Sequence record: OQ174507.1 | Source of the DNA: Escherichia phage REP8 | DNA length: 64,000 nucleotides | Reading direction: 5' to 3' (one strand) | In this document: piece after piece, positions 1 through 64,000 of the stretch | How the letters are laid out: every line of letters starts with the position of its first letter | Numbering within the stretch: the first letter of the stretch is position 1 | The notes under the pieces: model-generated | Databases searched by the model: none | Seen by the model: the letters and a program-made list of their open reading frames with translations, nothing else | Told to the model about the DNA's origin: nothing | Program-made: the position numbers and the translations under genes

Positions 1-11
1 TGAGAGTTGCA

Positions 12-893
12 TTATGCCTCCCCTGCTGGGTTAACTGTAACTGTTGCTGCATTAGATGTTACAGAGCCACCTGCACCAGTCACTACGCAAGTGTAGCTTC
101 CTGCATCATCAGCGGTTGCACCTTCTTTGGTGTAAGTTGCAGCAGTTGCGTCTGGGATGACTTCCTCACCTTTCTTCCACTGATAACCTGTTGCACCAGT
201 AGCCACAACATTCAGCGTTAAGGTATCACCTTCTGTAATATCTTGATTGGTTGGCTGTTGAGTGATAACTGGAAGTGCATTCACAGTAACTGTTGCAGCG
301 TTAGACGTTACAGAGCCACCTGCACCTGTTACAACGCAAGTGTATGAACCTGCATCTGCTGGCAGTACACCAGATTTGCTATAGGTAGCGTTTGTAGCTG
401 AAGGGATGTCAGAGCCATCTTTCTTCCATTGATATCCAGTGGCATTAGTTGCAATAACACTTAGGGTAAGTGTGCCACCTTCATTTACTGTTTGATTGGT
501 TGGTTGCTGAGTGATTTCTGGTGTCTTGACAGCATCCTTCAGCTTAGCATTCAACATTGAGAATGGTTTAACTCTTGCCAGCCATTCACAATAAACTGTA
601 TCAACGTCTTTACCATTGATAATTGCATATTGTAAGTCCATGAAGAAGTCAGAAGTTCTCATTTGAGCGCCAACGCTGTAAAGCAACTCATCACTAAATG
701 GAACTTTATAGTCTGGTTTATAGTCAAACTTCTTAACTTCTGCAATATCAGCTTCAGGCCAATACGAACTATAGGTAAGCGGTAAAATAGCTTCTTGATA
801 TGTTCTAAAATCATATCTCTTACCAGCCTTTACGTTTGCAACAAAACCTTTTACAAACTCTTTGAAGTCTGGGTAAGTCTTTGCTTTAATCAT
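12..893 (-). CDS. Ig-like domain protein, probable virion decoration/adhesin
   Basis: 293 aa ORF; two tandem ~90 aa repeats (QPTNQ..EG.TLTL..TGYQWKK..AGSYTCVVTGAGGSVTSNAATVTV) resembling phage Ig-like/Big_2 domains. Confidence 0.45.
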   Translation of the reverse strand: MIKAKTYPDFKEFVKGFVANVKAGKRYDFRTYQEAILPLTYSSYWPEADIAEVKKFDYKPDYKVPFSDELLYSVGAQMRTSDFFMDLQYAIINGKDVDTVYCEWLARVKPFSMLNAKLKDAVKTPEITQQPTNQTVNEGGTLTLSVIATNATGYQWKKDGSDIPSATNATYSKSGVLPADAGSYTCVVTGAGGSVTSNAATVTVNALPVITQQPTNQDITEGDTLTLNVVATGATGYQWKKGEEVIPDATAATYTKEGATADDAGSYTCVVTGAGGSVTSNAATVTVNPAGEA

Positions 894-1085
894 TTCTTTT
901 TATCCTCTAAATGTGCGTTTAATCTCAAATAAACTTTATATAGTGGGACACATCACCAACAATGACGCACTTCACTATTTCACGGAATTGATGTGTAGTT
1001 TTGGGAGCAATAAAAGTCTTTTACACTTTTACCTTTATAGGGTGTGCTTATAAATAATTAAAGGGGCATCAGCCCCTATTCACAC

Positions 1086-1676
1086 TTAAGCTTTAGTCTT
1101 AAGTAGGTTCTTAAGTTTTTTAAGATTCATACTCTCATCAAACTTAAAACCAAATCCATTGACATAATCAATGAACTCGGATTTCTTACTGAGTGACAAT
1201 GCGTAACTCATATCAAAGTTCTTACCTGTTTCTGCATCTGGACTAGAGTTCACATCAAATGAAATTTCTGTAGGTTCCAGTTTACCACTTCCCATATTAT
1301 CAGTTAATAGACATGTATAGTTTGCTGGATAGAAGTTTACACTACCATCAACGTAGCTGTACTTATTATTGTGGATAAGGTTGGAAAATACCTTAAGAAA
1401 TGTTTCTGAGTCGTGGCATACGAGTTTAAATTGATTTAGCTCTCCAAGAGCCACTAAAGAGTAAGGGCTTCCACTATCAATATCATAATTTGGATTCGAT
1501 GTCGTCACTGTTACACGCATCAAGTTATTAGCAATAGTTTTCTGTTTAAAAGAATTTTGAACATAGTGAAGACCCCTTTCACACTGGTTTACTAACTCTT
1601 TAAGTAGGTCATTTGCATATGGTGAATTAATTGATACAGAGCCATCACTGTTGTAATTAAAACTTACTGTTAACAT
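1086..1676 (-). CDS. hypothetical protein
   Basis: 196 aa ORF, no recognised motif. Confidence 0.4.
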   Translation of the reverse strand: MLTVSFNYNSDGSVSINSPYANDLLKELVNQCERGLHYVQNSFKQKTIANNLMRVTVTTSNPNYDIDSGSPYSLVALGELNQFKLVCHDSETFLKVFSNLIHNNKYSYVDGSVNFYPANYTCLLTDNMGSGKLEPTEISFDVNSSPDAETGKNFDMSYALSLSKKSEFIDYVNGFGFKFDESMNLKKLKNLLKTKA

Positions 1677-1903
1677 TTTTCAGTTCTCCTGCGGTTTATA
1701 ATTTTGCTGCAATAGAGAAACGAAGTAAACTCACTGGAAGAAACCATTAAGTGTTGTTCACTAGATTGAGCCATTGCCCTGAAATACATTCCAGTCAAAG
1801 CATCGTAGTGACTATTCTTTCCAATTGAGGTTATATAGCCATGACTCTTTGCAGTTTTATATAAATCTATAATGTCTGCGATTTCTAATTGGGAACTACA
1901 CAT
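1670..1903 (-). CDS. hypothetical small protein
   Basis: 77 aa ORF overlapping the upstream gene by 4 nt. Confidence 0.3.
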   Translation of the reverse strand: MCSSQLEIADIIDLYKTAKSHGYITSIGKNSHYDALTGMYFRAMAQSSEQHLMVSSSEFTSFLYCSKIINRRRTEKC

Positions 1904-2143
1904 AGATAATCCTCTTGTCTTCTGTAATTTTGAAAGAACAGGTACAGACCAATTTCAGAGGATGAATAGTAGAGTAACTCTACCCTTTTTGATTCCTTAC
2001 AGTGATTGGTATTTTTACCTTTCTTCGGGTTGTTTGATTTTCTCATTAAGTCTCCTTTGTAGAACAAGGCAGACCTACAGCTTTAAGTAAGATGGTACAG
2101 TAATCCATACAACAAGTCAAGAACTATTGCAAGTTAAAAAAGT

Positions 2144-2168
2144 TGTTGACAAGGTACTTGACAAGGTG
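2144..2168 (+). promoter_or_regulatory. conserved promoter-like block with tandem TTGACA boxes (copy 1)
   Basis: GTTGACAAGGTACTTGACAAGGTGT, near-identical to 43703..43727; both are followed by ACTTAAAAGGTT and lie upstream of plus-strand genes. Confidence 0.45.
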
Positions 2169-2295
2169 TAGGCTTATAAATACTTAGAAGATTACTTAAA
2201 AGGTTCCTCTAAAAAGGCTATTTAAACAGATATCTTTCTGGATATCTATCTTTTATCTTAAAAGCCTTTTAAGAGGTCTTATAAGAGGCATACCA

Positions 2296-2667
2296 ATGAA
2301 AAACAGAACAAACAAAGGCCAGTTTAAAAAAGGCCAGTCTGGAAACCCATCTGGAAGACCAAAAGGCTCTCGTAACAAAAGCTCACTTGTAAAAGCTCAA
2401 CTGACCATTGACAATTCTGCTGAGTTTGCTGCAAAGTTATTTGAAGCGATTGTTACAAGGGATGCTGCTAAGCTTGCAGAGTTCGGTTTGACGACTGATG
2501 ATGTAAACCTGAAGTCAATGATGGAAGCTGGTAAAACTATCATGACCCACTCAGCAGGTGAGATGAAAGCGATTGCAGCAGACACTAAGAAGACCCCTGA
2601 TAATGGTGGTCAGTCTCAGACAGATAACAAGCCAACGTTCTCTGCTGTAGCGACTCTCAAAAAATAA
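2296..2667 (+). CDS. hypothetical protein with N-terminal GNPSGRPKG basic motif
   Basis: 123 aa ORF; AAGAGG RBS upstream of ATG. Confidence 0.45.
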   Translation: MKNRTNKGQFKKGQSGNPSGRPKGSRNKSSLVKAQLTIDNSAEFAAKLFEAIVTRDAAKLAEFGLTTDDVNLKSMMEAGKTIMTHSAGEMKAIAADTKKTPDNGGQSQTDNKPTFSAVATLKK

Positions 2668-2748
2668 TTTTAAAAGGTGTTGACAGACTCTACAAAGTTG
2701 CTCTAAAGTCTGTCACATCAAACAACAAATGAGAGAAGAGAGTAAAAT

Positions 2749-4164
2749 ATGAGCGAATTATTTATACATGCGCACCTTCATGCAGGTCGAACTGAAAATG
2801 GTGCTGTAAACCATACTTCATCAATGTCTGCTCTTGTGGACTTTTACAAAGCTGCTGGTTCTAGCCGTAGCAATGTAGAAATCTTACCAGACTTGTTCTA
2901 CAAAGCTTTGCATGAAGATGTTGATGTTGCAGTTCGTATTTTACTGCATATGCGAGATGTACGAGAAGGTATGGGTGAGCGTAAAGCTTTCCGAACTGTT
3001 TTACTTCAAGCGATTGAAGATAAAGTTTTAGAGTCTACGCAGGTTCTTCGCATTATGGATAAGATTGCAGAACTTGGTCGTTTTGATGACTTCAAAATCT
3101 TCGTAGGTACTCGTTTCGAGACAGATGCCTTCAAACATTTAGAAGCAGCATTACTAGACCCTGCAACAGCAGGTTTAGCAGCTAAGTGGTTACCACGAGT
3201 AAAACCACGTCACAAACAGTTTGTAAAACGTTTCTGCAAGTTTGCAAACTTGAGTGAGAAAGAGTACCGCACACTGCTGTCTGCACTATCTGATACAGTT
3301 GAGCAAAAAATCTCTGCTAATGAGTTTGGTAAGATTGACTACAGTAAGATTCCTTCACTTGCTGCTGCACGTTACCAAAAACTGTTTAACCGTAAAGATG
3401 GAGAGCGATACAAAGCTTACATCGAGTCCTTATCAAATGGTGAGACTAAGATTAACGCTGGTGCTGTTTACCCATACGATGTGATTAAATCTGTCAAGTA
3501 TGGTAATGCAGATGTTGCTAATGAGCAGTGGAAAGCACTACCAAACTGGATGGTAGAAGGTGAAAACATCTTGTGTATGACTGATGTTTCAAGCTCAATG
3601 TCTTGGGTGAATCTTGGCTCAATTACTGCCCTTGATATTGGTGTATCACTTGCCTTGTATGTAGCAGAACGCAATACAGGTTGCTTTAAGAACGAGTTGA
3701 TGGTTTATTCAACAAACCCTCACTTCATCGAACTGAGTGGTGATTTACGAAACCGTCATCGTCAGGTGATGCGACACGTTGAATATGGCTCAACTAACTT
3801 ACAAGCAGCTTTTGACCGTATTCTTGAGATAGGTAAAAGAAACAACTTGACTCAGGAAGATATGCCAAGTAAGCTTATCATCTTCTCCGATATGGAGTTC
3901 AATCAGGTTGATGGTGCTAACGGTCGTACAAACTTTGAAGCAATTCAGAGTAAGTACAAAAAAGCTGGATATGAGATGCCACAACTGGTATTCTGGTATT
4001 TAGCAAACCGTAATGGTACTTGCGAAGTATCTGTTAAGGATAACGGTGTAGCAATGGTATCTGGTTTCTCTCCAGCCACTTTAAAAGCTCTGCTTGGTGG
4101 TGAGAAGTTTGACCCAACCAGTGTAATGCTCAAAGCAGTAATGATTGACCGTTATATCTGGTAA
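2749..4164 (+). CDS. vWA domain protein (MIDAS motif), possibly Ro60/TROVE-like
   Basis: 471 aa; DVSSSMS matches the DxSxS MIDAS motif of vWA domains; TROVE assignment is from memory only. Confidence 0.45.
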   Translation: MSELFIHAHLHAGRTENGAVNHTSSMSALVDFYKAAGSSRSNVEILPDLFYKALHEDVDVAVRILLHMRDVREGMGERKAFRTVLLQAIEDKVLESTQVLRIMDKIAELGRFDDFKIFVGTRFETDAFKHLEAALLDPATAGLAAKWLPRVKPRHKQFVKRFCKFANLSEKEYRTLLSALSDTVEQKISANEFGKIDYSKIPSLAAARYQKLFNRKDGERYKAYIESLSNGETKINAGAVYPYDVIKSVKYGNADVANEQWKALPNWMVEGENILCMTDVSSSMSWVNLGSITALDIGVSLALYVAERNTGCFKNELMVYSTNPHFIELSGDLRNRHRQVMRHVEYGSTNLQAAFDRILEIGKRNNLTQEDMPSKLIIFSDMEFNQVDGANGRTNFEAIQSKYKKAGYEMPQLVFWYLANRNGTCEVSVKDNGVAMVSGFSPATLKALLGGEKFDPTSVMLKAVMIDRYIW

Positions 4165-4183
4165 AAAGTTTTAAAAAGGGTAT

Positions 4184-4212
4184 TGACAATGTGTTTAATA
4201 CCCTTTAATATG
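4184..4212 (+). promoter_or_regulatory. sigma70-like promoter overlapped by an 8 bp inverted repeat (possible operator)
   Basis: TTGACA, 17 bp spacer, TAATAT; AGGGTATT/AATACCCT inverted repeat spans the -35 box and spacer. Confidence 0.5.
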
Positions 4213-4274
4213 TTCTACATAGAAACGAAATGAGAGCTTTTCTAAGATACTGAAAAATATTTTAAAAAAGTTCT

Positions 4275-4304
4275 TGACAATCACTAAAAAATAATGTTAA
4301 AGTG
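4275..4304 (+). promoter_or_regulatory. sigma70-like promoter (weaker -10) upstream of the tRNA array
   Basis: TTGACA, 17-18 bp spacer, TTAAAG/TAAAGT. Confidence 0.35.
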
Positions 4305-4329
4305 GTTACATAGAGTTTGAAAAGTTTAT

Positions 4330-4406
4330 CTCTGTTTAGCTCAGCTTGGTAGAGCGTTCCGTTTGGGGCGGTAAGGCCGGAGGTTCAAGTCCTCCAACAG
4401 AGACCA
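4330..4406 (+). tRNA. tRNA-Pro (anticodon TGG)
   Basis: acceptor CTCTGTT/AACAGAG, T-arm GGAGG-TTCAAGT-CCTCC, anticodon loop TTTGGGG, CCA encoded. Confidence 0.6.
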
Positions 4407-4413
4407 AATTAAT

Positions 4414-4491
4414 GTTCCAGTAGACAAAATGGTAAAGTCACCACTCTTTCAAAGTGGATATCTGAGGGTTCAAATCCCTTCTGGAACGCCA
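4414..4491 (+). tRNA. tRNA-Glu (anticodon TTC)
   Basis: acceptor GTTCCAG/CTGGAAC, anticodon stem CCACT/AGTGG with loop CTTTCAA, CCA encoded. Confidence 0.6.
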
Positions 4492-4582
4492 GTTTTGACA
4501 GAAGACCAATTACAGCAAACTTAATCTACTCATCTGACAAGAAATCGGACAAAGAAGATATTTGGTCTGGTCATTAAGAATT

Positions 4583-4656
4583 GCGGGTATAGAGAAAGGG
4601 CGTCTCACATGTCTCATTAGCATGGTATCGGCAGGTTCGACTCCTGCACCCGCCTC
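4583..4656 (+). tRNA. tRNA-Met (anticodon CAT)
   Basis: anticodon stem CATGT/GCATG with loop CTCATTA; T-arm GCAGG-TTCGACT-CCTGC; acceptor register uncertain. Confidence 0.5.
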
Positions 4657-4742
4657 CAAATTTACAGAAGACCGTTTACAGCAACATTTATTAAATTTTT
4701 AGCGGAAAAAATTGAAAGATACGGTCTGGTAATACTAAATAT

Positions 4743-4816
4743 GGTTAGGAAGCACATAAGGTATGTGCGGTCGCCTGTTAAGCGAATGGCACAGGGTTCG
4801 AATCCCTGACTAACCG
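4743..4816 (+). tRNA. tRNA-Asn (anticodon GTT)
   Basis: D-stem GCAC/GTGC, anticodon loop CTGTTAA, T-arm CAGGG-TTCGAAT-CCCTG; no CCA encoded. Confidence 0.55.
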
Positions 4817-4827
4817 CAAATTTAAAT

Positions 4828-4915
4828 GTGTCGTTATCCCGTAGATGGTAGCGGTGGGGACTGTAAATCCCTTGTCATTGAGACTCGGTAGGTTCGACTC
4901 CTACACGGCACACCA
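4828..4915 (+). tRNA. tRNA-Tyr (anticodon GTA), long variable arm
   Basis: 88 nt; acceptor GTGTCGT/ACGGCAC, anticodon stem GGGGA/TCCCT with loop CTGTAAA, CCA encoded. Confidence 0.55.
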
Positions 4916-4920
4916 ATAAA

Positions 4921-5006
4921 GGTTATGTAGTTTAATTTGGTTAAAATACTTCCACGTAAAAGGATATTGGGAGATGATGTGAGTTCAAGTCTCATCGTAG
5001 CCGCCA
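4921..5006 (+). tRNA. tRNA-like gene, anticodon arm unresolved
   Basis: 86 nt; good acceptor GGTTATG/CGTAGCC, T-arm GTGAG-TTCAAGT-CTCAT and CCA, but no canonical 5 bp/7 nt anticodon stem-loop found by hand. Confidence 0.35.
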
Positions 5007-5158
5007 ATTTTGAGAGGGCTATTTAGAACCTCCCTTAAAGGGTTCTTACGAGTATCCTTTAAAGGAGCAGAAGACCAAATTCAGCAAGTTACTTAAAATT
5101 TCAAGCCAATTCAATTTTGAAAAATTTAAAACTTGGTCTGGCTCAACAAATTTACAGA

Positions 5159-5283
5159 AGACCGTTTACAGCAAAACTTAAACAATCTATTTCTCGGTAA
5201 AGAAAAGGAGAAGGTTCGATTCCTTCACTCGGCAGATGTCGAGTTGGTGTAATGGTAGCACTTAAGATGATAAACAACGGTCT
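5159..5283 (+). ncRNA. circularly permuted tRNA-like module closed by an 8 bp stem (Y-RNA-like candidate)
   Basis: order is T-arm GAAGG-TTCGATT-CCTTC, acceptor 3' strand ACTCGGC, AGAT, acceptor 5' strand GTCGAGT, D-arm-like GGTGTAATGGTAGCAC; flanked by AGACCGTT (5159-5166) / AACGGTCT (5276-5283). Confidence 0.35.
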
Positions 5284-5286
5284 GGT

Positions 5287-5430
5287 AATTATCTTTGTAG
5301 ATAAGTTATTAAGCTTACCTGTGAGTATGCGACCACAAAGGGTGAAAGGGTAAATTCTAGATTTAAACCCAACAAGGCACATCGCTACAGACCTTAAGCA
5401 AGTCTGGGTAGCTTATCTACAAAGATAATT
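5287..5430 (+). repeat. structured element closed by a perfect 19 bp inverted repeat
   Basis: AATTATCTTTGTAGATAAG (5287-5305) pairs with CTTATCTACAAAGATAATT (5412-5430); ~106 nt interior holds sub-hairpins. Confidence 0.55.
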
Positions 5431-5434
5431 TAAT

Positions 5435-5510
5435 GGAAGTGTAGCAGAATGGTGATGCGGCAGACTTTTAATCTGACAGGCGATGGGTTCGAATCCCTCC
5501 ACTTCTACCA
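5435..5510 (+). tRNA. tRNA-Lys (anticodon TTT)
   Basis: acceptor GGAAGTG/CACTTCT, anticodon stem CAGA/TCTG with loop CTTTTAA, CCA encoded. Confidence 0.55.
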
Positions 5511-5514
5511 AAAT

Positions 5515-5590
5515 GGTTCAGTCGCAGATAAGGTAATGCAAGGGTCTCATAAGCCCTATGAATGTGGGTTCGATTCCCATCTGAACCTCC
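5515..5590 (+). tRNA. tRNA-Met or Ile2 (anticodon CAT)
   Basis: acceptor GGTTCAG/CTGAACC, anticodon stem AGGGT/GCCCT with loop CTCATAA, CCA encoded; 1-72 paired so not a bacterial initiator. Confidence 0.55.
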
Positions 5591-5593
5591 AAA

Positions 5594-5669
5594 GCTGTGA
5601 AAGCACATATGGATGTGCATTCGGCTGATAACCGAAAGGCAGAAGGTTCGAATCCTTCTCACAGTACCA
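5594..5669 (+). tRNA. tRNA-Ile (anticodon GAT)
   Basis: D-stem GCAC/GTGC, anticodon stem TTCGG/CCGAA with loop CTGATAA, T-arm GAAGG-TTCGAAT-CCTTC, CCA encoded. Confidence 0.65.
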
Positions 5670-5684
5670 ATTTCAATAAAGTTG

Positions 5685-5713
5685 TTGACATTGAGATGTG
5701 ACCACTTTATAGT
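5685..5713 (+). promoter_or_regulatory. sigma70-like promoter inside the tRNA array
   Basis: TTGACA, 17 bp spacer, TATAGT. Confidence 0.5.
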
Positions 5714-5917
5714 AACCTTAGTTTTCGTTGCGTAGCGTCTATTTTGCAAATTTAAAATAAATGCAAACGACAATGTTTTTCTGGCAGTAGCTTGATAGGC
5801 TAAACACCAGTGAGGTCTTCCAACCCCTCATCAAAGAATTTGGCGTACTAGCCCACGGTATGATTAATAAGGTGGGCATCTTTAAGGGCTTTCTAAGAGA
5901 GTCTTTAAAGATAATTA

Positions 5918-5999
5918 CGGGGCGTATCTCAGCTGTCTTCTAAACAGCCGTTAATCGAGTAAGTGGAGTATGCGGGTTCGAGTCCTGCCGCCTCGACCA
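5918..5999 (+). tRNA. atypical tRNA-like gene with Arg-type anticodon loop (TCT)
   Basis: 82 nt; acceptor CGGGGCG/CGCCTCG, perfect hairpin GCTGT-CTTCTAA-ACAGC, T-arm and CCA present, but only ~5 nt where the D-arm should be. Confidence 0.35.
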
Positions 6000-6238
6000 A
6001 TTTAGTTAGCAGATTACTTAGACGACCTTAGCGGGTCTTCCTGTAGGGAGGTGGTCTGTATCTCATGTTTTCCAGAACATGTAAATAATCTGAGAAGGGG
6101 CTTTACAGTGTTGAGATAATACGGTAAGCTTCGAATTATAGTATGGGACGATGTTAAGACTCTAAGGCATGAGCAACGGCTTCCAACACCGTTTCAAAGG
6201 GGTTCAACTCCTCCGTCACATGCCAAAGTCTTATTAGG

Positions 6239-6326
6239 GGTAGGTAGCGGCTAATGGTAGCCAAACTGTCTTGAAAACAGTTGCCACTGTAGAGATACGG
6301 TGAGGGTTCGACTCCTTTACTTACCG
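6239..6326 (+). tRNA. tRNA-Ser (anticodon TGA), long variable arm
   Basis: 88 nt; acceptor GGTAGGT/ACTTACC, anticodon stem ACTGT/ACAGT with loop CTTGAAA. Confidence 0.55.
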
Positions 6327-6483
6327 CCTAATAAGATTTAAAGCCAAGCTTCATTCGGATGTTGCTTTGGTATACCGCGTGTATTGTTGTACACATTGAT
6401 AAAACACCTAGTAGGTGTCACGGAGAAGAGATAATATCAAGCTCTCCAAAGGTTCTAGTCACCGGATTAAACAAGACTATGCA

Positions 6484-6505
6484 AAGACCTTTTTAGGTCT
6501 TTTTA
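6484..6505 (+). terminator. rho-independent terminator-like hairpin inside the tRNA array
   Basis: AGACC-TTTTTA-GGTCT followed by TTTTT. Confidence 0.4.
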
Positions 6506-6583
6506 GAGGGCTTCTAAGGTTATTACAGCTTGTTGTGGAACCTTGTTGCTTAGGTTCTTAGAAGTTCTCTAAAAAGACTTAAT

Positions 6584-6661
6584 GGGAGATTGACGGTAAT
6601 TGGTAAACCTATCTCGCTTAGAACGAGATGTTTGAGGGTTCGAATCCCTTGTCTCCTACCA
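6584..6661 (+). tRNA. tRNA with anticodon TAG (Leu by anticodon; short variable region)
   Basis: acceptor GGGAGAT/GTCTCCT, anticodon stem TCTCG/CGAGA with loop CTTAGAA, A73, CCA encoded. Confidence 0.45.
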
Positions 6662-6668
6662 AATTAAT

Positions 6669-6744
6669 GCAGGTGTAGCAAAATGGTTATGCGGCTGACT
6701 CTTAATCAGTAAGACGATGGGTTCAATTCCCTCCACCTGTACCA
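6669..6744 (+). tRNA. tRNA-Lys (anticodon CTT)
   Basis: acceptor GCAGGTG/CACCTGT, anticodon stem GCTGA/TCAGT with loop CTCTTAA, CCA encoded. Confidence 0.55.
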
Positions 6745-6750
6745 GACATT

Positions 6751-6826
6751 GGGGATGTAGTTTACATGGTTAAAACATAAGTTTTGCAAACTTAAGTACA
6801 GGGTTCAATTCCCTGCTTCTCCACCA
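6751..6826 (+). tRNA. tRNA-Ala (anticodon TGC)
   Basis: D-stem GTTT/AAAC, anticodon stem TAAGT/ACTTA with loop TTTGCAA, T-arm CAGGG-TTCAATT-CCCTG, CCA encoded. Confidence 0.6.
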
Positions 6827-6832
6827 ATTAGT

Positions 6833-6907
6833 GCATCCATAGTTTAAACGGGAAAATTACAGTCTTCCAAACTGAGGTTGAGGGTTCGATTCCCTCTGGA
6901 TGCTCCA
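6833..6907 (+). tRNA. tRNA-Gly (anticodon TCC)
   Basis: acceptor GCATCCA/TGGATGC, anticodon loop CTTCCAA, T-arm GAGGG-TTCGATT-CCCTC, CCA encoded. Confidence 0.55.
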
Positions 6908-6913
6908 AATAAT

Positions 6914-6990
6914 GCTGCTTTCGTATAATTGGCTATTACACATCCCTTGTAAGGATGGAAATGCAGGTTCGAGTCCTGTGAGCAGCACCA
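6914..6990 (+). tRNA. tRNA-Thr (anticodon TGT)
   Basis: acceptor GCTGCTT/GAGCAGC, anticodon stem CATCC/GGATG with loop CTTGTAA, CCA encoded. Confidence 0.6.
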
Positions 6991-6992
6991 AT

Positions 6993-7080
6993 TCAGAGGT
7001 CAAGTGAAAGACCGCTGGTGTCAACTGAAGACCGTAACAAATTCCACGGAGTTGAGTTAGCGGCACAACTTCAGACCTCT
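6993..7080 (+). ncRNA. long imperfect hairpin (candidate small RNA or processing element)
   Basis: nested stems CAGAGGTC/GACCTCTG, CCGCT/AGCGG, CAACT/AGTTG, CCGT/ACGG; contains a GAAGACCGT motif. Confidence 0.35.
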
Positions 7081-7085
7081 TTCAC

Positions 7086-7160
7086 ACTCGCTTAGTTTAT
7101 ATGGTAAAACATCACCCTTACAAGATGAAGAAAAAGGTTCAAGTCCTTTAGTGAGTACCA
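7086..7160 (+). tRNA. tRNA-Val (anticodon TAC)
   Basis: acceptor ACTCGCT/AGTGAGT, D-stem GTTT/AAAC, anticodon loop CTTACAA, CCA encoded. Confidence 0.5.
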
Positions 7161-7161
7161 T

Positions 7162-7239
7162 GTTCCAGTATCCCAATTGGCAGAGGATGCAAGCTCAAAC
7201 CTTGTATTAGTGACGGTTCGAATCCGTCTTGGAACACCA
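7162..7239 (+). tRNA. tRNA with anticodon CAA (Leu by anticodon; short variable region)
   Basis: acceptor GTTCCAG/TTGGAAC, anticodon stem GCAAG/CTTGT with loop CTCAAAC, T-arm GACGG-TTCGAAT-CCGTC, A73, CCA encoded. Confidence 0.45.
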
Positions 7240-7258
7240 ATTTTAAGAGGCTATTTAG

Positions 7259-7816
7259 ATGAGATATTTGAAGTATGCTTCATGGATTTTCCTAGCTTTA
7301 CTAGAGCCATTTGCAGCAACCCTAGCAGTCATCTTAGCACCTTTCGTAGTTCCATTCTACAGTGAGAAGAAAGGGCATCTACCTTTTGGATTCAGATGGA
7401 TGGAGACCTATGACAACCCGATTGATGGTGACAAAGGCCACGTTGAGAGATGGGCTAAGATTAGAAAGATTGGTAAGCTCGGTGTTTATATGCAGAGAGT
7501 TGGGTGGCTCTGGAGAAACAAAGCTTATAACTTCTCTTACCATGTATTAGGAAGAGATGTAAAAGATGTTACTAAGTGGAAAGGTAATATCAACGTAAGT
7601 TCTGACCCTGAAGATAATCAGACTGGTTATCTCCTAATGTGGAACAGTAATGCTTGGGGATTATTCGCTTTTATCCCATCAATTAAAGTCTTTGGTAAAC
7701 AGTTTTACTGGAGAATTTATATTGGATGGAAACTAAAAAGCGTTGTCCCAGAAGAAAGAGCATTCTCAAGGGAAAGAGTTATGTTGGCATTCTTTATTCA
7801 TCCACTGAGAAAGTAA
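7259..7816 (+). CDS. hypothetical membrane protein encoded inside the tRNA array
   Basis: 185 aa; AAGAGG RBS 8 nt upstream of ATG; hydrophobic N-terminus (WIFLALLEPFAATLAVILAPFVV). Confidence 0.45.
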   Translation: MRYLKYASWIFLALLEPFAATLAVILAPFVVPFYSEKKGHLPFGFRWMETYDNPIDGDKGHVERWAKIRKIGKLGVYMQRVGWLWRNKAYNFSYHVLGRDVKDVTKWKGNINVSSDPEDNQTGYLLMWNSNAWGLFAFIPSIKVFGKQFYWRIYIGWKLKSVVPEERAFSRERVMLAFFIHPLRK

Positions 7817-7824
7817 AGATTTAA

Positions 7825-7900
7825 AGGGGATTAGTTTACAAGGTTAAAACCTCGGTCTTTGAAATCGAAGAAGTTGGTTCAATTCCAACATCCCCCGCCA
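7825..7900 (+). tRNA. tRNA-Gln (anticodon TTG)
   Basis: anticodon stem TCGGT/ATCGA with loop CTTTGAA, T-arm GTTGG-TTCAATT-CCAAC, CCA encoded. Confidence 0.5.
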
Positions 7901-7902
7901 AT

Positions 7903-7981
7903 GCTCCATTACTCCAATTGGCAGAGAGGCCAGACTTAAAATCTGTGTTATGTATCGGTTCGAATCCGATATGGAGTACCA
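7903..7981 (+). tRNA. tRNA with anticodon TAA (Leu by anticodon)
   Basis: acceptor GCTCCAT/ATGGAGT, anticodon stem CAGA/TCTG with loop CTTAAAA, A73, CCA encoded. Confidence 0.45.
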
Positions 7982-7986
7982 AATTT

Positions 7987-8062
7987 AGCGGTATAGCATA
8001 ACTGGCAATGCAACAGTCTCTGAAGCTGTCCTATTAAGGTTCAAATCCTTATGCCGCTGCCA
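7987..8062 (+). tRNA. tRNA-Gln (anticodon CTG)
   Basis: acceptor AGCGGTA/TGCCGCT, D-stem GCAT/ATGC, anticodon stem ACAGT/GCTGT with loop CTCTGAA, CCA encoded. Confidence 0.55.
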
Positions 8063-8093
8063 CTTCTAAGGATTCTTGCGAGAGTCCTTAAAT

Positions 8094-8169
8094 GTGGCCT
8101 TATCATAAATGGTAATGACCCATGCTGTGAACATGGTCTATACGGGTTCAAATCCCGTAGGTCACCCCA
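8094..8169 (+). tRNA. tRNA-His (anticodon GTG)
   Basis: acceptor GTGGCCT/AGGTCAC, anticodon stem CCATG/CATGG with loop CTGTGAA, C73, CCA encoded. Confidence 0.6.
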
Positions 8170-8174
8170 ATTTA

Positions 8175-8251
8175 TAGTCCAAGTAGCTTATATGGTTAAA
8201 GCGCGTGTCTGAAAAACATGAGAAGAGGGTTCAAATCCCACTGGACTACCA
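8175..8251 (+). tRNA. tRNA-Phe (anticodon GAA)
   Basis: acceptor TAGTCCA/TGGACTA, anticodon stem CGTGT/ACATG with loop CTGAAAA; 3' end register uncertain. Confidence 0.5.
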
Positions 8252-8267
8252 ATTTCAAAGGTGCTTA

Positions 8268-9002
8268 ATGAAAGAGATGACAGAACAAGGTAAGGAGATT
8301 TTTAATCTCTTAAAAACCGGTAAAGGGTTTTCTAATCCCCTTATTACTGGTGCAGCAGTCCTCGGTGGAACCGTAGCTGCTTCTACATCACTTGTAAGCT
8401 CTATTAGTTCTGTAACAGACCCTACAATGAAGGAGAAACTTGTTACTGCTGGACTTACAACAGTCCTTCTAAACAGCTTTACAACAAGCCTTACAAGCAC
8501 TACAGCAACTACTAAGACCCTAACAGACTACGGTCAAAAGTCTATTGATGAGTTTTCATCACGTATGCAGGTAGCAAAGGGATACTCTAATGTTATGGGT
8601 GCAGCAGGAGAACAAGTTGGTTGTACACCATTCAGTGGTATTATGGGTGTTGCTACAGAGTATGGTCAAAAAGCTATTGACATGATGAACAGTACACTAG
8701 ATAGTGTTAATGGTGTGTTAAGTGACTTACAAGATGCTATTGATAAGGGTCTTGATACTGTTTCTGATTTAGCTGAGCAAGCTGTTAGTAAGATTAATGA
8801 AGGTATTTCGAAGATTACAGCTTATGCAGATGAAGTTGTGCAGATGATTGAAGAAGAAGCTGCCCTTATTGCAGAGTACCTTAAAACGAATATCAATGGG
8901 TTCTTAGCAGGTATCTTACCAGACTGGTTTGATGATGCTTGTAAAACTGGTGTGATTGAAACTATTGCAACACCAGAAATGAAGAGCGCATTACAGAAAT
9001 AA
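8268..9002 (+). CDS. hypothetical protein
   Basis: ORF-track frame 8205..9002 begins inside tRNA-Phe; in-frame ATG at 8268 with AAAGG upstream is the more likely start. Confidence 0.4.
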   Translation: MKEMTEQGKEIFNLLKTGKGFSNPLITGAAVLGGTVAASTSLVSSISSVTDPTMKEKLVTAGLTTVLLNSFTTSLTSTTATTKTLTDYGQKSIDEFSSRMQVAKGYSNVMGAAGEQVGCTPFSGIMGVATEYGQKAIDMMNSTLDSVNGVLSDLQDAIDKGLDTVSDLAEQAVSKINEGISKITAYADEVVQMIEEEAALIAEYLKTNINGFLAGILPDWFDDACKTGVIETIATPEMKSALQK

Positions 9003-9004
9003 AT

Positions 9005-9097
9005 GGAAGATTAACCCTAAAAGGTAAGGGAGCAGTTTGCTAAACTGCCAGTAGCTGAGAAATCGGTGTACCAGTTCAAGTCTGGTATCTTCCTCCA
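9005..9097 (+). tRNA. tRNA-Ser (anticodon GCT), long variable arm
   Basis: 93 nt; perfect acceptor GGAAGAT/ATCTTCC, anticodon stem GCAGT/ACTGC with loop TTGCTAA, CCA encoded. Confidence 0.6.
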
Positions 9098-9101
9098 ATT
9101 T

Positions 9102-9177
9102 GAATCCGTGACAGAAATGGCTATGTGCCTGTCTGCAAAACAGGTTTATAAGGGTTCGAGTCCCTTCGGATTCTCCA
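9102..9177 (+). tRNA. tRNA-Cys (anticodon GCA)
   Basis: perfect acceptor GAATCCG/CGGATTC, anticodon stem CCTGT/ACAGG with loop CTGCAAA, CCA encoded. Confidence 0.65.
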
Positions 9178-9339
9178 AATTATTTTACTCTCTCTCAATT
9201 AAAATAATAATAATGCCCTGCTATAAGTATTCTTCCTTTCGCTACCGAAGAGTATTTTTAGACAGGGCTTTTTTACAGAGTTATACTTTATAAGAAGGCT
9301 TATACAGTATGTCTCTGACGTACATTGTGGTTTCTCCTT

Positions 9340-9363
9340 GACGGTCTCTGTGCCGTCTTTTTT
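9340..9363 (+). terminator. rho-independent terminator at the end of the tRNA array
   Basis: GACGG-TCTCTGTG-CCGTC followed by TTTTTT. Confidence 0.55.
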
Positions 9364-9399
9364 AAGGGGAAACAATATTAATTATTTGGAGAAAACATA

Positions 9400-9600
9400 A
9401 TGAGCGAGAACGTTTATAAAGAACTTTATGAAGCTAACAAGAAGTTAGAGTTTATGCAGAATACCATCATGGCAATTGCAGACAGATTATCTGTAGCAAC
9501 AGGTATTGATATTAAAGAAGCATCTATGGATGCACTTCTTGATGCTGTTGATGCAAAGTTCGAAGTTAAGAAAGAAGAGACTGCTACAGGCTCTGAATAA
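9400..9600 (+). CDS. hypothetical small protein
   Basis: 66 aa ORF directly upstream of the large terminase. Confidence 0.3.
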   Translation: MSENVYKELYEANKKLEFMQNTIMAIADRLSVATGIDIKEASMDALLDAVDAKFEVKKEETATGSE

Positions 9601-9621
9601 TTCTATTTGCGGAGGTGCTTA

Positions 9622-11223
9622 ATGGACTTAAATGCTGTTAAGCAGAAGCGAGTGGAAGATGTTAGGAAAGTCCTAGCTGGAGAGTTGGGGCTTTCTGATG
9701 AAGTAAAAGAAATTATCAAATCGTTCGGTAAAGACCCCTCTAAATTCCTTCCAACTCAAATTCTGACTTTATTAAGATATACACCAGACCAAGTTCGCCT
9801 CATCTTTAAATTGATGACTGATAAGAACTATGTAGCCCCTCAACCGGGTTCTCAAGAGGTGTTTTTAAACACTAATGCTGACTTGGTTCTCTATGGTGGT
9901 GCTGCTGGTGCTGGTAAGACTGCCGCATTGTTAATGGACTCTTTAAGATTTATTGAAGACCCTAACTATAATGCTGTATATTTCCGTCGAAATACAACAC
10001 AGTTACAAGGTGGTTTATGGCCTGCTGCAAAGAAACTATTTGGTAAGTTTGGTGGGATTCCTCATGAGCAGAAAATGACTATCACATTCCCTTCTGGGGC
10101 AACTATCAAGTTTACCTACCTAGAACTTGAAAAGCACGCTGAAGGTCATCAGGGTATTGAATACTCAGCTATTTACTTTGACGAAGGTACACACTTCTCT
10201 GCTTCACAGATTTCATACCTACAAACCCGTCTACGTTCTGGTGCTGAAGGTGATTCATACATGAAGATTTCCATGAACCCAGACAGAGACCACTTTATTT
10301 ACGATTGGGTAGAACCATTCTTAGACGAAGAAGGTTATCCAGACCCTGAAAAGTGTGGTCGTATTCGTTGGTATGTAATGAACGATGGTGTGATGGTTTC
10401 TGATTGGGAGAGAGACAAGATTCTTGAAATGTTCCCTCTTGAGATTCCTCAAACATACACCTTCATCTCTGGTACGATTGATGATAACCCAATTCTTGAC
10501 TTCTTAGAGCCAAAGTATCGCGGTAAGCTTGAAAACAACACTCCTGTAAACGTTGCAAGACTTCGTTTCGGTAACTGGAAGGCTCGTGCAGAAGGTTCAA
10601 ACTATTGGCAAAGACAATGGTGTGAAATTGTTGATTCACTCCCAGAAGATGTATTTGATGTTAGAGCATGGGACTTAGCAGCAACTTTACCATCTGAGGT
10701 TAACCCTAATCCAGACTGGACAGCAGGTGTTAAGATGGGTAAATCTAAAAAAGACGGTTGCTATTATATCATTGATGTAGTAAGATTTAGAGATAGACCC
10801 TCTGGAGTCGAAACACAAATTAATTTGACTGCTGAAAGTGACGGTAAGCGAACTGGTATTTTTATCCCTCAAGACCCAGGCGCTGCTGGTAAATCCTATG
10901 CAACATCCCTCATCAGGAAACTTGCCGAGAAAGGTTATCGCGCAAGAGCTAAACCAACAAATAAAGATAAAGTTACCCGCTTTGCGGGATTTTCTGCTGC
11001 TTCTGAAGCTGGACTTGTAAAAGTCTTGAGAGGTAGTTGGAACGAAGCTTACTTTCAAGAACTTGAAGGTTTTTGTGGTGATGGCAAAACTAAAGATGAC
11101 CAAGTGGATGCTACCAGTGATGCTTTCAACAGTCTTAACGAAGTTAAATTATTCAAGCCACCATCAATGGGTGCTCACACAGACTTAGTGAGAGGAAACC
11201 CATACGAGGGGCTTAGACGTTGA
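9622..11223 (+). CDS. terminase large subunit
   Basis: Walker A-like GGAAGAGKT and DEGTHF; GGAGG RBS 6 nt upstream of ATG 9622; ORF-track frame starts at 9607 (TTG). Confidence 0.75.
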   Translation: MDLNAVKQKRVEDVRKVLAGELGLSDEVKEIIKSFGKDPSKFLPTQILTLLRYTPDQVRLIFKLMTDKNYVAPQPGSQEVFLNTNADLVLYGGAAGAGKTAALLMDSLRFIEDPNYNAVYFRRNTTQLQGGLWPAAKKLFGKFGGIPHEQKMTITFPSGATIKFTYLELEKHAEGHQGIEYSAIYFDEGTHFSASQISYLQTRLRSGAEGDSYMKISMNPDRDHFIYDWVEPFLDEEGYPDPEKCGRIRWYVMNDGVMVSDWERDKILEMFPLEIPQTYTFISGTIDDNPILDFLEPKYRGKLENNTPVNVARLRFGNWKARAEGSNYWQRQWCEIVDSLPEDVFDVRAWDLAATLPSEVNPNPDWTAGVKMGKSKKDGCYYIIDVVRFRDRPSGVETQINLTAESDGKRTGIFIPQDPGAAGKSYATSLIRKLAEKGYRARAKPTNKDKVTRFAGFSAASEAGLVKVLRGSWNEAYFQELEGFCGDGKTKDDQVDATSDAFNSLNEVKLFKPPSMGAHTDLVRGNPYEGLRR

Positions 11224-11239
11224 TAGCTAGGTGAGAAGA

Positions 11240-12706
11240 ATGGCAGAAATTACAGAAACACAAGAAAGCTTACCACCATTTAGAATGGGTGAAGTAGGTT
11301 CTTTGGGTCTGAAGGTTAAGAATGGTAGAATCTATGAAGAACCTCGTCAGGCACTAAGGTTCCCTGAAAGTATTAAAACTTTCCAATTAATGATGCGTGA
11401 CCCTGCTGTAGCAGCATCTGTAAATATTATTAAGATGTTTGTCAGAAAAGTCAACTGGAGATTCGTACCTCCAAAGGGAAAAGAGCAAGACCCTAAAATG
11501 CTTGAAAGAGCAGACTTCTTTAATTCTTTAATGGATGACATGGAGCATGATTGGGCAGATTTTATTAACTCTGTAATGTCATTCTGCACTTATGGGTTCT
11601 GTGTTAACGAAAAGGTTTATAAGAAACGTCAGGGTAAAAAAGGAAAGTACCAGTCAAAATTTGATGATGGTCTAATTGGATGGGCTAAATTACCAATCAG
11701 AAACCAATCAACACTTGATAAGTGGTATTTTGACGAAGACTTTAGAAAAGTTACTGGTGTCAGACAAAATCTAAGAAATGTTTCACATGTTGCTGGAGCA
11801 ATTAATCTTGGAGAAAGACCACTAACAAGAAAACTCCCACGAGCTAAATTCATGCTGTTTAAGTATGATGATGAGTATGGTAACCCAGAAGGTCGTTCAC
11901 CATTGCTTAATGCTTATGTACCGTGGAAGTATAAAGTACAGATTGAAGAGTATGAAGCTGTTGGTGTTTCAAGAGACTTAGTAGGTATGCCAAAGATTGG
12001 TTTACCACCAGATTATCTGGATGAAAATGCAGAACCTGAAAAGAAAGCTTTCGTACAATACTGTAAAACTGTTGTTAATGATATGATTGCTAACGACAGA
12101 GCAGGTTTAATCTGGCCTAGATATATCGACCCAGATACTAAAGAGGATATTTTTGAGTTCTCATTAGTTTCTAGACAGGGTGCTAAAGCATATGACACAG
12201 GCTCTATCATTGACAGATATTCTAAGCAGATTATGATGGCATTTATGTCAGATGTTCTTGCTATGGGTCAGTCAAAATACGGTTCATTCTCTCTTGCAGA
12301 TTCTAAGACAAGCTTATTAGCAATGTCAGTAGATATTCTGCTGAAGCAAATTAAGAACGTAATTAACCGTGACTTAGTTGCACAGACTTATGCTCTTAAT
12401 ATGTGGGATGATGAAGAACATGTGCAAATCACATATGATGATATCGAAACTCCAGACCTTGAAGCAATTGGTTCTTATATTCAGAAGACTGTTGCAGTAG
12501 GTGCTTTGGAAGTTGACAAAGAGCTATCTAACAAGCTTAGAGAGCATATTGGTCTTCCTCCTGCTGATGAGTCTCAGCCAGTATCTGAAAAGCTTTCTCC
12601 GAATAGCCAAAGCCGTTCAGGAGATGGTTATAAGACCGCTGGAGAAGGTACTGCAAAGACACCTTCAGCGAAAGACCCAAGCACAGCAAATAAGGCAAAT
12701 AAATAA
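11240..12706 (+). CDS. portal protein
   Basis: ~490 aa ORF immediately after the terminase; conserved head-module order. Confidence 0.6.
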   Translation: MAEITETQESLPPFRMGEVGSLGLKVKNGRIYEEPRQALRFPESIKTFQLMMRDPAVAASVNIIKMFVRKVNWRFVPPKGKEQDPKMLERADFFNSLMDDMEHDWADFINSVMSFCTYGFCVNEKVYKKRQGKKGKYQSKFDDGLIGWAKLPIRNQSTLDKWYFDEDFRKVTGVRQNLRNVSHVAGAINLGERPLTRKLPRAKFMLFKYDDEYGNPEGRSPLLNAYVPWKYKVQIEEYEAVGVSRDLVGMPKIGLPPDYLDENAEPEKKAFVQYCKTVVNDMIANDRAGLIWPRYIDPDTKEDIFEFSLVSRQGAKAYDTGSIIDRYSKQIMMAFMSDVLAMGQSKYGSFSLADSKTSLLAMSVDILLKQIKNVINRDLVAQTYALNMWDDEEHVQITYDDIETPDLEAIGSYIQKTVAVGALEVDKELSNKLREHIGLPPADESQPVSEKLSPNSQSRSGDGYKTAGEGTAKTPSAKDPSTANKANK

Positions 12707-13206
12707 TGGCTGAAGTTATCTCTATTTCAAATGCTACACGAGTGCATTCGTATAGAGGTGTCCTTATCATTACTGATAAGTTATCTGTAGAGGCTGGCTC
12801 AAGGGTCAGCCTTTCAGGTTATGTTAGTGATGGTGGAGTCTCTGACGTTTTCACTATTTGTAGGTTACTTGATGCACCAATGAGTGGAAAACCGTTTATT
12901 TCAGGAAATTGTAGTGAAATTGTTAAAATTCCATTTGACAGTTCATGCCTTTTGGGTGTAAAGTTATATAACTGCGAGAATAAACGTATCAATGTTAAAA
13001 GCATTGAAGCCGCTTTCATTACCCTCGACACTGCATTTCAATCTCCAATGACAGTTAATAAAGAAACAAACAGACTTGAATACATTTTTTCACAAAATGA
13101 TTACAAAGTACTTGTCAAAGGTAAAGTATATGATATGATTGTAAATGTGGTAGATGAATCTGGTAACCATTCAACAGTCCTTAAACAAAAAGTAAGGTTT
13201 AATTAA
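12706..13206 (+). CDS. hypothetical head-module protein
   Basis: 166 aa, start overlaps portal stop. Confidence 0.35.
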   Translation: MAEVISISNATRVHSYRGVLIITDKLSVEAGSRVSLSGYVSDGGVSDVFTICRLLDAPMSGKPFISGNCSEIVKIPFDSSCLLGVKLYNCENKRINVKSIEAAFITLDTAFQSPMTVNKETNRLEYIFSQNDYKVLVKGKVYDMIVNVVDESGNHSTVLKQKVRFN

Positions 13207-13538
13207 TGGGAACATTAACTATTGATGGTAAGAATAAAATCCTCGCCACGCTAACCCCAACGACTATTATTTTACACAATGTAGACCCAACGGCAGACCC
13301 TACAGCAAATAAGGTTACTCAGCCAGTGGCTATTTATTTTTCTGAACCGGATAATGGCTTAATTGCCTCAGAAGACACAGTTAATATTACTGTTCCAGCT
13401 TCTGCAACGGTCTCACACTATAGCTTGTGGGATGCTAACGATAAATGCGTGGCAACTGGTGCTCTTAGCAAACCTCAATTCTTTGCTGAAGAAGGTATCT
13501 ATGTTATCTCTTCAGTCTCTGTAGATTTAAACAAATAG
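13206..13538 (+). CDS. hypothetical head-module protein
   Basis: 110 aa, ATGA start/stop overlap. Confidence 0.35.
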   Translation: MGTLTIDGKNKILATLTPTTIILHNVDPTADPTANKVTQPVAIYFSEPDNGLIASEDTVNITVPASATVSHYSLWDANDKCVATGALSKPQFFAEEGIYVISSVSVDLNK

Positions 13539-13549
13539 GGTGAGTAAAA

Positions 13550-14896
13550 ATGAGTTCGAATATCTTCAGACTTGCTGATAGATTATTCAACCAACCTTTA
13601 CTAGCCACTGAATCATTAGCTCACTCAGCAGCAACTTATGTGAATAACAGATTGCTGGGTGATGTCCAAGCAGCAGTAAACTTTGATAAACCCAAAGGTG
13701 AAGCAAGAAGTCTTTTAAAAGTAAAAGATGACATTGCTATTATCCCTATTATGGGTGGTTTAACCCATCGTATGACATTCATTGATGCAATGTGTACAGG
13801 TGGATTAAGCTCTTATGAGGGTTTACGTAGAGGCTTTGACGAAGCTTTAGCAGATGAGTCAATCAAGACTATTGTTCTGCACATTGATTCTGGTGGTGGT
13901 GAAGCTTCAGGTTGCTTTGAATTAGCACGTCACATCATGGCTTCAAGAGGCCAAAAGAAAATTATTGCTTATGTAGATGAGTTCGCTTGTTCCGCTGCAT
14001 ATGCTCTTGCATCTTCTGCTGAAGAAATTATTGCATCACCAGATGCAGATGTTGGTTCTATCGGTGTAATCATGGTTCATCAGGAATTAACTAAGGCATT
14101 TGAAAAGAATGGCGTAACAATCAACGTCATCAAAGCTGGTGAGTTTAAAGGTATGGGTTCACCATTCCAAGCACTTTCAGAAGAAAGCAAAGAAAGACTT
14201 CAAAAGAGAATTAATGATACCTACGCAACCTTTACAGGTTTTGTAGCCGAATCTCGTAATCTCTCTGAAGAAGCTGTAAAGAATACTGAGGCGAATGTTT
14301 ATTCTGCTCAGGAAGCTCTTGAACTTGGTTTAATTAACTCAATCATGTCTCAAGATGATTTCTTAAATTACTTACAAGGTTCTGAAGAGGCTCCTGTAAG
14401 TTTAAACGTTAACAATTCAGGTGAAGAAATGACTGAACAAGAAAAGCAAGAACTAGAAGCTTTGCGTCTTCAGGTTGCTCAAATGAAAGCTAAAGAACAG
14501 GAAGCTGCTTTGTCAGATTTGACTAATAAGATTTCTGCTTCTGCTGAAGCTTTTGGATTTGATGCAAAAGAAGCTGCAACGACTATTTTAGGTGCTGGTC
14601 TTGATAACCCTCTGAGTGTTCTGTTTATGAATGCTATGGAAGGTGCTAACCAGAAACTTAATGAAACTATCGCGTCCCATGCTTCTGCAATGGAAGAAAA
14701 AGAATCAGAAATTACCAAGCTGAAAGAAACTGCTGGTGCTGTTCTTGAACATTCCAACGCTATGGAAGAAGTGGGTAATGACGGCGAAGCTGATTTGGTT
14801 GAAGAAGAAAAAGAACCAGCTAAGAATGCTTCCGAAGACACCGCTGAACAACGCAAACTGGCTCTCCAGAATGCTCTAAAATCTCTTATCAAATAA
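13550..14896 (+). CDS. prohead protease (S49/SppA-like) with C-terminal scaffold-like coiled coil
   Basis: IVLHIDSGGGEASG...YVDEFACSAAYALAS resembles S49 serine peptidases; Glu/Ala/Lys-rich C-terminal third. Confidence 0.6.
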   Translation: MSSNIFRLADRLFNQPLLATESLAHSAATYVNNRLLGDVQAAVNFDKPKGEARSLLKVKDDIAIIPIMGGLTHRMTFIDAMCTGGLSSYEGLRRGFDEALADESIKTIVLHIDSGGGEASGCFELARHIMASRGQKKIIAYVDEFACSAAYALASSAEEIIASPDADVGSIGVIMVHQELTKAFEKNGVTINVIKAGEFKGMGSPFQALSEESKERLQKRINDTYATFTGFVAESRNLSEEAVKNTEANVYSAQEALELGLINSIMSQDDFLNYLQGSEEAPVSLNVNNSGEEMTEQEKQELEALRLQVAQMKAKEQEAALSDLTNKISASAEAFGFDAKEAATTILGAGLDNPLSVLFMNAMEGANQKLNETIASHASAMEEKESEITKLKETAGAVLEHSNAMEEVGNDGEADLVEEEKEPAKNASEDTAEQRKLALQNALKSLIK

Positions 14897-14907
14897 GGAA
14901 CACAATA

Positions 14908-15285
14908 ATGGCATATCAAGGTTTTACTAAGTTAGGTAAAAGAGAACCTCTGAATGATATCATTCTTTGGGAACAGGTTACCCCAACAGGCCACTCTCGT
15001 AAAGAGTACACTCCAGTTGCTTCAACAGAATACCGTGTAGGTGAAGTTCTGAAAGCAGATGGTACTAAGGTTACAGCAGGGCAAGAAGCTCAGGCTGATT
15101 CAGTATGTATCGTTAACTTTTATGCAGACTCACAACTGTCTTATCATGGTCAGTTGAAAGTGGTAGGCATCTACCGCGATGCAGAACTGAAAGACATGCT
15201 TACTCTTGAAGCAAGCGTTAATGCTGATGAAGTCAAGAAAGCTCTGGCTGCTAAAGGTATTGATTTCGTACCAACTGGCCTGTAA
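14908..15285 (+). CDS. possible head decoration protein
   Basis: 125 aa ORF between protease and capsid gene (lambda gpD-like position). Confidence 0.35.
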   Translation: MAYQGFTKLGKREPLNDIILWEQVTPTGHSRKEYTPVASTEYRVGEVLKADGTKVTAGQEAQADSVCIVNFYADSQLSYHGQLKVVGIYRDAELKDMLTLEASVNADEVKKALAAKGIDFVPTGL

Positions 15286-15318
15286 TAACAATAATAAGAC
15301 ATTCTGGAGAATTTTACA

Positions 15319-16431
15319 ATGTTGACTAATTCTGAAAAAAGCAGATTTTTCCTTGCTGACCTGACTGGTGAAGTCCAGTCTATCCCAAATACTTATGGGT
15401 ATATTTCCAACTTAGGTCTGTTCCGTTCAGCACCAATCACCCAAACTACTTTCCTGATGGACTTGACTGATTGGGATGTTAGCTTGCTTGATGCGGTAGA
15501 CCGTGATAGCCGTAAAGCAGAGACTAGCGCACCTGAGCGTGTTCGTCAAATCAGCTTCCCGATGATGTACTTCAAAGAAGTTGAAAGCATTACTCCTGAT
15601 GAGATTCAGGGTGTGCGTCAGCCAGGCACTGCAAACGAACTGACTACTGAAGCTGTAGTACGTGCTAAGAAGCTGATGAAGATTCGTACCAAGTTCGATA
15701 TTACTCGTGAGTTCCTGTTTATGCAAGCTCTGAAGGGTAAAGTTGTTGATGCTCGTGGTACTCTGTACGCTGACCTGTACAAGCAGTTCGACGTTGAGAA
15801 GAAGACTATTCACTTCGACCTTGACAACCCTAATGCTGACATCGACGCTTCTATCGAAGAACTGCGTATGCACATGGAAGATGAAGCTAAGACTGGCACT
15901 GTAATCAACGGTGAAGAAATTCACGTAGTTGTTGACCGTGTATTCTTCAGCAAACTGACTAAGCATCCTAAGATTCGTGACGCTTATCTTGCACAGCAGA
16001 CTCCACTGGCTTGGCAACAGATTACTGGTTCTCTGAGAACTGGTGGTACTGACGGCGTTCAGGCTCATATGAACACCTTCTACTACGGTGGTGTTAAGTT
16101 TGTCCAGTACAACGGTAAGTTCAAAGACAAGCGTGGTAAGGTTCACACTCTGGTTAGCATTGATGGTGTTACTCAGGATGGAACTGTAGGTGTAGGACAT
16201 GCTTTCCCTAACGTATCTATGCTTGGTGAAGCTAACAACATCTTCGAAGTTGCATATGGTCCATGTCCTAAGATGGGTTATGCGAATACACTTGGTCAGG
16301 AACTGTACGTATTCGAATACGAAAAAGACCGTGACGAAGGTATTGACTTTGAAGCTCACTCTTACATGCTGCCATACTGCACACGTCCTCAGTTGCTGGT
16401 AGATGTTCGTTCTGACGCTAAAGGCGAATAA
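15319..16431 (+). CDS. major capsid protein
   Basis: 370 aa; GGAG RBS; position after protease/decoration genes. Confidence 0.6.
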   Translation: MLTNSEKSRFFLADLTGEVQSIPNTYGYISNLGLFRSAPITQTTFLMDLTDWDVSLLDAVDRDSRKAETSAPERVRQISFPMMYFKEVESITPDEIQGVRQPGTANELTTEAVVRAKKLMKIRTKFDITREFLFMQALKGKVVDARGTLYADLYKQFDVEKKTIHFDLDNPNADIDASIEELRMHMEDEAKTGTVINGEEIHVVVDRVFFSKLTKHPKIRDAYLAQQTPLAWQQITGSLRTGGTDGVQAHMNTFYYGGVKFVQYNGKFKDKRGKVHTLVSIDGVTQDGTVGVGHAFPNVSMLGEANNIFEVAYGPCPKMGYANTLGQELYVFEYEKDRDEGIDFEAHSYMLPYCTRPQLLVDVRSDAKGE

Positions 16432-16452
16432 TATTCTTAAGGAGGGTTATGA

Positions 16453-16902
16453 ATGTGTTATACAGGCGACCCAGCCAATAACCCTCTTGATAGAGTAAGA
16501 ATCCTCTGCACAGACACCAATAATGATGAAATTCTTATTGAACAGTCTGTGCTAGAGTGGTTCTATCTAGAATCTGGAAAGGATGAAAAGAAAGCAGCCA
16601 TCAAAGCTCTTAAATATTTACTCTTTCAAGTAGCCAAGATGGGAGATGAGAAGGTTGGTGGTGTTTATTTACGTAACTCTTCCAGATTCAAGTCTCTGAA
16701 AGCTGTTTATGACGACCTTGTTAAAAGCTCTGTTTCAGGACTACCCTATGCAGGTGGTATTAACCAGTGTGATATTGACATGCGTCGTCATAATCCTTGC
16801 TCTGTCAAGAAATACACAGAATATGGTGATGCTGCCAGATACGAAGGCAGAGATTACTGCAACCGTGTTAATGGCGTATTTATTATCGAGCGAGATGAAT
16901 AA
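16453..16902 (+). CDS. head-tail joining protein (hypothetical)
   Basis: 149 aa, position. Confidence 0.3.
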   Translation: MCYTGDPANNPLDRVRILCTDTNNDEILIEQSVLEWFYLESGKDEKKAAIKALKYLLFQVAKMGDEKVGGVYLRNSSRFKSLKAVYDDLVKSSVSGLPYAGGINQCDIDMRRHNPCSVKKYTEYGDAARYEGRDYCNRVNGVFIIERDE

Positions 16903-17384
16903 TGGTTAAAAGGGTTATTCACCCCGCTAGAGCAAAATTAGTCGGGGCTATGAAGAACTTGCAAACGGCTAATGCTCAAGTTGGGTATTTTCAAGAACAA
17001 GGTCAACATAGCTCTGGTTTTTCTTATCCTGCTTTAATGTATTTACAAGAAGTTATTGGTGTTCCTTCAGCTTCTGGTAAAGTATATCGTAGGTTGTTTG
17101 AAATCACTATGATGCTAAACAAACAGACCTTGTTAGAGCAGACTAAGAAGAATCTATATAAGCAACTTAGCAGTCTCAACACAGACCCTTCAGATACCTT
17201 AGAAGCATTTGCAAAGAATGCTCAAAAGGCAATTAAAAGAGGTTTTGGTAATTCTGCTATTCTCCCTCCTAACGCACCTTCCACAGTCAAGAAAAAAGGC
17301 TTTAATGCACCTCTTGTTGAGACAGGTGACTTAAGGGATAACCTTGCTTATAAAATTTCTACTAAGAAGGGTATTAAAAAATGA
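16902..17384 (+). CDS. head-tail joining protein (hypothetical)
   Basis: 160 aa, overlapping start. Confidence 0.3.
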   Translation: MVKRVIHPARAKLVGAMKNLQTANAQVGYFQEQGQHSSGFSYPALMYLQEVIGVPSASGKVYRRLFEITMMLNKQTLLEQTKKNLYKQLSSLNTDPSDTLEAFAKNAQKAIKRGFGNSAILPPNAPSTVKKKGFNAPLVETGDLRDNLAYKISTKKGIKK

Positions 17385-17782
17385 GACTCTTAAACAGACA
17401 CAGCTTTGTAGTAAAGCGTAAAGTCTCTGAAGACGGTTATTATAATGATGATGGTGATTGGGTATCTTCACAAGATATTGTAGAGGTTAACTGTAAAGGT
17501 AATATCCAGCCATATATCAAAGGTTCTGTAAAGAATGGTACACAGATTGCTTTACCAGAAGGTATTAGACTTACTGATACGAGAATCCTGTATACCACAT
17601 ATAAGCTTAGAACTTCAGATGATGTAGAGTGGAATGAGTCTGACATTGTTATGATTGATGGTCATGAGTATGAAGTATTTATGACTATGGATTGGTCACA
17701 GCAATTAGCCCATACGTCCCATTATGAATATATCATTATTAGAAGGGATAAAATGAATGCAGTTAGAAACAGCAGAACTTGA
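17381..17782 (+). CDS. head-tail joining protein (hypothetical)
   Basis: 133 aa, 4 nt overlap. Confidence 0.3.
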   Translation: MRLLNRHSFVVKRKVSEDGYYNDDGDWVSSQDIVEVNCKGNIQPYIKGSVKNGTQIALPEGIRLTDTRILYTTYKLRTSDDVEWNESDIVMIDGHEYEVFMTMDWSQQLAHTSHYEYIIIRRDKMNAVRNSRT

Positions 17783-18356
17783 AAAAGGTCTAGTTAGAAC
17801 CTTAGTGGATGTTATTGGTCACAGACTAGCTCGTGATAAAAATAATAGACCAAACGTAATTAGAGCTTACCCTTCTGATAACTCAAATGACAAAGGTTTA
17901 AAACCTGACCAGCCATTTATTACCGTATATTGTCAAGATGCTGCAACACCTTATGGTTGGGTTCTTGATAAGTTTGTTGAGGATGATGTAGTTTGCTACA
18001 GAATTGCTTTTCAGATTCCAGTGTTAATTACGGTGAATGGTAAAGGTGCTCACAGTATTATGCTTGAGCTTAAACAACGATTAGAGATGAGTTCAGTCAG
18101 AGATTTAATCCTTGAAGAAACAGGAGCTACAGTACTAGACACTGGAGCAATCCCGAATGATTACACTTATCTCAATACAGATTTCGAAAATTCTGCACCT
18201 CTTGTTGTAACTCTTGTAAAAAACTCAGTCCTGAAAGATGAACGTGGAAGTATTATTGAGCGTGTCATTGTTGATGGTGAGTTAGTTTATGGAGAAGGAC
18301 AAGAGCCACCAGAATATACTATCCATCTAGATGTAGACTCCAAAGGGGTAAAATAA
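17757..18356 (+). CDS. tail completion protein (hypothetical)
   Basis: 199 aa, position. Confidence 0.3.
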   Translation: MQLETAELEKGLVRTLVDVIGHRLARDKNNRPNVIRAYPSDNSNDKGLKPDQPFITVYCQDAATPYGWVLDKFVEDDVVCYRIAFQIPVLITVNGKGAHSIMLELKQRLEMSSVRDLILEETGATVLDTGAIPNDYTYLNTDFENSAPLVVTLVKNSVLKDERGSIIERVIVDGELVYGEGQEPPEYTIHLDVDSKGVK

Positions 18357-19709
18357 ATGTGGAATCCAATTGTTAATGTAGATATTACATTGAACACCGC
18401 AGGAACTACAAGAGAAGGTTTTGGTTTGCCACTATTCTTAGCTTCAACAGATAACTTTGAAGAAAGAGTGCGTGGTTACACTTCCTTAACTGAAGTTGCT
18501 GAAGATTTCGATGAGAGGTCTGCTGCATATAAGGCTGCTAAACAACTTTGGAGTCAGACTCCTAAAGTAACTCAGCTTTATATTGGTAGACGTGCTATGC
18601 AGTACACTGTATCAATTCCTGATGCCGTTACTGAAAGCACAGACTACTCAATTACTGTAGCTGTTGGCGGTGGAATCTCCCAACCATTCCAGTATACAGC
18701 ACAAAGCTCAGATACTGCTGAGGTAGTTTTGCAACAGTTTAAAACACAGATTGAAGCTGACCCAACAATCAAAGATAAGGTTTCTGTGAACGTAACTGGT
18801 AGTGCTGGTTCTGCCACAATGATTATTACTAAAGCTGGTGATAATGACTTTGTGAAAGTAACAACCACAGCAAAGACTGTATATATTGCAAGTACAACTG
18901 CCGATACAGCATCAACTGCTCTGGCAGCTATTGAAGCTTATTCTACTGACTGGTATTTCATTGCAGCGGAAGACAGAACTCAACAGTTTGTCTTAGCAAT
19001 GGCTTCTGAGATTCAGGCTCGTAAGAAAATCTTCTTTACTGCTAACTCTGATGTAACAGCCCTACAAGGTACAGAATTAGCCAGTGCAAATGATGTTCCA
19101 GCACAGCTTGCTAAGGGTATGTATACTCGCACAGTTTGCTTGTGGCATCACGCAGCAACTGAAGACTATCCAGAAATGGCATACATTGCTTATGGTGCTC
19201 CATACGATGCAGGTTCAATTGCTTGGGGTAATGCTCAGTTAACTGGTGTAGCAGCTTCTCTACAGCCAGCTAATAAGAGACCTCTGACAAGTATTCAGAA
19301 GTCAGCTTTAGATGCACGTCACTGTAACTTTATTGACCTCGATGGTGGTGTTCCAGTGGTTCGTAGAGGGATTACTTCTGGTGGGGAATGGATTGATATC
19401 ATCCGTGGTGTTGACTGGTTAGAATCAGACCTGAAAACTTCTCTGAGAGACTTGCTAATTAACCAGAAGGGTGGTAAGATTACTTATGATGATACTGGTA
19501 TTACCCGTATTCGTCAAGTCATTGAAACCTCTCTGCAAAGAGCAGTCAACAGAAACTTCCTGTCATCTTACACAGTTAATGTTCCTAAAGCCTCTCAAGT
19601 TGCTTTAGCAGACAAGAAAGCTCGTATCCTGAAAGATGTTACCTTCGCAGGTATCTTAGCAGGGGCTATCTTGGATGTTGACTTGAAAGGTACAGTGGCT
19701 TACGAATAA
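18357..19709 (+). CDS. probable tail sheath protein
   Basis: 450 aa ORF followed by a 148 aa ORF, two chaperone-sized ORFs and the tape measure gene. Confidence 0.45.
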   Translation: MWNPIVNVDITLNTAGTTREGFGLPLFLASTDNFEERVRGYTSLTEVAEDFDERSAAYKAAKQLWSQTPKVTQLYIGRRAMQYTVSIPDAVTESTDYSITVAVGGGISQPFQYTAQSSDTAEVVLQQFKTQIEADPTIKDKVSVNVTGSAGSATMIITKAGDNDFVKVTTTAKTVYIASTTADTASTALAAIEAYSTDWYFIAAEDRTQQFVLAMASEIQARKKIFFTANSDVTALQGTELASANDVPAQLAKGMYTRTVCLWHHAATEDYPEMAYIAYGAPYDAGSIAWGNAQLTGVAASLQPANKRPLTSIQKSALDARHCNFIDLDGGVPVVRRGITSGGEWIDIIRGVDWLESDLKTSLRDLLINQKGGKITYDDTGITRIRQVIETSLQRAVNRNFLSSYTVNVPKASQVALADKKARILKDVTFAGILAGAILDVDLKGTVAYE

Positions 19710-19724
19710 TAGAGGTAAATTGGA

Positions 19725-20171
19725 ATGGCTATGTATCAGCAATATTCCCCTAAAGACGTTGTATGTAGCTGGAATGGTATTGCCATTGAAGGCTTTGCTC
19801 CAGATTCATTCTTACGTCTACAGAGAACATCACCACTTATCACACCAGTTGTAGGTGCGGGTGGTCAGGTTGCTCTGACAAGAAATGCAGACAAGACAGG
19901 TACTATTGAGATTGAGCTAATGCAGACTTCTCTCTCTAACCAGATGCTTTCTGCAATTCAAGCTAAACAAGACAATATGGAACTTGAAGAAGATATCTCT
20001 TCTAACTTCGTAATCTACGACCCATCAGGCTCTGTTCTGGCAACTGGTATTAACGCTTGGTTGCAGGAATTACCACAGATTGAACTTGGTCGTGACCAGA
20101 ACTCTAAAACTTGGATTTTTGGTTGTGAGAAGCTAGACTACACTTCTACAATTCCAGCGTCAAGTGTTTAA
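19725..20171 (+). CDS. probable tail tube protein
   Basis: 148 aa, position after sheath; terminator downstream. Confidence 0.45.
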   Translation: MAMYQQYSPKDVVCSWNGIAIEGFAPDSFLRLQRTSPLITPVVGAGGQVALTRNADKTGTIEIELMQTSLSNQMLSAIQAKQDNMELEEDISSNFVIYDPSGSVLATGINAWLQELPQIELGRDQNSKTWIFGCEKLDYTSTIPASSV

Positions 20172-20183
20172 TATATCCTATAA

Positions 20184-20216
20184 GGGGGAGACTTTAAAAG
20201 GTCTTCCCCTTTTTTG
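20184..20216 (+). terminator. rho-independent terminator
   Basis: GGGGAGAC-TTTAAAAG-GTCTTCCCC followed by TTTTTTG. Confidence 0.6.
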
Positions 20217-20243
20217 TTTCTTTTAAAGTATTAAGGAATCACA

Positions 20244-20642
20244 ATGAAAACAGAATCTAGAGTAATTAATGGTAAGAAAGTAAATATCATTCTGCTTGGG
20301 GCAAGAGATGGTATTAAGATGTCTATGAAGTTGGGTAAAATTGTTGTTCCAACTTTTGCACAGATGCTATCAAGTCTGACTGATAAAGGTAAGAAAGAAG
20401 TTCCAATGGTTCCATTTAAAGAACTTGTTGAAGCTTGTTTTGACAGAATTGAAGAAATCAACCTTGAAGAAATGGCTACCCTGTTATTTCAAGGGGCAAC
20501 TGTTGATGACTTCCCACTTAATATTGATACATACTTCCAAGCAAACTATGGTGAATTTATTGATTACTTAGCATTTGCGCTGGAGGCAAACTTCGGAAGT
20601 TTTTTCGAAGCAAGCATTTTCAAAAGCCTAACTTCTCAGTAA
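20244..20642 (+). CDS. tail assembly chaperone (hypothetical)
   Basis: 132 aa ORF before tape measure. Confidence 0.35.
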   Translation: MKTESRVINGKKVNIILLGARDGIKMSMKLGKIVVPTFAQMLSSLTDKGKKEVPMVPFKELVEACFDRIEEINLEEMATLLFQGATVDDFPLNIDTYFQANYGEFIDYLAFALEANFGSFFEASIFKSLTSQ

Positions 20643-20644
20643 AC

Positions 20645-20883
20645 ATGGGTAACACTCTACAGACACCACTAACTGATGCTGCTGTAGAGTCAACCTATGA
20701 AGAAGCAGACGAGATGAAATTTGTGCTTGCTATTTATGGTATGGAAGGGTGTAAAGAAACACTTGACCAACTCTTTGCTATGACATTCTCTGATTTATTA
20801 TCATTGAGACAATTTCTTGAAATTCAGAGGTCGTATAAAGAGGAAATTGCTTACAACGAACTTAGAAGAGCAGGAAAAATGTA

Positions 20884-20884
<1 letters not shown>
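20645..20884 (+). CDS. tail assembly protein (hypothetical)
   Basis: 79 aa ORF before tape measure. Confidence 0.3.
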
Positions 20885-28921
<8,037 letters not shown>

Positions 28922-28923
28922 TA

Positions 28924-30096
28924 ATGGCAGTAGGTGAAATTCAAATTAGTGCCTTGCCTCAAGCAGCCTTACCAATTGACCTTAGTGATATCTTCCATCT
29001 TAAGCAGGGTATTGAGGATAAGAGATGCACTCTTGAGCAATTACTTGCTCCACACTCAAGCCTAAGAAATAACCCACATGGTGTTACTAAAACACAAATT
29101 GGTTTAGATAATGTTATTAATGCTCTTCAGTTAGTCGCTGCAAATAACTTATCAGATATTGTTAATGTAGCTGAGGCAAGAGCAAATCTACAGATTATGT
29201 CTTCAGAAGAGGTTAATAGTCTTGTTCAACAGCATATTAATGATAAGAGTAACCCGCACAATACAACTAAGGCACAGGTAGGGTTGAGTAATGTTCAGAA
29301 CTGGACAACATCTAACCTTTATAACGAGGATGCAGATAAGTATGCTACAGCAAGAGCAGTAAATAACTTGTACAAGGCTGTTCAGGCTTCCTATCCAGTA
29401 GGTACTATCCATCTTTCCATGAACTCTGCAAACCCTTCTACATATTTAATTTGTGGAGGAACTTGGGAGTTGGTTTCAAAAGGTAGGGCATTGGTTGGTT
29501 ATGCCTCTGATGCAAGACCAGCAGGTTCTGTATTTGGTGCTTCAACTGTCACTTTGTCAGTTAATAATATGCCTCAACACTCCCACTCTGTATCACTTAG
29601 TGGTGGTGGCCACACTCATAATGCAACTGTGTCAATCTCAGCTTTTGACTATGGAACTAAGACTACCAACTCTTTTGACTATGGAACAAAAGCTACTAAC
29701 ACAACTGGCAACCATACACACAATGTATCAGGTAACACAAGCACAAATGGTACTCACAACCATGATGTGTATCCTAGAGAAAATGATGGTACTGGTAATG
29801 CTGTAGCTGACTCTGATGGTGGTGGAGCATGGAGAACATCAAGAACTTCTAGTGATGGTGCACACTCACACAGTTTTAACGTCACATCTGGTGCATCAGG
29901 TGACCACAGCCACACGGTTGGTATTGGTGCTCACAGTCATACTGTTGGTATTGGCTCACATACACACAATGGTACTGTGGCAGTTTCTTCTTCTGAGCAT
30001 ACACATAGTGGTAACACAAATAGTGTTGGTGGAGGTCAGGCTGTGAATATTGAGCAGCCATCCTTCGTCCTGTATGTATGGCAGAGAACAGCTTAA
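28924..30096 (+). CDS. tail fibre protein with His-x-His-rich C-terminal domain
   Basis: 390 aa; repeated HSHS/HTHN/GAHSHTVGIG motifs in the C-terminal third; ends ...WQRTA; terminator downstream. Confidence 0.55.
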   Translation: MAVGEIQISALPQAALPIDLSDIFHLKQGIEDKRCTLEQLLAPHSSLRNNPHGVTKTQIGLDNVINALQLVAANNLSDIVNVAEARANLQIMSSEEVNSLVQQHINDKSNPHNTTKAQVGLSNVQNWTTSNLYNEDADKYATARAVNNLYKAVQASYPVGTIHLSMNSANPSTYLICGGTWELVSKGRALVGYASDARPAGSVFGASTVTLSVNNMPQHSHSVSLSGGGHTHNATVSISAFDYGTKTTNSFDYGTKATNTTGNHTHNVSGNTSTNGTHNHDVYPRENDGTGNAVADSDGGGAWRTSRTSSDGAHSHSFNVTSGASGDHSHTVGIGAHSHTVGIGSHTHNGTVAVSSSEHTHSGNTNSVGGGQAVNIEQPSFVLYVWQRTA

Positions 30097-30105
30097 TTTC
30101 TTTAC

Positions 30106-30126
30106 AGGGGCTTGATAGCCCCTTTT
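30106..30126 (+). terminator. rho-independent terminator
   Basis: GGGGCT-TGAT-AGCCCC followed by TTTT. Confidence 0.5.
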
Positions 30127-30142
30127 AAGAGGAAAATTTATA

Positions 30143-32500
30143 ATGGCAGATTACAAGTTGAGTGAATTAAACTCAATCGATACAATCCGTTCAGATGACC
30201 TTCTTCATGTCAGGGTTAAAAAGAGACCTGAAATGCTAGGTGATGAAGACCGTCGAATGACCTATCAAGATTTCTTAGCATCTTTTAAGCTTGAAAGATT
30301 TGTTCAGATTGCTGGTAGTACTATGACGGGTGACTTAGGGATTGTTAAGTTACTTTATGGTGGTAAGGCAGTCTTTGACCCAACAGGCTCTTCTGAGGTT
30401 ACTATTGGGGATGTTTTAAAGACTTTTAAAATCAACGCAAATGGTCTTAGACTAACTATTGCAGATGCTTCAAGGTCAGCAACTGTTTATCATACTCTGA
30501 ATAAACCAAGTCCTAATGAACTTGGGATGAGAACTAATGAAGAGAATGATGCAAGATATGCAAGACTTGCTGTTACAAACTCATTCCAAGCTAAACAGAG
30601 TGTCGTAGCAAATGGTGAGCAGTTGACACTGAAGACCCCTGCGGGTGCAAGTGAGGCATACTCCGCTATTGTAGGTCGAAATGCCAATAATGATAAAACT
30701 TGGGCTGTTGGTAATCTAACTCAAGGAAGTCTTGATGTTCATCTCGAAAATAGCAGAGGTTCAAGAATCACTCTAGGTGCAATTGTGTCTGTTAATAAGG
30801 CTCTTGCTATTACTGGTCAGGTTAAACCCTCTGATTGGTCTAACTTAGATGCTAGATACTTTACTCAGACAGCAGCTAATCAGAGATTTGCACAGTTAAC
30901 TACGAATAACACTTTCACAGGCGCTAATACATTTAGGGATATGCGTGTTATCTCGAATTCTGCTGCTGTTACACTACAATGTGCATCAGCAAATGAATCA
31001 TTTTATCTACTTGGAAAAGATTATCAAGGTGGTAACTCATGGTTTATTGGTAGAGGTAGTTCTGGAACAGAGGTTACACTCTATAACTATGTTAGTGATA
31101 CATCTTTAGTGTTGTCTGAGACGGCAAGATTTAATAAGTCTGTAGAAATCACTGGTCAAGTACAACCTTCTAATTGGACTAACATTGATTCAAGGTATGT
31201 TCCGAGTTCTCTGACAAGAGTTCTTGCAAGGACTGATTTAACTAATACTTTCACTAAAGCACAGATTATCTCTACTAGCAACGGCAACCTTTTTAGACTA
31301 CAGACAACAGTACAAGATTCTGAACTCTACATGTCTGCACATAATGCTGATGGGAACAGGAGATGGTGGTTGGGTATTGGTGGTGCTGGTCAAACCACAG
31401 TGGCACTTACCAATGATGTAACAAAAAAGTCAATCAATCTTGGTACTAATTTAGATGTGAATACACATGTGAATATTGTTGGGCAAGTAAGACCAAGTGA
31501 TTTCTCTAACTTAGACGATAGATACTACACCCAATCTGCCGCAAACTCTAGGTATATGCTTGCAGGTTATACTGGTGGAGCTTCAGAAGCAGATGGTAGT
31601 GATGGTGTTGCATGGAATGCAAAAACAGGATTATACACTGTCTCCAACGCAGCTAAGACGTATACTTACCTTGTGTATAACATGTTTTCGGGGGATGGTT
31701 CCACACCATCTGCACAATTAAAATTTCAGTTTCAAAATGGTGGGATGTGGTATAGGACATCAAGAGATGCCCATGGCTTCGAAGATAACTGGTCTAAAGT
31801 TTACACGGAAGCACAAAAACCAAAACCTTCAGATATTGGTGCATACTCTAAAGCAGAAACTGACCAGAAGATTGCACAGGCAATTAGTGACTCTACAGAC
31901 CTTAACAAAATCTATCCAGTAGGCATTGTAACGTGGTTTAACAGTAATGTTGACCCTAATACAGCACTTCCTGGGTTAACTTGGACGTACCTGAACAATG
32001 GTGTTGGTAGAACTATCAGAATTGCAGCAGCAAACGGTTCAGATGTTGCTACAACTGGTGGTTCAGATTCTGTGACGTTAGCTGTTGGTAACTTACCATC
32101 ACACACCCATAGTTTCTCTGCTACCACTTCATCTTTTGATTATGGTACGAAGGGAACTAACAGTACGGGTGGGCACACTCACTCTGGTAGTGGTTCTACT
32201 AGCACAAATGGTGAGCACACTCACTACATTGAGGCGTGGAATGGTACTGGTAGAGGTGGTGATAAGATGTCATCATATGCCGTATCATACAGGACGGGTG
32301 GGAGTTATACTAATGCAGCAGGGAACCACAGTCATACTTTCTCTTTTGGGACTAGCGGTGCTGGCGACCATTCCCACTCTGTAGGCATTGGTGCTCACAG
32401 CCACACAGTTAGTGGTAACACTGGTGGTACAGGTTCTGGTTCAGCATTTAGTGTTACTAACCAGTTCTACAAGCTAATGGCTTGGGTGAGAACTGCTTAA
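30143..32500 (+). CDS. long tail fibre protein with His-x-His-rich C-terminal domain
   Basis: 785 aa; C-terminus repeats the HxH motifs of 28924..30096 (GGHTHSGSG...GAHSHTVSG) and ends ...WVRTA. Confidence 0.55.
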
Positions 32501-32578
32501 TCCCTTGTTGACTGATTGTTAAGATGGTGTTAATATTCTTTAGGGTATTCTCACCATCTTGGCTGATGAGGTGATTAA

Positions 32579-32773
32579 ATGCCTACAATCCTAGCAATTC
32601 TTCTAAAAAATCTAGGTAGCTTCTTCTGGAAACTCATTTTATCCCTTCTAAGTGAATACATGATTGAGAAAGTGTTCTTTAAGCTTGCAAGATACCTTGC
32701 GAGTAAAACAGACACACCTATTGATGATGAGTTCGTAGATAACTTAGAAAAAGCTTTTAAGGGGGAGAAGTAA
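32579..32773 (+). CDS. small membrane protein (possible lysis-related)
   Basis: 64 aa, hydrophobic N-terminus, located after tail fibres. Confidence 0.3.
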   Translation: MPTILAILLKNLGSFFWKLILSLLSEYMIEKVFFKLARYLASKTDTPIDDEFVDNLEKAFKGEK

Positions 32774-33145
32774 ATGAAGTGGTTAGAGGAAGCTTTTAAA
32801 AATAATATTGGTGCAATTGTAGTTGGTATTTTTAGTGTTATCGGGATGTATACCACGATGCAAGTGTCAAGTGGTAAACAAGAGGTGTCTGTCAAAACAA
32901 AGTTACAACAGTTGGATAATTACACAAGTAGCAACTATTCAGCTATTCGTGATTTACAGTCTGACATGAGACTTATTCAGTTAGGGATGGAGAACCAGAA
33001 AGTTCAGTTAGAGAATGTTAAGGGTGAAAACGCAAAACTTACCAAAACTCTTGATAAATTCTCTGACAGTGTGAACAATCTGGCTCAATCAGTATCAGCC
33101 CTCCAAGCTATTACTGAAAAGAACACAAAGAATACTGAAAAATAA
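32774..33145 (+). CDS. membrane-anchored coiled-coil protein (possible lysis-related)
   Basis: 123 aa, one predicted TM helix then coiled coil. Confidence 0.3.
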   Translation: MKWLEEAFKNNIGAIVVGIFSVIGMYTTMQVSSGKQEVSVKTKLQQLDNYTSSNYSAIRDLQSDMRLIQLGMENQKVQLENVKGENAKLTKTLDKFSDSVNNLAQSVSALQAITEKNTKNTEK

Positions 33146-33151
33146 AGTTTA

Positions 33152-33180
33152 AGGCTCCTTTTTACGGGAGCCTTTTTTGT
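33152..33180. terminator. bidirectional terminator between convergent genes
   Basis: GGCTCC-TTTTTACG-GGAGCC flanked by T-run on plus and A-run (T-run on minus). Confidence 0.55.
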
Positions 33181-33181
33181 T

Positions 33182-34081
33182 TTATTTACCTACTGACAAA
33201 GGTGCTTCAATCTTTCCTGCATGTTGATAGTTGCTAATACCACCGATAAAGTCACTTGCAGTAAGATGTTTTAAGTCACTTAAAGTGTTAAGCTGTACAC
33301 CAATCTCAAAAGTGGGTGCATGGAACTCTTCATTGTTCATCAGTTCATAAACCTGTTTCATATGGTTCTGATAAATCTGAGTATCTCCAAAGACACCTAT
33401 CAAGTACCGTGGAGTGTATCCAGTCATCTTACAAAGAACTTCTAAGATGAAACCATAAGACGCAATATTAAACGGAAGTCCTAAAAAGGTGTCTACTGAA
33501 CGCTGATACCATTGCAAATCCACTTCACCCTCGTTAGTGATGTAAATCTGAAACAGAACATGACAAGGTGCTAAAGCCATCGAGTTGGCTGCAATATCTG
33601 CTGCATTCCAAGCATTAACAAGCATGTAACGGTCTGTGATATCACCTTTCATCTTCGTTACTAAGGTCTCTAACTGGTCTACAACACAACCGTTATGACC
33701 TTCAAAGTTTCTCCACTGAACCCCGTAGATTCTCCCACCTGCATCTTCTAACCAGTCTTGTTCAGAAGAATAATTAGAGCTTAACCAGCGTTTAAAATCA
33801 TCTGACCAGATTGTCCAACGTTCTCCGTCATTTTCACCCCAAGTACGATAACGGAGTTCACCCAGCTTATTCTCGCCATTCAGGAACCATAAAGCTTCCC
33901 CAATAACTTGCCGTGTAAACACCTGTTTAGATGTTAAGAGCGGGAAACCAGTTCGCATATCAAAACGAAACTGAGGTGGAGCAAATGCAGAGATGACATC
34001 TCCAGTTCGTGTAGTACGCAGTTCACCAACTGATAAAACATGGTTCAGGATATTTTTGTAACTCAAATCAGCTTGTGACAT
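33182..34081 (-). CDS. thyA: thymidylate synthase
   Basis: 299 aa; active-site region MALAPCHVLFQIY and LPFNIASYGFIL...GDTQIY. Confidence 0.75.
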   Translation of the reverse strand: MSQADLSYKNILNHVLSVGELRTTRTGDVISAFAPPQFRFDMRTGFPLLTSKQVFTRQVIGEALWFLNGENKLGELRYRTWGENDGERWTIWSDDFKRWLSSNYSSEQDWLEDAGGRIYGVQWRNFEGHNGCVVDQLETLVTKMKGDITDRYMLVNAWNAADIAANSMALAPCHVLFQIYITNEGEVDLQWYQRSVDTFLGLPFNIASYGFILEVLCKMTGYTPRYLIGVFGDTQIYQNHMKQVYELMNNEEFHAPTFEIGVQLNTLSDLKHLTASDFIGGISNYQHAGKIEAPLSVGK

Positions 34082-34082
34082 A

Positions 34083-34628
34083 TCAAAAGTGTCCTTTTAC
34101 TTGTGGAACATAAATCTCAAAGGTTGCTTTACCATCATCTGAGGGTCTTGACTGCACCTTTGCAAATACACGGCTATCATACAGCTTCTCAAAGAAGTTT
34201 TCAAAAGGTAAATACACAGTGGCCTCTTCAGTAACTTTATGGAAAACTGTATGGAAAACTACACCAGCATACGGCAAAGCATTGACAAGAACACCTGCAC
34301 CACCAATTACAAAGACATCTTCATCAATAGAGCTATCAAGATACTTCAAAAATGCTCCAAATGACTCTTTACTGGCTTTAGCATACATTACATCATCTTT
34401 GCCAAAGTCTATGCCTAAGTATGGTACAGAATTTGTTAAGATGAGGTTTGCACGTTCTGGTAAAGGTTTACTACCCAGAGTCTTAAAAGTCTCATTACCC
34501 ATAACTACTAAGTTGTCTTTAGTGAGTCTCTTAAACTCTTTCATATCTTGCTTATGTCGAGGCCACGGCATACCAGTTGGAGTACCGAACTCCCCATTTT
34601 CACCACTTGCAAAGATTAATTTAATCAT
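34083..34628 (-). CDS. dihydrofolate reductase
   Basis: 181 aa; N-terminal LIFASGENGEFG...MPW pattern; adjacent to thyA. Confidence 0.6.
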   Translation of the reverse strand: MIKLIFASGENGEFGTPTGMPWPRHKQDMKEFKRLTKDNLVVMGNETFKTLGSKPLPERANLILTNSVPYLGIDFGKDDVMYAKASKESFGAFLKYLDSSIDEDVFVIGGAGVLVNALPYAGVVFHTVFHKVTEEATVYLPFENFFEKLYDSRVFAKVQSRPSDDGKATFEIYVPQVKGHF

Positions 34629-34885
34629 TTTGTAAACCTTTTCTTAATGAACCAGTTGATAACATTCTTCACAGATTTATTGCTATGGTAGATTAAGTGC
34701 GGCGTGGGTTGGTATGAACCATAAGCCCAGAAAGCGATAATTTCATTACACCCTGTGCATCGGGTACTTTCTTCAGTAATATGACCGTTGACTATTTCAC
34801 TTACCTCACCTTGTAAGTCTGTACACCCACAATGTGGACATCGGATAGGTGTCCCATCAGACTCATAGCAGTGTTCAATTTTCAT
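34625..34885 (-). CDS. zinc-ribbon protein
   Basis: 86 aa with CPHCGC and CTGCNE cysteine pairs. Confidence 0.4.
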   Translation of the reverse strand: MKIEHCYESDGTPIRCPHCGCTDLQGEVSEIVNGHITEESTRCTGCNEIIAFWAYGSYQPTPHLIYHSNKSVKNVINWFIKKRFTK

Positions 34886-35401
34886 CTATTTAACCTCAAA
34901 AACTGGTTCAAGAACCAATATAAAGTCTACACAGTCATCTTCTTCATCCAGAATACCATCAAAGTTCTTAGGAACGAAGTCGAAGAGGCTCATCACAAAG
35001 CAGTCAGAAGTGACCTTGATAGTTCCTCCCATGTTCTCTACAGTCAACACTGTACGACTTTCTTTTACCTCCCTCAGAAGATTACCCACAAAGTCATCTA
35101 AGAAATACTTCATCAGTGACTTGAAACCTTTAGGGTAATCTGTACCAGAGTATGTTTCAATCTGAGGAACAAGTTTAACATTTATACTAGTCTTTGTTAA
35201 GAACGTTTTAGAGAACATACTATCAGGTAGCTTACAAACAGTCTTTCCAGTACCTTCATGTTCAATCTCAACAAAACCAGCTTCATCGCCACATGTAACT
35301 ATTTTAAAAGATGCTTCATTCTCATACTGTGAAGCCATAAACTTTTTAAGCATCACTTTAAGGAAATCTGCATGAGCATCTTGTAAGTAGATATCAATCA
35401 T
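34886..35401 (-). CDS. hypothetical protein
   Basis: 171 aa. Confidence 0.35.
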   Translation of the reverse strand: MIDIYLQDAHADFLKVMLKKFMASQYENEASFKIVTCGDEAGFVEIEHEGTGKTVCKLPDSMFSKTFLTKTSINVKLVPQIETYSGTDYPKGFKSLMKYFLDDFVGNLLREVKESRTVLTVENMGGTIKVTSDCFVMSLFDFVPKNFDGILDEEDDCVDFILVLEPVFEVK

Positions 35402-35414
35402 AGTTAATCACCTA

Positions 35415-35774
35415 TTATGGGAACAGACACTTAATGTCATCATTTTTGAAAACAAAACTTGTGTAGTTATGACCGTCAACATCCAGCCAAACAGCCTGAA
35501 CATCCACACCATCAAGATTCTGGTAAAGCTCTTTGATGAAGTGGTCTTTCACAACCTGACTGCTAGTTGTTTCCAGCTTAATGTTTGAGATTGCTGAGCC
35601 TACAGCCATATAGCCCATGACACGTTTCTTCTCAGTGTGCTTAATCTTACCATCTTTGTAAGCCATAATGAGATTGGAAAGAATCTTCACACCGTAGTAC
35701 TTTTCAAGGTGAGTTGGTACGCCATAAAAGCCTAATGCGAAGTTTTCAGAGTGGATAATGTTTTCACGTTTCAT
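35415..35774 (-). CDS. hypothetical protein
   Basis: 119 aa. Confidence 0.35.
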   Translation of the reverse strand: MKRENIIHSENFALGFYGVPTHLEKYYGVKILSNLIMAYKDGKIKHTEKKRVMGYMAVGSAISNIKLETTSSQVVKDHFIKELYQNLDGVDVQAVWLDVDGHNYTSFVFKNDDIKCLFP

Positions 35775-35775
35775 A

Positions 35776-36105
35776 TTAATCTGCCAACCTTAAATTGAAA
35801 TTAACACCAAATTTTTCACATACTTCCAACATATACTCAAGGGAGACGTTACCAGTGAGATGGATTATGTTGGATACACGAGCCTGAGAGATACCACAAA
35901 TTTTAGCAACTTGCTCTTGAGAAAGACCTCTGGATTTAATCTCTCTCTTAAAACGATGTGCAACGAAGTCTCTCATTTCGTCTACATCCATTGGACAAAT
36001 ATAACTCTCCATTTCAGCCTCTCTGTCAGCCTCCCAATCATCTTGTGGAGCATAAGGGTCAAAAACCTCATTCATCTTTCTTCCTCCGTTTGCGTGGAGT
36101 GTCAA
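35776..36105 (-). CDS. HTH DNA-binding protein
   Basis: 109 aa; LSQEQVAKICGISQARVSNI helix-turn-helix. Confidence 0.45.
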   Translation of the reverse strand: MTLHANGGRKMNEVFDPYAPQDDWEADREAEMESYICPMDVDEMRDFVAHRFKREIKSRGLSQEQVAKICGISQARVSNIIHLTGNVSLEYMLEVCEKFGVNFNLRLAD

Positions 36106-36280
36106 TCAATGAATCTATGTTTGTAGCCCTAACCTTTTCACGTTCATCATTAAGATAATCATCAAGAGCCTTTTCAATCTGTGAATCATCTTGACAGATA
36201 ACTGTAAAGACTGTAAAGCCGTCTGTATCGTCAATTATCTTACCATAACCGCTTCTGGGATGTAACTTTTTAAGAGCCAT
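36068..36280 (-). CDS. hypothetical small protein
   Basis: 70 aa. Confidence 0.3.
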   Translation of the reverse strand: MALKKLHPRSGYGKIIDDTDGFTVFTVICQDDSQIEKALDDYLNDEREKVRATNIDSLIDTPRKRRKKDE

Positions 36281-36281
36281 A

Positions 36282-36665
36282 TCAAATACCTGTGCAGCTT
36301 CTGTTTTCTAAGAAATACTCCACACCGTACATAGCTTTTTGCATCAAATCTTCTTTAAACTGGATACGATGGTTGAGCATAGCCTGTACATCAATATCAT
36401 CATGGTGCTTCTCTTTAATATTTGCAGATTGCAGGAAATACTCTGCAAGAACACGATACTGATAGTCAGTCACCTTATCAGTCATCTCTGTTAAAGATTC
36501 TTCAGAGATTGGTTTAAGTAGCTCACCTTTGGATAAAGCAACACCTTTTACAATCTGGCAAGTGTCTTCTGGAACACCTGATAAGTTCACATTTGGTAGT
36601 TCTGTTGCACTAACTGGTGAACTTATTGCCATAACCATTGCAGCAGCTAATAGAATCTTTTTCAT
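36282..36665 (-). CDS. secreted/periplasmic small protein
   Basis: 127 aa; signal-peptide-like N-terminus MKKILLAAAMVMAISSPVSA. Confidence 0.4.
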   Translation of the reverse strand: MKKILLAAAMVMAISSPVSATELPNVNLSGVPEDTCQIVKGVALSKGELLKPISEESLTEMTDKVTDYQYRVLAEYFLQSANIKEKHHDDIDVQAMLNHRIQFKEDLMQKAMYGVEYFLENRSCTGI

Positions 36666-36755
36666 AATGACCTCAAAGTTATATTAAATTTTGTATTACG
36701 TTGAGTATAAAAATAAGCTATAACACCTGACTTGTCAACAGATTTTATAGCTTAT

Positions 36756-36876
36756 TTGGCAGATTTTTTATAAGGCTACTGCCATCCTTCCATACATTAC
36801 CTAACCAGACCAGACCTTACCTTACCAAACACCACCCCACCTCATTAAAAGACCCTCTTTAAAGACCTTTTAAAAA
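36756..36876 (+). repeat. intergenic repeated element, copy 1
   Basis: 46 bp core TTGGCAGATTTTTTATAAGGCTACTGCCATCCTTCCATACATTACC, then C/A-rich tract and AAAGACCCTCTTTAAAGACCTTTTAAAAA. Confidence 0.6.
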
Positions 36877-36896
36877 GGAGCCTCCGAAGAGGCTAC
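36866..36896 (-). terminator. rho-independent terminator (minus strand)
   Basis: AGCCTC-TTCG-GAGGCT followed by CCTTTTT on the minus strand, just after the stop of 36906..37346. Confidence 0.5.
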
Positions 36897-36905
36897 CTAG
36901 TCAAC

Positions 36906-37346
36906 TTAGAAAGGTTTTCTACGTTGCTTGTTAATATTAGCTTTCATAGCAGCTAAATGGTTTTGCTGTTCAATTAGTCGTGAACGTTCTTGGTGGCTAA
37001 GTGCCATAGTGTTCACATTCTCAATCGCTTGAGTGGCTTGCTTTAAAGCACGACCAATCTTACCAGACATTTTGCGTTTTGCAATAGTTGCTTGATGCTT
37101 AGGTTCAACCACACGATAACCAACACCCATTGAAGCAACCAGATAAATCTTCTCTTCTTTAAGAAGCTTCTCAATAAACTTCTCAAGCCGGTTTAGACGT
37201 GTAAGTGCATAAGCCTTCATTTCATCTTCGTACTTAACAATGTCACCTTGATAAGTTGGCTTCACAATACCTAAGAAGGTATCCATCTCAGAATGTGATA
37301 CAGTGTCACCGTAACTAAACTTTGCTGCTAATGCTTTTGTATTCAT
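36906..37346 (-). CDS. hypothetical protein
   Basis: 146 aa. Confidence 0.4.
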   Translation of the reverse strand: MNTKALAAKFSYGDTVSHSEMDTFLGIVKPTYQGDIVKYEDEMKAYALTRLNRLEKFIEKLLKEEKIYLVASMGVGYRVVEPKHQATIAKRKMSGKIGRALKQATQAIENVNTMALSHQERSRLIEQQNHLAAMKANINKQRRKPF

Positions 37347-37348
37347 AA

Positions 37349-37954
<606 letters not shown>

Positions 37955-38010
37955 TTAGTTGATTGTTAAGTTGTTTGTAAAGAACCCTCAACAGAAGACT
38001 CTTTAGAAAC

Positions 38011-38147
38011 TTGGCAGATTTTTTTATAAGGCTACTGCCATCCTTCCATACATTACCAAACAGTACCGTGCCACAACACACCATACCCAACTCCACCTAA
38101 CCCTACCACACCTTATTAAAAGACCCTCCTAAAGACCTTTTAAAAAA
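38011..38147 (+). repeat. intergenic repeated element, copy 2
   Basis: same core as copy 1 (one extra T in the T-run), followed by C/A-rich tracts and AAAGACCCTCCTAAAGACCTTTTAAAAA. Confidence 0.6.
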
Positions 38148-38346
38148 GTAAGTCTCATTTTAATGTAGCTGAGACTAACTACCCACACCAAACCTTACTT
38201 CACCGGACCCTACCACACCCTACCTAGCCTTGCATTACCGTACATCACTTAAAAACCCTCTTAGAAGACCCTTAAGTGATGCTGGTGAGTACCCGTTGGT
38301 TTATGCTGCTCAGTATACTCACCAAATTTTCTATGTCAACAACTTT

Positions 38347-39450
38347 TTATTCGTAGTCTCGAATAACTAACCCAACAGGGAACTGTAAAGAACCTTTACG
38401 AGTCATCTTCTGGAACTGAACCGTCAAAGGTTTCCCGATAAACTCTTCAGGATGTTCAGCAAGATACTGTTTCTTCTCATGAGTAGTCTTCCATGAGACA
38501 TCTACAAAGACGTTAGGAAGAGTCTCTACAACGAACTTGCCATGACCACGCTTATCAGTCTTTACACCAGTCACTTTAAACTCTTCAGTGTGCATCTTCT
38601 TGTGCTTAATCAAGAAGTATGAACGGTGACAGCACTCATAGAAGGAGTCTTCAGAGATTGAACGGTACATTGCACCTTCAAACTTAGCTTCAACCCACTT
38701 ATCATGAGCTTCATCAAACTCTTCCCAAGAATTTACACGACGAGACTTAACAGGGATAACTTTACAGCCATCTCTAAAGTCATTCAATGGTGAAGTCTCA
38801 ATAATATCTCTACGCTCAGGCCACGTCTTAGTACTGTCACAGATATCATACCAGTAAAACTTGAGCAAGTGTCTGTCAGGATTGTCTTCATTTTTAATCA
38901 TGGAGACGATATCTTCTAAGTCCCACCCATGAGCATAAATCTCTCCATCAAATTCATCAACATCTTTGTGGAGCCTTAACATTGCCATAATGTCAGGTAT
39001 TAGTTCAGTAGGTATTTTGTAAACAGTATTCTCACGAGAATATGCTGTAAATACACTGCCAATGCTTAAGTGCCTTGAAATCCTACAACGGACACCATCA
39101 AGTTTCGGTTGAGCATCAGCAGGGAACTTCAGATACTTTGCATGGCTAACCTTTGCAGCATCATGAGCAAGTTGTACACCTACCTTCTCAGTATTCTGTG
39201 CAGACTCTTTTGTGTAAGCATAACCTTTGCGGTCAACTTGCTTTTTATACTTAGCAGCAACTTCAAAGAGAGCTTGCTGTTCAGCATTACGCTCATTCTT
39301 TTTACCGATGTTTTTCGGTTCTGCTGTATACTCTTCAAACATCATCTTGCCATTTTCTTTACCGTAGGTTGTAATAACTTTGTCACCTACAGCAACGCAT
39401 GACCAGACGTTAAAAGAGCCATCTTTATTTTGTTTGTATAGAATTGTCAT
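38347..39450 (-). CDS. ATP-dependent DNA ligase
   Basis: 367 aa; KLDGVRC matches ligase motif I (KxDG). Confidence 0.65.
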   Translation of the reverse strand: MTILYKQNKDGSFNVWSCVAVGDKVITTYGKENGKMMFEEYTAEPKNIGKKNERNAEQQALFEVAAKYKKQVDRKGYAYTKESAQNTEKVGVQLAHDAAKVSHAKYLKFPADAQPKLDGVRCRISRHLSIGSVFTAYSRENTVYKIPTELIPDIMAMLRLHKDVDEFDGEIYAHGWDLEDIVSMIKNEDNPDRHLLKFYWYDICDSTKTWPERRDIIETSPLNDFRDGCKVIPVKSRRVNSWEEFDEAHDKWVEAKFEGAMYRSISEDSFYECCHRSYFLIKHKKMHTEEFKVTGVKTDKRGHGKFVVETLPNVFVDVSWKTTHEKKQYLAEHPEEFIGKPLTVQFQKMTRKGSLQFPVGLVIRDYE

Positions 39451-39653
39451 TTTCTCTTACCACCAATCTCTACGTCAATCACTTGAACATCACCAGCAAC
39501 ATCAAACTTATGAATGATGCTTTCCACAGTGTAAGTCCAACCCTCGATTCGAACCAACTCACCTTCTCGTGGGACGATTGGGTTACGTTGAGCTACGGTT
39601 GTAGTGGAGTGAGCAACATCATAACAGTAGATATAGTTTACTAGGACTTGCAT
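39447..39653 (-). CDS. hypothetical small protein
   Basis: 68 aa. Confidence 0.3.
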   Translation of the reverse strand: MQVLVNYIYCYDVAHSTTTVAQRNPIVPREGELVRIEGWTYTVESIIHKFDVAGDVQVIDVEIGGKRK

Positions 39654-39662
39654 ATCTTTCCC

Positions 39663-39896
39663 TTAAAAGGATAAGTCAATATCAATACGTTCACCCTTAA
39701 GGACTCCAGTGCGGTCTCTTGCAATCTTGCCGTCAACAATAAGGATATGCGCAGACCTTAAAGATTCACTATTAAAACCTTTTACGAACTTGCTAGGCAT
39801 AACCACAATAAGCATCTCTTGAATCAACTCTGGGGTGTAGCAGTTGTCGTGAAGTTGCTGAATAACGTCTGAAAGTGTCATTTTTGGTGTCTCCAA
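39663..39896 (-). CDS. hypothetical small protein
   Basis: 77 aa. Confidence 0.3.
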   Translation of the reverse strand: METPKMTLSDVIQQLHDNCYTPELIQEMLIVVMPSKFVKGFNSESLRSAHILIVDGKIARDRTGVLKGERIDIDLSF

Positions 39897-40087
39897 TACT
39901 CAATATCTACAAGTTCTTGTGCAATGCTTTTAAGGTTACCTTTCAAGAAAACCTTCTCAGAACCTGAAAGAGATGAATTGTCAATTAACCTGTTCATTCT
40001 CTCAAACAACTTCTGCTTACGGTTCTTGATAGTTTCATTTGAAGCACCTTTCATCATCGCTGCATGGGTTCTTCCACGGTGGCTCAT
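39878..40087 (-). CDS. hypothetical small protein
   Basis: 69 aa. Confidence 0.3.
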   Translation of the reverse strand: MSHRGRTHAAMMKGASNETIKNRKQKLFERMNRLIDNSSLSGSEKVFLKGNLKSIAQELVDIEYWRHQK

Positions 40088-40138
40088 AAGCCCTCCTATA
40101 CAAGATATTGTATAAGGTACTCTTCCATGAGCACCTTG

Positions 40139-40675
40139 TCAACTTAGTTTTGCAAACTCTCCGTGGAGTTTCATAGCAGCTTCACAGTAAGCTTTATGGG
40201 CTTCTTCAGGGGTGTCATGGTGACCTAAAAACATCTTCTTACCTTTATAACTTATCTGTGCGACCCACTTACCAGACTTCTTCTTAAGACTTACACCCTT
40301 GTACCCAGATTTATTGGTGACTGGTTTGCCTTTATTCCAAGCACTTTGAAAGTCATCTGCTTCCCTTAAGTTTACAATCCTGTTGTCAAGTGAGTCTCCG
40401 TTGATATGGTCAATGATACCTTTTGGCATCTTGCCATACACGTAAAGCCATGCGAGTCTGTGTGCTTTATGTGCTTTCTTGTCAAAATAGATACTAATCT
40501 GTTTATGACCACTTGAATCAGTCTGGATATTACCTGCCACCTTTCCTGCATAATTACTGTTAAAAACACTAACAGCTCTTGATTTACCTTCTCTGCGAAG
40601 CCAAGTAAAGACCCCTGTTTCGGGGTCATAGTGTAGTAGCTCCTTTAAACGTTTTTGTGAAATAAAATCCATCAA
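40139..40675 (-). CDS. HNH homing endonuclease with AP2 DNA-binding domain
   Basis: HRLAWLYVYG...GIIDHINGDSLDNRIVNLREA (HNH) followed by GYKGVSLKKKSGKWVAQISYKGKKMFLGHHDTPEEAHKAY (AP2-like); directly adjoins polymerase exon 2. Confidence 0.7.
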   Translation of the reverse strand: MMDFISQKRLKELLHYDPETGVFTWLRREGKSRAVSVFNSNYAGKVAGNIQTDSSGHKQISIYFDKKAHKAHRLAWLYVYGKMPKGIIDHINGDSLDNRIVNLREADDFQSAWNKGKPVTNKSGYKGVSLKKKSGKWVAQISYKGKKMFLGHHDTPEEAHKAYCEAAMKLHGEFAKLS

Positions 40676-41232
40676 TCAATGTACCTCATACCAACTCTTA
40701 CCAACCTTTGCTGTACCAGTTACAAGTGTTTCTTTCTTCAAACCTAAGTTTTTTGAAGCTTGCCCATACATCCAGTCAGCAATTGCTTTCATATCATGTG
40801 TCATATTCTCTGGGCATTCCCAACTATTTTCGTCGTGATATGCCAGAAGTAGTCTTGCTCCGATAGCTGGTTTTCGAGCATTCAGTTTTGTCAGGCCATC
40901 TTCACAGGCTTTTCTTGCTGCTAGGTTGATGGCCTCATTCTGAATCTGTGCTTCCGAACTCATCAGGAGGTAGTTCAGTAGTTTATGTGGAGATTTGCAC
41001 CATATCCATGCTCCAGCGACCCTGATATAACCACCCTTAGCAATTGAAGAATTCTTCCCAAAAACCTCTTCCAGAGCCTTTTTAGACGCCTTAAAATCGG
41101 CTTCTAAGCTATCAAGTAAACTCTTAATCTTCGGTAGACGCATATAGTAAGTCTGCTTAGTCAATGCACCTTCCTCTGTAGAAGCTGCCTTAATGGTTTT
41201 GGCAAACTTCTCATCACCTGCACCGAACAATA
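40676..41232 (-). CDS. DNA polymerase (family A, T7-like), exon 2
   Basis: LFGAGDEK matches pol A motif B (T7: FLYGAGDEK); LLLAYHDE matches motif C. Confidence 0.65.
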
Positions 41233-41500
41233 CATCTGGTCAATACACTCGCAAGGTGTACCAGTTCTCTTATGAACTTCTCCGCATTTCTACGGAGTGT
41301 CGGACTATATCACGTAGTAGTAATACTACCGTTGCACTTGGGAATGGTCATTAGCTTACCACCCTACTCTACTCAGTTCATACATTAAGTATGCTTTTCG
41401 ATAGTCTCTGAACGTTCCTCTCAAGAGGCTTCGCTGCTGATTACCGTATCTTCTCAGACTTAGGCTTCCAGCAATTCACAACGTTTTACATGCGCCACTG
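41233..41500 (-). ncRNA. group I intron in the DNA polymerase gene
   Basis: 268 nt; exon ends ATGCGT and intron nt 6-11 GCGCAT form P1; GTTCAGAGACTA (R) and GATATAGTCC (S); last nt G; opens with a stop in frame; no ORF inside. Confidence 0.6.
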
Positions 41501-43673
41501 ACGCATAAATGCCATTTTTGGCTTTCTTACGACCTTTTGTAATCTCGTGGAGAAGTTCCTCATCCTGTGTCTCCCTGCAACGAACAATATCCTCTTCTTT
41601 GTTAAGACCAAAGTAAATACTGTTCAGTGTATGCGCATCAGTCCCTGTGTAGACTTCATAGAGGTCGTTCTCAGCATCATAACGAAGATACTTATCAGTT
41701 TCTGGATTAAGATACTTATCGAGATGCTTGCAATAGTATCTGCCATCTTCTTGCTTAGTGAACTCTACTGACTCTTTACCCTCAGTTACCGCTTTGGTGA
41801 ACTCTTTATCACCCATAAAGTTACAAAGAAGAACAAGCTGTGCAGAGTTCTGGTCAACTGAAACGATATTAGTCCCTTCCTCGCAAATCCAAACCTCCCT
41901 CATAGGCGCTCCATAGACAGCAGCACCAGACGGTACGTTTACAATACCATATTGTGTCATACGTCCAGTTGAAGTACCAAACACCATTGCACCAGCACTA
42001 AGGCGACCATCAGGACGAATCTGGTTCAACCAACCTTTTTCATCATCCTTTGAGTTCTCAATAGTTCTGCGTCGGTGCATCAAAGTATAGTACTTAGCAA
42101 TCTTCTGTCCAAGCTCACCTTCAATCGTGTCATAAGATGATTCAGTAAGTTTTGGTGAAGTACGGATTAAGCAAGGCTCAAGCAAATCTGTGTATTTCTT
42201 CACAGACCAGTTATGTTCAATGTACTGTACACCTTCATGCTCAACATAGCTCAAACCACACCGCTCAACCATTTCCTGCCACTTAGGATGCTTTGTAATC
42301 ATCTTTTTATTGTCTTTGAAACGACAAACTTTAACAGGGCGACCATCTGAGTCTTTCTTGTAGTTCCAGTCATCTGGAATCCAACCAACTGATTTCAAGT
42401 AGTCTTTAACAACTGCTACCTGAGTCATACGAGAAACTTCAAACTCAATTGGTGTATACGGTGCATCAATCAAACCTGTGTAGCGACTCGACTCAAGCTC
42501 AAAGTGGTTAACAACGTGGCTGTTATAGTACTTCACAGTTTTGACTGTTTTTACTGGCTTCCAGTCTTTGCATTTCTTACCAATCTTTGCGTTCAACTCA
42601 TTGCAAATTGCACGAGCATCCTTCATTGCTACAAAACCTTCTTTGTACTCTTCACCAGTTACAGAGTTGGTTGGTGTATAGCAATTCCGCTTTTCAATGT
42701 TAAAAATCTTTGTAGTTGGCTTACCAAATGGCTTGATTTCATATGTCTGCATCTCACCGTTACGTACCTGTTGACGATACTTTGTCTTAGGGTACTTGGT
42801 AATTCTCTTCAGTCCATCTGCATGACCAAATGCTTCAACATACTCATTCCAAGCTTTTGCAAACTCTTCTCCAGTGACTTTACCTTTGGTCTTAATAGTT
42901 GGAGGTAGATGTGGTTCAACCTCTGAAGCAAGCTCATTAGTCAACTTGTCAAGTTCCTTTACATGGAACTCCATAAGTTCTTTATCAGCTTTCCAGCCAT
43001 TGATAGCTTGTTGACTCATCCAGAAAGATGTTTCTTTAGCTCGCATGTAGGTTTCATAGGTGTCTACGCCACACTTCTTTAGCTTCAGATATTCATTATC
43101 CAATGCACGTTTAGTTTTGGCGTTGATACGGATATCTTCTACAACACGAGTGAAGATTTCTGCATTCCACACACCCCAATGTTCAATCTCTGGTTTACGA
43201 ACACCAACACGAGCACCCCATGCAGCCAAGCCATGAGCACCTTTATAACCCTTTGGAGTTGGCCTATCCATCCACTGAACACGAGACTGGATAAGAGAAT
43301 CCTGAAAGAAATTACTCCACGGTTTACACTTTGGATTATCAAAGTTCCATAAATCAGGTGCAATGTGATTGAAAACCCACCAGTCATAACCGAGACCGTT
43401 ATGGATGCAAAGACGTTTTGCCTTTAACGCAAATTCAACACCTTCACGTAAACCACCCTTGATGTACTTAGTGTACTTGTGACCGAGGATAGGTTCATCT
43501 GTAAAGACCCATACAGGTGGCTCTTCATCGTCAGATTTATAGTCTGCGAAAGCCATTACGTGCACTTTAGTGAACTCAAGAAGTAAACCATCAGTTTCTG
43601 TATCACCAACTAAATGTAAGTTTTTAAAATCTACGTTTTCCATTTTTACTCCCTCTAAAATCATTAACCTCAT
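41501..43673 (-). CDS. DNA polymerase (family A, T7-like), exon 1
   Basis: N-terminal exonuclease motif LVGDTETDGL; ends ...RKKAKNGIYA in the middle of motif B. Confidence 0.65.
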
Positions 43674-43702
43674 ACATTACTGCAAAAAATTATAAAAAGC
43701 AA

Positions 43703-43727
43703 GTTGACAATGTACTTGACAAGGTGT
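43703..43727 (+). promoter_or_regulatory. conserved promoter-like block with tandem TTGACA boxes (copy 2)
   Basis: GTTGACAATGTACTTGACAAGGTGT; in the divergent region between polymerase and 43901. Confidence 0.45.
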
Positions 43728-43900
43728 TAATCTTTGCGAAGTGGGTTTTTACTTAAAAGGTTACTTAACAGTTTAACTATACAGATACTTTAAAACTCTT
43801 AAAAGATTATTTAATAGCTTTTAAAAAGCTTTAAAGTATAACGTATAGAATACGTTAAGATAAAAGATTAAAACTTAATAGTTACTTAAAAGAGGCTTAC

Positions 43901-44323
43901 ATGCAGAAAATGTTTGTTCACCCAGACATAGCTGACTTTGTTAGGGCTTTGCAGAAGTTGGAAGAACTTGACATTGCTGCTCAACGGGAATATGCTCACC
44001 ATCACAGGAGAATGGTTGATATACAACATGAAATAGAGTTGTCTGAAAACTATGAAGATGACTTAAAATGCTCTGTATTTGAGCATATGAAAGATGTTGC
44101 TACAGCGAGACGTAAAGCTAAAGACACAGTTGCTTTACTAGATTCTCTTAAAAAGAGGTTGCAAAGTGGTACAGACCTGTGTAATCTAGCGTCACTGATT
44201 AACGATGTTGAAACTTCTTGGGATAGACATTACTATCCACGTTCTGAAAAGACACTTGACTTTTCTTCATCAGAAAACTTAAAATGCTCTAGAAAGAAAC
44301 TTAACCAACTGAGAGAGAAATAA
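43901..44323 (+). CDS. hypothetical protein
   Basis: 140 aa. Confidence 0.4.
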   Translation: MQKMFVHPDIADFVRALQKLEELDIAAQREYAHHHRRMVDIQHEIELSENYEDDLKCSVFEHMKDVATARRKAKDTVALLDSLKKRLQSGTDLCNLASLINDVETSWDRHYYPRSEKTLDFSSSENLKCSRKKLNQLREK

Positions 44324-44324
44324 T

Positions 44325-45125
44325 ATGAACACTACTGTAGACCAAATACTTAAAGAAAAAGGTATTGACGAAGCATTCTTAATCAATGCCGTAGAAAGCA
44401 TGGCTATGATTCTTCGTGGAAACAACTACACAGAACAGTTTATGCCTGCAAGCTATAACTTGCCTAAAGACAAGTCTGATAACGGTGCTTTTGCAGAACA
44501 GGTTAATATGATGCTGTGTGACAAAACACTTGCTTTAGCATCTATCGTTGTAGGTGTTGATGCTCTTGCAGAGTTCATTTTTTATGAGATGCAGAAAAAT
44601 GACTATATTGCAATGACCTCTGAAGAAAAAGACTCGTTACTGCTCTTAGGCTATGATGAGCTAGTTAACCTATTAATTTCGTCAACGAGTGCTGTTATGG
44701 CTGCTCTTGAGAAGCGCATGGAAGAGAAGCTGTCACGATATGAAAAACTTGATTGGGGCGTAGAAGAGTTAAACCCACGAATCAAAGAGATTATCCAGCA
44801 AACTAAAGACTCTTTAGCAGAAGCTGTGAAAGATGACTCTGTAGCTGATGTAGAACCACTACAGGTGAAAGTTGCATTGATGATTCCAGCTATCTCTACG
44901 ATGATGAATATCGTTGCACTAATCCAACTTTCACAGATGATGGGTACAAGCATTGAGTTCATTGAGAGTATGACTGGTGGTGTGAGTATGCAAGCAATCA
45001 ATGATGTTTTGGTAAGCATCGGTGCTTCAATCATTGAAGAGAAGCTTCGCATTAACTTCGGCGATGATTTTGTGAAGCAAATCTCAGCTATGGCTGAAAA
45101 AGAGTATACTGACCAACTGCACTAA
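44325..45125 (+). CDS. hypothetical protein
   Basis: 266 aa; terminator downstream. Confidence 0.4.
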   Translation: MNTTVDQILKEKGIDEAFLINAVESMAMILRGNNYTEQFMPASYNLPKDKSDNGAFAEQVNMMLCDKTLALASIVVGVDALAEFIFYEMQKNDYIAMTSEEKDSLLLLGYDELVNLLISSTSAVMAALEKRMEEKLSRYEKLDWGVEELNPRIKEIIQQTKDSLAEAVKDDSVADVEPLQVKVALMIPAISTMMNIVALIQLSQMMGTSIEFIESMTGGVSMQAINDVLVSIGASIIEEKLRINFGDDFVKQISAMAEKEYTDQLH

Positions 45126-45143
45126 GTCTTTATAAATCTCACA

Positions 45144-45167
45144 AGCCTCCTTAGTTGGGGGCTTTTT
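45144..45167 (+). terminator. rho-independent terminator
   Basis: AGCCTCC-TTAGTT-GGGGGCT followed by TTTTT. Confidence 0.5.
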
Positions 45168-45186
45168 AGTAATTAAGGAATATAAA

Positions 45187-45930
45187 ATGAGTAGTATTGT
45201 TGCATTTACTGGAAAGGCACGTTCTGGAAAAGACACCTCATGTTCTATTGTGAAGAACATCTTAGAGGATGAATACGGCTATAATGTTGCTGTAATGGCC
45301 TATGCAGACAACCTTAAGCTATCTGCATCAAAGATATTTGACCTGACTTGGAATGACCTGTATGGTGAAACTAAAGAGACTCCACAGGTTTTTGATTTAT
45401 CATATCCTGAACTGATGTTCAAAGTTACAGAAGCTATGGAGTTCACCTTCAAAGGTGAACGTTACCATACGGACTTTAAACTTATGTCAGAGTTAACCGG
45501 ACGATTAATCATGGAACTTAAGAAGGTTGCTAAACCGACTCTATTAACACGTCTGGGATTTAGTAAAAAGTATAAATTCTCATCAAGACAAATTCAACAG
45601 ATTTGGGGCACTGAAGTTATCCGTAAAGTTCTGGGTGACAAGTTCTGGGCTAAAGACCTCGAAAAACGAATGGTAAATTTCTTTGATGTTTGCTCGCTTA
45701 GAAATCAAGAAGGTGTTGTTTTAATCAGTGATTTAAGATTTGACTCTGAAGCTGAGTGGCTGAGTAGATTTGCACACCAAACCATTGAAGTAAAAAGAGA
45801 CAATGTGGACAAAGTTTCATCACATGTTTCAGAAAATGGGATTTCTACAAAATATGAGCGTGACATTATTCATAATAATGGTACTCTTGCAGACCTTGAG
45901 AGCAAGCTAAGAGCTATCCTGAAAATTTAA
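45187..45930 (+). CDS. deoxynucleoside monophosphate kinase-like protein
   Basis: 247 aa; N-terminal P-loop FTGKARSGKDT resembles T4 gp1 dNMP kinase. Confidence 0.5.
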   Translation: MSSIVAFTGKARSGKDTSCSIVKNILEDEYGYNVAVMAYADNLKLSASKIFDLTWNDLYGETKETPQVFDLSYPELMFKVTEAMEFTFKGERYHTDFKLMSELTGRLIMELKKVAKPTLLTRLGFSKKYKFSSRQIQQIWGTEVIRKVLGDKFWAKDLEKRMVNFFDVCSLRNQEGVVLISDLRFDSEAEWLSRFAHQTIEVKRDNVDKVSSHVSENGISTKYERDIIHNNGTLADLESKLRAILKI

Positions 45931-45938
45931 AAGAGAGA

Positions 45939-46139
45939 ATGAAGATGAGAGTAAAAGATAATTTTAAGGTTATTGACCATCGTTTAGTGGAACTCTCATC
46001 TCTTTCCAATGAGGTAATGATTGAACGTCTTAAGAGAGTTGAATCACGAAGGAAAGAGATTGCAGATGAAATTCATGAACTGGACAAGATTGAAAATGGA
46101 TTGAAGGCAGAACTACAACGAAGAGGTGCTAATGTCTAA
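45939..46139 (+). CDS. hypothetical small protein
   Basis: 66 aa. Confidence 0.3.
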   Translation: MKMRVKDNFKVIDHRLVELSSLSNEVMIERLKRVESRRKEIADEIHELDKIENGLKAELQRRGANV

Positions 46140-48117
46140 AGGTCGTAAATTGAAAGAGGCTGGTCAGTTTATTGGTCATTGTGCATGTCCACGTTGTGGT
46201 TCATCAGATGCTGGTTCAATCTACCATCATGACGATGATTCTTATTCGATGACTTGCTTTAGCTGTAACAAAGGTTTCCCAGAGTGGGATTTTGATAAAG
46301 GACAAATCGTGAGCACTTACTCTACTGGTTCAGACAATAAAAACCGTACTTTCCGTGGAATGGATTTAGCCGATGTAAAAGAAAACCTTGAAGCAATGGA
46401 CTTAAAAGACAGGAAGATTCCTGCAAAAGTTCTTGAGCGTTTGGGTATCAAGGTTGACATTGACAGTGACGGTGAAATTGACGCACATTTCTACCCAACT
46501 TACAAACGTAATGAAGATGGTAAGTTAGAGCACGTTGGTTACCGTGTACGTCACCGTTACCCAGAAGACCATCCAAAAGAGCACCTACGTGGTAAGCTAA
46601 AAGACTTTTCTGGTGGTGTCGGAGACATTAAAGGTGAACTGGCAATGTTCGGTTCATGGATTGCTCCAGAAGGTGGTAACCGTCTATTCATCTGGGAAGG
46701 TGAGATGGAATGTGCGACAGCAATCTACATGACTTCTTTGGCGATTAAAGATAAGTCTCGTCGTAAGAATTACTGTCACGTATCTGTCCCATCAGGTGCA
46801 AACATCAAGTCTATCAAAGATAACTATCAGTACATTACATCATTTGATGAGATTTACTTGTGCTTTGATAACGATGAAGCAGGTGCTAAAGCCACTAAAG
46901 AGGCTGCTGGTATCCTACCTATTGAGAAGGTTCGTTTATTCCAGTATCCAGAAGGTGTAAAAGACCTTAACGAGTGGTGGACAAAGTTCTATAAAGAGAA
47001 AGATACAGTTCTGGAGGGGTTTAAGCAGCGTATCTACAATGCACCTCGTTACTGTCCTGCTGGTATCAAGAACTTCGCAGATGGTTTTGAGGCAATGAAG
47101 AATCGTGGTCAGATTCCATTGATTCCTTTCCCAGAATCTTTCGGGGATTTGAACAGACTGACTTATGGTGGTTACGGTTTAGGCGAGATTACGACTATTG
47201 CAGCACCATCCTCAGTAGGTAAATCAGCTTACACCCGTGAAATGATTTACACTGCTTGGAAAGAAACTGATTATAATATTGGTGTAATTCCTGTAGAGGA
47301 TACCTATGAAGAGTTGATGGAGATGCTCTGTGCAATCCACCTAAGCAAGCAGATTTCTGAGATTCCTTATGATGAACGAGATTGGGATGAATTAAAGGGA
47401 GCACACGCCGAGCTTTCAAAAGGTCGTCGTATCCATATCGTTGACCATCAAGGGGCAATTGACCAAGATAACTTGCTGGAGTTTGTTGACTATCTTGTTA
47501 ACAGCTTAGATTGTAAGATTATTATTCTTGACCCTATTACGTTGGCTCTGTCACGTTCAGATACGGATGAAGAGGAAGTTTTGTCTGAGCTATTGCGTCG
47601 TTGCAAACGCTACCAGTATGCGCAGGTAAACGTATGTCACGTTCGTAAGAGTGCAGGTGGTCAGAAAGCTAACTCTGAAGGTGGGGATATCTCTGAAGAG
47701 GATATCAAGGGTTCTGGTGCGTATTTCCAGATTTCCATGAATAATATTTTGTTAATGCGTAACAAGGTTGACCCAGACCCTGTTAAGAAAAACTTGACAA
47801 AAATCAAGTTAACTAAATGTCGTCGTCACGGTAAGTCAACGGGTATTGCTGGTCATACTTGGTACAATCCAGATACAGGGCGTCTCATTAAAGCATCTGG
47901 TTGTGGAGTTGACATTGATGGTGCAGCAGAAAATATCCGTCAACAGTTTGGTATTGGTGAGGCTGAAGACCATTACGATGACTCTTTGCCACATTATGAG
48001 GATGAAGTGTTTGACCGTGAGACTGGTGAAGTCTATACTGATGAGCAGCGTCAAAGCTCAACGATTCCACCTGTATTAAGTGAGGATGCAGATGACTGCC
48101 CGTTCGAAACTGAGTGA
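46126..48117 (+). CDS. DNA primase-helicase (T7 gp4-like)
   Basis: 663 aa; N-terminal zinc ribbon CPRCGS...CFSCNKGF; C-terminal DnaB-type P-loop APSSVGKSAYT. Confidence 0.65.
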   Translation: MLMSKGRKLKEAGQFIGHCACPRCGSSDAGSIYHHDDDSYSMTCFSCNKGFPEWDFDKGQIVSTYSTGSDNKNRTFRGMDLADVKENLEAMDLKDRKIPAKVLERLGIKVDIDSDGEIDAHFYPTYKRNEDGKLEHVGYRVRHRYPEDHPKEHLRGKLKDFSGGVGDIKGELAMFGSWIAPEGGNRLFIWEGEMECATAIYMTSLAIKDKSRRKNYCHVSVPSGANIKSIKDNYQYITSFDEIYLCFDNDEAGAKATKEAAGILPIEKVRLFQYPEGVKDLNEWWTKFYKEKDTVLEGFKQRIYNAPRYCPAGIKNFADGFEAMKNRGQIPLIPFPESFGDLNRLTYGGYGLGEITTIAAPSSVGKSAYTREMIYTAWKETDYNIGVIPVEDTYEELMEMLCAIHLSKQISEIPYDERDWDELKGAHAELSKGRRIHIVDHQGAIDQDNLLEFVDYLVNSLDCKIIILDPITLALSRSDTDEEEVLSELLRRCKRYQYAQVNVCHVRKSAGGQKANSEGGDISEEDIKGSGAYFQISMNNILLMRNKVDPDPVKKNLTKIKLTKCRRHGKSTGIAGHTWYNPDTGRLIKASGCGVDIDGAAENIRQQFGIGEAEDHYDDSLPHYEDEVFDRETGEVYTDEQRQSSTIPPVLSEDADDCPFETE

Positions 48118-48591
48118 TATCTATAAAAGAGAGGGGTTCATACCCTTCTTTGAAGAAAAAAGTTTAAATAAATTTCAGGAAGAGTGTTTGACAAAGGTTG
48201 ATAGGTTCTATAGAATGCTCTACATGAAATGTGATGGGGGTGTTGAGGTAGAAGAAAAGTTCCATCACAGCATAATCACAGTCACTATTACTATACCTAA
48301 ACATAATATTGGTTGGCTGTTTATAATGAAAGAAAATGTGTTTGAATATCAAGTATATCGGAGAATATCATGAAACACTCTAAAGCATTTGAAAAAGTTT
48401 TTGGGGATTCCTTAAAAGCCACTGCTGGAAAACCAGCAAAATACTATGAAGAGAAGCGTGTAAGAACTGGAAAAACTGCACGTAAAGCAGCTTCTAAAGA
48501 TAAGCACAACTTCCAGTAATTAATGTTTGACAATAGAGTATCAACAAATTAGAATTGGTACTCTTCATAAATTGAGATAGAGGTTTAAATA

Positions 48592-49446
48592 ATGTCTAAA
48601 GTTGTTAAAATGAAAGCTCCGGTAGAGAAGTACAACGGTACTGAACGTCAAACTCTGCGTTACCTTCTGAAAGATGTCTGGTTTTATTACCTGAACACTT
48701 CACCACGTCCGGGTAAAGGTAAATCTATTGACAAGAAATTCCCAGGAAAAGATTGTAACTACAGCGTATCAATTCTGGCAGAAGACGGTAACAAACTCTT
48801 TAAAGAGTTTACTAAGTCTAAGAAGAACCCAGAAGGTTGGGATAAAGTTACTACTGAAGCAGTTGATGCAGATGACTTCGAAGAGAAGTTTGGCTGCAAA
48901 CCACCATTTGAAGCAGACACTTACTACATCTTGAAAGTAAGTCGTGCAGCAGCTTATAAAGATGGTGCTGTATGGACAGCTAAACAGTCATTCCCTGTAA
49001 TGCTGATTGAGGAAGTAAATGGTAAGCGTGTAGCTGTTAAACAGCCGATGAAGAAAATCAAAGCTCAAGCATCTGATAAACATGAAGATGACAAGAACTA
49101 TGATGTAATTCATCCAGATATTGCAGTTGGTAACGGTTCTTTCGGTAGTGTGATTCTCTCTACTCACTTCTACACTTTTGAGAACAATGTTCTGACAAAA
49201 CCTATTCAGGAACAGTTTATCATTGATACTCTTGTACCTTACACTGGTGGTAACGGTGCTAATGGTGAACCTGAACTGGATGAAGATGAACTGGCTATGC
49301 TTGGTCTTGATGGTGTCGAAGATAACGGTGAAATCACTGAAGAAGACGCAAAAGACCACAAACCTTCGAACGATTCTGATGATGATGATGAAGATTTGCC
49401 AGACCCAGATGACGAAGAAGATGAAGACTTCGATACAGAAGATTAA
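48592..49446 (+). CDS. single-stranded DNA-binding protein (T7 gp2.5-like)
   Basis: 284 aa with strongly acidic C-terminal tail ...DDDDEDLPDPDDEEDEDFDTED. Confidence 0.5.
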   Translation: MSKVVKMKAPVEKYNGTERQTLRYLLKDVWFYYLNTSPRPGKGKSIDKKFPGKDCNYSVSILAEDGNKLFKEFTKSKKNPEGWDKVTTEAVDADDFEEKFGCKPPFEADTYYILKVSRAAAYKDGAVWTAKQSFPVMLIEEVNGKRVAVKQPMKKIKAQASDKHEDDKNYDVIHPDIAVGNGSFGSVILSTHFYTFENNVLTKPIQEQFIIDTLVPYTGGNGANGEPELDEDELAMLGLDGVEDNGEITEEDAKDHKPSNDSDDDDEDLPDPDDEEDEDFDTED

Positions 49447-49463
49447 TCTCTAAAGTTGCTTTA

Positions 49464-49491
49464 AAGCCCTGTACTCCGTATGGGGCTTTTT
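49464..49491 (+). terminator. rho-independent terminator
   Basis: AGCCC-loop-GGGCT followed by TTTTT. Confidence 0.45.
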
Positions 49492-49507
49492 CATATGGAG
49501 AGCCATA

Positions 49508-50548
49508 ATGGAGAAGTACACATTAACAAAACTTCCCGATTCAGTTACACATGTTTTTATTGACTCTGACAGTATTGCCTATAAAGGTGCTTGTGTAGTT
49601 GAGAAAGCAAAATATAAATATGTCAATAAACTCACAGCAGAAGAGTCTGAGCCATTTGATAATGCGAAAGATGCTGCAAGATGGTTAGCAGACCAGAGAA
49701 TCCTTGTGGAAGAGCTTGGTCTGACATTTGATGAAGATGAATGGGAAAGACAGACTTGGAAAGAAGCTAAGAGTGAAAAAGAAGCTATCATGGCTACTCA
49801 ACAGGTGCTTCAGGAATGGCTTAAGGTTGTTGGTAAAGAGAGAACTTGGGTAGGTTATTTAACAGAGAAAGGTGTGCATAAACATAAAGACATTAAAGGT
49901 CTTGAGCACCAATATCAAGGGAACCGTAAAGATGCTGTCACACCAACACACTTAGTTGCTTGTCGTGAATACCTTTTATCCAGACCAGAGTTCAAGCTGA
50001 TTCTTGATGGATTTGAAGCTGACTCTATCGTTATTGCTAAAGCTGAAAAGATGGGAAAAAAGGCTGCCTTAATGAGTATTGATAAAGACCTTCGCCAAGC
50101 TGAAGGGACTTACTGCATTGATATGACCTATGAAAAGTCGCCTTTGATTTTTATTGCTGATAACAACGTTGGTGAAATTTGGGATTGTCCAATAAAATCG
50201 ACACCAAAAGCTAAGAAGACAGTTGGTGTGGGTTTTAAATTCCTTTGTTATCAAGCTGTGGCTGGTGACAATGCTGATAATTATTTTGGTTTAAAGGGCG
50301 TTGGTAAGGCTACTGTAATGAAAGCCCTTGAAGGTAAAAATACTTATAAAGAGTGTCTTGATGCTATCTATGAACTTTATGCTAAGAAAGAGTCATACAC
50401 TTATGTATCATGGGATGGTCAAACAATTACCAGAACACCTTTAGAGTTAATGCAGCAACACTTTTTCTTAGCTTATCAGGAAAGAAATAAGAAAGACGAT
50501 TTTACTTTTAAGAAATATAATTGGGAGCCGTGTATGAATGAAGATTAA
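49508..50548 (+). CDS. probable 5'-3' exonuclease (FEN-like)
   Basis: 346 aa; acidic N-terminal motif FIDSDSIAYK; position in replication module. Confidence 0.4.
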   Translation: MEKYTLTKLPDSVTHVFIDSDSIAYKGACVVEKAKYKYVNKLTAEESEPFDNAKDAARWLADQRILVEELGLTFDEDEWERQTWKEAKSEKEAIMATQQVLQEWLKVVGKERTWVGYLTEKGVHKHKDIKGLEHQYQGNRKDAVTPTHLVACREYLLSRPEFKLILDGFEADSIVIAKAEKMGKKAALMSIDKDLRQAEGTYCIDMTYEKSPLIFIADNNVGEIWDCPIKSTPKAKKTVGVGFKFLCYQAVAGDNADNYFGLKGVGKATVMKALEGKNTYKECLDAIYELYAKKESYTYVSWDGQTITRTPLELMQQHFFLAYQERNKKDDFTFKKYNWEPCMNED

Positions 50549-51035
50549 AGGATTTGGTAATTGCCCCACCTATGGTCATTGGGTATCTTTATGTGGGGAA
50601 GTTGACCCCACTAAACATTTTGGTTTTGTCTATTTAGTACACTGTAAGAAAACCGGACAATATTATATAGGAAGGAAACAGTTTAACAGTGTTACCAAAA
50701 GAAAAGTTGCTGGAAAGACTCGGAAGAAGGTAGTCACTAAGGAGAGTGATTGGATGACTTATGAGACTTCTTCTGAGTATATTAAAAAAGATATTGAGAG
50801 CTTTGGAAAAGAATTTTTTGACTTTTACATTATTCAGACCTACTACACAAAAGGTGGCCTAGTTTATGGTGAAGCAAACCTTCAACATAAGTTCGATGTA
50901 ATGACAAAAAGGATTGACTCGAAGCTCAGACTCTTCTACAATGCCAATATTGCAGCAATTAAGTTTATCACTAAAGAAACTTATGAAGATGCTGAAAAAA
51001 GAATCCATAAGGTAATGAAAGCAAATTGTGCTTGA
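50538..51035 (+). CDS. GIY-YIG endonuclease-like protein
   Basis: 165 aa; FGFVYLVHCKKTGQYYIGRKQ fits the GIY-(8-11 aa)-YIG-R pattern. Confidence 0.4.
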   Translation: MKIKGFGNCPTYGHWVSLCGEVDPTKHFGFVYLVHCKKTGQYYIGRKQFNSVTKRKVAGKTRKKVVTKESDWMTYETSSEYIKKDIESFGKEFFDFYIIQTYYTKGGLVYGEANLQHKFDVMTKRIDSKLRLFYNANIAAIKFITKETYEDAEKRIHKVMKANCA

Positions 51036-51041
51036 TAACTA

Positions 51042-51305
51042 TTGAGAGAGAATAAAATGTTTAACAAAAGCAAAGCTGTGAGTCATGTAGCAAAAGTTGA
51101 CAGCAAGATTGAAGAACTTGAGCGCATCCTTGCAAATGCTAGAGAGTCAATAATCAAAGAAGTTGAAGCTGTTGAATCTCAAATGCAGCACCTAATGCTT
51201 AAACGTCAAGAGCTACGTGAGCATCTAGAATATATTGAAACACGAGAGCTAAAAGTTAACAGATATTTTAAGGAGTCCGAATGTTTAACTCAAGAGAATC
51301 AGTAA
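51042..51305 (+). CDS. hypothetical small coiled-coil protein
   Basis: 87 aa. Confidence 0.3.
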   Translation: MRENKMFNKSKAVSHVAKVDSKIEELERILANARESIIKEVEAVESQMQHLMLKRQELREHLEYIETRELKVNRYFKESECLTQENQ

Positions 51306-52036
51306 AAAACTGGAACCTTCGTTGTGGAAACACTCAAAAGCAACCTTACAGTAATGAGTATTGGGAATCTTTAAAATCTCAATCTCTGTGTATGCTTGAA
51401 GAAGCAAAAGAGCTTGTAAAAGCAATTGAAGAGAAAGACCCCATTGAGACACTGGATGCTCAGGCAGATTTACAATATGTTCTTGACGGTTTGATTTACC
51501 TGTCACAACATGACCATAACGGTGCTATGGAAGCTGTTTGCCATAATAATGACCTGAAGTACACAGATGACTATGAAGAAGCTTTAAAGCGTCTTGCAGA
51601 TGTTGAGAAGCGTACTGGTCAAGAGTGTATCATCAGAATGTCAGTGGTTGATGGTAAAGAGTGGTATGCGATTGTCCGTGCAGCCGATGGGAAGATTATG
51701 AAGCAATCTAACCTCCCTAAAGTACAGCTTGGCGAATACATTGTAGAGCTTGAAAGCCAAGAACTTTTTGTGGTAGTATCTGAGACATGCGTTATCTGCA
51801 AAGGTATTGTAGGTAGCTTAAAGGATTTGGGTGTAGGTGGTTTTGTAGAAGTTAATCCAATTACCTCTAAAGCAGATAAAGATTTCTGTAAAGAGAATGG
51901 ACTATGGATTGCAGATATTGTCTACTATGATGGTGAGCAGTTCCATGTAACCTCATACCCGAAACTGAATTATGATGCTAATAACCTGAAGTGCTGGTTA
52001 AAAGGGGTTGGTTATAATGGATTCACAGAGCATTAA
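51281..52036 (+). CDS. hypothetical protein (possibly MazG-like pyrophosphohydrolase)
   Basis: 251 aa; N-terminal EEAKELVKAIEEKD...LDAQADLQYVLDGL loosely resembles MazG helices. Confidence 0.3.
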   Translation: MFNSRESVKNWNLRCGNTQKQPYSNEYWESLKSQSLCMLEEAKELVKAIEEKDPIETLDAQADLQYVLDGLIYLSQHDHNGAMEAVCHNNDLKYTDDYEEALKRLADVEKRTGQECIIRMSVVDGKEWYAIVRAADGKIMKQSNLPKVQLGEYIVELESQELFVVVSETCVICKGIVGSLKDLGVGGFVEVNPITSKADKDFCKENGLWIADIVYYDGEQFHVTSYPKLNYDANNLKCWLKGVGYNGFTEH

Positions 52037-52340
52037 TAAAGAAGGTGTGGCTCAGAAGAGCCACTTCTCAAACTACAATATCTCTATGACGGTGTTTATG
52101 TATGACCCGTTACTTGAGAAGTATGGTGAGACTCCAGATACACTTCTGGATAATGAACAAGTTTTAAAAGCAGTCCTGTACAAATATGGGATTGATATCG
52201 AGAAAGAGTATTCCTTTGAAATCTGCCTACACAGAAATACTTTTGGGAAAGTTGTGATGGCTCCACTCTTCATGGGTGTAGAAAGAACTGACTATGGTTG
52301 GTTATATCTAAAAAGAAACTTGGAGAAATACCGTGTCTAA
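52008..52340 (+). CDS. hypothetical protein
   Basis: 110 aa. Confidence 0.3.
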   Translation: MVIMDSQSINKEGVAQKSHFSNYNISMTVFMYDPLLEKYGETPDTLLDNEQVLKAVLYKYGIDIEKEYSFEICLHRNTFGKVVMAPLFMGVERTDYGWLYLKRNLEKYRV

Positions 52341-52668
52341 AGCAAAAAAGCTATCTTATGATGACATTATCTCAGGTGCTAAATTAGGTGTTGATAGTAT
52401 CGGACAAGATGTTAAGCACGGGGACACAGTTATGTACTGTGATGACCGAAGAGGCAGAAGTGCAATCTTGTTTGGAAGAATTGTTTGCAAGATGCGAGGT
52501 AATTACGTTGTTGCAGACATGGATGAGAACACTACACAAGAGCTTGAAGCAATTATGAATGGCAACACATCATCGTGGTTCCTGAATTGTATGCACACTT
52601 CTTCAGTCACAAAGGTAAGTGATAAGTTTTACGATATGTGGCAGAATGAGCAAATTTTCAAGATTTAA
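52333..52668 (+). CDS. hypothetical protein
   Basis: 111 aa; terminator downstream. Confidence 0.35.
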   Translation: MSKAKKLSYDDIISGAKLGVDSIGQDVKHGDTVMYCDDRRGRSAILFGRIVCKMRGNYVVADMDENTTQELEAIMNGNTSSWFLNCMHTSSVTKVSDKFYDMWQNEQIFKI

Positions 52669-52673
52669 ACTAG

Positions 52674-52697
52674 GGAGCCTCTTCGGAGGCTCTTTTC
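52674..52697 (+). terminator. rho-independent terminator
   Basis: GAGCCTC-TTCG-GAGGCTC followed by TTTT. Confidence 0.6.
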
Positions 52698-52714
52698 ATC
52701 TGTAGGATTCAAAA

Positions 52715-54949
52715 ATGATTAAGACAATTAAAAAATCAAACGGTACAGTAGTAAGCTTTGACCCAGAAAGATTGAATAAATGGGCATCATGGGCAGATAA
52801 GCGTGGAATTATCTGGTCAGAAGTCACTATGGAAGCTATGAAACGTGTCTATGAAGGTTGCACTACAAAAGAGATGCACCAAGCCATGATTGATGTTTGC
52901 GTTGATAAACAAACTCAAGAGTACTCAGATATGGCTGGACGACTGCTTTTGGGTATTATCTACAAAGAAGCCTTTGGAGGTTTTACTAAGGTTCCTACGC
53001 TGATTACCTTCGTTAAAAATATGGAGAGAGCAGGACTTTGGGAGAAGATGGATTATTCACAGGAAGAGCTTGAATACCTGCAAGGTTACATCGTACACTC
53101 AAAAGATATCTCTTACGGTTATGCAGTCTTGAAACAGTTCAGAGACAAGTATGGTATCCGTGATATTAAAACGGGAAGACTTTTTGAGTCACCGCAATTT
53201 ATGTTTATGGGTATGGCTATGAAAGCCTTTGAGAAGCAACCAAAGCACCGTAGACTGCAAGATGTTATCAAGCTGTACACTTACCTATCTGACCTGAAGA
53301 TTAACGCTCCTACACCTTATTTAAACGGTTTAAGAGCAACTAAATCAGGCTATGCGTCATGCTGTTTGATTAAGGCAAATGATACTGCTGAATCACTTGG
53401 TATTGCTGCAAAGGTTGCTTATGATATGACTACAAAGCAAGCTGGTATCGGTATGCTGATGGAGACTCGCACTATTGGTGATGGTATCCGTCAAAACACG
53501 ATTGAGCACATGGGTAAGCTACCTTATTACAAGCTTGTACGTTCATCTGTAGAGGCAAACAAACAGAAGAGTCGTGGTGGTTCAGCTAATAACTTCTACA
53601 CTGCTCTAGACCCGCAGATTGAAGATTTACTGCGTTTGAAGCACCCTACAACGGTTCCTTCTAAACGTATTAATGAGATGGACTACTCATTCGGCACAAA
53701 CGATTATTTCTGGCAGTGTGTTCAGTATGATACGGATTGGTTGCTATTCTCTTACAAAGATGCACCAAAACTCTATGACATGTTCTACACAGCATCTGCT
53801 GATGAGTTTGCTATGGCAGTTGGTCACGCAGTACATTCAGGTGTTAAACACAGACGAGTAAAGGCTCGTGAAATTGCCAAGCTGTTTATTCAACAGCGTT
53901 ATGCAACAGGCCGTGTGTACCCATTCTTCACGAATAATGCAAACACACATACACCATTTAAAGAGCCTTTGAAGATGTCAAATCTTTGTATGGAAATTGT
54001 GTTGCCAGTGTATGGTTTTGAGAAAGAGACAGACCTTTACAGAGATGATGCTGTGAAAGAAGATGGTGAGGTAGCTCTTTGCTTCCTAGCTAGTTTGGTT
54101 GCAGGGAGAATTTCAGAAGATGAATACGCTGACGTTGCTTATTATGCTCTTGCAATGGTTGACTCCGTTATTGACCTTATGGATTATCCGTATCCGTCGA
54201 TGCGTAACCATGTTCAGAAGCGCCGTTCTGTTGGGATTGGCCTTACAAATGTGGCTCATTACCTTGCGAAGAACTACGTGAACTACTCTTCACGAGCAGG
54301 TAAAACGAAACTTCATGAACTGGCAGAGATGCACTCTTACTACTTACACGAAGCCTCTCTGAGACTTGCTAAAGAACGTGGCGTGCCAGAGTACATGAAG
54401 TTCACTAAGTACCCTGAAGGCTGGGTTCCTCCAAAGACAGCCAACAAGAAGATTGATGAAAAGCATGATGCAAAACTACGATATGATTGGGATGACTTAG
54501 CACAACGTATAAAAGAAAATGGTGGAATCCGAAACTCTGTATTAGAAGCTTACATGCCTAATGAGAGTTCTTCACTAGCAACTAACACGACAAATGGCTT
54601 GTACCCAATTCGTGACTTTATTTTAACTAAAAAGTCTGCAACTGGTAACGTACTGTTTATTGTTCCAGATTATGAAGAGTTGAAGTATGTTTATGAAATT
54701 GCTTGGGATATTGACACCTTTGATATGATTGATTGTTATGCAATTGTTCAAAAGTTCACTGGTCAAGCTATTTCTTCAGACTTCTATGTTGACTATGCAA
54801 AGTCTAAGAAGGTATCATTAGCTCAAGCTTTGAAGTACATGATTTATGCCAACTCGGTAGGTATGAAAACCATGTACTACCTTAACAGTCGCATTGGTGT
54901 AGGTAAATCTGCACTGCAAGATGCTTATTGCGAGGGTTGTGGTGTTTAG
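52715..54949 (+). CDS. nrdA: ribonucleotide reductase class Ia alpha subunit
   Basis: 744 aa; N-terminal ATP-cone, NLCMEI active-site region, C-terminal YCEGCGV cysteine pair. Confidence 0.75.
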   Translation: MIKTIKKSNGTVVSFDPERLNKWASWADKRGIIWSEVTMEAMKRVYEGCTTKEMHQAMIDVCVDKQTQEYSDMAGRLLLGIIYKEAFGGFTKVPTLITFVKNMERAGLWEKMDYSQEELEYLQGYIVHSKDISYGYAVLKQFRDKYGIRDIKTGRLFESPQFMFMGMAMKAFEKQPKHRRLQDVIKLYTYLSDLKINAPTPYLNGLRATKSGYASCCLIKANDTAESLGIAAKVAYDMTTKQAGIGMLMETRTIGDGIRQNTIEHMGKLPYYKLVRSSVEANKQKSRGGSANNFYTALDPQIEDLLRLKHPTTVPSKRINEMDYSFGTNDYFWQCVQYDTDWLLFSYKDAPKLYDMFYTASADEFAMAVGHAVHSGVKHRRVKAREIAKLFIQQRYATGRVYPFFTNNANTHTPFKEPLKMSNLCMEIVLPVYGFEKETDLYRDDAVKEDGEVALCFLASLVAGRISEDEYADVAYYALAMVDSVIDLMDYPYPSMRNHVQKRRSVGIGLTNVAHYLAKNYVNYSSRAGKTKLHELAEMHSYYLHEASLRLAKERGVPEYMKFTKYPEGWVPPKTANKKIDEKHDAKLRYDWDDLAQRIKENGGIRNSVLEAYMPNESSSLATNTTNGLYPIRDFILTKKSATGNVLFIVPDYEELKYVYEIAWDIDTFDMIDCYAIVQKFTGQAISSDFYVDYAKSKKVSLAQALKYMIYANSVGMKTMYYLNSRIGVGKSALQDAYCEGCGV

Positions 54950-54997
54950 TTTTAACAACTATGAGGGTCGTAAAAGACCCTCTAAAAATAACTTTGG

Positions 54998-55262
54998 AGA
55001 GACCATGAAAGATTTAATAGAAAAACATGAGCGACCTATATACTTGCTCCACAAGCCTCGGAAAACGATGTACTATGTGAGTAGCACAGATATGATGATA
55101 AAACAAAATGATGACTCATGGGTTGCTGGTATCTCTTACATCTCTACAGCAGATGGTAAAATCTACGCAAGACCTTATGAGATGTTTAACAAAGAAAATT
55201 GGGAAGTTTTAGACAGAAAACAAGCCTTAGAAATGATAAAGAAAGGAGAAATCACGCTATGA
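54998..55262 (+). CDS. hypothetical small protein
   Basis: 88 aa from ATG 54998; ORF-track frame 54921..55262 overlaps the nrdA end. Confidence 0.3.
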
Positions 55263-56332
55263 TTAACCAGCACCCAATCTTTTTAGGTGGTGAGAGAAAG
55301 ACATTTGACTCACTTAATAAACACTACCCAAAAATCTTTGAGCTTTATAAACAACAAAAGGCACAAGACTGGTCAGAAGATGAGTTTCCTTTTGAACAAT
55401 CACGTCTTGATTTTGAGAGTGTGCCAGCATCAATGTCAGGTGTAATGCTTGAGATTCTTAAGTGGCAGTGGGAAGCAGATACCCAAGTTGCTAAGAGCTT
55501 GGCATTTGCCTTTGCACCATTTATCTCTGATGACATCTATGCAACTGCAATTATGAAGCAGTCTGAGATTGAAAACCTACATGCTCTTACTTACTCAGAG
55601 ATTGTAAGGCAATGTATTAAAAACCCTGAAACAATCTTAGATGAGATTAACCAGAATGTTGCTGTGCAAGACCGATTAAAAACTGTGAATCGTGTTCTTG
55701 AAGAATTACTGGATGAAGGCATAAACTATCGCCTGAGTTATGTGCGTGATTCGCTTCTGGACAAAGACCCTTTACACTTCCATAAAGTGATTCTAAAAGG
55801 TCTATTTGCAGTGACTGCACTGGAAGGTATATCTTTTATGGCATCCTTTGCATGTACTTTTGCACTTGATGCTCAAGATAAATTTCAGGGTATTGCTCAA
55901 GCTGTCCAGAAAATTATGCTTGACGAAATCCTTCACACTAAAATTGATATTGAAGTTTTAAAAGAAACTTTAAGAGATGATGAGTGGCAGAAAGCTTTTC
56001 AACAAATTCTTCCAGAGATTAAAGTAATCTTAGATGAAGTGGTTGAAAGTGAAGAGAAATGGTCGTATTATATCTTCTCCGAAGGACGTGCTGTAGTCGG
56101 CTTAAATACAAAGCTTCTTCATGAGTGGGTTTACTATAATGCTGCCCCACTGTATGATATGTTTGGCATTCCCAGAGATTTTGTAGCTCCTAAAGAACCA
56201 CCTTTGAAGTACATGATTAAGAAGATGGAAATTGATAAAGAGCAGAATGCTAATCAGGAGCAGCAGAACGGTGCGTACCTGTTGAATACTGTTGTAGATG
56301 ATTTGAATAGTGGATTTTTAGAGGTTCCTTAA
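55260..56332 (+). CDS. nrdB: ribonucleotide reductase class Ia beta subunit
   Basis: ~357 aa from ATG 55260 (MINQHP...); between nrdA and a glutaredoxin gene; ORF-track frame starts at 55199. Confidence 0.55.
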
Positions 56333-56574
56333 TGACTTATGTAATTTACTCCAAAACTGGATGCCCTCAGTGTGAGACTGCAAAGAATTTTGCAAAAGCT
56401 CGTGGTATTGACCATGTTGTGAGGATGTTAGGGCAGGATTATGAGCTATCAGAACTAATGGACATTGCACAGATGCCAGTTCGTCAGATGCCATTCATCA
56501 TGAAAACTGATGGACAAAACCTAAAACCTGTTGGGACGCTACAGAATTTTATGGCAGAGGTGAATAATGCTTAA
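56332..56574 (+). CDS. glutaredoxin/NrdH-like redoxin
   Basis: 80 aa; CPQC redox motif near N-terminus. Confidence 0.6.
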   Translation: MTYVIYSKTGCPQCETAKNFAKARGIDHVVRMLGQDYELSELMDIAQMPVRQMPFIMKTDGQNLKPVGTLQNFMAEVNNA

Positions 56575-56773
56575 ACGCCTTTGGGAAGGTTTGGTTGTTG
56601 ATGCACCAGCTATTGTGATTGGTATGCTTATTGTTAACCTATTTACTGACTTTGAACAAGGTTCGTTGTTTGGAGCCATGTTACTATGGGTTATCTTCGA
56701 AATATTAGAGATACAGTTAGGTATCACTGAAAAACTAAGAGAACTCTTTGCGAAGTTTTCTAAAAAGATTTAA
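56567..56773 (+). CDS. small membrane protein
   Basis: 68 aa, hydrophobic. Confidence 0.3.
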   Translation: MLKRLWEGLVVDAPAIVIGMLIVNLFTDFEQGSLFGAMLLWVIFEILEIQLGITEKLRELFAKFSKKI

Positions 56774-56777
56774 AATG

Positions 56778-56804
56778 AAAGGGTCTCTTCGGAGACCTTT
56801 TTAG
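56778..56804 (+). terminator. rho-independent terminator
   Basis: AAAGGGTCTC-TTCG-GAGACCTTT followed by TTAG. Confidence 0.5.
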
Positions 56805-56821
56805 AATGTAAAGGGGCAATA

Positions 56822-58018
56822 ATGAACAAAGTACAGATTATTAAAAAGAATGGCTCACTCGAAGAACCTGATATCAAAAAAGTTTTAACAGCAGTCACAA
56901 AGTCAGCTAATAGGGTTGGGTATAAAGAACTCCCGCCAGATGTTACCCAAGCTCTTGAGTCAGCATTTATGAGGGTTCTGGTAAAATCCACTAAGCAGAA
57001 TAATTTACTCGTTTCAGTAAATGATATTCACAGTATTGTTGAGGGTGCTTTGGCAGAAGTCAATCACGAGATTTATGAGTCTTACTCAACATATAGAAAT
57101 TACCGTAAAGAGGTTGCTCAAAACTGGGATGAACTCTACCAGAAGACTAAAGATACACTCTTCTTAGGTGACCGTGAAAATGCTAATTTTGACAGCAGTT
57201 TAATTTCTACGAAAGGTTCAATTATCCGTGGTTACCTGACTAAAGAAATCTTTAAACAGTATCATCTAACACCAGAGGAACTTGAAGCCATTGAGAAAGG
57301 CTTTGTCTATATCCATGATTTAAGAGACCTGATTTTTGGTGGTATTAACTGTTGCCTGTTTGACATTGGTAAAGTACTAAAAGGTGGCTTTGAAATGTCC
57401 GGCATTGAGTACTGTGAACCTAAATCTGTACTGTCAGCGTTGCAGGTTATTGGTGACGTAGTACTTTCAGCAACTGCACAGCAATTTGGTGGTTTTACTT
57501 TAGCAGAGATTGATAAGGTACTTGTACCGTATGCGAAGAAGTCTCTACGCTATCATGCTGAGAAAGCATCATCTTATGGTATCCCTAAAGAGCATTACCA
57601 CAATTATGTCATGGAGCAGCTACAGATTGAACTGACTCAAGGTTTCCAGTCGCTTGAAATGAAACTAAACACTGTACCTTGTAGTCGTGGGGATTTTGCA
57701 TTTACAACTTTGACATTCGGGTTACTTGACTCAGACATGTCTAATGAAGACAACCGACTGCAATACATGATTGCAAGTACTCTCCTAGATGTTCGTATGA
57801 ATGGACAAGGTAAGAGTAAGAAGCCTGTTGTATTCCCTAAACTGGTTTATATTTATGACCAGAAGAGACATAATGAGAATATCTGTCAAGGCCACCTGTA
57901 CAGTAAAGCTATAGAGTGTTGCTCTAAAGCGATGTATCCAGATTTCTTAAGTGTATCTGGTCATGGTGCTGTAGCAGAAGCTTTTGAGCGTTCTGGTAAG
58001 GTTATTTCACCGATGGGT
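56822..58018 (+). CDS. nrdD: anaerobic ribonucleotide reductase, exon 1
   Basis: ATP-cone-like N-terminus; ends ...ISPMG with T as last exon nucleotide; an in-frame TAA opens the intron. Confidence 0.65.
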
Positions 58019-58334
58019 TAACAAGCTCTATAGCTCATCTAAAACGTGCCTAAACAGGGAAACTCTACAGATGTAGACAATCCTGTGCTAAATGATGTAC
58101 GATGTAAGAAACTATACAACATAGGGGTCTTACATGCCAAATAACTTCGAATATGAGTTTGGATACATCTAAATGCCGAACGACTAACCGTGATGAATGT
58201 AGCGGTGTAGGGTCAAGCGACTCGAAATGGTACGCTACTTAGAAATAAGTAGAAGATATAGTCTGGACTTACTGGCGACAGTAAGCAGCTTGAATAAAGC
58301 GGGGTAAGCGTAGCGAACTTACCTGAACAACAAG
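58019..58334 (+). ncRNA. group I intron in nrdD
   Basis: 316 nt; AAGATATAGTCT (S element), GACTAA (R/P7 region), last nt G, preceding exon ends in T; no ORF inside. Confidence 0.6.
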
Positions 58335-59282
58335 TGTAGAGCGTTTTTATCACCATACCATAACGAAGATGGTGAAGAGTTTTATGTAGGTCGTGCTAAC
58401 ATTGGTGCTGTATCTTTGAACTTACCAATGATTTACCAGTACTCTAAAGAGAATGGTTTAGATTTCTGGAAAGAGCTTGATAAGTACCTAGAAATGATTC
58501 GCAGCTTCCACAAGAAACGCTACGAAATGATTGCTAATATGCCAGCAAGTTCTAACCCTCTTGCATTCACACAAGGTGGTCTGTACAAAGGGACTAAGAA
58601 ACCTACTGACAAGGTTGGTTGGGATATCGTGAAGTCCTTCACAGCTTCTTTTGGGGTTACTGCGCTTGATGAGCTATCTGTTCTTGCTGAAGGTAAACGA
58701 CTTCATGAAGTTGGAAGCTGTAGTTTTGCATACGATGTTCTGGAATACATCAACATGAAAACTGAAGAGTTTAAGAACGAAGATGGCTTCTTGTATGCGG
58801 TATATGGCACTCCAGCAGAATCACTTTGCGGAACTCAGCTAAAACAGTTCAGAGATATGTTTGGCGTTATTAAAGGTGTCTCTGACAAGGAATACTTTAC
58901 AAACAGTTTCCATATGAATGTTGCAGCAGACATTACACCATTTGAGAAGCAGGACTTAGAAGAACCCTTCTTTCATATCTGTAGAGGCGGCAGAATCCAG
59001 TATGTAAGGGTAGCTAATCCAGAAAACTTATCAGCACTTAAAAGTTGTATTACAAGAGGGATGTTGAAAGGTTTCTATCAGGGACTTAACTTTGACTTAG
59101 CAATCTGTGAACATTGTGGTAACAGACCAAAGGCTGATGTTGAAGAATGTGAGGTTTGCCATTCACACGATATCTCTGTGATTAACAGGGTGTGCGGGTA
59201 CTTGTCATTCACAAAAATTAAAGGTCAGTCTCGAATGAATGACGCTAAGATGGCAGAAATTAAGGATAGAGTATCTATGTAA
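58335..59282 (+). CDS. nrdD: anaerobic ribonucleotide reductase, exon 2
   Basis: begins CRAFLSP...GRANIGAVSLNLP; C-terminal zinc ribbon CEHCGN...CEVCHSHD and glycyl-radical motif RVCGYLSF. Confidence 0.65.
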   Translation, partial: CRAFLSPYHNEDGEEFYVGRANIGAVSLNLPMIYQYSKENGLDFWKELDKYLEMIRSFHKKRYEMIANMPASSNPLAFTQGGLYKGTKKPTDKVGWDIVKSFTASFGVTALDELSVLAEGKRLHEVGSCSFAYDVLEYINMKTEEFKNEDGFLYAVYGTPAESLCGTQLKQFRDMFGVIKGVSDKEYFTNSFHMNVAADITPFEKQDLEEPFFHICRGGRIQYVRVANPENLSALKSCITRGMLKGFYQGLNFDLAICEHCGNRPKADVEECEVCHSHDISVINRVCGYLSFTKIKGQSRMNDAKMAEIKDRVSM

Positions 59283-59435
59283 AACTTGACAAGGTGGTGT
59301 GGGTCTTGATAGGCTTACATCACCTTTTTATTGGATGTTAGATATGGCTGAGAGTATTATTGGGTTGTTCATAGGTTCTGTCTTACTAGGGTTCTTTTTA
59401 GGACTCTCTTATTGTGAATTGAGAGATAAGTTAAA

Positions 59436-59636
59436 ATGTTTAAAATATCAAAAACGTTGATATACATACTCCACATTTTAATCTTCTTCTTTGGGGTTAG
59501 TGTTATGGTATGGGGTTTTTCAGACCCACAATGGAGTTTATCATATCATGGTCAGATGGATTTATGGTCATGCTTCAAACCATTTTTAGGGTTAGCTATA
59601 GCATTCAGTGCATTACCAACTAAGGTGAAATTATGA
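59436..59636 (+). CDS. small membrane protein
   Basis: 66 aa, hydrophobic. Confidence 0.3.
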   Translation: MFKISKTLIYILHILIFFFGVSVMVWGFSDPQWSLSYHGQMDLWSCFKPFLGLAIAFSALPTKVKL

Positions 59637-60028
59637 TTAAGTTAAACCAAAAACAGTTAGAGTGGCTTAAAGATTATGCCTCAGAGTGTGGCTCTTATGA
59701 AAAGAATCACGTAAGATACTCAACATTCCACACGACCTTTACATTGTACATTAGTGACAACGTTCTAAGTGATTCCGTAGAAGATTGTGCAGCGTTGCCT
59801 AATGAGTTGCTTGACAAATTAGTTGTAGTCACTGGAACTTGGTCTGAAGAAGACGGCCATGAATTATCTAACGATGTTGTCTTCTACAGTCTTGAAAATA
59901 TCATGAATCCAGAGTACATTATGCTAATGACTTGCGCACAAGACTGTGTGCCATTACAAAACTTCATTAAAGAACACTGTGAAGAATTTATTACTAAACT
60001 GGTCCCTTGTCAGGTAGTGTTTGAATGA
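59633..60028 (+). CDS. hypothetical protein
   Basis: 131 aa. Confidence 0.35.
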   Translation: MIKLNQKQLEWLKDYASECGSYEKNHVRYSTFHTTFTLYISDNVLSDSVEDCAALPNELLDKLVVVTGTWSEEDGHELSNDVVFYSLENIMNPEYIMLMTCAQDCVPLQNFIKEHCEEFITKLVPCQVVFE

Positions 60029-60063
60029 GTAAAATAATTAAATAATATTGGTGAGGTAACTAG

Positions 60064-60549
60064 ATGAATTACATGGAGATTAGGCCATTTGATACAGCTA
60101 ATGGTGAAGGGGTTCGTGTAAGCCTCTTCGTAGCTGGTTGTAAGCATCACTGTGAAGGCTGCTTTAACAGGGAGTCTTGGAAGTTTAATGCTGGTAAAGA
60201 GTTTACCTATGCAAACCTCTACGGCATCATTAAGTTAATGGATGATAATGATGTCAGTGGTTTGTCAATACTTGGTGGAGAACCTCTGGATGATAGAAAT
60301 ATTCAAGAGGTTACCAACATATGTAAACGTATTAAAACTGTTTATCCAGAGAAGACTATATGGCTCTGGACAGGTTTTCAGTTACACGAAAAAATTCACC
60401 TAGATGTGATGAAATATGTTGACGTGGTTATTGATGGTAAGTATGATTCATCTAAACCAACAGTTAAACCATATCGTGGTTCTGATAACCAAAACCTCTG
60501 GAGAAAAGAGTATGGGTGGCAAGGTGATTGTCAATGGCGAGCAGAGTGA
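60064..60549 (+). CDS. nrdG: anaerobic ribonucleotide reductase activating protein (radical SAM)
   Basis: 161 aa; cysteine cluster VAGCKHHCEGCFN near N-terminus; adjacent to nrdD. Confidence 0.65.
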   Translation: MNYMEIRPFDTANGEGVRVSLFVAGCKHHCEGCFNRESWKFNAGKEFTYANLYGIIKLMDDNDVSGLSILGGEPLDDRNIQEVTNICKRIKTVYPEKTIWLWTGFQLHEKIHLDVMKYVDVVIDGKYDSSKPTVKPYRGSDNQNLWRKEYGWQGDCQWRAE

Positions 60550-60787
60550 TTATTCTGGCAAGTGGACTTATGACATCAACAAGTTAGATACCTGGATGAT
60601 TTATACGAGAGAAAAATTTGGTGCACGTTCATTATGTGCTCTTGCAACGATGGTGAAGAACGTTACCTTTGACATTCATGAATCTGATAAGTTTGGAGAC
60701 TTCTACAGGATTCAAAACATCAGAGAAGGTATAACTCCAATCGGTATCACTGAAGAAGAACTTCATAAGTTCTGTATCAAACTTTAA
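60512..60787 (+). CDS. hypothetical protein
   Basis: ATG 60512 in the frame of ORF-track 60416..60787; overlaps the nrdG 3' end. Confidence 0.3.
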   Translation: MGGKVIVNGEQSDYSGKWTYDINKLDTWMIYTREKFGARSLCALATMVKNVTFDIHESDKFGDFYRIQNIREGITPIGITEEELHKFCIKL

Positions 60788-60790
60788 TGA

Positions 60791-61069
60791 GTGAGACTAA
60801 AAATGGGAATTTTAGGTAATATGAAAGCTGGCTTCTTGAAGGCACTGGCAAAAGCAGCAGCAATCATTTCTATGACTGGAAAGCAGGTTGGTGTGGATGC
60901 TTCAGCAATTACACAAGTTCTTGCAAGCCAAATTGAACAGCAACCTTACATCCACGTAGGACGTGGAAAAGGTGGTAAGAAACAAGCACATCGACCAACT
61001 GGTGCAGCAGCTATTAAACGAGCAGCTAAAAAAGCTCGTAACCGTAAACGTAACAAGAAGGCTAAATAA
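60791..61069 (+). CDS. hypothetical protein with basic C-terminus
   Basis: 92 aa; Lys/Arg-rich tail. Confidence 0.3.
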   Translation: MRLKMGILGNMKAGFLKALAKAAAIISMTGKQVGVDASAITQVLASQIEQQPYIHVGRGKGGKKQAHRPTGAAAIKRAAKKARNRKRNKKAK

Positions 61070-61071
61070 TC

Positions 61072-61392
61072 ATGAGCAAAGTTTATAACACTCGTAAATT
61101 ACAGATTTTCGTACTGTGCCAGTTTATGGCTAAAGAATACAACTTCTACTATTGTGGTACAGGTTTTATTAGCGATGATGATGGCTCATACCTCCCATTC
61201 AAAGAAGCTGTGAAACTCTTTAATGAAGAGAAAAGCTCTAAGAAAGATATTGAAAAGGTTAAGCTAACCTACAGCAAGAAAGATAAGAAGATTATCTGCC
61301 TAGATAACTTTGTAAAAGTTACTGGAGAAGCAAAAGAGTTTATGGATGAGAGTGAGATTTCATTCACAAGCATCTTGAAAGTAGCTCAGTAA
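61072..61392 (+). CDS. hypothetical protein
   Basis: 106 aa; terminator downstream. Confidence 0.35.
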   Translation: MSKVYNTRKLQIFVLCQFMAKEYNFYYCGTGFISDDDGSYLPFKEAVKLFNEEKSSKKDIEKVKLTYSKKDKKIICLDNFVKVTGEAKEFMDESEISFTSILKVAQ

Positions 61393-61404
61393 ACAGATAC
61401 TATA

Positions 61405-61433
61405 AGGGAACTGTAAAGGTTCCCTTTTTATTT
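61405..61433 (+). terminator. rho-independent terminator
   Basis: AGGGAAC-TGTAAAG-GTTCCCT followed by TTTTTATTTT. Confidence 0.6.
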
Positions 61434-61443
61434 TGGAGATAAA

Positions 61444-61959
61444 ATGTATCTGTCAAACCTGAAACGTTCGGCTGCAATGTCAGTGTTAAGACTCAGCTTT
61501 GAGGAACGTCAAGAGTTCATTGACTCCCACCAATACGACCCCTCAAACTCCAATCACATGATTCTCTGGAATCGTGAAAGTGCTCGTGAAAGAGCACTAT
61601 TCCGTTATTACCCACACTACACCATAGACAACCTGTATGAATGTTTTGTTGTGAAGAACACCATTACAGTACTCAATAAACTTTGCAGATACACAGGTAG
61701 TCAATCCTTCACATTAGGCCACCACAAACCTGTTACAAAGGGTGGTGAGCATCACTGTGCAAACTGGTTTATCCAGACTAAACTTGATAACCAGAAGCAG
61801 GGAGATAACCTTCTAAGCACACCTAAGATGACCTACGAAGAACAAGAGAAATATATCAAAAATAATATGCCAGATGTGCTTGACAACAACTATACAGATT
61901 TGGCAATATCTCTCCTGTTGAAGTTCGAGACAGTTTATAGGGCAACTTATAATGGCTAA
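61444..61959 (+). CDS. HNH endonuclease-like protein
   Basis: 171 aa; LGHHKPVTKGGEHHCANWFIQTKLDNQKQGD fits an HNH core. Confidence 0.45.
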   Translation: MYLSNLKRSAAMSVLRLSFEERQEFIDSHQYDPSNSNHMILWNRESARERALFRYYPHYTIDNLYECFVVKNTITVLNKLCRYTGSQSFTLGHHKPVTKGGEHHCANWFIQTKLDNQKQGDNLLSTPKMTYEEQEKYIKNNMPDVLDNNYTDLAISLLLKFETVYRATYNG

Positions 61960-62230
61960 AGAAAAGTGGGAGATTTTACCATTAGTCAGTGAAGGAGGTA
62001 ATGGTTGTGAGATGTACATGATACGTGGTCATGTTCCAGAACCAATTGCACTTGAGATGGTAAACAACTTTACAGATGGTTCTTACAAAGACTTAGGAGA
62101 GCCAACTATAAAGCATCAATGGGTAAAGCCTGTACCAGACAGCACAGGTAACTGTAGTGTACTTTACCACGTTGTAGACCCTGTAAAATGCAAATCTGCA
62201 ATGGCAGTAACAAACGTAACTTTTGATTGA
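61952..62230 (+). CDS. hypothetical protein
   Basis: 92 aa. Confidence 0.3.
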   Translation: MAKEKWEILPLVSEGGNGCEMYMIRGHVPEPIALEMVNNFTDGSYKDLGEPTIKHQWVKPVPDSTGNCSVLYHVVDPVKCKSAMAVTNVTFD

Positions 62231-63123
62231 GAGAGAAAACTATGAAAACATCTATCCGTGTCACAATTCATTCACCGACTAAAGGAACTCACGAAGAAGA
62301 GTTTAACATCATCCAATTCCCCTCTGGTGAGATTGGTGGCCACTTTTCACAAGAGCTTGTTGATTTTACTGCTTATGCAGCATCATCTATTAACAATGTG
62401 GTTATGATTGTAAAGGGTTATGACAAAGACACACTGTTTGCTGTGGCACTGGCTAAAGAAGCAATTGACGATTTAGTTCCTCATGATTATGCCCTGAAGA
62501 CTGTCATTTTTTACTACTTGCCAAATGCACGATACGACCGTCACATGTTTAAAGGCGACGCAGCAGCTTTAAAGGTTTTTGCTAAACAGGTAAATGCAAT
62601 GGGATTTGGTGCAGTCTGTGCAGTTGACCCTCACAGTTATGTACCAGATAACCTGTTTAACTGCTTCCAAAGTATTCCTCAAAAGGAAATTGCAGTCCAT
62701 TATGCAAATGACCCTCTGATTGATTACTTAGTAGCCCCAGATGCAGGTGCTTCTAAGAAGATTGCAGAGACTGCTAAAGAGGTGGATAAACCATATATCA
62801 CAATGTCTAAAGTACGTAACCTTAAGACTGGTGAAATTACTGGTATGCGAATCCTTGATGATGTTGATTTGACAGATAAAACCGTCATGATTCTGGATGA
62901 TATCTGTGATGGTGGTCGAACCTTCGTAGAAGCAGCGAAACATCTTCGTGAAGCAGGTGCAAAACGTGTGGAACTTTATGTAACACATGGTATTTTCTCT
63001 AAAGGTGTTGAAAACTTACTTGACAATGGTATTGACCACATCTACACTACAAACTCTTTAGGAGAAGCTAAAGACCGTAGCTTAACACATTATAGTCAAG
63101 TTACTGTAGCAAACCTTGATTGA
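62227..63123 (+). CDS. ribose-phosphate pyrophosphokinase (Prs)-family protein, candidate ADP-ribose pyrophosphate synthetase
   Basis: 298 aa; C-terminal VMILDDICDGGRTFVEAAKHLREAGAKRVELYVTHGIFS closely matches the Prs PRPP-binding loop. Confidence 0.6.
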   Translation: MREKTMKTSIRVTIHSPTKGTHEEEFNIIQFPSGEIGGHFSQELVDFTAYAASSINNVVMIVKGYDKDTLFAVALAKEAIDDLVPHDYALKTVIFYYLPNARYDRHMFKGDAAALKVFAKQVNAMGFGAVCAVDPHSYVPDNLFNCFQSIPQKEIAVHYANDPLIDYLVAPDAGASKKIAETAKEVDKPYITMSKVRNLKTGEITGMRILDDVDLTDKTVMILDDICDGGRTFVEAAKHLREAGAKRVELYVTHGIFSKGVENLLDNGIDHIYTTNSLGEAKDRSLTHYSQVTVANLD

Positions 63124-63132
63124 AAGTTTATA

Positions 63133-63153
63133 GGGGCTTAAAAGCCCCATTTT
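63133..63153 (+). terminator. terminator-like hairpin
   Basis: GGGGCT-TAAA-AGCCCC followed by ATTTT. Confidence 0.4.
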
Positions 63154-63168
63154 GAGAGAGATTAAAAG

Positions 63169-64000
63169 ATGACTAAATCACTTTATGCAGTACCAGCAGG
63201 TCTTAATGCAGATGCTTACAAGGCATCACATATATATCAGTATCCAGATGCTACGCAATATCTTATGTTGAACCTGACACCACGTAGTGATAAATGGTTT
63301 AACAGCCCCTTAGCAATTGATGGTGTAGTTGCTTTTGGTATTCAACGTTTTGTTAAAGATTACTTGATAGACCACTGGAACGCCACTTTCTTTGAACGTG
63401 ATAAAAAAGAAGCAGTTGACGAAATCTTAGAAGTCATGAATGGTGTTCTGGGTAAAGATGCTATCGGTCGAGAGCATTGGGAAGCACTTCACGATTTAGG
63501 CTATCTACCAGTTGAAGTATACGCTGTAGAAGAAGGTACAGTTGTTCCTATGCGTGTTCCAATGATTGTCTTCCAGAACACTGTTTCAGGTTTCCATTGG
63601 GTAGCAGGTTATCTGGAAGATGCTTTCTCTGCTGAGATTTGGAAGGCTTGTACCATTGCAACTATCGCATTGCACTACAAACGCATCTGTAAGAAGTGGG
63701 CTGACCTTACTTGTGACAACGACTTACATTTACCTTATCAGTGTCACGACTTTGCTATGCGTGGTATGTCCGGCTTTACTGATGACGCATTTAATGCTGT
63801 AGGTCACTTAACCAGCTTTAAAGGAACTGATAGCTTCCCTGCTGTATATACAGCTAAACGTATCTATGGTCAGTCTTACCCAATCTCTGATATTGGTAGT
63901 TCTGTACCAGCCACTGAACACTCTGTAATGTGTGCAAACATTGCTTGGGAAGGTGGTAATGAGTTGATTGAAGAAGAAAGACGCTTTAAAGGTGAGTTGC
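63169..64000 (+). CDS. nicotinamide phosphoribosyltransferase (Nampt/NadV)-family protein, 3' end beyond the window
   Basis: NADAYKASHIYQYP, HDFAMRGMSG, SFKGTDSF, SVPATEHSV align with conserved Nampt-family blocks; truncated by window end. Confidence 0.65.
   Translation, partial: MTKSLYAVPAGLNADAYKASHIYQYPDATQYLMLNLTPRSDKWFNSPLAIDGVVAFGIQRFVKDYLIDHWNATFFERDKKEAVDEILEVMNGVLGKDAIGREHWEALHDLGYLPVEVYAVEEGTVVPMRVPMIVFQNTVSGFHWVAGYLEDAFSAEIWKACTIATIALHYKRICKKWADLTCDNDLHLPYQCHDFAMRGMSGFTDDAFNAVGHLTSFKGTDSFPAVYTAKRIYGQSYPISDIGSSVPATEHSVMCANIAWEGGNELIEEERRFKGEL

Follow-up and report, generated by a model that had tools for sequence, protein, structure and literature searches.

Why do two distant loci of one phage genome share a 25-bp block that holds two TTGACA hexamers, and are both hexamers used by RNA polymerase? 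We addressed this question in a stretch of 64,000 nucleotides from Escherichia phage REP8 (OQ174507.1), which in its whole length is referred to here as the window. A first-pass annotation had read the block either as a strong early promoter with a non-standard downstream element or as a shared regulator binding site. The repeat itself is real. The pattern GTTGACAAKGTACTTGACAAGGTGT has exactly two matches in the window, both on the plus strand, namely GTTGACAAGGTACTTGACAAGGTGT at 2145-2169 and GTTGACAATGTACTTGACAAGGTGT at 43703-43727, which are identical at 24/25 positions, and a match with up to 3 mismatches was present in 0/100 dinucleotide-preserving shuffles. The second copy lies where it had been placed before, while the first begins one base later than the 2144-2168 given by the annotation. 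The block is a 12-bp tandem direct repeat, TTGACAAGGTAC followed by TTGACAAGGTGT. The full genome of 85,751 bp was rebuilt from REP12, and the window is 100% identical to REP9-REP12 over two tested stretches, with REP11 marginally lower on one of them. The genome-wide search for further copies that the annotation had proposed yielded no third copy at up to 6 mismatches in this reconstructed genome. A recent duplication or a chance repeat was rejected, because both boxes are invariant across lineages and the bases between them vary. The proteins adjoining the loci in the compared lineages are 84-99% identical to those of the window, with only 84-92% identity in some lineages.

The phage is a Felix O1-like myovirus (Felixounavirus, Ounavirinae), and the two copies of the block occupy the two divergent intergenic regions of its genome, which are the gene 40/41 and gene 96/97 switch points of Felix O1. 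Copy 1 is flanked by a leftward unit of hypothetical, tail and lysis genes and by a rightward unit that comprises the genes for a DUF5681 protein and a vWFA/DUF2828 protein, approximately 24 tRNAs, the terminase and structural genes. Copy 2 separates the leftward DNA polymerase unit from a rightward replication/nucleotide-metabolism unit. Both copies face the plus-strand units, the first genes of which are listed in Table 1. As the annotation had described, each copy is followed by ACTTAAAAGGTT (2194-2205 and 43751-43762, 24 and 23 nt past the block end), by an AT-rich leader and then by a plus-strand gene. Promoters at these two switch regions of Felix O1 were already assumed by Whichard et al. 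(PMC3185647). According to the same study, Felix O1 encodes neither an RNA polymerase nor sigma-modifying proteins, and its temporal control and the transcription start around the divergent regions are unexplained.

Table 1. Features at and around the two block copies in window coordinates; promoter elements, start sites and RNA structures are predicted
Feature	Coordinates	Strand	Remark
Box 1 TTGACA, predicted -35, locus 1	2146..2151	+	12.0 bits; invariant in 11 haplotypes / 28 sequences
Box 1 TTGACA, predicted -35, locus 2	43704..43709	+	12.7 bits; invariant in 10 haplotypes / 29 sequences
Box 2 TTGACA, locus 1	2158..2163	+	12 bp downstream of box 1, in the spacer, ~-23 to -18
Box 2 TTGACA, locus 2	43716..43721	+	Inside the spacer; invariant while 43711-43714 vary
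Predicted -10 TAGGCT, locus 1	2169..2174	+	Predicted start ~2180-2182
Extended -10 TGtTAATCT, locus 2	43725..43733	+	Predicted start ~43739-43741
A6 tract, UP-element-like	2136..2141	+	~-45 to -40 of the predicted locus-1 promoter
Single-box paralogue of the locus-1 promoter, TTGACAAGGTGG...(18 bp)...TAGGCTTA	59286..59315	+	TAGGCTTA at 59310
Leader motif TTACTTAAAAGGTT, locus 1	2192..2205	+	~+12 to +25
Leader motif TTACTTAAAAGGTT, locus 2	43749..43762	+	~+10 to +23; directly repeated as TTACTTAACAGT at 43761
Predicted leader RNA stem-loop, locus 1	2195..2285	+	Outer stem 2195-2220/2260-2285; inner hairpin 2228-2235/2240-2247
Small leader hairpin AACGTAT-AGA-ATACGTT, locus 2	43840..43856	+	Both arms change in relatives, pairing kept
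DUF5681 protein, first gene of the rightward unit	2296..2667	+	Followed by vWFA/DUF2828 protein, tRNA cluster and structural genes
phrog_4039, no assigned function, first gene of the replication/nucleotide-metabolism unit	43901..44323	+	
Predicted leftward promoter, locus 1, TTGACT (2120-2115)-17 bp-TACCAT (2097-2092)	2092..2120	-	Consensus scan; 11.8 bits
Second leftward candidate, locus 1, TTGTCA-18 bp-TGcAATAGT	2123..2152	-	9.3 bits; TTGTCA is the reverse complement of box 1
Predicted leftward DNA-polymerase promoter, locus 2, TTGCTT (43702-43697)-17 bp-TAATGT (43679-43674)	43674..43702	-	7.1 bits

Judged from the anatomy of the two sites and from their relatives, it is quite probable that host RNA polymerase with sigma-70 recognises each copy as a promoter core, that the upstream TTGACA (box 1) serves as its -35 hexamer and box 2 as a selected accessory feature, and that ACTTAAAAGGTT is transcribed. 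The sigma-70 weight matrix used here is approximate, with hexamer frequencies of textbook compilations. Its top plus-strand site in the intergenic region consists of box 1, 17 bp and TAGGCT at locus 1, and of box 1, 18 bp and TGtTAATCT at locus 2 (scores in Table 1). Box 1 agrees with the -35 consensus at 6/6 positions at both loci, and both -10 candidates keep T-12, A-11 and T-7 at a spacer within the range of 16-18 bp. The weak -10 noted by the first-pass annotation is found again at each locus, and because each -10 matches the consensus at only 3/6 positions, both promoters fail a stricter scan that demands 4/6. The TGn of an extended -10 is conserved at locus 2, while at locus 1 a TG abuts the hexamer out of register. 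Transcription would start near 2181 at locus 1 and near 43740 at locus 2. An A-tract lies just 5' of box 1 at locus 1 and also at locus 2, as it does in most, but not all, of the T4-like examples described below; the A6 tract of locus 1 is presumably a UP element, given the consensus of the proximal subsite. The promoter at locus 1 would drive the DUF5681 and vWFA genes, the tRNA cluster and the structural genes, and that at locus 2 the replication/nucleotide-metabolism unit.

Conservation was followed in 57 sequences (28 for locus 1 and 29 for locus 2; 21 haplotypes), drawn from related IMG/VR entries, Felix O1 and the window. Both TTGACA hexamers and the -10 positions T1, A2 and T6 are invariant throughout this set. 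The interior of the -10 varies, reading TAGGCT, TAGCCT or TAAGTT at locus 1 and TGtTAATCT, TGgTAGTCT or TGtTAGTCT at locus 2. The more distantly related Erwinia phage phiEa21-4 (Kolesnikvirus) carries canonical single-box promoters in the corresponding positions: its TTGACA-16-TAGAAT aligns with box 1 and TAGGCT of locus 1, and its TTGACA-17-TACATT is the counterpart of locus 2, a homology that was assigned by eye as the MAFFT alignment is unreliable there. Box 1 keeps a steady spacing of 17 (18) bp from the -10 even where box 2 is shifted. In addition, the single-box paralogue at 59286 demonstrates that the pair of TTGACA and TAGGCT exists without box 2. The predicted promoters are in themselves ordinary, being host-type, located at expected places and already predicted in public records.

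The promoter part of the earlier reading is thus upheld by the weight matrix, by the homology to phiEa21-4 and by the public predictions, all of which are sequence evidence, but the label "early" was not borne out. In end-point RT-PCR, the Felix O1 genes 41, 42, 97 and 98 were at maximal expression at 25 min and not at 5 min, and this 25-min peak poorly fits a simple, unregulated host-type early promoter. No transcript 5' ends, RNA-seq, in vitro transcription or reporter data for any Felixounavirus were found in the literature searched.

Each rightward promoter would stand back-to-back with a leftward promoter. At locus 1, the leftward promoter sits in a block that is almost invariant in relatives, and a second leftward candidate is weaker and only partly conserved. 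At locus 2, the predicted leftward promoter is consistent with the start of the polymerase gene at 43643. Its -10 reads TAATGT, TAGGGT, TAGTGT or TAAGGT in relatives, so that T-A-n-n-G-T is kept, and the conservation of AAAAAGCAAG, just 5' of box 1, would be explained by this promoter.

If transcription starts near 2181 and 43740, the 14-mer TTACTTAAAAGGTT would be part of both transcripts; it has no other exact match in the genome. A third doubled-box promoter of the genome is followed by TCACTTAAAAGATT, which suggests that leader motif and promoter type travel together. The supposed non-standard downstream element ACTTAAAAGGTT lies at ~+10 to +25. At locus 1 it is better explained by the folding model, in which it probably forms the 5' side of a stem in the leader, close to the ribosome-binding site, and is not a promoter element. 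The predicted outer stem of this leader, with 2195-2204 in its 5' arm, adjoins or covers AAGAGG Shine-Dalgarno sequences, and the fold has a minimum free energy of -28.4 kcal/mol (z = -2.59). The consensus structure of seven relatives contains 33 pairs, one of them compensatory (CG/UA/UG) and one an AU/GU exchange, with the rest invariant, and the locus-1 leader is more conserved than the adjoining coding DNA. At locus 2 the overall leader fold was not significant (z = -1.7); the small hairpin predicted in this leader reads TACGTAT..ATACGTA and ATGTAT..ATACAT in relatives. Taken together, the support for a leader structure is modest.

Two further readings were rejected. A boxA/nut-type antitermination site found no counterpart, as neither leader has a match to boxA (TGCTCTTTAACAA / CGCTCTTA) at up to 3 mismatches for the rrn form and up to 1 for the lambda form, or to any Rfam family. 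A T4-type late promoter was dismissed given that TATAAATA (2175) has no counterpart at locus 2 and is replaced by AATAAAAC in relatives; a gp55 homologue was not detected in the genome by tblastn (best E-value 0.17). In Moogle/Susp-like lineages, ACTTAAAAGG is changed to ACTTAAAAGA(CT) at both loci. Co-evolution with a trans-acting factor was rejected as the cause of this change, since it represents one event and the third site already differs (AAAAGATT), and the change at locus 1 moreover fits the pairing of the leader RNA.

What, then, is the role of the second hexamer? The earlier description of two overlapping -35 boxes is accurate as a description, but not as a statement on function, because the upstream box alone has a -10 in register. 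Box 2 is under purifying selection, since it is invariant in all 57 sequences while the four nucleotides between the boxes vary among relatives, with up to 3 alleles per site. The offsets from box 1 to box 2 and from box 2 to the -10 are 12+5 at locus 1 and 12+6 at locus 2. The third doubled-box promoter, which lies outside the window (TTGACAATGCCCCTTGACATTGGTAATGT), has offsets of 13+4, and a doubled box at 16494 of phiEa21-4 (TTGACATTCTACTTGACAGGGGCTAAAGT) has 12+5. Box 2 was rejected as an independent promoter, as a -10 in register with it is absent at locus 2, at the third site, in phiEa21-4 and in the T4-like set. We therefore infer that box 2 belongs, as an accessory feature under selection, to a recurrent "doubled -35" design and that it is not a separate promoter. 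Its strict conservation is neither required nor explained by the sigma-70 model.

The same layout was encountered in T4-like phages. An IMG/VR scan for TTGACAANNNNCTTGACAA returned matches that are mostly chance occurrences in coding DNA and unfit for counting, but at least about 20 contigs among the matches listed carry AAAAGTTGTTGACAAAGGGCTTGACAA-nGTG-TAnnnT. These contigs are fragments of T4-like phages with UvsW, the late sigma factor gp55 (phrog_234, E 3e-62) and gp47. An assignment of the small tandem-box contigs to the Microviridae was rejected by Pfam and PHROG, which identified them as T4-like fragments, and no Rfam family was found on 18 tandem-box T4-like contigs. An unbiased sample was provided by 65 distinct regions upstream of that gp55 gene in T4-like phages. 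The doubled box is present in 59/65 of these regions, with a perfect second box in 55; the two boxes are offset by 11 bp in 30 and by 12 bp in 29 of the 59, and box 1 and TAnnnT are 17 bp apart in 59/59. The doubled-box promoter upstream of g55 in these phages resembles the Felix-type block in its succession of TTGACAA, 4-5 nt, CTTGACA, 5-6 nt and TAnnnT, usually with an A-tract upstream, and the identity with the Felix block reaches AAAAGTTGTTGACAAAG..CTTGACAA.GTGTA. In contrast, it belongs to another, cyanophage-related phage family without common flanking genes, and it is an orphan, directed away from g55 and opposed to the genes upstream. The syntenic site of the cultured cyanophage S-RSM4 reads TTGTCA-N4-TTGACA-17-TAGAAT and differs in that the downstream box is in register with the -10. 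Given its presence in Felix-type and T4-like phages, the doubled -35 is a recurrent conserved layout in at least two unrelated groups.

Our best guess is that box 2 may act as an extra docking site for sigma region 4 and thereby raise the capture of polymerase. It is possible, but rather doubtful, that the doubled -35 marks a specialised promoter class of Felix O1-like and T4-like phages in which the spacer TTGACA is read a second time, either by sigma region 4 after a polymerase movement of ~12 bp or by a second factor. Such a second reading could time or throttle transcription, or it could hold the transcript for R-loop priming at the AT-rich leader. If this were true, the doubled -35 class would be tied to the temporal control or to the origins of Felix O1-type phages.

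The invariance of box 2, which has no role in a plain sigma-70 promoter, would also agree with an operator, in which box 2 or the whole repeat (TTGACAA-N5-TTGACAA) is bound by a phage or host protein for temporal switching. Each TTGACAA is internally palindromic (TTG-n-CAA), which suits a dimeric protein, and the doubled-box promoters head both rightward units and one early gene. The late peak of the downstream Felix O1 genes, for which temporal control is unexplained, points in the same direction. The phage moreover encodes a Cro/CI-type HTH_3 protein (35776-36075, minus strand) as a candidate regulator, and this protein is without a homologue in phiEa21-4, which likewise has no doubled box at these two loci. 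However, phiEa21-4 does carry the doubled box at 16494 despite the absence of the HTH_3 gene, the boxes are exact sigma-70 -35 consensus hexamers, and an offset that can be 11, 12 or 13 bp is unusual for a fixed dimer site. Furthermore, T4-like phages, which are unrelated to this group and infect very different, uncultured hosts, have conserved the doubled box. Because the housekeeping sigma factor is the only reader of TTGACA that the hosts of both groups have in common, a role of box 2 related to polymerase is favoured over a specific repressor. We therefore regard the operator as unlikely, and the shared regulator binding site of the first-pass annotation is disfavoured as an explanation of box 2.

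Locus 2 has the DNA polymerase gene on one side and the primase-helicase unit on the other, which raises a further possibility, namely that the promoter and its AT-rich leader are a replication origin as well, where the transcript primes or opens the DNA. No other 100-bp segment of the genome is as AT-rich as 43789-43888 in the leader of locus 2 (82% AT), leader 1 is among the top 15 windows, and repeated motifs of the CTTAAAAG type occur in both leaders together with palindromes. The T4-like doubled-box promoter is an orphan next to uvsW that runs against all neighbouring genes, as a primer promoter would. The primary origin of T7 consists of tandem promoters and an AT-rich region, and oriF and oriG of T4 consist of a promoter and an unwinding element. 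These origins resemble the arrangement predicted here in that a strong promoter precedes the most AT-rich DNA of the genome next to replication genes, but T7 has two complete promoters, whereas the tandem elements here are -35 boxes of one predicted promoter. AT-rich leaders are, however, common in phage mRNAs, those of the two loci are at least partly explained by RNA structure and ribosome sites, and a better candidate for an origin or a packaging site is found outside the window, in a 1.8-kb non-coding region rich in iterated repeats of the CTTGTTAG type. The GC skew follows the direction of transcription and is uninformative on the origin. We thus consider an origin at these promoters distinctly improbable.

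Very improbable are two overlapping promoters starting 12 bp apart, with box 2 as the -35 of the second and a -10 of its own: the GenBank record of ASO1B annotates box 2-N15-AATACT at locus 1, and a -10 in register with the downstream box is present in six unrelated IMG/VR contigs among the matches listed, but the box 2-based candidates of locus 1 reach 8.1 and 6.7 bits versus 12.0 bits for box 1, a 1-nt indel displaces the candidate -10 of locus 1 in relatives, nothing qualifies at locus 2 (AAGTGG, AGTGGG), where no -10-like hexamer stands 16-18 bp past box 2, and the third site, phiEa21-4 and the T4-like set do not keep the register either.

The preferred reading, a host sigma-70 promoter core with box 2 as an accessory feature, is of practical relevance, as Felix O1-type phages are widely used for typing and biocontrol of Salmonella and E. 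coli. Defined host-type promoters for both rightward units would be targets for engineering and expression control. If box 2 were mechanistically active, it would add an extra element to the standard picture of sigma-70 promoters and might be usable for strong synthetic promoters.

The closest known counterparts are earlier predictions at the same loci. For Felix O1, P41 was given as TTGACA(N15)TATAGG, with the same upstream TTGACA as box 1 for its -35, and nothing "obviously homologous" was seen by Whichard et al. in the 96-97 region (PMC3185647). The record of phage vB_EcoM_ASO1B (MZ726792) places a pattern-based promoter on the block at both loci, and at locus 2 its -35 is box 1. P41 and the ASO1B features agree with our assignment in the loci and in the kind of element, but they are pattern predictions with other -10 hexamers (N15 TATAGG, N15 AATACT and N16 GTTAAT), and the shared block, the doubled box, its conservation and the common leader motif are not mentioned. 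A description of the doubled -35 layout, of the block sequence or of tandem TTGACA was not found in the literature searched. New are the conserved doubled -35 and the leader motif shared by the two predicted promoters, a third promoter of the same type in the genome, and the conservation of the doubled -35 layout in unrelated T4-like phages.

Among regulated phage promoters, those activated by lambda CII and P22 C1 carry TTGC-N6-TTGC direct repeats straddling the -35 (motif in PMC4837284). They share with the block a short direct repeat with units about one helical turn apart that overlaps a phage -35 region; a CII-like gene was not identified. In contrast to the 10-bp period of the CII sites, which flanks a poor -35, the period here is 11-13 bp and the repeated units are themselves consensus -35 hexamers. 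The early promoters of the T4-related coliphage RB43, as far as they are described in PMC3486835 with reference to Nolan et al., have a TTGACA -35, a TAAAGT -10 and a UP element. Promoters of the RB43 type are also found elsewhere in the genome studied here. The RB43 promoters and those predicted at the two loci have in common that they are host-polymerase promoters with a consensus -35, an A-rich upstream element and a -10 of the form TAnnnT. In the description given by PMC3486835, the RB43 promoters have a single -35, whereas the two Felix-type promoters have weaker -10 hexamers and a second -35 hexamer within the spacer.

The leader motif, shared by the 5' leaders of the transcripts predicted at the two distant divergent intergenic regions, was compared (window 2195-2204 and 43752-43761) with the Moogle/Susp-like lineages (L021-L026 and L050-L060), in which AAAAGGTT is replaced by AAAAGACT at both loci. 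At the first locus, this change fits the predicted pairing of the leader RNA, turning a G-U into an A-U pair.

At the second locus, positions 43789-43888 reach 82% AT, the highest value of any 100-bp window in the whole 85.7-kb genome, and include a palindrome and a hairpin (table below). The DNA polymerase gene on the minus strand has three alternative start codons (43643, 43664 and 43673): one each is used in the REP12 and ASO1B annotations, and one opens the longest ORF. Of the three, 43643 alone combines a strong Shine-Dalgarno sequence (GAGGGAG) with a position downstream of where leftward transcription is predicted to start. The window also harbors two group I introns scoring above the Rfam gathering threshold, and the leftward DNA polymerase unit includes an HTH_3 protein of which no homologue was found in Erwinia phage phiEa21-4.

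Coordinates of the features in the REP8 window, in the genome rebuilt from REP12 (rotated coordinates) and in compared sequences
Feature	Position	Strand	Context
Terminator-like hairpin, GGGTATTGACAATGTGTTTAATACCC + TTT	window 4176-4215		3' of vWFA gene
Cro/CI-type HTH_3 protein, 99 aa	window 35776-36075	-	leftward DNA polymerase unit
Group I intron	window 41280-41563	-	interrupts DNA polymerase gene; HNH endonuclease ORF close by
Palindrome AGCTTTTAAAAAGCT	window 43816-43830		AT-rich stretch
Hairpin AACGTAT-AGA-ATACGTT	window 43840-43856		AT-rich stretch; pairing-preserving changes in relatives
Group I intron	window 57911-58285	+	interrupts anaerobic ribonucleotide reductase gene (nrdD)
Third doubled-box promoter (predicted), TTGACAATGCCCCTTGACATTGGTAATGT	rotated REP12 77481-77551; REP12 record about 84,274-84,344		outside window
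Non-coding region, 1.8 kb	rotated REP12 78853-80647		outside window
T4-like doubled-box promoter, example	L103:3868-3950	-	IMG/VR contig
phiEa21-4 doubled-box promoter (predicted), TTGACATTCTACTTGACAGGGGCTAAAGT	L067:16494-16525		early or non-coding region of Kolesnikvirus

The terminator-like hairpin contains a TTGACA separated by 17 bp from TAATAT, so that a predicted terminator and a predicted promoter for the tRNA cluster overlap here. The 1.8-kb non-coding region carries dense iterated repeats of the CTTGTTAG/CTTGTTAA type as well as CTATAAAG/CTTTAAAG motifs; it may represent an origin, or else a packaging or terminal region.

In the third doubled-box promoter, the two boxes are offset by 13 bp. 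It is overlapped by a CCCC...GGGG hairpin and followed by TCACTTAAAAGATT, and an early-region gene lies downstream.

A conserved doubled-box promoter of the sigma-70 type was also predicted in a large group of uncultured T4-like phages (59 of 65 distinct regions; IMG/VR contigs L189-L268), where it occupies the short gap that separates a DUF6561 gene from g55, which encodes the late sigma gp55. Given that it points away from g55 and runs antisense to the upstream uvsW-side genes, it has no obvious target gene. The cultured cyanophage S-RSM4 possesses a related site at the matching position (L270:560-690). In the Kolesnikvirus phiEa21-4, the two divergent loci carry single boxes only, whereas the box is doubled at the site listed in the table.

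Follow-up and report, generated by a model that had tools for sequence, protein, structure and literature searches.

To our knowledge, the cloverleaf with its fixed connectivity is treated as universal among tRNAs, animal mitochondria excepted. The circularly permuted tRNA genes of Cyanidioschyzon merolae resemble the arginine gene described here in carrying tRNA segments in a non-standard order, but there the permutation affects the entire gene and a normal tRNA is regained on processing, whereas the phage gene has normal acceptor ends and only an internal segment transposed, so that the mature RNA itself would be rewired. The D-armless metazoan mitochondrial tRNA-Ser(AGY/AGN) likewise passes from the acceptor stem to the anticodon stem without an intervening hairpin, and in some species carries an anticodon for AGN codons, UCU in Ascaris; its D arm is lost and adapted factors are needed (PMC4013460, PMC7609411). 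This contrasts with the phage arginine RNA, in which a D-type helix and a D loop with GG survive elsewhere in the chain together with a full T arm, and which would have to work with ordinary bacterial factors.

The (8/4) tRNAs, which are present in phage tRNA clusters and active in E. coli translation, share with the phage tryptophan gene a 12-bp branch made up of an 8-bp acceptor stem and a T stem of 4 bp, an architecture not found in the arginine gene (Mukai et al., PMC5389517). The 8/4 species described are Ser, His, Cys and Sec tRNAs, for the most part with a long variable arm (PMC5389517), whereas the tryptophan gene has a 9-nt connector and a Trp identity that are not among them, and has neither the long variable arm nor the Sec-like long D stem of 8/4 tRNAs and allo-tRNAs. 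An engineered tRNA of non-canonical fold, evolved for E. coli, is also a non-cloverleaf adaptor used with bacterial machinery, but it is synthetic, whereas the phage genes would be natural examples; that 2024 report states that all known bacterial tRNAs are cloverleaf (PMC11551756). In the literature searched we found no description of either the arginine or the tryptophan architecture.

Irregular loci in a Felixounavirus tRNA array

The window, a stretch of 64,000 nucleotides from Escherichia phage REP8 (OQ174507.1), is of Felixounavirus type, with 100% identity to Escherichia phage REP9-12, and contains 23 tRNAs called by ARAGORN, among which the Arg, Asp and Trp isotypes are absent. Three loci, which a first-pass annotation had singled out as tRNA-like but without a canonical cloverleaf, are present at, or within 1-2 bases of, where it had placed them, and none folds as a standard cloverleaf; they correspond to the three missing isotypes (locus 1, Asp; locus 2, Arg; locus 3, Trp). 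ARAGORN makes no call at any of the three in a scan of the window and returns no canonical cloverleaf with another anticodon. With the Rfam tRNA model (RF00005) at its gathering threshold, locus 1 is the only one of the three matched in the whole window (41.1 bits), while locus 2 passes the cut-off of 29 bits, with 31.2 bits, only when the search is restricted to 571 nt, and locus 3 gives no match in either search. As a separate observation, the REP9 lineage has lost its tRNA-Arg(ACG).

All three loci encode CCA, as do the other members of the array, behind an acceptor stem of 7 bp (loci 1 and 2) or 8 bp (locus 3). A D hairpin at positions 10-25, 2 nt after the acceptor stem, is found in locus 1 and not in loci 2 and 3, and a 5-bp anticodon stem with a 7-nt loop is present in locus 2, the loop being 15 nt in locus 1 and 9 nt in locus 3, or 7 nt there if closed by a C.A or C.C mismatch. 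Pseudo-tRNAs, mimics, non-canonical tRNAs and faulty manual folds had all been offered as explanations. We read loci 2 and 3 as non-canonical but functional tRNAs because of their covariation, their isotype-consistent anticodons and identity elements, and the cloverleaf isoacceptors that occupy their slots in sister phages; locus 1 is better described as an inactivated or repurposed tRNA-Asp.

Locus 1 retains the acceptor stem, D arm, T arm, G73 and CCA, and aligns with the tRNA-Asp(GTC) genes of Felix O1 and ST11 except at the anticodon loop. It had been reported to have an excellent acceptor stem and CCA but no 5 bp/7 nt anticodon stem-loop, and indeed CTTCC/GGGAG encloses 15 nt, a loop found only in REP5-7, REP9-12, Tf and FGS030. 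Because these 15 nt, which do not contain GUC, replace the anticodon loop, locus 1, the tRNA-Asp ortholog of this lineage, is most likely inactive as an Asp adaptor. REP9 has it labelled as tRNA-Thr(CGT), and Tf and FGS030 have it as a second tRNA-Tyr; both labels are countered by the lack of a 5-bp closing stem on hand pairing, by the G discriminator and by the plain Asp orthology. A somewhat unlikely alternative is that the locus is alive as a repurposed structured RNA, a tRNA scaffold displaying the 15-nt loop, for example as a decoy or a base-pairing small RNA: the loop is identical on intact stems in all four lineages, changes outside it keep or improve pairing, and CCA is still encoded. 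However, the phages are 96-100% identical at the locus, so that conservation of the loop carries little weight; in addition, the normal CTGTCAC Asp loop is kept in 186 of 195 related records, and the window copy has an extra stem change from C-G to U.G.

The three Leu tRNAs proved as short as first noted, with A73 and with variable loops of 4, 5 and 7 nt in place of a class II long variable arm. Leu tRNAs carry the long arm everywhere but in animal mitochondria (PMC9976931). The mitochondrial tRNA-Leu shares with the phage genes the combination of Leu anticodons and a short variable loop, whereas in the phage genes the features that E. coli LeuRS uses are retained, namely A73, a U ahead of the T stem and a D arm of bacterial Leu type with a 3-bp stem and an AAUUGG..A loop (PMC9976931). 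The T stem is preceded by T in all three genes, and the D loop of tRNA-Leu(TAG) is TAATTGGTA; judged by the published determinants, the three carry A73, a Leu-type D loop (G18G19 placement, A20a) and U48 (PMC9976931). We propose, from these sequence features, that they are working tRNAs of a short-variable-loop type.

Table 1. Features of the tRNA array and its surroundings, numbered along the window.
Feature	Position	Strand	Details
YrlA-like element	5152-5292		630 nt upstream (see text)
Sigma-70-like promoter TTGACA-17-TATAGT	5685..5713	+	Consensus match only; ~205 nt upstream of Arg gene
tRNA-Asp-derived gene (locus 1), 86 nt	4921..5006	+	Rfam tRNA 41.1 bits, 17-nt insertion at anticodon loop
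Locus 1 anticodon stem CTTCC/GGGAG	4949-4953/4969-4973	+	Encloses 15-nt loop ACGTAAAAGGATATT (4954-4968)
Non-canonical tRNA-Arg(UCU) (locus 2), 82 nt	5918..5999	+	Family model R1, 101.5 bits, E = 7e-27
Arg acceptor stem, 7 bp	5918-5924/5989-5995	+	Followed by A73 and CCA at 5996-5999
Arg mini-helix 5' strand (CTC, then A)	5928..5931	+	Pairs with 5956-5959
Arg anticodon arm, 5-bp stem, loop CTTCTAA	5932..5948	+	Anticodon TCT at 5939-5941
Arg 7-nt bulge CGTTAAT, between anticodon stem and mini-helix 3' strand	5949..5955	+	Column composition
Arg mini-helix 3' strand (C GAG), then relocated D loop T-AAGTGGAGTA-T	5956..5971	+	
Arg T arm GCGGG-TTCGAGT-CCTGC	5972..5988	+	Double changes in 3/5 pairs
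Non-canonical tRNA-Trp(CCA) (locus 3), 83 nt	6143..6225	+	RNAalifold on 8 distinct sequences
Trp acceptor stem, 8 bp	6143-6150/6214-6221	+	G73 at 6222, CCA at 6223-6225
Trp 9-nt connector ATGTTAAGA, acceptor stem to D hairpin	6151..6159	+	2 nt in canonical tRNA
Trp D hairpin CTC-TAAGGCAT-GAG	6160..6173	+	Middle pair U-A (5 sequences) to A-U (3 sequences)
Trp anticodon arm AACGG-CTTCCAACA-CCGTT	6175..6193	+	CCA at 6183-6185
Trp T arm GGGG-TTCAACT-CCTC, 4-bp stem	6199..6213	+	Pair 59-73 G-C to U-A in Sf14
tRNA-Leu(TAG), 78 nt	6584..6661	+	4-nt variable loop, A73 (ARAGORN bracket output)
tRNA-Leu(CAA), 78 nt	7162..7239	+	5-nt variable loop, 3-bp D stem, D loop CAATTGGCAGA, A73 (ARAGORN)
tRNA-Leu(TAA), 79 nt	7903..7981	+	7-nt variable loop, 3-bp D stem, D loop CAATTGGCAGA, A73 (ARAGORN)

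The proposed transposed D element of the arginine gene

In locus 2 only 7 nt lie between the acceptor and anticodon stems and no hairpin forms there, the helix partner of this region being found instead 3' of the anticodon arm, where 23 nt come after the anticodon stem; the Rfam tRNA model accommodates the gene only with a deletion of the D arm and an insertion of 20 nt. The first-pass annotation had recognized the anticodon-type hairpin with TCT (GCTGT-CTTCTAA-ACAGC) and the near absence of room for a D arm, and only 7 nt do precede the anticodon stem, but the D element is relocated rather than absent (Table 1). The 5' strand of the mini-helix occupies the place of canonical D-stem positions 23-25 plus 26, and the GG of the relocated D loop (5965-5966) is followed by the A20-equivalent at 5967. 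The bulge, with the family consensus C-R-T-T-A-A-N, resembles TGTTAAGA just 5' of the D stem in the tryptophan gene. We infer that the linker maps to A14, A15, G18, G19, A20, A21 and U48. Within it, TAAnTGGAGTAT is constant in all family members, a constancy owed in large part to the search patterns used, which fixed much of this stretch. The A right after GG is likewise present in every member (TGGAG), in a stretch that was part of the search patterns, and would be equivalent to position 20 in three dimensions.

A scan that left the anticodon unspecified yielded 71 distinct members of the arginine family, which is phage-wide. In an alignment of 46 distinct sequences (A3), 98.8% of cells are paired and double changes occur at 16 of 20 pairs, including all five of the anticodon stem; none of 500 shuffles is as good, and slid controls are at most 45% paired. 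The trio 11-13/40-42 appears in nine fully complementary forms (CTC/GAG, CGC/GCG, CAC/GTG, CAT/ATG, CAG/CTG, CGG/CCG, CTT/AAG, CGT/ACG and CCC/GGG), and columns 14 and 39 co-vary as well (A.C 42, C.A 11, C-G 6, A-U 5, U.G 4, U-A 1). The anticodon is TCT in 68 of the 71 members, CCT in two and TCG in one, and a shorter variant carries ACG; all four specify arginine, with C35 and U/G36 kept. The discriminator is G in 36 members and A in 32, the window copy having A. The identity set of bacterial ArgRS comprises C35, U/G36, A/G73 and A20 (PMC9976931). On one contig, a TCG and a TCT copy of the element lie 300 bp apart.

In existing records the locus is annotated as 'tRNA-OTHER NNN' (REP9), as tRNA-Leu(taa) (121Q) or as a suppressor 'tRNA-TERM' (7t3). 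The latter two readings take the bulge GTTAATC for an anticodon loop, and we reject them because of the 11-13/40-42 covariation and the all-Arg anticodon spectrum. The element is found in at least six unrelated phage groups and is nearly absent from 185,579 bacterial and archaeal genomes, where eight pattern matches include four real ones, all in metagenome-assembled genomes. DNAVirus_2961 of PMC10690425, with overlapping ARAGORN tRNA-Arg calls, might belong to the same family.

In Sf14, a cloverleaf tRNA-Arg(TCT) is located exactly at the slot of locus 2, between flanks that are ~90% identical to the window. It shares with the window gene the slot, the loop CTTCTAA, the 7/5 acceptor/T branch, an A/G discriminator, the encoded CCA and the presumed reading of AGA, whereas in the window gene, which is invisible to ARAGORN, the 5' strand of the D stem and the D loop come after the anticodon arm. 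The element of K18PH07C1 is interrupted by an HNH gene and a cloverleaf tRNA-Arg(TCT), and HNH genes lie directly 3' of the element in Felix O1 and Roth39. Among 104 loci with the element, Arg(acg) is also present in 20 and a separate ARAGORN Arg(tct) in only 2 or 3. AGA accounts for 40% of the Arg codons in the ORFs of the window, and for Felix O1 no tRNA was found for the over-used AGA codon (PMC3185647).

The tryptophan gene and its neighbours

Locus 3 had been delimited by GGCATG and CATGCC around a T-arm-like hairpin. These motifs (6166-6171 and 6219-6224) do flank such a hairpin, but comparison of relatives reveals a longer gene, 6143-6225, and the motifs are not its termini because CATGCC consists of the end of the acceptor 3' strand, G73 and the CC of the CCA tail. 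A GGCATG/CATGCC stem closing the gene at its termini is further countered by the cassette replaced in wV8, which starts at 6143, and by ATGGGAC/GTCCCAT, which co-varies and is followed by G-CCA. The complementarity between GGCATG in the D loop and CATGCC at the 3' end co-varies in Yersinia phage P778 too, and an alternative conformer is therefore possible.

The gene has a 3-bp D stem and a 5-nt variable loop, and the acceptor stem of the window copy contains a G4.A69 mismatch. The sequence GACGATGTTAAGAC is identical in all homologs, including that of P778; a scan of IMG/VR with this 14-mer returned mostly chance matches, the real ones being only Ounavirinae-type contigs. In Sf14 the inner 7 nt of the anticodon loop read CTCCAAA. 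Pairing amounts to 98.8%, with double changes at 8 of 20 pairs and none in slid controls, in a family of only eight distinct sequences whose covariation comes mostly from the divergent P778 lineage and Mooglevirus. Pairs 1-72 and 2-71 change from A-U/U-A to G-C/C-G in P778, and the remaining double changes are in the anticodon stem (four of the five pairs), the D stem (one pair) and the T stem (one pair). All eight sequences have G-C at pair 8-74. The window copy carries A1-U72, G5-C68, G73 and the CCA anticodon, which are bacterial Trp identity elements, and pair 1-72 is A-U, G.U or G-C in relatives. In wV8, ARAGORN calls a cloverleaf tRNA-Trp(cca) in the same slot with identical flanks, followed on its 3' side by an ORF that reads as HNH-type. 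The reported tRNAs of Sf14 cover 19 amino acids but not Trp (PMC12482277).

Upstream of both genes, the promoter candidate in Table 1 agrees with the consensus at 11 of 12 positions, the highest agreement within 4200-9400. The YrlA-like element folds into a T arm, an acceptor-like stem-loop and a D arm inside a long terminal stem, in agreement with the described architecture of YrlA-type Y RNAs (PMC4201824); its acceptor-like stem shows a compensatory change in Sf14, and 5152-5292 has no Rfam YrlA match. Further upstream, ORF 2749-4164 matches DUF2828, DUF7788 and, weakly, vWA, as well as a PHROG labelled 'RNA-binding protein'. Ro60 was considered for this ORF and not retained: it has no TROVE match and no PDB sequence match, and the single-sequence AlphaFold model (pLDDT 44) is unusable. 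A tmRNA-like region at 5727-5916 contains a tag-like frame, ANDNVFLAVA followed by two stops, and scores 15.3 bits with Rfam tmRNA (cut-off 47); no accompanying tRNA-like domain was found and ARAGORN makes no tmRNA call there. Locus 3 does not qualify as that domain, having no G3.U70 but possessing G73 and an anticodon arm.

Proposed rewired adaptors and the competing readings

Structure and covariation are established here, as are the range of anticodons, the replacements at the slots and the demand for the codon, and we consider it probable that the array includes two tRNAs wired otherwise than as cloverleaves, which supply the Arg (AGA) and Trp (UGG) adaptors missing from the 23 ordinary genes. 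In the arginine RNA, the segment with the D-stem 5' strand and D loop (positions 10-21) would lie after the anticodon arm. A short CUC strand at the place of 23-25 would pair with GAG downstream of that arm, to be followed by the loop A14-A15-n-U-G18-G19-A20-..-A21, with a U in place of U48 leading to the T stem; the helices and loop being the same as usual, they could therefore give the L shape by another chain connectivity. The tryptophan RNA keeps the normal order; its acceptor stem is 8 bp and its T stem 4 bp long, and a 9-nt connector precedes its 3-bp D hairpin. As for the three-dimensional fold, so for expression, processing, aminoacylation and decoding we infer the course of events: both RNAs would be excised from a polycistronic transcript and charged by host ArgRS and TrpRS, which would recognize the kept identity elements, before serving on host ribosomes.

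HNH homing-endonuclease cassettes appear to swap the two genes with cloverleaf alleles in the same slots, and may have spread the arginine gene among unrelated phages. The altered core or gene sequence may also have been selected for escape from tRNA-targeting host defences or homing endonucleases. A wider claim, to which we give an even chance, is that these RNAs represent a natural tRNA class in many unrelated phage groups, in which the D loop and the 5' strand of the D stem are transposed to the 3' side of that arm which bears the anticodon, charged by host ArgRS and reading AGA, AGG, CGA or CGN, to which Felix O1-type phages add a rewired Trp tRNA.

The odd sequences could also have been selected mainly as DNA, namely as alleles escaping HNH homing endonucleases aimed at cloverleaf tRNA genes, or the reverse, the RNA being just functional enough. 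We consider this unlikely, though it would account for their non-canonical form and is compatible with the two RNAs acting as rewired adaptors. The HNH genes adjoining or inserted into the arginine element and the HNH-type ORF beside the wV8 tRNA-Trp speak for it, and the ~87% identity of the arginine element between unrelated phages fits horizontal spread; however, HNH genes stand beside both types of allele, the cleavage sites are hypothetical, and selection on DNA alone leaves the fine conservation of bases for RNA tertiary interactions unaccounted for.

We judge it quite improbable that loci 2 and 3 are tRNA mimics acting outside decoding, for example as decoys or sponges for a tRNA nuclease, a synthetase or another tRNA-binding factor, with the altered core barring entry into translation. 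Their core is indeed non-standard and rejected by detection programs, another tRNA mimic, the YrlA-like element, lies 630 nt upstream, and a decoy for an Arg-specific anticodon nuclease would likewise keep Arg anticodon loops; phage tRNA arrays have been discussed as counter-measures to anticodon nucleases (PMC12482277). Yet both genes are swapped slot for slot by cloverleaf isoacceptors in sister phages, the arginine element is nearly always the sole UCU-anticodon gene in large arrays, and AGA demand is high. The discriminator, CCA, T loop, GG and A20-like base of the arginine gene are all retained, and two isoacceptors occur on the same scaffold in one contig. That loci 2 and 3 are decaying pseudogenes or chance fragments, as their labels ('tRNA-OTHER', 'tRNA-TERM', 'tRNA-Leu') or missing annotation and the erosion elsewhere in the REP9 lineage (Asp loop, tRNA-Arg(ACG) loss, Trp acceptor mismatch) might suggest, is extremely improbable and already contradicted by the covariation, since pseudogenes do not retain 98-99% pairing with many compensatory changes over dozens of unrelated phage contigs.

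If the two genes do serve as rewired adaptors, they would be the first tRNAs of non-cloverleaf connectivity known in bacterial cytoplasmic translation, and a tRNA-Arg with a transposed D element that works with ordinary E. coli factors would mean that the L shape can be built by a different chain topology, offering synthetic biology a ready-made, orthogonal-looking scaffold. They would also explain the missing tRNA for the heavily used AGA codon in the Felix O1 paper, with none annotated in many related records, and likewise the missing Trp tRNA of Sf14. As these genes are overlooked or mislabelled by current annotation pipelines, censuses of phage tRNAs and arguments from codon usage would be biased. 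Finally, the slot-for-slot swaps with cloverleaf genes beside HNH genes would provide a testable system for homing endonucleases, and possibly host anti-tRNA defences, as drivers of tRNA evolution.

Three atypical genes and the isotypes absent from the array

The tRNA-array segment (4300-9200) is 100% identical to that of Escherichia phages REP9-12 (Felixounavirus) and ~96.5% identical to that of Salmonella phage Felix O1. The tRNA genes found by ARAGORN serve 17 amino acids, with none for Arg, Asp or Trp. The first-pass annotation had pointed to three tRNA-like loci in the array that resist cloverleaf folding, and this observation was confirmed. ARAGORN makes no call at any of the three, to which the missing isotypes correspond. 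Sequence comparison best explains two of them, an Arg element and a Trp gene, as functional tRNAs with new wiring.

Features of the array and related loci (coordinates refer to the window unless a record handle is given)
Feature	Coordinates	Strand	Description
471-aa ORF	2749-4164	+	just upstream of array; Pfam DUF2828, DUF7788, weakly vWA; PHROG 850 'RNA-binding protein'
23 tRNA genes (ARAGORN)	4330-9177	+
Hairpin motif, four copies	4494-4578, 4663-4735, 5066-5142, 5152-5292	+	CAGAAGACCnn(n)-TTACAGCAA...-nn(n)GGTCTGG; between tRNA genes
Asp-derived gene	4921-5006	+	Rfam tRNA 41.1 bits; 17-nt insertion in place of anticodon loop
tRNA mimic	5152-5292	+	T arm GAAGG-TTCGATT-CCTTC; hairpin ACTCGGC-AGAT-GTCGAGT; D arm GTG-TAATGGTA-CAC
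Inverted repeat	5290-5427	+	16 nt, TATCTTTGTAGATAAG / CTTATCTACAAAGATA, around ~105 nt
Putative near-consensus promoter	5685-5713		upstream of tmRNA-like segment
tmRNA-like messenger segment	5727-5916	+
Tag frame	5763-5798	+	AAAATAAAT, then GCA AAC GAC AAT GTT TTT CTG GCA GTA GCT TGA TAG (ANDNVFLAVA, two stops)
Arg element	5918-5999	+	7-bp acceptor stem, TATCTCA, hairpin with loop CTTCTAA, 23 nt, T arm, A73, CCA
Trp gene	6143-6225	+	5' strand ATGGGAC(G) pairs with (C)GTCCCAT directly after T stem, then G and CCA
Complementary pair in Trp gene	6166-6171, 6219-6224		GGCATG (D loop); CATGCC (end of acceptor 3' strand, G73, CC)
Place of missing tRNA-Arg(ACG)	7240-7259
Region with tRNA-Arg(ACG), Felix O1	L002:4686-4893		between tRNA-Leu(CAA) and 558-nt ORF
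HNH ORF, Felix O1	L002:2635-3027		directly beside or inside Arg and Trp slots (all three HNH ORFs); annotated
HNH ORF, K18PH07C1	L011:1555-1950		putative
HNH ORF, wV8	L052:7937-8360		putative
Possible two-piece tmRNA locus	L101:850-1160		unrelated viral contig, IMG/VR
Group I intron	41280-41563	-	61.7 bits
Group I intron	57911-58285	+	55.4 bits

The arginine element

The earlier description of this locus, a perfect hairpin with TCT and hardly any room for a D-arm, proved exact. BLAST with the 82-mer retrieved Felixounavirus sequences at high identity and, at 86-89%, sequences of unrelated phages, including jumbo phages 121Q and 7t3, Klebsiella T5-like phages Roth39 and Spivey, Mydovirus and other Vequintavirinae, a Kuravirus and Streptomyces phages. 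There the copies either lack annotation or bear the label 'tRNA-OTHER', 'tRNA-TERM' or 'tRNA-Leu(taa)', and ARAGORN does not detect them either. In an alignment of 46 distinct sequences from a pattern scan of IMG/VR, 98.8% of the cells of the proposed structure are paired and 16 of the 20 pairs show two-sided changes; none of 500 shuffles was as good, slid controls reached at most 45% pairing, and RNAalifold recovered the three main helices independently. A new short helix joins columns 11-13 with 40-42 across the anticodon arm in nine fully complementary versions, and the adjacent columns 14 and 39 co-vary (A.C, C.A, C-G, A-U and U.G). The 5' strand of this mini-helix would stand in place of positions 23-25 and 26, and the 3' strand in place of 10-13. 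The stretch that follows, T-A-A-n-T-G-G-A-G-T-A-T, can be read as U13, A14, A15, 16, 17, G18, G19, A20, two extra bases, A21 and U48, where the U48-equivalent leads straight into the T stem. We infer that block 10-21 has shifted from before to after block 22-43, such that the usual helices and the GG loop could still assemble, with altered connectivity, into an L-shaped fold.

A second scan with the anticodon left unspecified brought the family to 71 distinct members, with anticodons TCT (68), CCT (2) and TCG (1); a single contig carries TCG and TCT copies 300 bp apart. Scored with a covariance model derived from the alignment, the window copy reaches 101.5 bits, against no more than 34 bits for ordinary tRNAs; the model also finds a shorter variant of unchanged wiring with anticodon ACG. 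All four anticodons are arginine anticodons, cover both Arg codon boxes and retain C35 and U/G36; 68 of the 71 members have G or A as discriminator, and in every one an A directly follows GG. These features appear to match the bacterial ArgRS identity set (A/G73, A20, C35 and U/G36; PMC9976931).

Shigella phage Sf14 (Mooglevirus) carries a cloverleaf tRNA-Arg(TCT) in exactly this slot (PMC12482277), both flanks being ~90% identical to the window, and the copy of Klebsiella phage K18PH07C1 is interrupted by an inserted putative HNH endonuclease gene together with a cloverleaf tRNA-Arg(TCT). Among 104 loci with the element, a cloverleaf Arg(acg) is also present in 20 and a separate ARAGORN Arg(tct) in only 2-3. 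AGA makes up 40% of Arg codons in the window ORFs; the Felix O1 genome paper expected a tRNA for this over-represented codon and did not find one (PMC3185647). The pattern matches 89 stretches in IMG/VR and, in 185,579 prokaryotic genomes, eight places (four real, all in metagenome-assembled genomes); the element is essentially restricted to phages.

The tryptophan, aspartate-derived and leucine genes

The GGCATG/CATGCC pairing reported in the first-pass annotation is present at the third locus, but the gene, as delimited by its relatives, is longer than proposed. In Yersinia phage P778 the two segments remain complementary (GGTGTG/CGCGCC), which may point to an alternative conformer with a hidden 3' end or be coincidental. 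RNAalifold on eight distinct sequences gave an 8-bp acceptor stem, a 5-nt variable loop and a 4-bp T stem. Pairs 1-2 change from A-U, U-A to G-C, C-G in P778, and pair 1-72 is G.U in some Felixounaviruses. The 9-nt connector ATGTTAAGA is identical in all homologs, the D hairpin CWC-TAAGGCAT-GWG shows one double change and the 5-bp anticodon stem four. Overall, 98.8% of pairs are paired, with double changes in 8 of 20 and none in slid controls, for a structure derived from this same small sample. If a C.A mismatch closes the loop CYTCCAAMM, the inner seven nucleotides are TTCCAAC in the window and CTCCAAA in Sf14, so that the anticodon would be CCA. The bacterial Trp identity elements A1-U72, G73, G5-C68 and the CCA anticodon (PMC9976931) are present in the gene. 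The decisive context is the slot: phage wV8 carries here, between identical flanks, a tRNA-Trp(cca) that ARAGORN detects and, behind it, an ORF that we read as HNH-type, and the replaced segment starts at the A taken as position 1. The tRNAs of Sf14 serve 19 amino acids, Trp being the sole exception (PMC12482277). 8/4 tRNAs are known from bacteria and phages and are active in E. coli; their description includes no such 9-nt connector (PMC5389517). In the window copy a C-to-A change leaves a G4.A69 mismatch.

By alignment, the Asp-derived gene is the ortholog of the tRNA-Asp(GTC) genes of Felix O1 and ST11. Substantial difference is confined to the loop, where CTGTCAC is replaced by ACGTAAAAGGATATT between unchanged stem strands; the window lineage carries an extra C-to-T change in the stem. 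The discriminator is G, and both the GUC anticodon and the U33 context are missing. We read the gene as a probable damaged tRNA-Asp, inactivated recently. The 15-nt loop is identical in all nine carriers among 195 related records (REP5-7, REP9-12, Shigella phage Tf and Salmonella phage FGS030), which are too similar for this conservation to be informative; a repurposed scaffold is the less likely alternative. None of the database labels, tRNA-Thr(CGT), 'tRNA-OTHER' and second tRNA-Tyr, fits.

The three Leu tRNAs are indeed unusually short, as had been remarked (78-79 nt, A73), and ARAGORN folds them as cloverleaves whose variable loops measure 4, 5 and 7 nt, all three with a 3-bp D stem and an AATTGG-type D loop. 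Of 67 distinct Leu tRNAs in the phage loci sampled, 39 are at most 80 nt, and the Ser and Tyr tRNAs there are all long; this sample is skewed toward contigs that carry the Arg element. Because E. coli LeuRS depends on A73 and D/T-loop tertiary elements rather than on the long arm (PMC9976931), the short phage Leu tRNAs are plausibly functional. The same review assigns Leu tRNAs a long arm everywhere save animal mitochondria, a rule to which these genes would be an under-noticed exception.

The window lacks a tRNA-Arg(ACG) gene that its relatives carry: in Felix O1 and wV8 it sits between tRNA-Leu(CAA) and a 558-nt ORF, and in Sf14 immediately upstream of tRNA-Gln(TTG). This absence, the altered Asp loop and the mismatch in the Trp acceptor stem jointly suggest that the tRNA set is eroding in the REP9 lineage.

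Neighbouring elements and a proposed exchange of tRNA genes

Between the tRNA genes lies a tRNA mimic of YrlA-type architecture, in which a long closing stem (AGACCGTT/AACGGTCT) surrounds a T arm, an acceptor-like hairpin and a D arm. In Sf14 a compensatory change turns A-U into U-A in the acceptor-like stem, and the fold has z = -2.7; Rfam YrlA gives no match here. The mimic coincides with the fourth copy of a hairpin motif whose inner stem bases vary with complementarity kept, and only this copy encloses a tRNA-like domain. The copies might be modules bound by the upstream 'RNA-binding protein', which recalls Ro60 in layout (N-terminal part helical, C-terminal part vWA-like); it has no TROVE or PDB sequence match, and its AlphaFold model is unusable (pLDDT 44). 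The inverted repeat between the YrlA-like element and tRNA-Lys keeps its outer stem, with changes, in Sf14 and has no Rfam match.

The tmRNA-like segment scores 15.3 bits with Rfam tmRNA (E = 4e-4, 571-nt search). Its tag frame is kept in Mooglevirus with only synonymous or stop-to-stop changes, and the hairpin 3' of the frame shows compensatory changes; no tRNA-like domain was found in the segment. The L101 contig carries, in this order, a 69-nt alanine-type tRNA-like piece (GGGGATG...CATCTCC-A-CCA, G3.U70, GGTTCGAC motif), a rewired tRNA-Arg and a tag-like frame (ANDNVSQFQARVAA, stop), and resembles a tmRNA gene in two pieces that are separated by the Arg gene; ARAGORN makes no call there. 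The two group I introns in the window exceed the Rfam gathering threshold; the 2010 Felix O1 genome paper stated introns to be absent (PMC3185647).

Full-text literature searches found no description of the Arg or Trp architecture. Phages go unmentioned in a review of non-canonical tRNAs, and a 2024 paper describes all known bacterial tRNAs as cloverleaves (PMC11551756). A catalogue of structured RNAs of viruses, published in 2023, lists one candidate that in some cases overlaps tRNA-Arg genes called by ARAGORN and may belong to the Arg family.

Both rewired genes have GTTAA and two bases directly 5' of the strand at D-stem 10-12, which is followed by T and AA..GG (Arg, CGTTAAtc-GAG-TAAgTGG; Trp, TGTTAAga-CTC-TAA-GG). 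HNH genes lie beside or within the Arg and Trp slots of several phages, those of wV8 and K18PH07C1 being HNH-type by our reading. Two of these ORFs accompany the cloverleaf allele of the tRNA they displace. The HNH genes at the slots, together with the ~87% identity of the Arg gene across unrelated phages, suggest cassette exchange driven by endonucleases. That the rewiring evades homing endonucleases or host defences aimed at tRNAs is offered only as a hypothesis. The rewired Arg gene is widespread and the rewired Trp gene belongs to Ounavirinae-type phages, and a predicted role for both in translation is well supported by the comparative evidence.

What the first reader, a model, noticed from the sequence alone, without database searches (positions are those of the whole stretch)
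5154..5285. Circularly permuted tRNA-like module inside a stem: Y-RNA-like candidate near a vWA/Ro60-like gene
Between tRNA genes the sequence holds a canonical T-arm (GAAGG-TTCGATT-CCTTC), then a 7 nt strand ACTCGGC, a 4 nt turn, and its complement GTCGAGT (7 pairs including one G-U), then a D-arm-like GGTGTAATGGTAGCAC. This is the 3' half of a tRNA placed before the 5' half, with no anticodon arm; the whole module is closed by AGACCGTT/AACGGTCT. Bacterial and phage Y-RNA-like RNAs (YrlA) are described as a terminal stem plus a tRNA-mimicking domain, and they partner with Ro60-type TROVE/vWA proteins. ORF 2749..4164, 1 kb upstream, has a vWA MIDAS motif and could be such a partner, but I cannot confirm a TROVE domain from sequence alone.
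Basis: partly seen in the sequence, partly recalled or inferred. Interest (0 to 1): 0.7.

Follow-up and report, generated by a model that had tools for sequence, protein, structure and literature searches.

The report
Phage Y-like RNA with tRNA head
A small unannotated RNA gene in a Felix O1-type phage folds into a tRNA-shaped head on a conserved docking stem, sits just downstream of a Ro60-like ring protein known to defeat a bacterial defence, and is very likely the missing RNA partner of that protein.

Summary
Window 5152-5288 (+), in a Felixounavirus 100% identical to phage REP9, folds as a closing stem carrying a V hairpin, a canonical T-arm, a closed 7-bp acceptor-like stem and a D-arm. 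That is the module order of bacterial YrlA Y RNAs. The fold is conserved: 99% of pair cells are paired across 23 sequences, and 24 of 27 pairs show compensatory changes. ORF 2749-4164 matches no TROVE profile by sequence (it is DUF2828+DUF7788), but its confident model matches Ro60/TROVE structures best. It is 97% identical to Bas63 gp130, a published Ro60-like counter of the Ppl defence whose RNA partner was only guessed at. Three points go beyond the finding. The element is one of four siblings sharing a docking module (stem, UACAGCAA, stem, UG). That module lies beside DUF2828-type genes in at least ten other phage lineages. It also occurs in capped form inside over-long "tRNAs". Rfam's YrlA model does not detect the window element, so I call it a new variant of the Y-RNA kind, not a YrlA member. 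Expression and binding are untested. The docking module also resembles Dictyostelium Class I RNAs, which is an unresolved lead.

The parts
2749..4164 (+). Gene for the Ro60-like ring protein (helical DUF2828 part plus a vWA/DUF7788 domain with a complete MIDAS motif); the proposed protein partner
   Evidence: Pfam DUF7788 2e-44, DUF2828 5e-29, weak VWA_2. PHROG 850 'RNA-binding protein'. AF2 model pLDDT 89.8. The top 11 Foldseek PDB hits are all Ro60/TROVE. 97% identical to Bas63 gp130.
4274..4303 (+). Sigma-70-like promoter (TTGACA-18-TAAAGT, with TG) upstream of tRNA-Pro; probable start of the transcript that carries the tRNAs and the four RNAs. A second site lies at 4183-4211.
   Evidence: Consensus scan, 10 of 12 matches. 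No terminator-like site on the + strand between 4330 and 5685. A consensus match only.
4496..4573 (+). Short sibling RNA 1: outer stem TGAC/GTCA, internal loop AGA/G, stem AGACCAA/TTGGTCT, TTACAGCAA, variable hairpin. Fills the spacer between tRNA-Glu and tRNA-Met.
   Evidence: the MFE keeps the closing architecture. CM R1 gives 50.0 bits, E 5e-8.
4662..4732 (+). Short sibling RNA 2: outer stem TTAC/GTAA, the same docking module, U5/A5 hairpin. Fills the spacer between tRNA-Met and tRNA-Asn.
   Evidence: CM R1 gives 57.2 bits, E 1e-9.
5065..5144 (+). Short sibling RNA 3: outer stem GAGC/GCTC, the docking module with the motif variant AAATTCAGCAA, and a long A/U hairpin.
5152..5288 (+). The finding: a Y RNA-like RNA with a tRNA-like head (whole element).
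   Evidence: Fold z = -3.0. Conserved in 245 of 252 matching phage records over at least 80% of its length. Covariation.
5152..5174 (+). 5' half of the docking module: P0 TTAC (5152-5155), internal loop AGA (5156-5158), P1 AGACCGTT (5159-5166), single-stranded motif TACAGCAA (5167-5174).
   Evidence: Invariant among orthologs. P0 and the inner P1 pairs covary among paralogs and across phage families.
5186..5209 (+). V (variable-arm-like) hairpin upstream of the T-arm.
   Evidence: MFE fold. A hairpin of different sequence occupies this place in HP1 and Moogle. Not formally tested.
5210..5226 (+). T-arm, GAAGG-UUCGAUU-CCUUC, with the canonical G53, U54, U55, C56, A58 and C61.
   Evidence: Rfam tRNA partial match to model positions 43-63. 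4 of 5 pairs covary across families.
5227..5244 (+). Closed acceptor-like stem: ACUCGGC, loop AGAU, GUCGAGU (7 bp). A73-like A at 5234. A predicted RNase P-type cleavage site would lie between 5237 and 5238.
   Evidence: Rebuilt as ACACGU/GCGUGU and ACCCUUC/GAAGGGU in relatives. 7 of 7 pairs covary across families. The cleavage site is inferred from M. smegmatis YrlA.
5245..5261 (+). U8-G9 linker and D-arm GUGU-AAUGGUA-GCAC (A14, G18, G19 and A21 present).
   Evidence: An identical D-arm occurs in Enterococcus phage VRE9_3.
5276..5288 (+). 3' half of the docking module: P1 AACGGTCT (5276-5283), unpaired G5284, P0 GTAA (5285-5288).

Best explanation
Window 5152-5288 encodes a roughly 137-nt non-coding RNA of the Y-RNA kind. 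It is co-transcribed with the phage tRNA cluster and released when the flanking tRNAs are processed. Its 5' and 3' ends pair into a bulged closing helix followed by the single-stranded motif UACAGCAA. This docking module is shared with three short sibling RNAs (4496-4573, 4662-4732, 5065-5144) and is the proposed binding site for the Ro60-like ring protein encoded 1 kb upstream (ORF 2749-4164, the ortholog of Bas63 gp130). The rest of the RNA is a tRNA mimic (V hairpin, T-arm, capped 7-bp acceptor-like stem, D-arm, no anticodon loop). That head would present a tRNA elbow to tRNA-recognising enzymes, either tethering them to the ring protein or acting as a decoy. Shown here: the fold and its covariation, the protein's Ro60-like fold, the conserved gene-RNA neighbourhood across many phage lineages, and an intermediate RNA (Faith1) linking the element to curated YrlA. 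Inferred: transcription and processing, physical binding to the protein, and the effector role of the tRNA-like head.
For: (1) Structure. All 162 pair cells are paired within Ounavirinae, and the acceptor-like stem is rebuilt three different ways. Across 23 sequences from six lineages 99.0% of cells are paired, against 75.5% in shuffles and 36-44% with slid partners; 24 of 27 pairs have compensatory changes; 0 of 500 shuffles reach any of the five measures. (2) A covariance model built only from Ounavirinae recovers full-length elements in Klebsiella (57 bits, E 1.4e-9), Bacillus (56.9), Enterococcus (49.7) and mycobacteriophage Faith1 (39.4, E 1e-5). (3) The module order equals YrlA (consensus). 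Rfam YrlA aligns full-length to the RNA beside the DUF2828-type gene of LeBron (39.8 bits, E 1.6e-7) and of Faith1 (21.7 bits), and Faith1's RNA carries UACAGCAA after its 5' stem strand. (4) The protein model's best PDB matches are Ro60/TROVE, including a phage Ro60 shown to bind Y-like RNAs (PMC12135203). (5) Association. A pairing-and-motif scan gives 71 docking modules against 7.25 expected. They cluster on the gene's strand next to the DUF2828-type gene in Campylobacter, Listeria, Staphylococcus, Enterococcus, Bacillus, Sinorhizobium, Aeromonas, Synechococcus, Klebsiella and Cronobacter phages, including loci with few or no tRNA genes annotated within about 1.5 kb of the RNAs. Features the scan did not force are enriched: A after CAGCA in 46 of 59 hits, and UG after the 3' strand in 35 of 59. 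(6) Canonical tRNA tertiary-contact nucleotides are present: U8, A14, G18, G19, A21, G53, U54, U55, C56, A58, C61. (7) The element is not coding. The overlapping minus-strand ORF differs between near-identical phages (76 aa here; 50 aa plus 36 aa in Bas63), and orthologs differ in length by 4 to 8 nt. (8) Published genetics: Bas63 gp130 counters Ppl, and its authors suspected unidentified Y RNAs in the adjacent tRNA cluster.
Against: There is no expression or binding data for this RNA. Rfam's YrlA model gives no hit on the window element even at E<=10 in a 191-nt search. The YrlA/Ro motif GNCGAA(N)G is absent; only a GAAG core is shared. The protein has no TROVE match by sequence. gp130 alone rescues T7 on Ppl hosts, so that activity does not need the phage RNAs. 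Two natural Felixounaviruses (FG1m and ESCO45) have lost the tRNA-like element and still keep the gene and short copies 1 and 2, so the element is dispensable. The cross-family alignment was fitted to the model, and the docking-module scan selected for pairing, so its stems cannot count as independent covariation. No docking module was found near the Vibrio phage nt-1 gene.
Confidence: 0.65

Rival explanations
1. The RNAs are real structured RNAs, but the docking module binds some other factor (a host protein, or another phage protein), or acts as a processing or insulating element of the tRNA operon. On this view the Ro-like gene is only a frequent neighbour.
For: Binding is untested. gp130 works without the RNAs against Ppl. 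In Ounavirinae each short copy fills a tRNA spacer almost exactly, as a processing spacer would. Dictyostelium RNAs with the same module are reported to bind an RRM protein, Rnp1A.
Against: The modules lie beside the DUF2828-type gene even where few or no tRNA genes are annotated nearby (mycobacteriophages, Staphylococcus, Campylobacter). A helix of 4 plus 8 bp with an internal loop is too short for a classical RNase III site. An invariant single-stranded 8-mer plus an invariant internal loop points to a sequence-specific protein, and Ro60 homologs are known to bind exactly this kind of bulged terminal helix.
Confidence: 0.2
2. It is a tRNA-shaped decoy or sponge that acts on its own, for example by soaking up host tRNA-cleaving or tRNA-modifying defence enzymes, without needing the Ro-like protein.
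For: The element has an intact tRNA elbow and a 7-bp acceptor-like stem but no anticodon loop. It is embedded in a tRNA cluster, and phage tRNA clusters are thought to counter tRNA nucleases (statement). The element is accessory.
Against: This does not explain the conserved docking module shared with three siblings that have no tRNA-like part, nor the conserved adjacency to the Ro-like gene.
Confidence: 0.08
3. It is a circularly permuted tRNA gene that yields a working tRNA after circularisation and re-cutting, as in the red alga Cyanidioschyzon merolae (recalled from memory, not checked here).
For: The 3' half (T-arm and 3' acceptor strand) precedes the 5' half (5' acceptor strand and D-arm). 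In Cronobacter S13 and Sinorhizobium phiN3 the 3' acceptor strand is followed by ACCA.
Against: There is no anticodon stem-loop. The position is occupied by single-stranded linkers and the docking helix, and the only candidate 4-bp helix is not conserved in relatives. ARAGORN and Rfam tRNA do not call it. No known circularisation machinery or bulge-helix-bulge motif is present.
Confidence: 0.03
4. It is debris: a decayed junction between two tandem tRNA genes, or a recombination scar.
For: Tandem tRNAs can mimic the pattern of T-arm, stem, D-arm; one such false positive appeared in the scan (L001 5487-5547). The tRNA cluster is recombinationally active, with insertions and deletions between relatives.
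Against: There are compensatory changes in the stem joining the two halves, and conservation across genera and phage families with the same docking module. The element is retained in 245 of 252 matching records.
Confidence: 0.03

Closest known systems
YrlA (Rfam RF02553), the bacterial and phage Y RNA with a tRNA-like domain that binds Rsr/Ro60
   Same: A stem formed by the 5' and 3' ends carries V, T-arm, closed acceptor-like stem, UA/UG linker and D-arm in the same order. It is encoded next to a Ro60-type protein gene. The 7-bp acceptor-like stem resembles M. smegmatis YrlA, which is cut by RNase P and receives CCA. Intermediates exist: the LeBron and Faith1 RNAs score with RF02553, and Faith1's also scores with the Ounavirinae model.
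   Different: RF02553 does not detect the window element. The docking module is different (AGA/G internal loop plus UACAGCAA rather than GNCGAA(N)G). The partner protein is DUF2828/DUF7788, not Pfam TROVE. The RNA sits inside a tRNA operon with three tRNA-less siblings.
Thermus phage phiLo Ro60 with Yrl1 and Yrl2 (PMC12135203; PDB 9KOP, 9L5Y)
   Same: A phage-encoded Ro60-fold protein with several small Y-like RNAs encoded beside the gene. These structures are among the best structural matches of the window protein.
   Different: The phiLo RNAs were identified by a CGAA motif and lie upstream of the gene. No tRNA-like head or UACAGCAA motif is reported in the passages read.
Bas63 gp130 (PhageMaP preprint 10.1101/2024.10.10.617714)
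   Different: That work names no RNA; it only suggests that some annotated tRNAs might be Y RNAs. The element found here is not an annotated tRNA. In Bas63 it overlaps a minus-strand 'hypothetical protein' CDS, bas63_0137.
Dictyostelium Class I RNAs (Rfam RF01414)
   Same: A short stem joins the 5' and 3' ends, the motif (CC)UUACAGCAA directly follows the 5' strand, UG follows the 3' strand, the interior is variable, the size is about 50-65 nt, and there are many paralogs (consensus). RF01414 is the only Rfam family that matches the phage short RNAs (28-30 bits on three Aeromonas phage copies; 18.8 bits on window 4504-4569).
   Different: All scores are below the gathering score of 41.5. Class I RNAs are reported as unique to Dictyostelia and bind the RRM protein Rnp1A. 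No link to Ro-like proteins is known, and I could not test whether Dictyostelium encodes a DUF2828-type protein.
Permuted tRNA genes and two-piece (permuted) tmRNA
   Same: The 3' half of a tRNA-like domain is encoded before the 5' half.
   Different: There is no anticodon arm, no mRNA-like part, and no Rfam tmRNA_permuted or tRNA call at the element.

Membership tests
YrlA (RF02553) | Scores at or above the Rfam gathering score (69 bits) with the curated covariance model | tested here: not met
   No YrlA match at window 5120-5310 even at E<=10 or in 4200-9400. Related phage RNAs reach 39.8 bits (LeBron) and 21.7 bits (Faith1).
YrlA (RF02553) | tRNA-like domain in the order T-arm, closed acceptor-like stem, D-arm (optional V arm upstream), mounted on a stem formed by the RNA's 5' and 3' ends | tested here: met
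   compared with the description and the consensus. Covariation.
YrlA (RF02553) | Conserved Ro-binding motif GNCGAA(N0-1)G on the 5' strand | tested here: not met
   The 5' strand reads UUACAGAAGACCGUU; only GAAG is shared.
YrlA (RF02553) | Encoded next to a Ro60 (TROVE plus vWA) ortholog | tested here: inconclusive
   The neighbour is Ro60-like by fold and has a vWA MIDAS, but it has no TROVE hit by sequence.
YrlA (RF02553) | Bound by Rsr/Ro60; carries tRNA modifications made by TruB and DusA | not testable with these tools
   Needs immunoprecipitation and modification mapping.
Y RNA (general) | Terminal helix with a conserved bulge or internal loop that serves as the Ro60 binding site, plus a variable effector module | tested here: met
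   P0, AGA/G internal loop and P1 are invariant in orthologs and shared by four paralogs with different apical modules. The binding itself is untested.
Ro60/TROVE protein family (for ORF 2749-4164) | Pfam TROVE domain detectable by sequence | tested here: not met
   Pfam at E<=1 gives DUF7788, DUF2828 and weak VWA_2 only. The same holds for five homologs.
Ro60/TROVE protein family (for ORF 2749-4164) | Helical-repeat ring plus a C-terminal vWA domain with MIDAS, similar in fold to solved Ro60 | tested here: met
   Model pLDDT 89.8, pTM 0.89. The 11 best PDB matches are Ro60/TROVE over about 520-560 aligned columns, E 3e-8 to 2e-6. MIDAS residues are invariant.
Dictyostelium Class I RNA (RF01414) | Scores at or above the gathering score (41.5 bits) | tested here: not met
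   18.8 bits (window 4504-4569), 13.2 bits (window 5160-5284), and at best 29.8 bits in an Aeromonas phage.
Dictyostelium Class I RNA (RF01414) | Short stem joining the ends, with an 11-nt motif (U3, C6, C9, A10, A11 invariant) next to the 5' strand | tested here: met
   GUUUACAGCAA and AAUUACAGCAA in copies 1, 2 and 4 keep all five positions; copy 3 (AAAUUCAGCAA) keeps four. This is a resemblance only; homology is not shown.
Canonical or permuted tRNA gene | Anticodon stem-loop and detection by tRNA finders | tested here: not met
   ARAGORN does not call it. Rfam tRNA matches only the T-arm at 12.4 bits. No conserved anticodon helix.

The most novel reading that the evidence does not exclude
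The stem-UACAGCAA-stem-UG docking module defines a large, undescribed family of small RNAs that partner DUF2828-type Ro60-like proteins across phages of Gram-negative, Gram-positive, actinobacterial and cyanobacterial hosts. It occurs in three formats: bare hairpin RNAs, open-stem RNAs with a capped tRNA-like head, and tRNA-bodied RNAs with the module capped in place of the anticodon region. Dictyostelium Class I RNAs, so far thought unique to social amoebae and of unknown mechanism, would be the eukaryotic branch of the same RNA family, that is, Y-like RNAs of a Ro-related protein.
Probability: 0.15. Interest if true: 0.9.

Novelty: new variant of a known kind. Interest (0 to 1): 0.72.

Why it matters
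A Ro60-like phage protein (Bas63 gp130) has been shown genetically to defeat a bacterial defence system. Its RNA partners were only guessed at, and were looked for among annotated tRNAs. This analysis gives exact coordinates and a testable binding module for four candidate partner RNAs, one of them a tRNA mimic. It shows that in Bas63 the tRNA-like one overlaps a CDS annotated as a hypothetical protein. The same module sits beside the same protein family in at least ten other phage lineages and is grafted into tRNA-shaped RNAs in two circularly permuted ways. That suggests a general phage ribonucleoprotein linking a Ro-type ring to tRNA-shaped RNAs, which bears on tRNA-targeting immunity, RNA repair, and how Y RNAs evolve from tRNAs. 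The resemblance to Dictyostelium Class I RNAs, if it reflects homology, would give those RNAs a mechanistic hypothesis for the first time.

Tried and rejected
- Rfam at gathering and permissive thresholds finds no curated family at the element. YrlA, tRNA and tmRNA_permuted do not call it.
- A bridging test using Rfam YrlA at the gathering threshold in six distant DUF2828 loci found nothing. Only permissive local searches gave sub-threshold YrlA matches.
- Sequence searches of the protein and its 46-member profile against PDB found no Ro60. Only the fold comparison did.
- A 4-bp 'anticodon-stem-like' helix in the MFE fold (CUUA/UAAG) is not conserved in relatives, so I dropped it from the model.
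- The V hairpin could not be aligned structurally by MAFFT between the REP9-type and HP1-type sequences, so I left it out of the pair counts.
- I considered testing docking-stem covariation on scan hits and rejected it as circular, because the scan required pairing. I used shuffle enrichment and unforced positions instead.
- Attempts to learn whether Dictyostelium encodes a DUF2828-type protein failed. The afdb50 library is not installed, Avesson et al. 2011 is not held, and text searches for DUF2828, PF11443 and TROVE+vWA+Dictyostelium were uninformative.
- A text search for the motif returned only unrelated primer sequences.
- Supplements of the YrlA paper are not held.
- A first guess at the Bas63 accession was wrong. 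The correct one came from the preprint.
Full report
**What the window is.** The 2.1 kb around the finding is 100% identical to Escherichia phage REP9 and 95-97% identical to Felix O1 and many other Felixounaviruses. ARAGORN and Rfam find 23-24 tRNA genes at 4330-9177 and two group I introns elsewhere. The finding lies between an odd 86-nt tRNA (4921-5006) and tRNA-Lys (5435). It is unannotated in the REP9 record.

**Observation check.**
- The MFE fold reproduces all of them. It adds a V hairpin (5186-5209) and a 4-bp outer stem (5152-5155 with 5285-5288) beyond an AGA/G internal loop. Energy is -35.5 kcal/mol, z = -3.0, and 0 of 200 shuffles fold as well.
- The canonical tRNA tertiary-contact nucleotides are all there: U8, A14, G18, G19, A21, G53, U54, U55, C56, A58 and C61.
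- A custom scan for T-arm, then closed stem, then D-arm finds only this site on both strands of the 64-kb window.

**It is one of four siblings.** The 5' end motif AGAAGACCNNWTNCAGCAA occurs four times, against 0.15 expected, each time followed by GGTCTGG 60-125 nt later. All four fold with the same closing architecture:
- a 4-bp outer stem,
- an invariant AGA/G internal loop,
- an invariant AGACC/GGUCU helix,
- two or three further pairs,
- then single-stranded U-N-CAGCAA.

The outer stem covaries among copies (UGAC/GUCA, UUAC/GUAA, GAGC/GCUC), and so do the inner pairs (CCAA/UUGG against CCGU/ACGG). Because these copies were found by sequence motif and not by pairing, this covariation is not circular. 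Copies 1 and 2 fill their tRNA spacers to within 3-10 nt. Strong sigma-70-like promoters lie at 4183 and 4274, and there is no terminator-like site on the + strand before 5685. The four RNAs would therefore be released from the tRNA polycistron by ordinary tRNA end processing. That last step is inference.

**Conservation and covariation.**
- The element is present over at least 80% of its length in 245 of 252 matching phage records.
- In six Ounavirinae from three genera, all 162 pair cells form standard pairs. The acceptor-like stem is rebuilt as ACUCGGC/GUCGAGU, ACACGU/GCGUGU or ACCCUUC/GAAGGGU.
- A covariance model built only from these six sequences finds full-length matches in unrelated phages: Klebsiella FBKp34 (57.0 bits, E 1.4e-9), Bacillus FADO (56.9), Enterococcus VRE9_3 (49.7) and mycobacteriophage Faith1 (39.4, E 1e-5).
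- On the 23-sequence alignment of significant matches, 99.0% of cells are paired, against 75.5% in shuffles and 36-44% with slid partners. Of 27 pairs, 24 carry changes on both sides, and no shuffle out of 500 reaches any of the five measures. This alignment is fitted to the model, which inflates pairing somewhat. The Ounavirinae-only counts and the independent recovery in other families do not have that weakness.

**Not protein-coding.** The overlapping minus-strand ORF is 76 aa here but is split into 50-aa and 36-aa 'hypothetical proteins' in the 97-99% similar Bas63. Orthologous elements differ in length by 4 to 8 nt.

**The neighbouring protein.**
- ORF 2749-4164 (471 aa) matches Pfam DUF7788 and DUF2828, and weakly VWA_2, but not TROVE. 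PHROGs calls it 'RNA-binding protein'.
- Sequence and profile searches of PDB find nothing relevant.
- An AlphaFold2 model built on 46 homologs is confident (pLDDT 89.8, pTM 0.89).
- Its 11 best Foldseek matches in PDB are all Ro60/TROVE structures over the whole length: Xenopus, human and Deinococcus Ro60, and Thermus phage phiLo Ro60 (E 3e-8 to 2e-6, TM 0.5-0.65). The next hits are isolated vWA domains at E above 3e-3.
- The MIDAS residues D279, S281, S283, T349 and D381 are invariant.
- Bas63 carries the element (154 bits), overlapping the annotated CDS bas63_0137.

**Link to known Y RNAs.**
- The published YrlA architecture is a terminal stem bearing V, T, a closed acceptor-like stem and D. 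M. smegmatis YrlA, which like this element has a 7-bp acceptor-like stem, is cut by RNase P and receives CCA.
- Rfam's YrlA model does not detect the window element.
- The same protein family (DUF2828+DUF7788) occurs in cluster-L mycobacteriophages, where it is annotated 'Ro-like RNA binding protein'. There it is followed by an unannotated gap of about 360 nt.
- That gap holds the same permuted tRNA-like module. Rfam YrlA aligns to it full-length at 39.8 bits (E 1.6e-7, LeBron) and 21.7 bits (E 0.029, Faith1).
- Faith1's RNA reads GGACUCC-UACAGCAA...GGAGUCC. It carries the window's motif and is also found by the Ounavirinae model.
- This gives a chain from curated YrlA to the window element, but not membership by Rfam's own criterion.

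**A widespread docking module.**
- tblastn finds the protein in 709 phage records from many families.
- In 13 loci from distinct lineages, a scan was run for a 6-bp stem whose 5' strand is followed by N-W-N-CAGCA and whose 3' strand is followed by UG. It gave 71 hits, against a mean of 7.25 (maximum 11) in composition-preserving block shuffles.
- The hits of 50-135 nt cluster on the gene's strand, immediately beside the gene, in Campylobacter, Listeria, Staphylococcus, Enterococcus, Bacillus, Sinorhizobium, Aeromonas (seven copies), Synechococcus, Klebsiella and Cronobacter phages.
- With only CAGCA, a 3-nt spacer and the stem forced, A follows the motif in 46 of 59 hits and UG follows the 3' strand in 35 of 59.
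- Several of these phages also have a tRNA-like member: FBKp34 6689-6813, S13 7155-7289, VRE9_3 561-688, FADO 2485-2609, and phiN3 2342-2475 and 3531-3646.
- Neighbours include an RtcB-type ligase (Listeria phage) and RNA ligase 2 (Aeromonas phage).
- No module was found near the Vibrio phage nt-1 gene.

**Two circular permutations.** Over-long 'tRNAs' of 113-122 nt next to the gene have normal acceptor, D and T arms. They occur in Klebsiella, Cronobacter, Aeromonas and Synechococcus phages. They carry the docking module in capped form where the anticodon region should be: 3' strand, UG, a small loop, 5' strand, then NNNCAGCA. The Aeromonas example reads GGAGUC-UG-AGA-GAUUCC-UUACAGCAA. Rfam's tRNA model matches them with a long insert, and ARAGORN does not call them. 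So the same two modules are joined either with the docking stem open and the acceptor capped (the window's element) or with the acceptor open and the docking stem capped. This is strong circumstantial evidence that the docking module is a portable protein-binding unit grafted onto tRNA-shaped bodies.

**Mechanism.**
- Best supported (confidence about 0.65): the four RNAs are Y-like RNAs of the phage Ro60-like protein. The shared bulged helix plus UACAGCAA is the docking site. The variable apical parts, a tRNA mimic in the case of the finding, are effector or decoy modules.
- By analogy with Ro60-Y RNA systems, the RNA could tether tRNA-recognising enzymes or nucleases to the ring, or gate access to it. 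This is inferred.
- Limits: gp130 alone rescues T7 on Ppl hosts, so the anti-Ppl activity does not need these RNAs. FG1m and ESCO45 have lost the tRNA-like element but keep the gene and short copies 1 and 2. The tRNA-like RNA is therefore accessory.

**Rivals.**
- A different binding partner, or a role in operon processing (about 0.2).
- A protein-independent tRNA decoy (about 0.08).
- A true permuted tRNA gene (about 0.03; there is no anticodon arm).
- A decayed junction between tandem tRNAs (about 0.03; contradicted by the compensatory changes).

**The Dictyostelium lead.**
- Class I RNAs are defined by a short terminal stem, the motif CCUUACAGCAA next to the 5' strand (U3, C6, C9, A10 and A11 invariant), conserved ends and a variable interior. 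They are reported as unique to Dictyostelia.
- The Rfam consensus GaUcuC-CUUACAGCAA...GagAuC-UG has the same layout as the phage docking module.
- RF01414 is the only Rfam family that matches the phage short RNAs: 28-30 bits on three Aeromonas phage copies (E 0.16-0.47 for the whole library, roughly 4e-5 to 1e-4 for that one family), 18.8 bits on window 4504-4569, and 18.9 bits on Faith1. All are below the gathering score of 41.5.
- I could not determine whether Dictyostelium encodes a DUF2828-type protein. Homology, transfer and convergence all remain open.

**Verdict.** The element is a real, conserved, structured RNA with YrlA-type architecture beside a Ro60-fold protein. It fails YrlA's sequence-model and motif criteria and uses a different docking module, so I class it as a new variant of a known kind. 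Within the literature I could search, neither the specific RNA nor the docking-module family is described.

Noticed in passing
window 5287-5434 (+): Immediately after the finding lies a separate 148-nt structure closed by a 24-bp stem that encloses three or four hairpins (MFE -47.9 kcal/mol, z = -5.7, 0 of 200 shuffles as stable). By eye, the closing stem seems to covary with Citrobacter phage Moogle (UAGAUAAG/CUUAUCUA against CAGUGACU/GGUUACUG, L001 about 3135-3285). No Rfam family matches it. It may be an RNase III-type processing site or another non-coding RNA. In Bas63 it overlaps the annotated CDS bas63_0138.
   Followed up: partly
L009 7003-7116; L011 6895-7016 and 7025-7138; L018 2494-2610; L019 6669-6782: Over-long 'tRNAs' (113-122 nt) beside the Ro-like gene in Klebsiella, Cronobacter, Aeromonas and Synechococcus phages have normal acceptor, D and T arms. 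They carry a capped copy of the docking module (3' strand, UG, loop, 5' strand, NNNCAGCA) in or beside the anticodon region. Rfam's tRNA model matches them with a long insert; ARAGORN does not call them. The Klebsiella one keeps a GUC anticodon arm.
   Followed up: partly
window 4496-4573, 4662-4732, 5065-5144; L018 525-577, 4140-4193, 4598-4660: The short sibling RNAs match the definition of Dictyostelium Class I RNAs (terminal stem, UUACAGCAA next to the 5' strand, UG at the 3' end). RF01414 is their only Rfam match, always below its gathering score. I could not test whether Dictyostelium has a DUF2828-type protein.
   Followed up: partly
L021 10749-10901 and 10913-11023 (Bas63 record 82748-82900 and 82912-83022): Two small minus-strand 'hypothetical protein' CDSs (bas63_0137 and bas63_0138) overlap the tRNA-like RNA and the long-stem RNA. 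They are probably mis-annotated RNA loci, so published gene-essentiality data for these 'genes' would actually report on the RNAs.
   Followed up: partly
L022 (Salmonella phage FG1m) and L023 2580-2640 (Escherichia phage ESCO45): These are natural deletion variants. Both genomes lack the tRNA-like element, short copy 3 and the adjacent tRNA-Asp, but keep the Ro-like gene and short copies 1 and 2. ESCO45 retains only the last 39 nt or so of the element.
   Followed up: yes
window 4921-5006 (+): This 86-nt tRNA is annotated tRNA-Thr(CGT) in REP9, whereas relatives have a 77-78-nt tRNA-Asp(GTC) at the same place. ARAGORN does not call it, and Rfam's tRNA model scores 41 bits. It looks like an altered or enlarged anticodon region.
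   Followed up: no
window 5917-5996 (+): A degenerate tRNA-like sequence, annotated 'tRNA-OTHER' in REP9, matched only weakly by Rfam (tRNA-Sec model, 25 bits) and not called by ARAGORN. Relatives have tRNA-Arg(TCT) at the same position.
   Followed up: no
L011 7203-7264; L017 2389-2453; L009 6730-6788: The capped acceptor-like stems of the Cronobacter, Sinorhizobium and Klebsiella phage elements share a CGGGGA(G/A) ... (U/C)UCCCCG core (C1-G72 with an A73-like base). In the first two the 3' strand is followed by ACCA, as if a CCA end were encoded. This hints at RNase P/CCA-type processing or mimicry of a particular tRNA.
   Followed up: no
L013 941-1039 and 3428-3979; L019 695-1125: Other structured RNAs share these neighbourhoods. 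The Listeria phage tRNA cluster has a drum RNA (50.2 bits, above its gathering score) and a ROOL-like RNA (88.5 bits, just below its gathering score). The Synechococcus phage has a permuted tmRNA (111.9 bits; ARAGORN tag ANDETFSMALAA).
   Followed up: no
window 41280-41563 (-) and 57911-58285 (+): Two group I introns score above the Rfam gathering score (61.7 and 55.4 bits).
   Followed up: no
L013 7808-9019; L018 10071-10994: RNA-repair enzymes lie close to the Ro-like gene in other phages: an RtcB-type 'tRNA-splicing ligase' in the Listeria phage and RNA ligase 2 in the Aeromonas phage. This fits a tRNA damage or repair context for the ribonucleoprotein.
   Followed up: no

What the first reader, a model, noticed from the sequence alone, without database searches (positions are those of the whole stretch)
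5287..5430. Perfect 19 bp inverted repeat enclosing a ~106 nt structured core
AATTATCTTTGTAGATAAG and its exact reverse complement sit 106 nt apart, between the tRNA-like module and tRNA-Lys. The interior has further hairpins (CAGAC/GTCTG; GGGT-AAAT..ATTT-ACCC). A 19 bp perfect stem is far longer than a typical terminator. It could be a stable small RNA, an RNase III processing site for the tRNA precursor, or the ends of a miniature inverted-repeat element.
Basis: seen in the sequence. Interest (0 to 1): 0.5.

Follow-up and report, generated by a model that had tools for sequence, protein, structure and literature searches.

The report
Conserved structured RNA before phage tRNA-Lys
The perfect 19-bp inverted repeat is the closing stem of a previously undescribed, evolutionarily conserved ~144-nt non-coding RNA. 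It sits in the tRNA cluster of FelixO1-like phages, next to Y-RNA-like genes and a Ro60-like protein gene, and it is not a mobile element or a terminator.

Summary
Arms 5287-5305 and 5412-5430 are exact reverse complements, and pairing extends to 24 bp (5287-5310 with 5407-5430). The window is a Felixounavirus, 99.9% identical to phage REP9.

The element is an RNA gene on the + strand. At least eight sequence types sit at the same place, 0-25 nt upstream of tRNA-Lys(UUU), in FelixO1-, Moogle- and Susp-like phages and more distant relatives. All keep three features:
- a long closing stem;
- a hairpin abutting its 3' strand, with a conserved 9-10-nt loop (CUUAAGCAA);
- an inner helix.

Compensatory changes are abundant: 10 of 33 pairs among close types and 26 of 33 among distant ones. 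Wobbles number 79 G·U against 1 A·C, which fits only a + strand transcript.

No Rfam family matches. No conserved ORF exists. There is one copy per genome and none in 5,426 E. coli genomes. SP116 lacks the element through a deletion between two tRNA T-arm repeats, not at the repeat ends. A miniature transposon and a terminator are therefore rejected.

Most likely it is a stable RNA cut out of the tRNA precursor, by RNase P at the 3' end and with the stem as an RNase III substrate and exonuclease shield. Its function is unproven. The leading idea is a partner of the phage's Ro60-like protein, encoded 1.1 kb upstream.

The parts
5287..5310 (+). P1 closing stem, 5' strand (24 nt; the first 19 are the perfect repeat arm)
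   Evidence: It covaries with 5407-5430. In relative L244 the changes A->G, A->G and U->C in this arm give G·U or C-G pairs only on the + strand.
5323..5332 (+). Conserved motif GAGUAUGCGA. Its GCGA (5329-5332) is the proposed 5' strand of inner helix P2.
   Evidence: A GRGUAKGC-like motif is present in all types. An automated search pairs it with the segment just 5' of P4 in types C-H. In types A and B alternative pairings exist, so this helix is tentative in the window.
5348..5370 (+). P3 hairpin GGGUAAAUUCUAGAUUUAAACCC (apical UUCUAGA at 5355-5361)
   Evidence: TTCTAGATT is invariant in types A and B while the flanking stem differs. The extended stem covaries within type B. The apex differs in distant types.
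5382..5385 (+). Proposed P2 3' strand (UCGC), 2 nt before P4
   Evidence: GCGA/UCGC here, against GCGG/CCGC, UGAGU/ACUCA, AGGAGU/ACUCCU, AGGGGU/ACCCUU, AGAGU/ACUCU and GGGU/ACCC in other types.
5388..5406 (+). P4 hairpin: stem CAGAC/GUCUG and 9-nt loop CUUAAGCAA (5393-5401), directly abutting the P1 3' strand
   Evidence: All 5 pairs are 100% paired in both alignments. All 5 show double compensatory changes among distant types. The loop consensus C(C)UUNNNNAA is kept across types.
5407..5430 (+). P1 closing stem, 3' strand
5431..5434 (+). 4-nt spacer (UAAU) to tRNA-Lys. RNase P cleavage at 5434/5435 would create the 3' end of the RNA.
   Evidence: RNase P maturation of tRNA 5' ends is established knowledge. 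Cleavage here is inferred.
5435..5510 (+). tRNA-Lys(UUU), the invariant downstream neighbour of the element
   Evidence: The element is adjacent in all 9 syntenic loci that carry it.
5151..5288 (+). Upstream neighbour: a YrlA-like RNA. Its terminal stem is UUAC-AGA-AGACCGUU / AACGGUCU-G-GUAA with the UUACAGCAA motif. It encloses a T arm (5210-5226), a closed acceptor-like stem-loop (5227-5244) and a D arm (5247-5261). Its last 2 nt overlap the start of P1.
   Evidence: The T / acceptor stem-loop / D order matches that described for YrlA in PMC4201824. The Rfam YrlA model does not hit it.
2749..4164 (+). Ro60-like protein gene (DUF2828 + DUF7788/vWA; PHROG 850 'RNA-binding protein'). It is the candidate protein partner.
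   Evidence: The AlphaFold model has pLDDT 89.7. The top 11 PDB fold matches are all Ro60/TROVE, with E from 1.7e-8 to 1.7e-6 and query TM-score 0.46-0.65. The Bas63 gp130 homologue is reported as Ro60-like and as a counter to the ppl defence.

Best explanation
The 144-nt unit (5287-5430) is a gene for a structured non-coding RNA read from the + strand, as part of the polycistronic tRNA / Y-like-RNA transcript.

It folds into a three-way junction with these parts:
- P1, a 24-bp terminal helix, which is the inverted repeat;
- P2 and P3, an inner domain;
- P4, a hairpin with a conserved 9-nt loop, stacked against P1.

Shown: the structure, its strand, its conservation and its fixed position in front of tRNA-Lys(UUU).

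Inferred: RNase P cleavage at the tRNA-Lys 5' end (5434/5435) releases its 3' end. The 5' end arises next to or within P1, at the 1-nt junction with the upstream YrlA-like RNA, by RNase III and/or RNase E. The long helix then protects a discrete, stable ~125-148-nt RNA.

Favoured but unproven function: it is an additional RNA component or regulator of the phage's Ro60-like ribonucleoprotein, a Y-RNA-like role. P1 would serve as the terminal stem and the P4 loop as a protein-contact or tertiary-contact site. My estimates are about 0.9 that it is a functional structured RNA, about 0.6 that it is excised as a discrete stable RNA, and about 0.35 that it works with the Ro60-like protein.
For: Structure and homology:
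- Types A, B and C align with 97.9% of cells paired and 10 pairs with double changes. None of 500 shuffles reached this, and slid controls gave 0-2.
- A covariance model built only from A/B/C finds the element at the syntenic spot in all seven distant loci. E-values run from 1e-6 to 0.05 over 64 kb with filters off.
- In the five best of those, 96.9% of cells pair and 26 of 33 pairs show double changes, against at most 6 in slid controls.
- All 11 representative sequences fold with a long terminal stem plus P4.

Strand:
- There are 61 + 18 G·U pairs against 1 + 0 A·C.
- The model scores 156 bits on the + strand and 46 bits on the - strand.

Not coding: no ORF is conserved across types.

Context:
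- Sigma-70-like promoters lie at 4183 and 4274, upstream of the cluster.
- No terminator-like site lies next to the element.
- tRNA-Lys starts 4 nt downstream.
- Other long leader/trailer or pre-tRNA stems occur in the same cluster: 6226-6238/6327-6339 around tRNA-Ser and 6493-6582 before tRNA-Leu.

Ro60 link:
- A Ro60-like gene lies 1.1 kb upstream.
- Four Y-like RNAs with the motif UUACAGCAA or AUUCAGCAA lie between that gene and the element.
- The same motif-bearing small RNAs flank DUF2828 genes in 75 distant phage loci, with 59 hits on the gene strand against 4 on the other strand.
- The P4 loop CUUAAGCAA resembles that motif.
- The PhageMaP preprint proposes that unidentified Y RNAs lie among the 'tRNA genes' downstream of the Bas63 homologue.
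Against: - No expression or processing data exist for this RNA. No Felixounavirus transcriptome paper was found.
- The Ro60 link is circumstantial. P1 in the window is a perfect duplex without the bulged helix typical of Ro60-binding sites.
- The element lacks the canonical UUACAGCAA placed next to the 5' stem strand.
- The P4 loop varies in L239, L240 and L243 (CCUAUGCAA, CUUGCACA(A), CUUGAACAA), while the Y-like RNAs of the same phages keep CAGCAA. The two motifs therefore do not co-evolve.
- The element is dispensable for plaque formation in at least one isolate, SP116.
- The interior consensus (P2, P3) is not resolved for types A and B.
- The covariation alignment of distant types was fitted to the model's structure, which favours pairing.
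Confidence: 0.55

Rival explanations
1. It is only a processing or insulating element. P1 is an RNase III site that separates the Y-like-RNA block from the tRNA-Lys/Met/Ile block, as the stems flanking rRNAs do. The interior would be a spacer without a function of its own.
For: The duplex is 24 bp long. Other long stems and leader/trailer helices sit next to tRNAs in the same cluster. Model R1 weakly hits tRNA-Ser and tRNA-Asn genes flanked by similar AU-rich leader/trailer helices in relatives. The outer part of P1 is the most sequence-conserved part between types A and B.
Against: Interior features are conserved across phages whose Ro60-like proteins are only 52-63% identical. These features are the P4 stem with five covarying pairs and a conserved loop, the GRGUAKGC motif and the P2 helix. 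A spacer would not keep these.
Confidence: 0.2
2. It is a cis-acting leader dedicated to tRNA-Lys(UUU). It would control folding, processing or the level of that tRNA, or act as a decoy for a nuclease that targets tRNA-Lys.
For: The element lies 0-25 nt upstream of tRNA-Lys(UUU) in every one of the 9 syntenic loci that have it, although the upstream neighbour varies: a YrlA-like RNA, a Y-like RNA or tRNA-Ala. From my own knowledge, tRNA-Lys(UUU) is a known target of host anticodon nucleases (PrrC, PARIS).
Against: ESCO50 keeps the intact element although its tRNA-Lys is deleted after 18 nt. No complementarity or mimicry between the element and tRNA-Lys is conserved across types, as far as inspection shows. 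L044 has tRNA-Lys(UUU) without the element.
Confidence: 0.15
3. It is a miniature inverted-repeat transposable element (MITE), or a remnant of one.
For: It has terminal inverted repeats and is of small size.
Against: There is a single copy in the window and no copy in 5,426 E. coli genomes. The locus is the same in all relatives. No flanking direct repeat is visible. The SP116 deletion ends in T-arm repeats, not at the repeat ends. The arms evolve by compensatory changes with G·U asymmetry.
Confidence: 0.01
4. It is a DNA-level palindrome, such as a protein-binding site, replication origin or recombination site, or else an intrinsic terminator or attenuator.
For: It is a perfect 19-bp palindromic pair. 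The type B cassette in BPSELC-1 was exchanged with break-points in the arms.
Against: The count of 79 G·U against 1 A·C shows selection on a + strand transcript, not on duplex DNA. There is no U-tract and no terminator-like call. tRNAs of the same orientation follow at once.
Confidence: 0.04

Closest known systems
Bacterial and phage Y RNAs (YrlA, YrlB, Yrn1; phiLo Yrl1/Yrl2), partners of Ro60
   Same: It is encoded close to a Ro60-like gene and next to a YrlA-like RNA. It has a long stem formed by the 5' and 3' ends that closes a structured internal module. Several such RNAs appear to come from one precursor, as YrlA and YrlB do in M. smegmatis (PMC4201824).
   Different: It has no tRNA-like module and gets no hit from the Rfam YrlA model. 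In this phage the closing stem has no bulged Ro60-binding helix and no CGAA motif. The protein belongs to the divergent DUF2828 family and is similar to Ro60 only at fold level. Binding is untested.
Stable 'species 1' and 'species 2' RNAs (rnaC, rnaD) of the phage T4 tRNA cluster (from my own knowledge; the T4 genome review was not available)
   Same: They are small stable RNAs of roughly 120-140 nt, encoded among phage tRNA genes, co-transcribed and cut out by the tRNA-processing enzymes, with function unknown.
   Different: They come from a different phage lineage. No link between the T4 RNAs and a Ro60-like protein is known to me.
RNase III processing stems, such as those flanking 16S/23S rRNA and the T7 early R sites
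   Same: It is a duplex of at least 20 bp made by sequences that flank a functional RNA inside a polycistronic precursor.
   Different: Here the enclosed RNA is a 100-nt three-way junction of unknown function, and cleavage has not been shown.
Dictyostelium Class I RNAs (Rfam RF01414), and the phage 'stem + UUACAGCAA' small RNAs found here next to DUF2828 genes
   Same: The P4 hairpin (stem + CUUAAGCAA + stem) looks like a minimal version of that motif. The four neighbours in the window (4499-4570, 4665-4729, 5068-5141, 5155-5285) are fuller versions.
   Different: The element as a whole is not of this class. The motif lacks one residue, sits in a hairpin loop rather than beside the terminal stem, and does not co-vary with the canonical motif.

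Membership tests
Y RNA / YrlA (Rfam RF02553) | Encoded adjacent to a Ro60 (TROVE + vWA) gene | tested here: met
   The ORF at 2749-4164 is Ro60-like by fold. The top 11 PDB matches are all Ro60/TROVE. The element lies 1.1 kb downstream on the same strand.
Y RNA / YrlA (Rfam RF02553) | Long stem formed by pairing of the 5' and 3' ends | tested here: met
   P1 is 24 bp and covaries.
Y RNA / YrlA (Rfam RF02553) | Conserved bulged helix or sequence that binds Ro60 | tested here: not met
   P1 in the window is an uninterrupted duplex. No CGAA or metazoan-type motif is present. The local candidate motif UUACAGCAA is absent from its canonical position.
Y RNA / YrlA (Rfam RF02553) | tRNA-like module (T arm, D arm, acceptor-like stem) and a match to the Rfam model | tested here: not met
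   There is no YrlA or tRNA hit in 5287-5430 at E up to 10, and ARAGORN finds nothing there. The upstream neighbour 5151-5288 has the module but also fails the Rfam model.
Y RNA / YrlA (Rfam RF02553) | Physical association with the Ro60 protein | not testable with these tools
   Needs immunoprecipitation or gel-shift assays.
RNase III processing stem | About two turns (at least 20 bp) of dsRNA within a precursor transcript | tested here: met
   The helix is 24 bp. It lies between RNA genes of one orientation, with promoters upstream and no terminator.
RNase III processing stem | Staggered cleavage by RNase III | not testable with these tools
   Needs end-mapping in rnc+ and rnc- hosts, or an in-vitro assay.
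Miniature inverted-repeat transposable element | Multiple copies at unrelated loci | tested here: not met
   There is one copy in 64 kb and none in the E. coli genomes searched.
Miniature inverted-repeat transposable element | Presence/absence polymorphism exactly at the repeat ends, with a target-site duplication | tested here: not met
   The SP116 deletion runs from T arm to T arm. ESCO50 keeps the element. No flanking direct repeat is seen.
Intrinsic terminator | G+C-rich hairpin followed by a U-tract | tested here: not met
   The stem is AU-rich and is followed by UAAUGG. The scan makes no call there.
tRNA | Cloverleaf recognised by ARAGORN or the Rfam tRNA model | tested here: not met
Any Rfam 15 family | Covariance-model match | tested here: not met
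   There is no match inside 5287-5430 at E up to 10 in a 441-nt search, nor at E up to 1 in a 6-kb search.

The most novel reading that the evidence does not exclude
The element would be a third, non-tRNA-like class of RNA partner of a phage Ro60-like (DUF2828) ribonucleoprotein that counters host defence. It would belong to a wider, undescribed RNA system: small 'stem + (CC)UUACAGCAA ... stem + UG' RNAs that flank DUF2828 genes across very diverse phages and closely resemble the Class I RNAs of Dictyostelium. The literature describes those Class I RNAs as unique to social amoebae and of unknown mechanism. If true, Class I RNAs would be Y-RNA-like ligands of a Ro60-like protein family.
Probability: 0.3. 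Interest if true: 0.85.

Novelty: new member of a known kind. Interest (0 to 1): 0.6.

Why it matters
FelixO1-like phages are widely used for Salmonella and E. coli typing, biocontrol and therapy. In public records this 430-nt stretch of their tRNA cluster is unannotated or mis-annotated as a hypothetical protein or an odd tRNA.

The region encodes a conserved structured RNA, beside YrlA-like and Class-I-like RNAs and downstream of a Ro60-like gene. The Bas63 homologue of that gene is reported to counter the ppl defence. This gives concrete candidates for the 'missing Y RNAs' of that system and makes them directly testable by deletion, immunoprecipitation and end-mapping.

The element also adds an RNA family that Rfam lacks. 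The side observation that Class-I-like RNAs accompany DUF2828 genes in many phages could open a route to the long-unknown mechanism of Dictyostelium Class I RNAs.

Tried and rejected
- **Rfam scans of the region** gave no family for the element.
- **Hammerhead ribozyme.** I considered one because of a CUGUGAG...GAAA resemblance and the three-way junction. I rejected it because the GAA between helices is missing, the core is incomplete and Rfam is silent.
- **phi29 pRNA-like packaging RNA.** The three-way junction and the palindromic loops UCUAGA and CUUAAG suggested it. I rejected it because loop palindromy is not conserved in types B and D-H, and these phages encode a terminase large subunit with no known pRNA requirement.
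- **Amber-suppressor-like anticodon loop.** UUCUAGA in P3 suggested it. I rejected it because the rest of a cloverleaf is absent and the loop is not conserved beyond types A and B.
- **P4 as a mimic of the tRNA-Lys anticodon arm.** The stems are similar only in the Felix clade, not in L037.
- **Minus-strand 76-aa ORF** (5152-5382, annotated in phage skuden). It is not conserved.
- **IMG/VR pattern scan** with AGCAAG N25-55 GCAGAATGG. It was too unspecific and gave only chance matches.
- **Resources not available.** The afdb50 fold library was not available. The T4 genome review was not held. No Felixounavirus transcriptome paper was found.
- **Co-variation between the P4 loop and the Y-like motif across phages.** I looked for it and did not find it.

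Full report
**1. The observation**

The window is a Felixounavirus genome segment. Positions 4900-5700 are 99.9% identical to Escherichia phage REP9 and 96.5% identical to Salmonella phage FelixO1.

The repeat is as described. AATTATCTTTGTAGATAAG at 5287-5305 and its exact reverse complement at 5412-5430 lie 106 nt apart. With G·U pairs the helix reaches 24 bp, 5287-5310 with 5407-5430.

The 144-nt RNA folds at -47.8 kcal/mol, z = -6.6 against dinucleotide shuffles. Only three inverted repeats of at least 16 nt with arms within 400 nt exist in the 64 kb. tRNA-Lys(UUU) begins 4 nt downstream.

**2. It is a conserved RNA structure on the + strand**

Public phage records, IMG/VR contigs and assemblies reached through the neighbouring protein gave versions of the element at the same place:
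- type A, in most FelixO1-like phages;
- type B, in BPSELC-1, Mooglevirus and Suspvirus;
- type C, in L036;
- five more distant types, in L037/L242, L241, L239/L240, L243 and L038 (Yersinia phage P778).

The Ro60-like proteins of these phages are only 52-63% identical to that of the window. In all of them the element ends 0-25 nt before tRNA-Lys(UUU), although the upstream neighbour differs. L044 (47% identity) has tRNA-Lys(UUU) without the element.

Every representative folds into a long terminal stem of about 13-27 bp. A 5-6-bp hairpin (P4) with a 9-10-nt loop lies directly against the 3' strand of that stem.

The covariation evidence is as follows:
- On the A/B/C alignment, 97.9% of cells pair and 10 of 33 pairs show changes on both sides. 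None of 500 shuffles reached this, and slid controls gave 0-2.
- A covariance model built only from A/B/C recovers all seven distant loci at exactly the syntenic coordinates. E-values run from 1e-6 to 0.05 in 64 kb with filters off.
- In the five best of those, 96.9% of cells pair and 26 of 33 pairs have double changes, including all five P4 pairs. Slid controls gave at most 6. That alignment is fitted to the model, which favours pairing, but the margin is large.

The non-Watson-Crick pairs are 79 G·U against 1 A·C. The model scores 156 bits on the + strand and 46 on the - strand. Selection therefore acts on a + strand transcript, the strand of all the tRNAs.

**3. Anatomy in the window**
- P1 is 5287-5310 paired with 5407-5430.
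- A conserved motif, GAGUAUGCGA, lies at 5323-5332 (GRGUAKGC in other types).
- The GCGA of that motif (5329-5332) can pair with UCGC at 5382-5385. The equivalent helix covaries in types C-H: GCGG/CCGC, UGAGU/ACUCA, AGGAGU/ACUCCU, AGGGGU/ACCCUU, AGAGU/ACUCU and GGGU/ACCC. It remains tentative for types A and B, which offer alternatives.
- P3 is 5348-5370, with an apical CUAG conserved in types A, B and C.
- P4 is 5388-5406, with loop CUUAAGCAA.

The overall shape is a three-way junction closed by a long helix.

**4. What it is not**
- *Known RNA family:* no Rfam 15 family matches, and neither ARAGORN nor the tRNA model sees a tRNA.
- *Protein-coding:* the 76-aa minus-strand ORF annotated in one relative is absent in types B, C and E.
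- *Terminator:* the stem is AU-rich with no U-tract, and tRNAs follow.
- *MITE:* there is one copy per genome and none in 5,426 E. coli genomes.

The only absence found, in phage SP116, is a 275-bp deletion between the T-arm repeat of the upstream tRNA-like module and the T arm of tRNA-Lys. It removes the element together with parts of both neighbours. Conversely, ESCO50 has lost tRNA-Lys but keeps the element. SP116 also shows that the element is not essential for growth in the laboratory.

BPSELC-1, otherwise a typical Felixounavirus, carries the type B interior. The break-points lie inside the conserved outer arms, so this is a cassette exchange by homologous recombination, not transposition.

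**5. Surroundings**

The ORF at 2749-4164 (DUF2828 + DUF7788/vWA; PHROG 850 'RNA-binding protein') gives a confident AlphaFold model with pLDDT 89.7. Its top eleven PDB matches are all Ro60/TROVE proteins, over the full length, with E from 1.7e-8 to 1.7e-6. Sequence searches against the PDB find nothing, so the similarity is at fold level only.

A preprint on the Felixounavirus Bas63 reports that the homologue, gp130, is Ro60-like and counters the ppl defence. It speculates that some downstream 'tRNA genes' are Y RNAs (10.1101/2024.10.10.617714).

Between this gene and the element lie four RNAs that share a stem, CAGAAGACC...GGUCUGG, and the motif UUACAGCAA (AUUCAGCAA in the third). They are at 4499-4570, 4665-4729, 5068-5141 and 5155-5285.

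The fourth encloses a T arm, a closed acceptor-like stem-loop and a D arm. This is the permuted-tRNA topology that defines YrlA (PMC4201824), although the Rfam YrlA model does not reach it. It ends 1 nt before P1.

Sigma-70-like promoters lie at 4183 and 4274, and another at 5685. The Y-like RNAs, the element and tRNA-Lys/Met/Ile are therefore probably one transcript; this is an inference.

**6. Mechanism**

Shown: a conserved, strand-specific three-way-junction RNA glued to the 5' side of tRNA-Lys(UUU).

Inferred: RNase P cleavage at 5434/5435 makes its 3' end. The 24-bp P1 is long enough to be an RNase III substrate and would otherwise shield both ends from exonucleases. The product would be a stable ~125-148-nt RNA, much like the species 1 and 2 RNAs of the T4 tRNA cluster (from my own knowledge). 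Comparable stems occur elsewhere in the cluster: a 13-nt leader/trailer helix around tRNA-Ser (6226-6238/6327-6339) and a 26-nt hairpin just before tRNA-Leu (6493-6582). The model also weakly hits tRNAs with such flanks in relatives. This suggests a common processing logic.

Function is unknown. The best lead is the Ro60-like protein, for three reasons:
- the element is embedded in the block of Y-like RNAs;
- it has the Y-RNA hallmark of a long terminal stem closing a structured module;
- its most conserved loop (CUUAAGCAA) resembles the UUACAGCAA motif.

Against this, the loop does not co-vary with that motif across phages, P1 lacks a bulge, and binding is untested. I put this link at about 0.35. 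A pure processing element (0.2) and a tRNA-Lys-specific leader (0.15) remain open.

**7. Side finding**

I scanned 75 distant phage loci that encode DUF2828 proteins of about 40-47% identity, from many environments. The composite pattern was: 6-bp stem strand, then WUNCAGCAA, then 8-170 nt, then the complementary strand, then (U/A)G.

It occurs 59 times on the gene strand and 4 times on the other strand. Thirty-four hits lie within 800 nt downstream of the gene, and about 13 more lie 50-300 nt upstream of it. Most are 51-66 nt long, and most begin with G. Many read GGUUCC-UUACAGCAA...GGAACC-(A/U)G. Some enclose a tRNA-like module (L083, L087; YrlA model 28.7 bits in L111).

CC+UUACAGCAA is the consensus of the 11-nt motif in Rfam's Dictyostelium Class I RNA model. 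Class I RNAs are 42-65 nt, with a 5' G, a short terminal stem, the motif next to the 5' stem strand and a 3' CUGU. They are described as unique to Dictyostelia (PMC7919456).

The Rfam Class I model is the best hit on these phage RNAs: 28.9 bits (E = 0.001) in L050, and 24, 20 and 16 bits in L111. All are below the gathering score of 41.5. DUF2828 proteins occur in eukaryotes, at least in plants. Whether Dictyostelium has one was not determined.

**8. Verdict**

The element is a new RNA family of a known general kind, a structured small RNA co-encoded with phage tRNAs and Y-like RNAs. It is of moderate to good interest because of its tie to a Ro60-like anti-defence locus in widely used phages.

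Noticed in passing
window 2749-4164 (+): This 471-aa DUF2828/DUF7788(vWA) protein is Ro60-like by predicted fold. All top 11 PDB matches are Ro60/TROVE. It is the homologue of Bas63 gp130, reported to counter the ppl defence system.
   Followed up: yes
window 4499-4570, 4665-4729, 5068-5141, 5155-5285 (+): Four unannotated small RNAs interspersed with the tRNAs share the stem CAGAAGACC...GGUCUGG and the motif UUACAGCAA (AUUCAGCAA in the third). The fourth encloses a T arm, a closed acceptor-like stem-loop and a D arm, which is the YrlA (bacterial Y RNA) topology. The Rfam YrlA model does not detect it.
   Followed up: partly
L044-L118 (75 IMG/VR loci), e.g. L050 5910-5970, L047 5919-5969, L111 5887-6491: Small RNAs of the form stem + (CC)UUACAGCAA ... 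stem + (U/A)G, mostly 51-66 nt and mostly starting with G, flank DUF2828 Ro60-like genes in very diverse phages. There are 59 hits on the gene strand against 4 on the other. They closely resemble Dictyostelium Class I RNAs in 11-nt motif, architecture and size. The Rfam Class I model is the best hit, at up to 28.9 bits, below its gathering score. Class I RNAs are reported as unique to social amoebae.
   Followed up: partly
window 4921-5003 (+): The Rfam tRNA model calls a tRNA here (41 bits) but ARAGORN does not. In relatives it is annotated variously as tRNA-Asp, tRNA-Thr, tRNA-Tyr or 'tRNA-OTHER'.
   Followed up: no
window 6493-6582 and 6226-6339 (+): A 26-nt (88%) inverted repeat forms a hairpin ending 1 nt before tRNA-Leu(UAG). 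A 13-nt leader/trailer inverted repeat brackets tRNA-Ser(UGA). Relatives show similar AU-rich leader/trailer helices around tRNA-Ser and tRNA-Asn (e.g. L038 8506-8617). These may be common processing stems.
   Followed up: partly
L245 (Salmonella phage SP116) against window 5210-5497: A natural 275-bp deletion between the T-arm repeats GGTTCGA(T/A)TCC fuses the 5' part of the YrlA-like RNA to the 3' part of tRNA-Lys. It removes the 144-nt element. The phage is a viable isolate.
   Followed up: yes
L006 (phage ESCO50) and L001 (FelixO1): ESCO50 lacks the upstream tRNA-like block and has lost tRNA-Lys, tRNA-Met and tRNA-Ile but keeps the element. FelixO1 has an HNH endonuclease gene between tRNA-Lys and tRNA-Ile. 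The tRNA cluster is a hot spot of rearrangement.
   Followed up: partly
L005 (Salmonella phage BPSELC-1) 1008-1153: This Felixounavirus is about 98% identical to the window up to 5300 but carries the Moogle/Susp-type interior of the element. The exchange break-points lie inside the conserved outer stem arms.
   Followed up: partly
window 5917-5996 (+): This tRNA-Arg-like sequence is not called by ARAGORN here. REP9 annotates it as 'tRNA-OTHER' and REP5 as tRNA-Arg(TCT). It contains GGAGUAUGCGG, the same motif as in the element's P2 region, with a 12-nt identity to the type C element of L036. This could be chance or a hint of tRNA ancestry.
   Followed up: no
window 5685-5713 (+): A near-consensus sigma-70 promoter (TTGACA, 17 nt, TATAGT) lies right after tRNA-Ile. 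It heads a 570-nt stretch without called genes (5670-6238) that gives weak tmRNA-like and tRNA-like Rfam hits.
   Followed up: no
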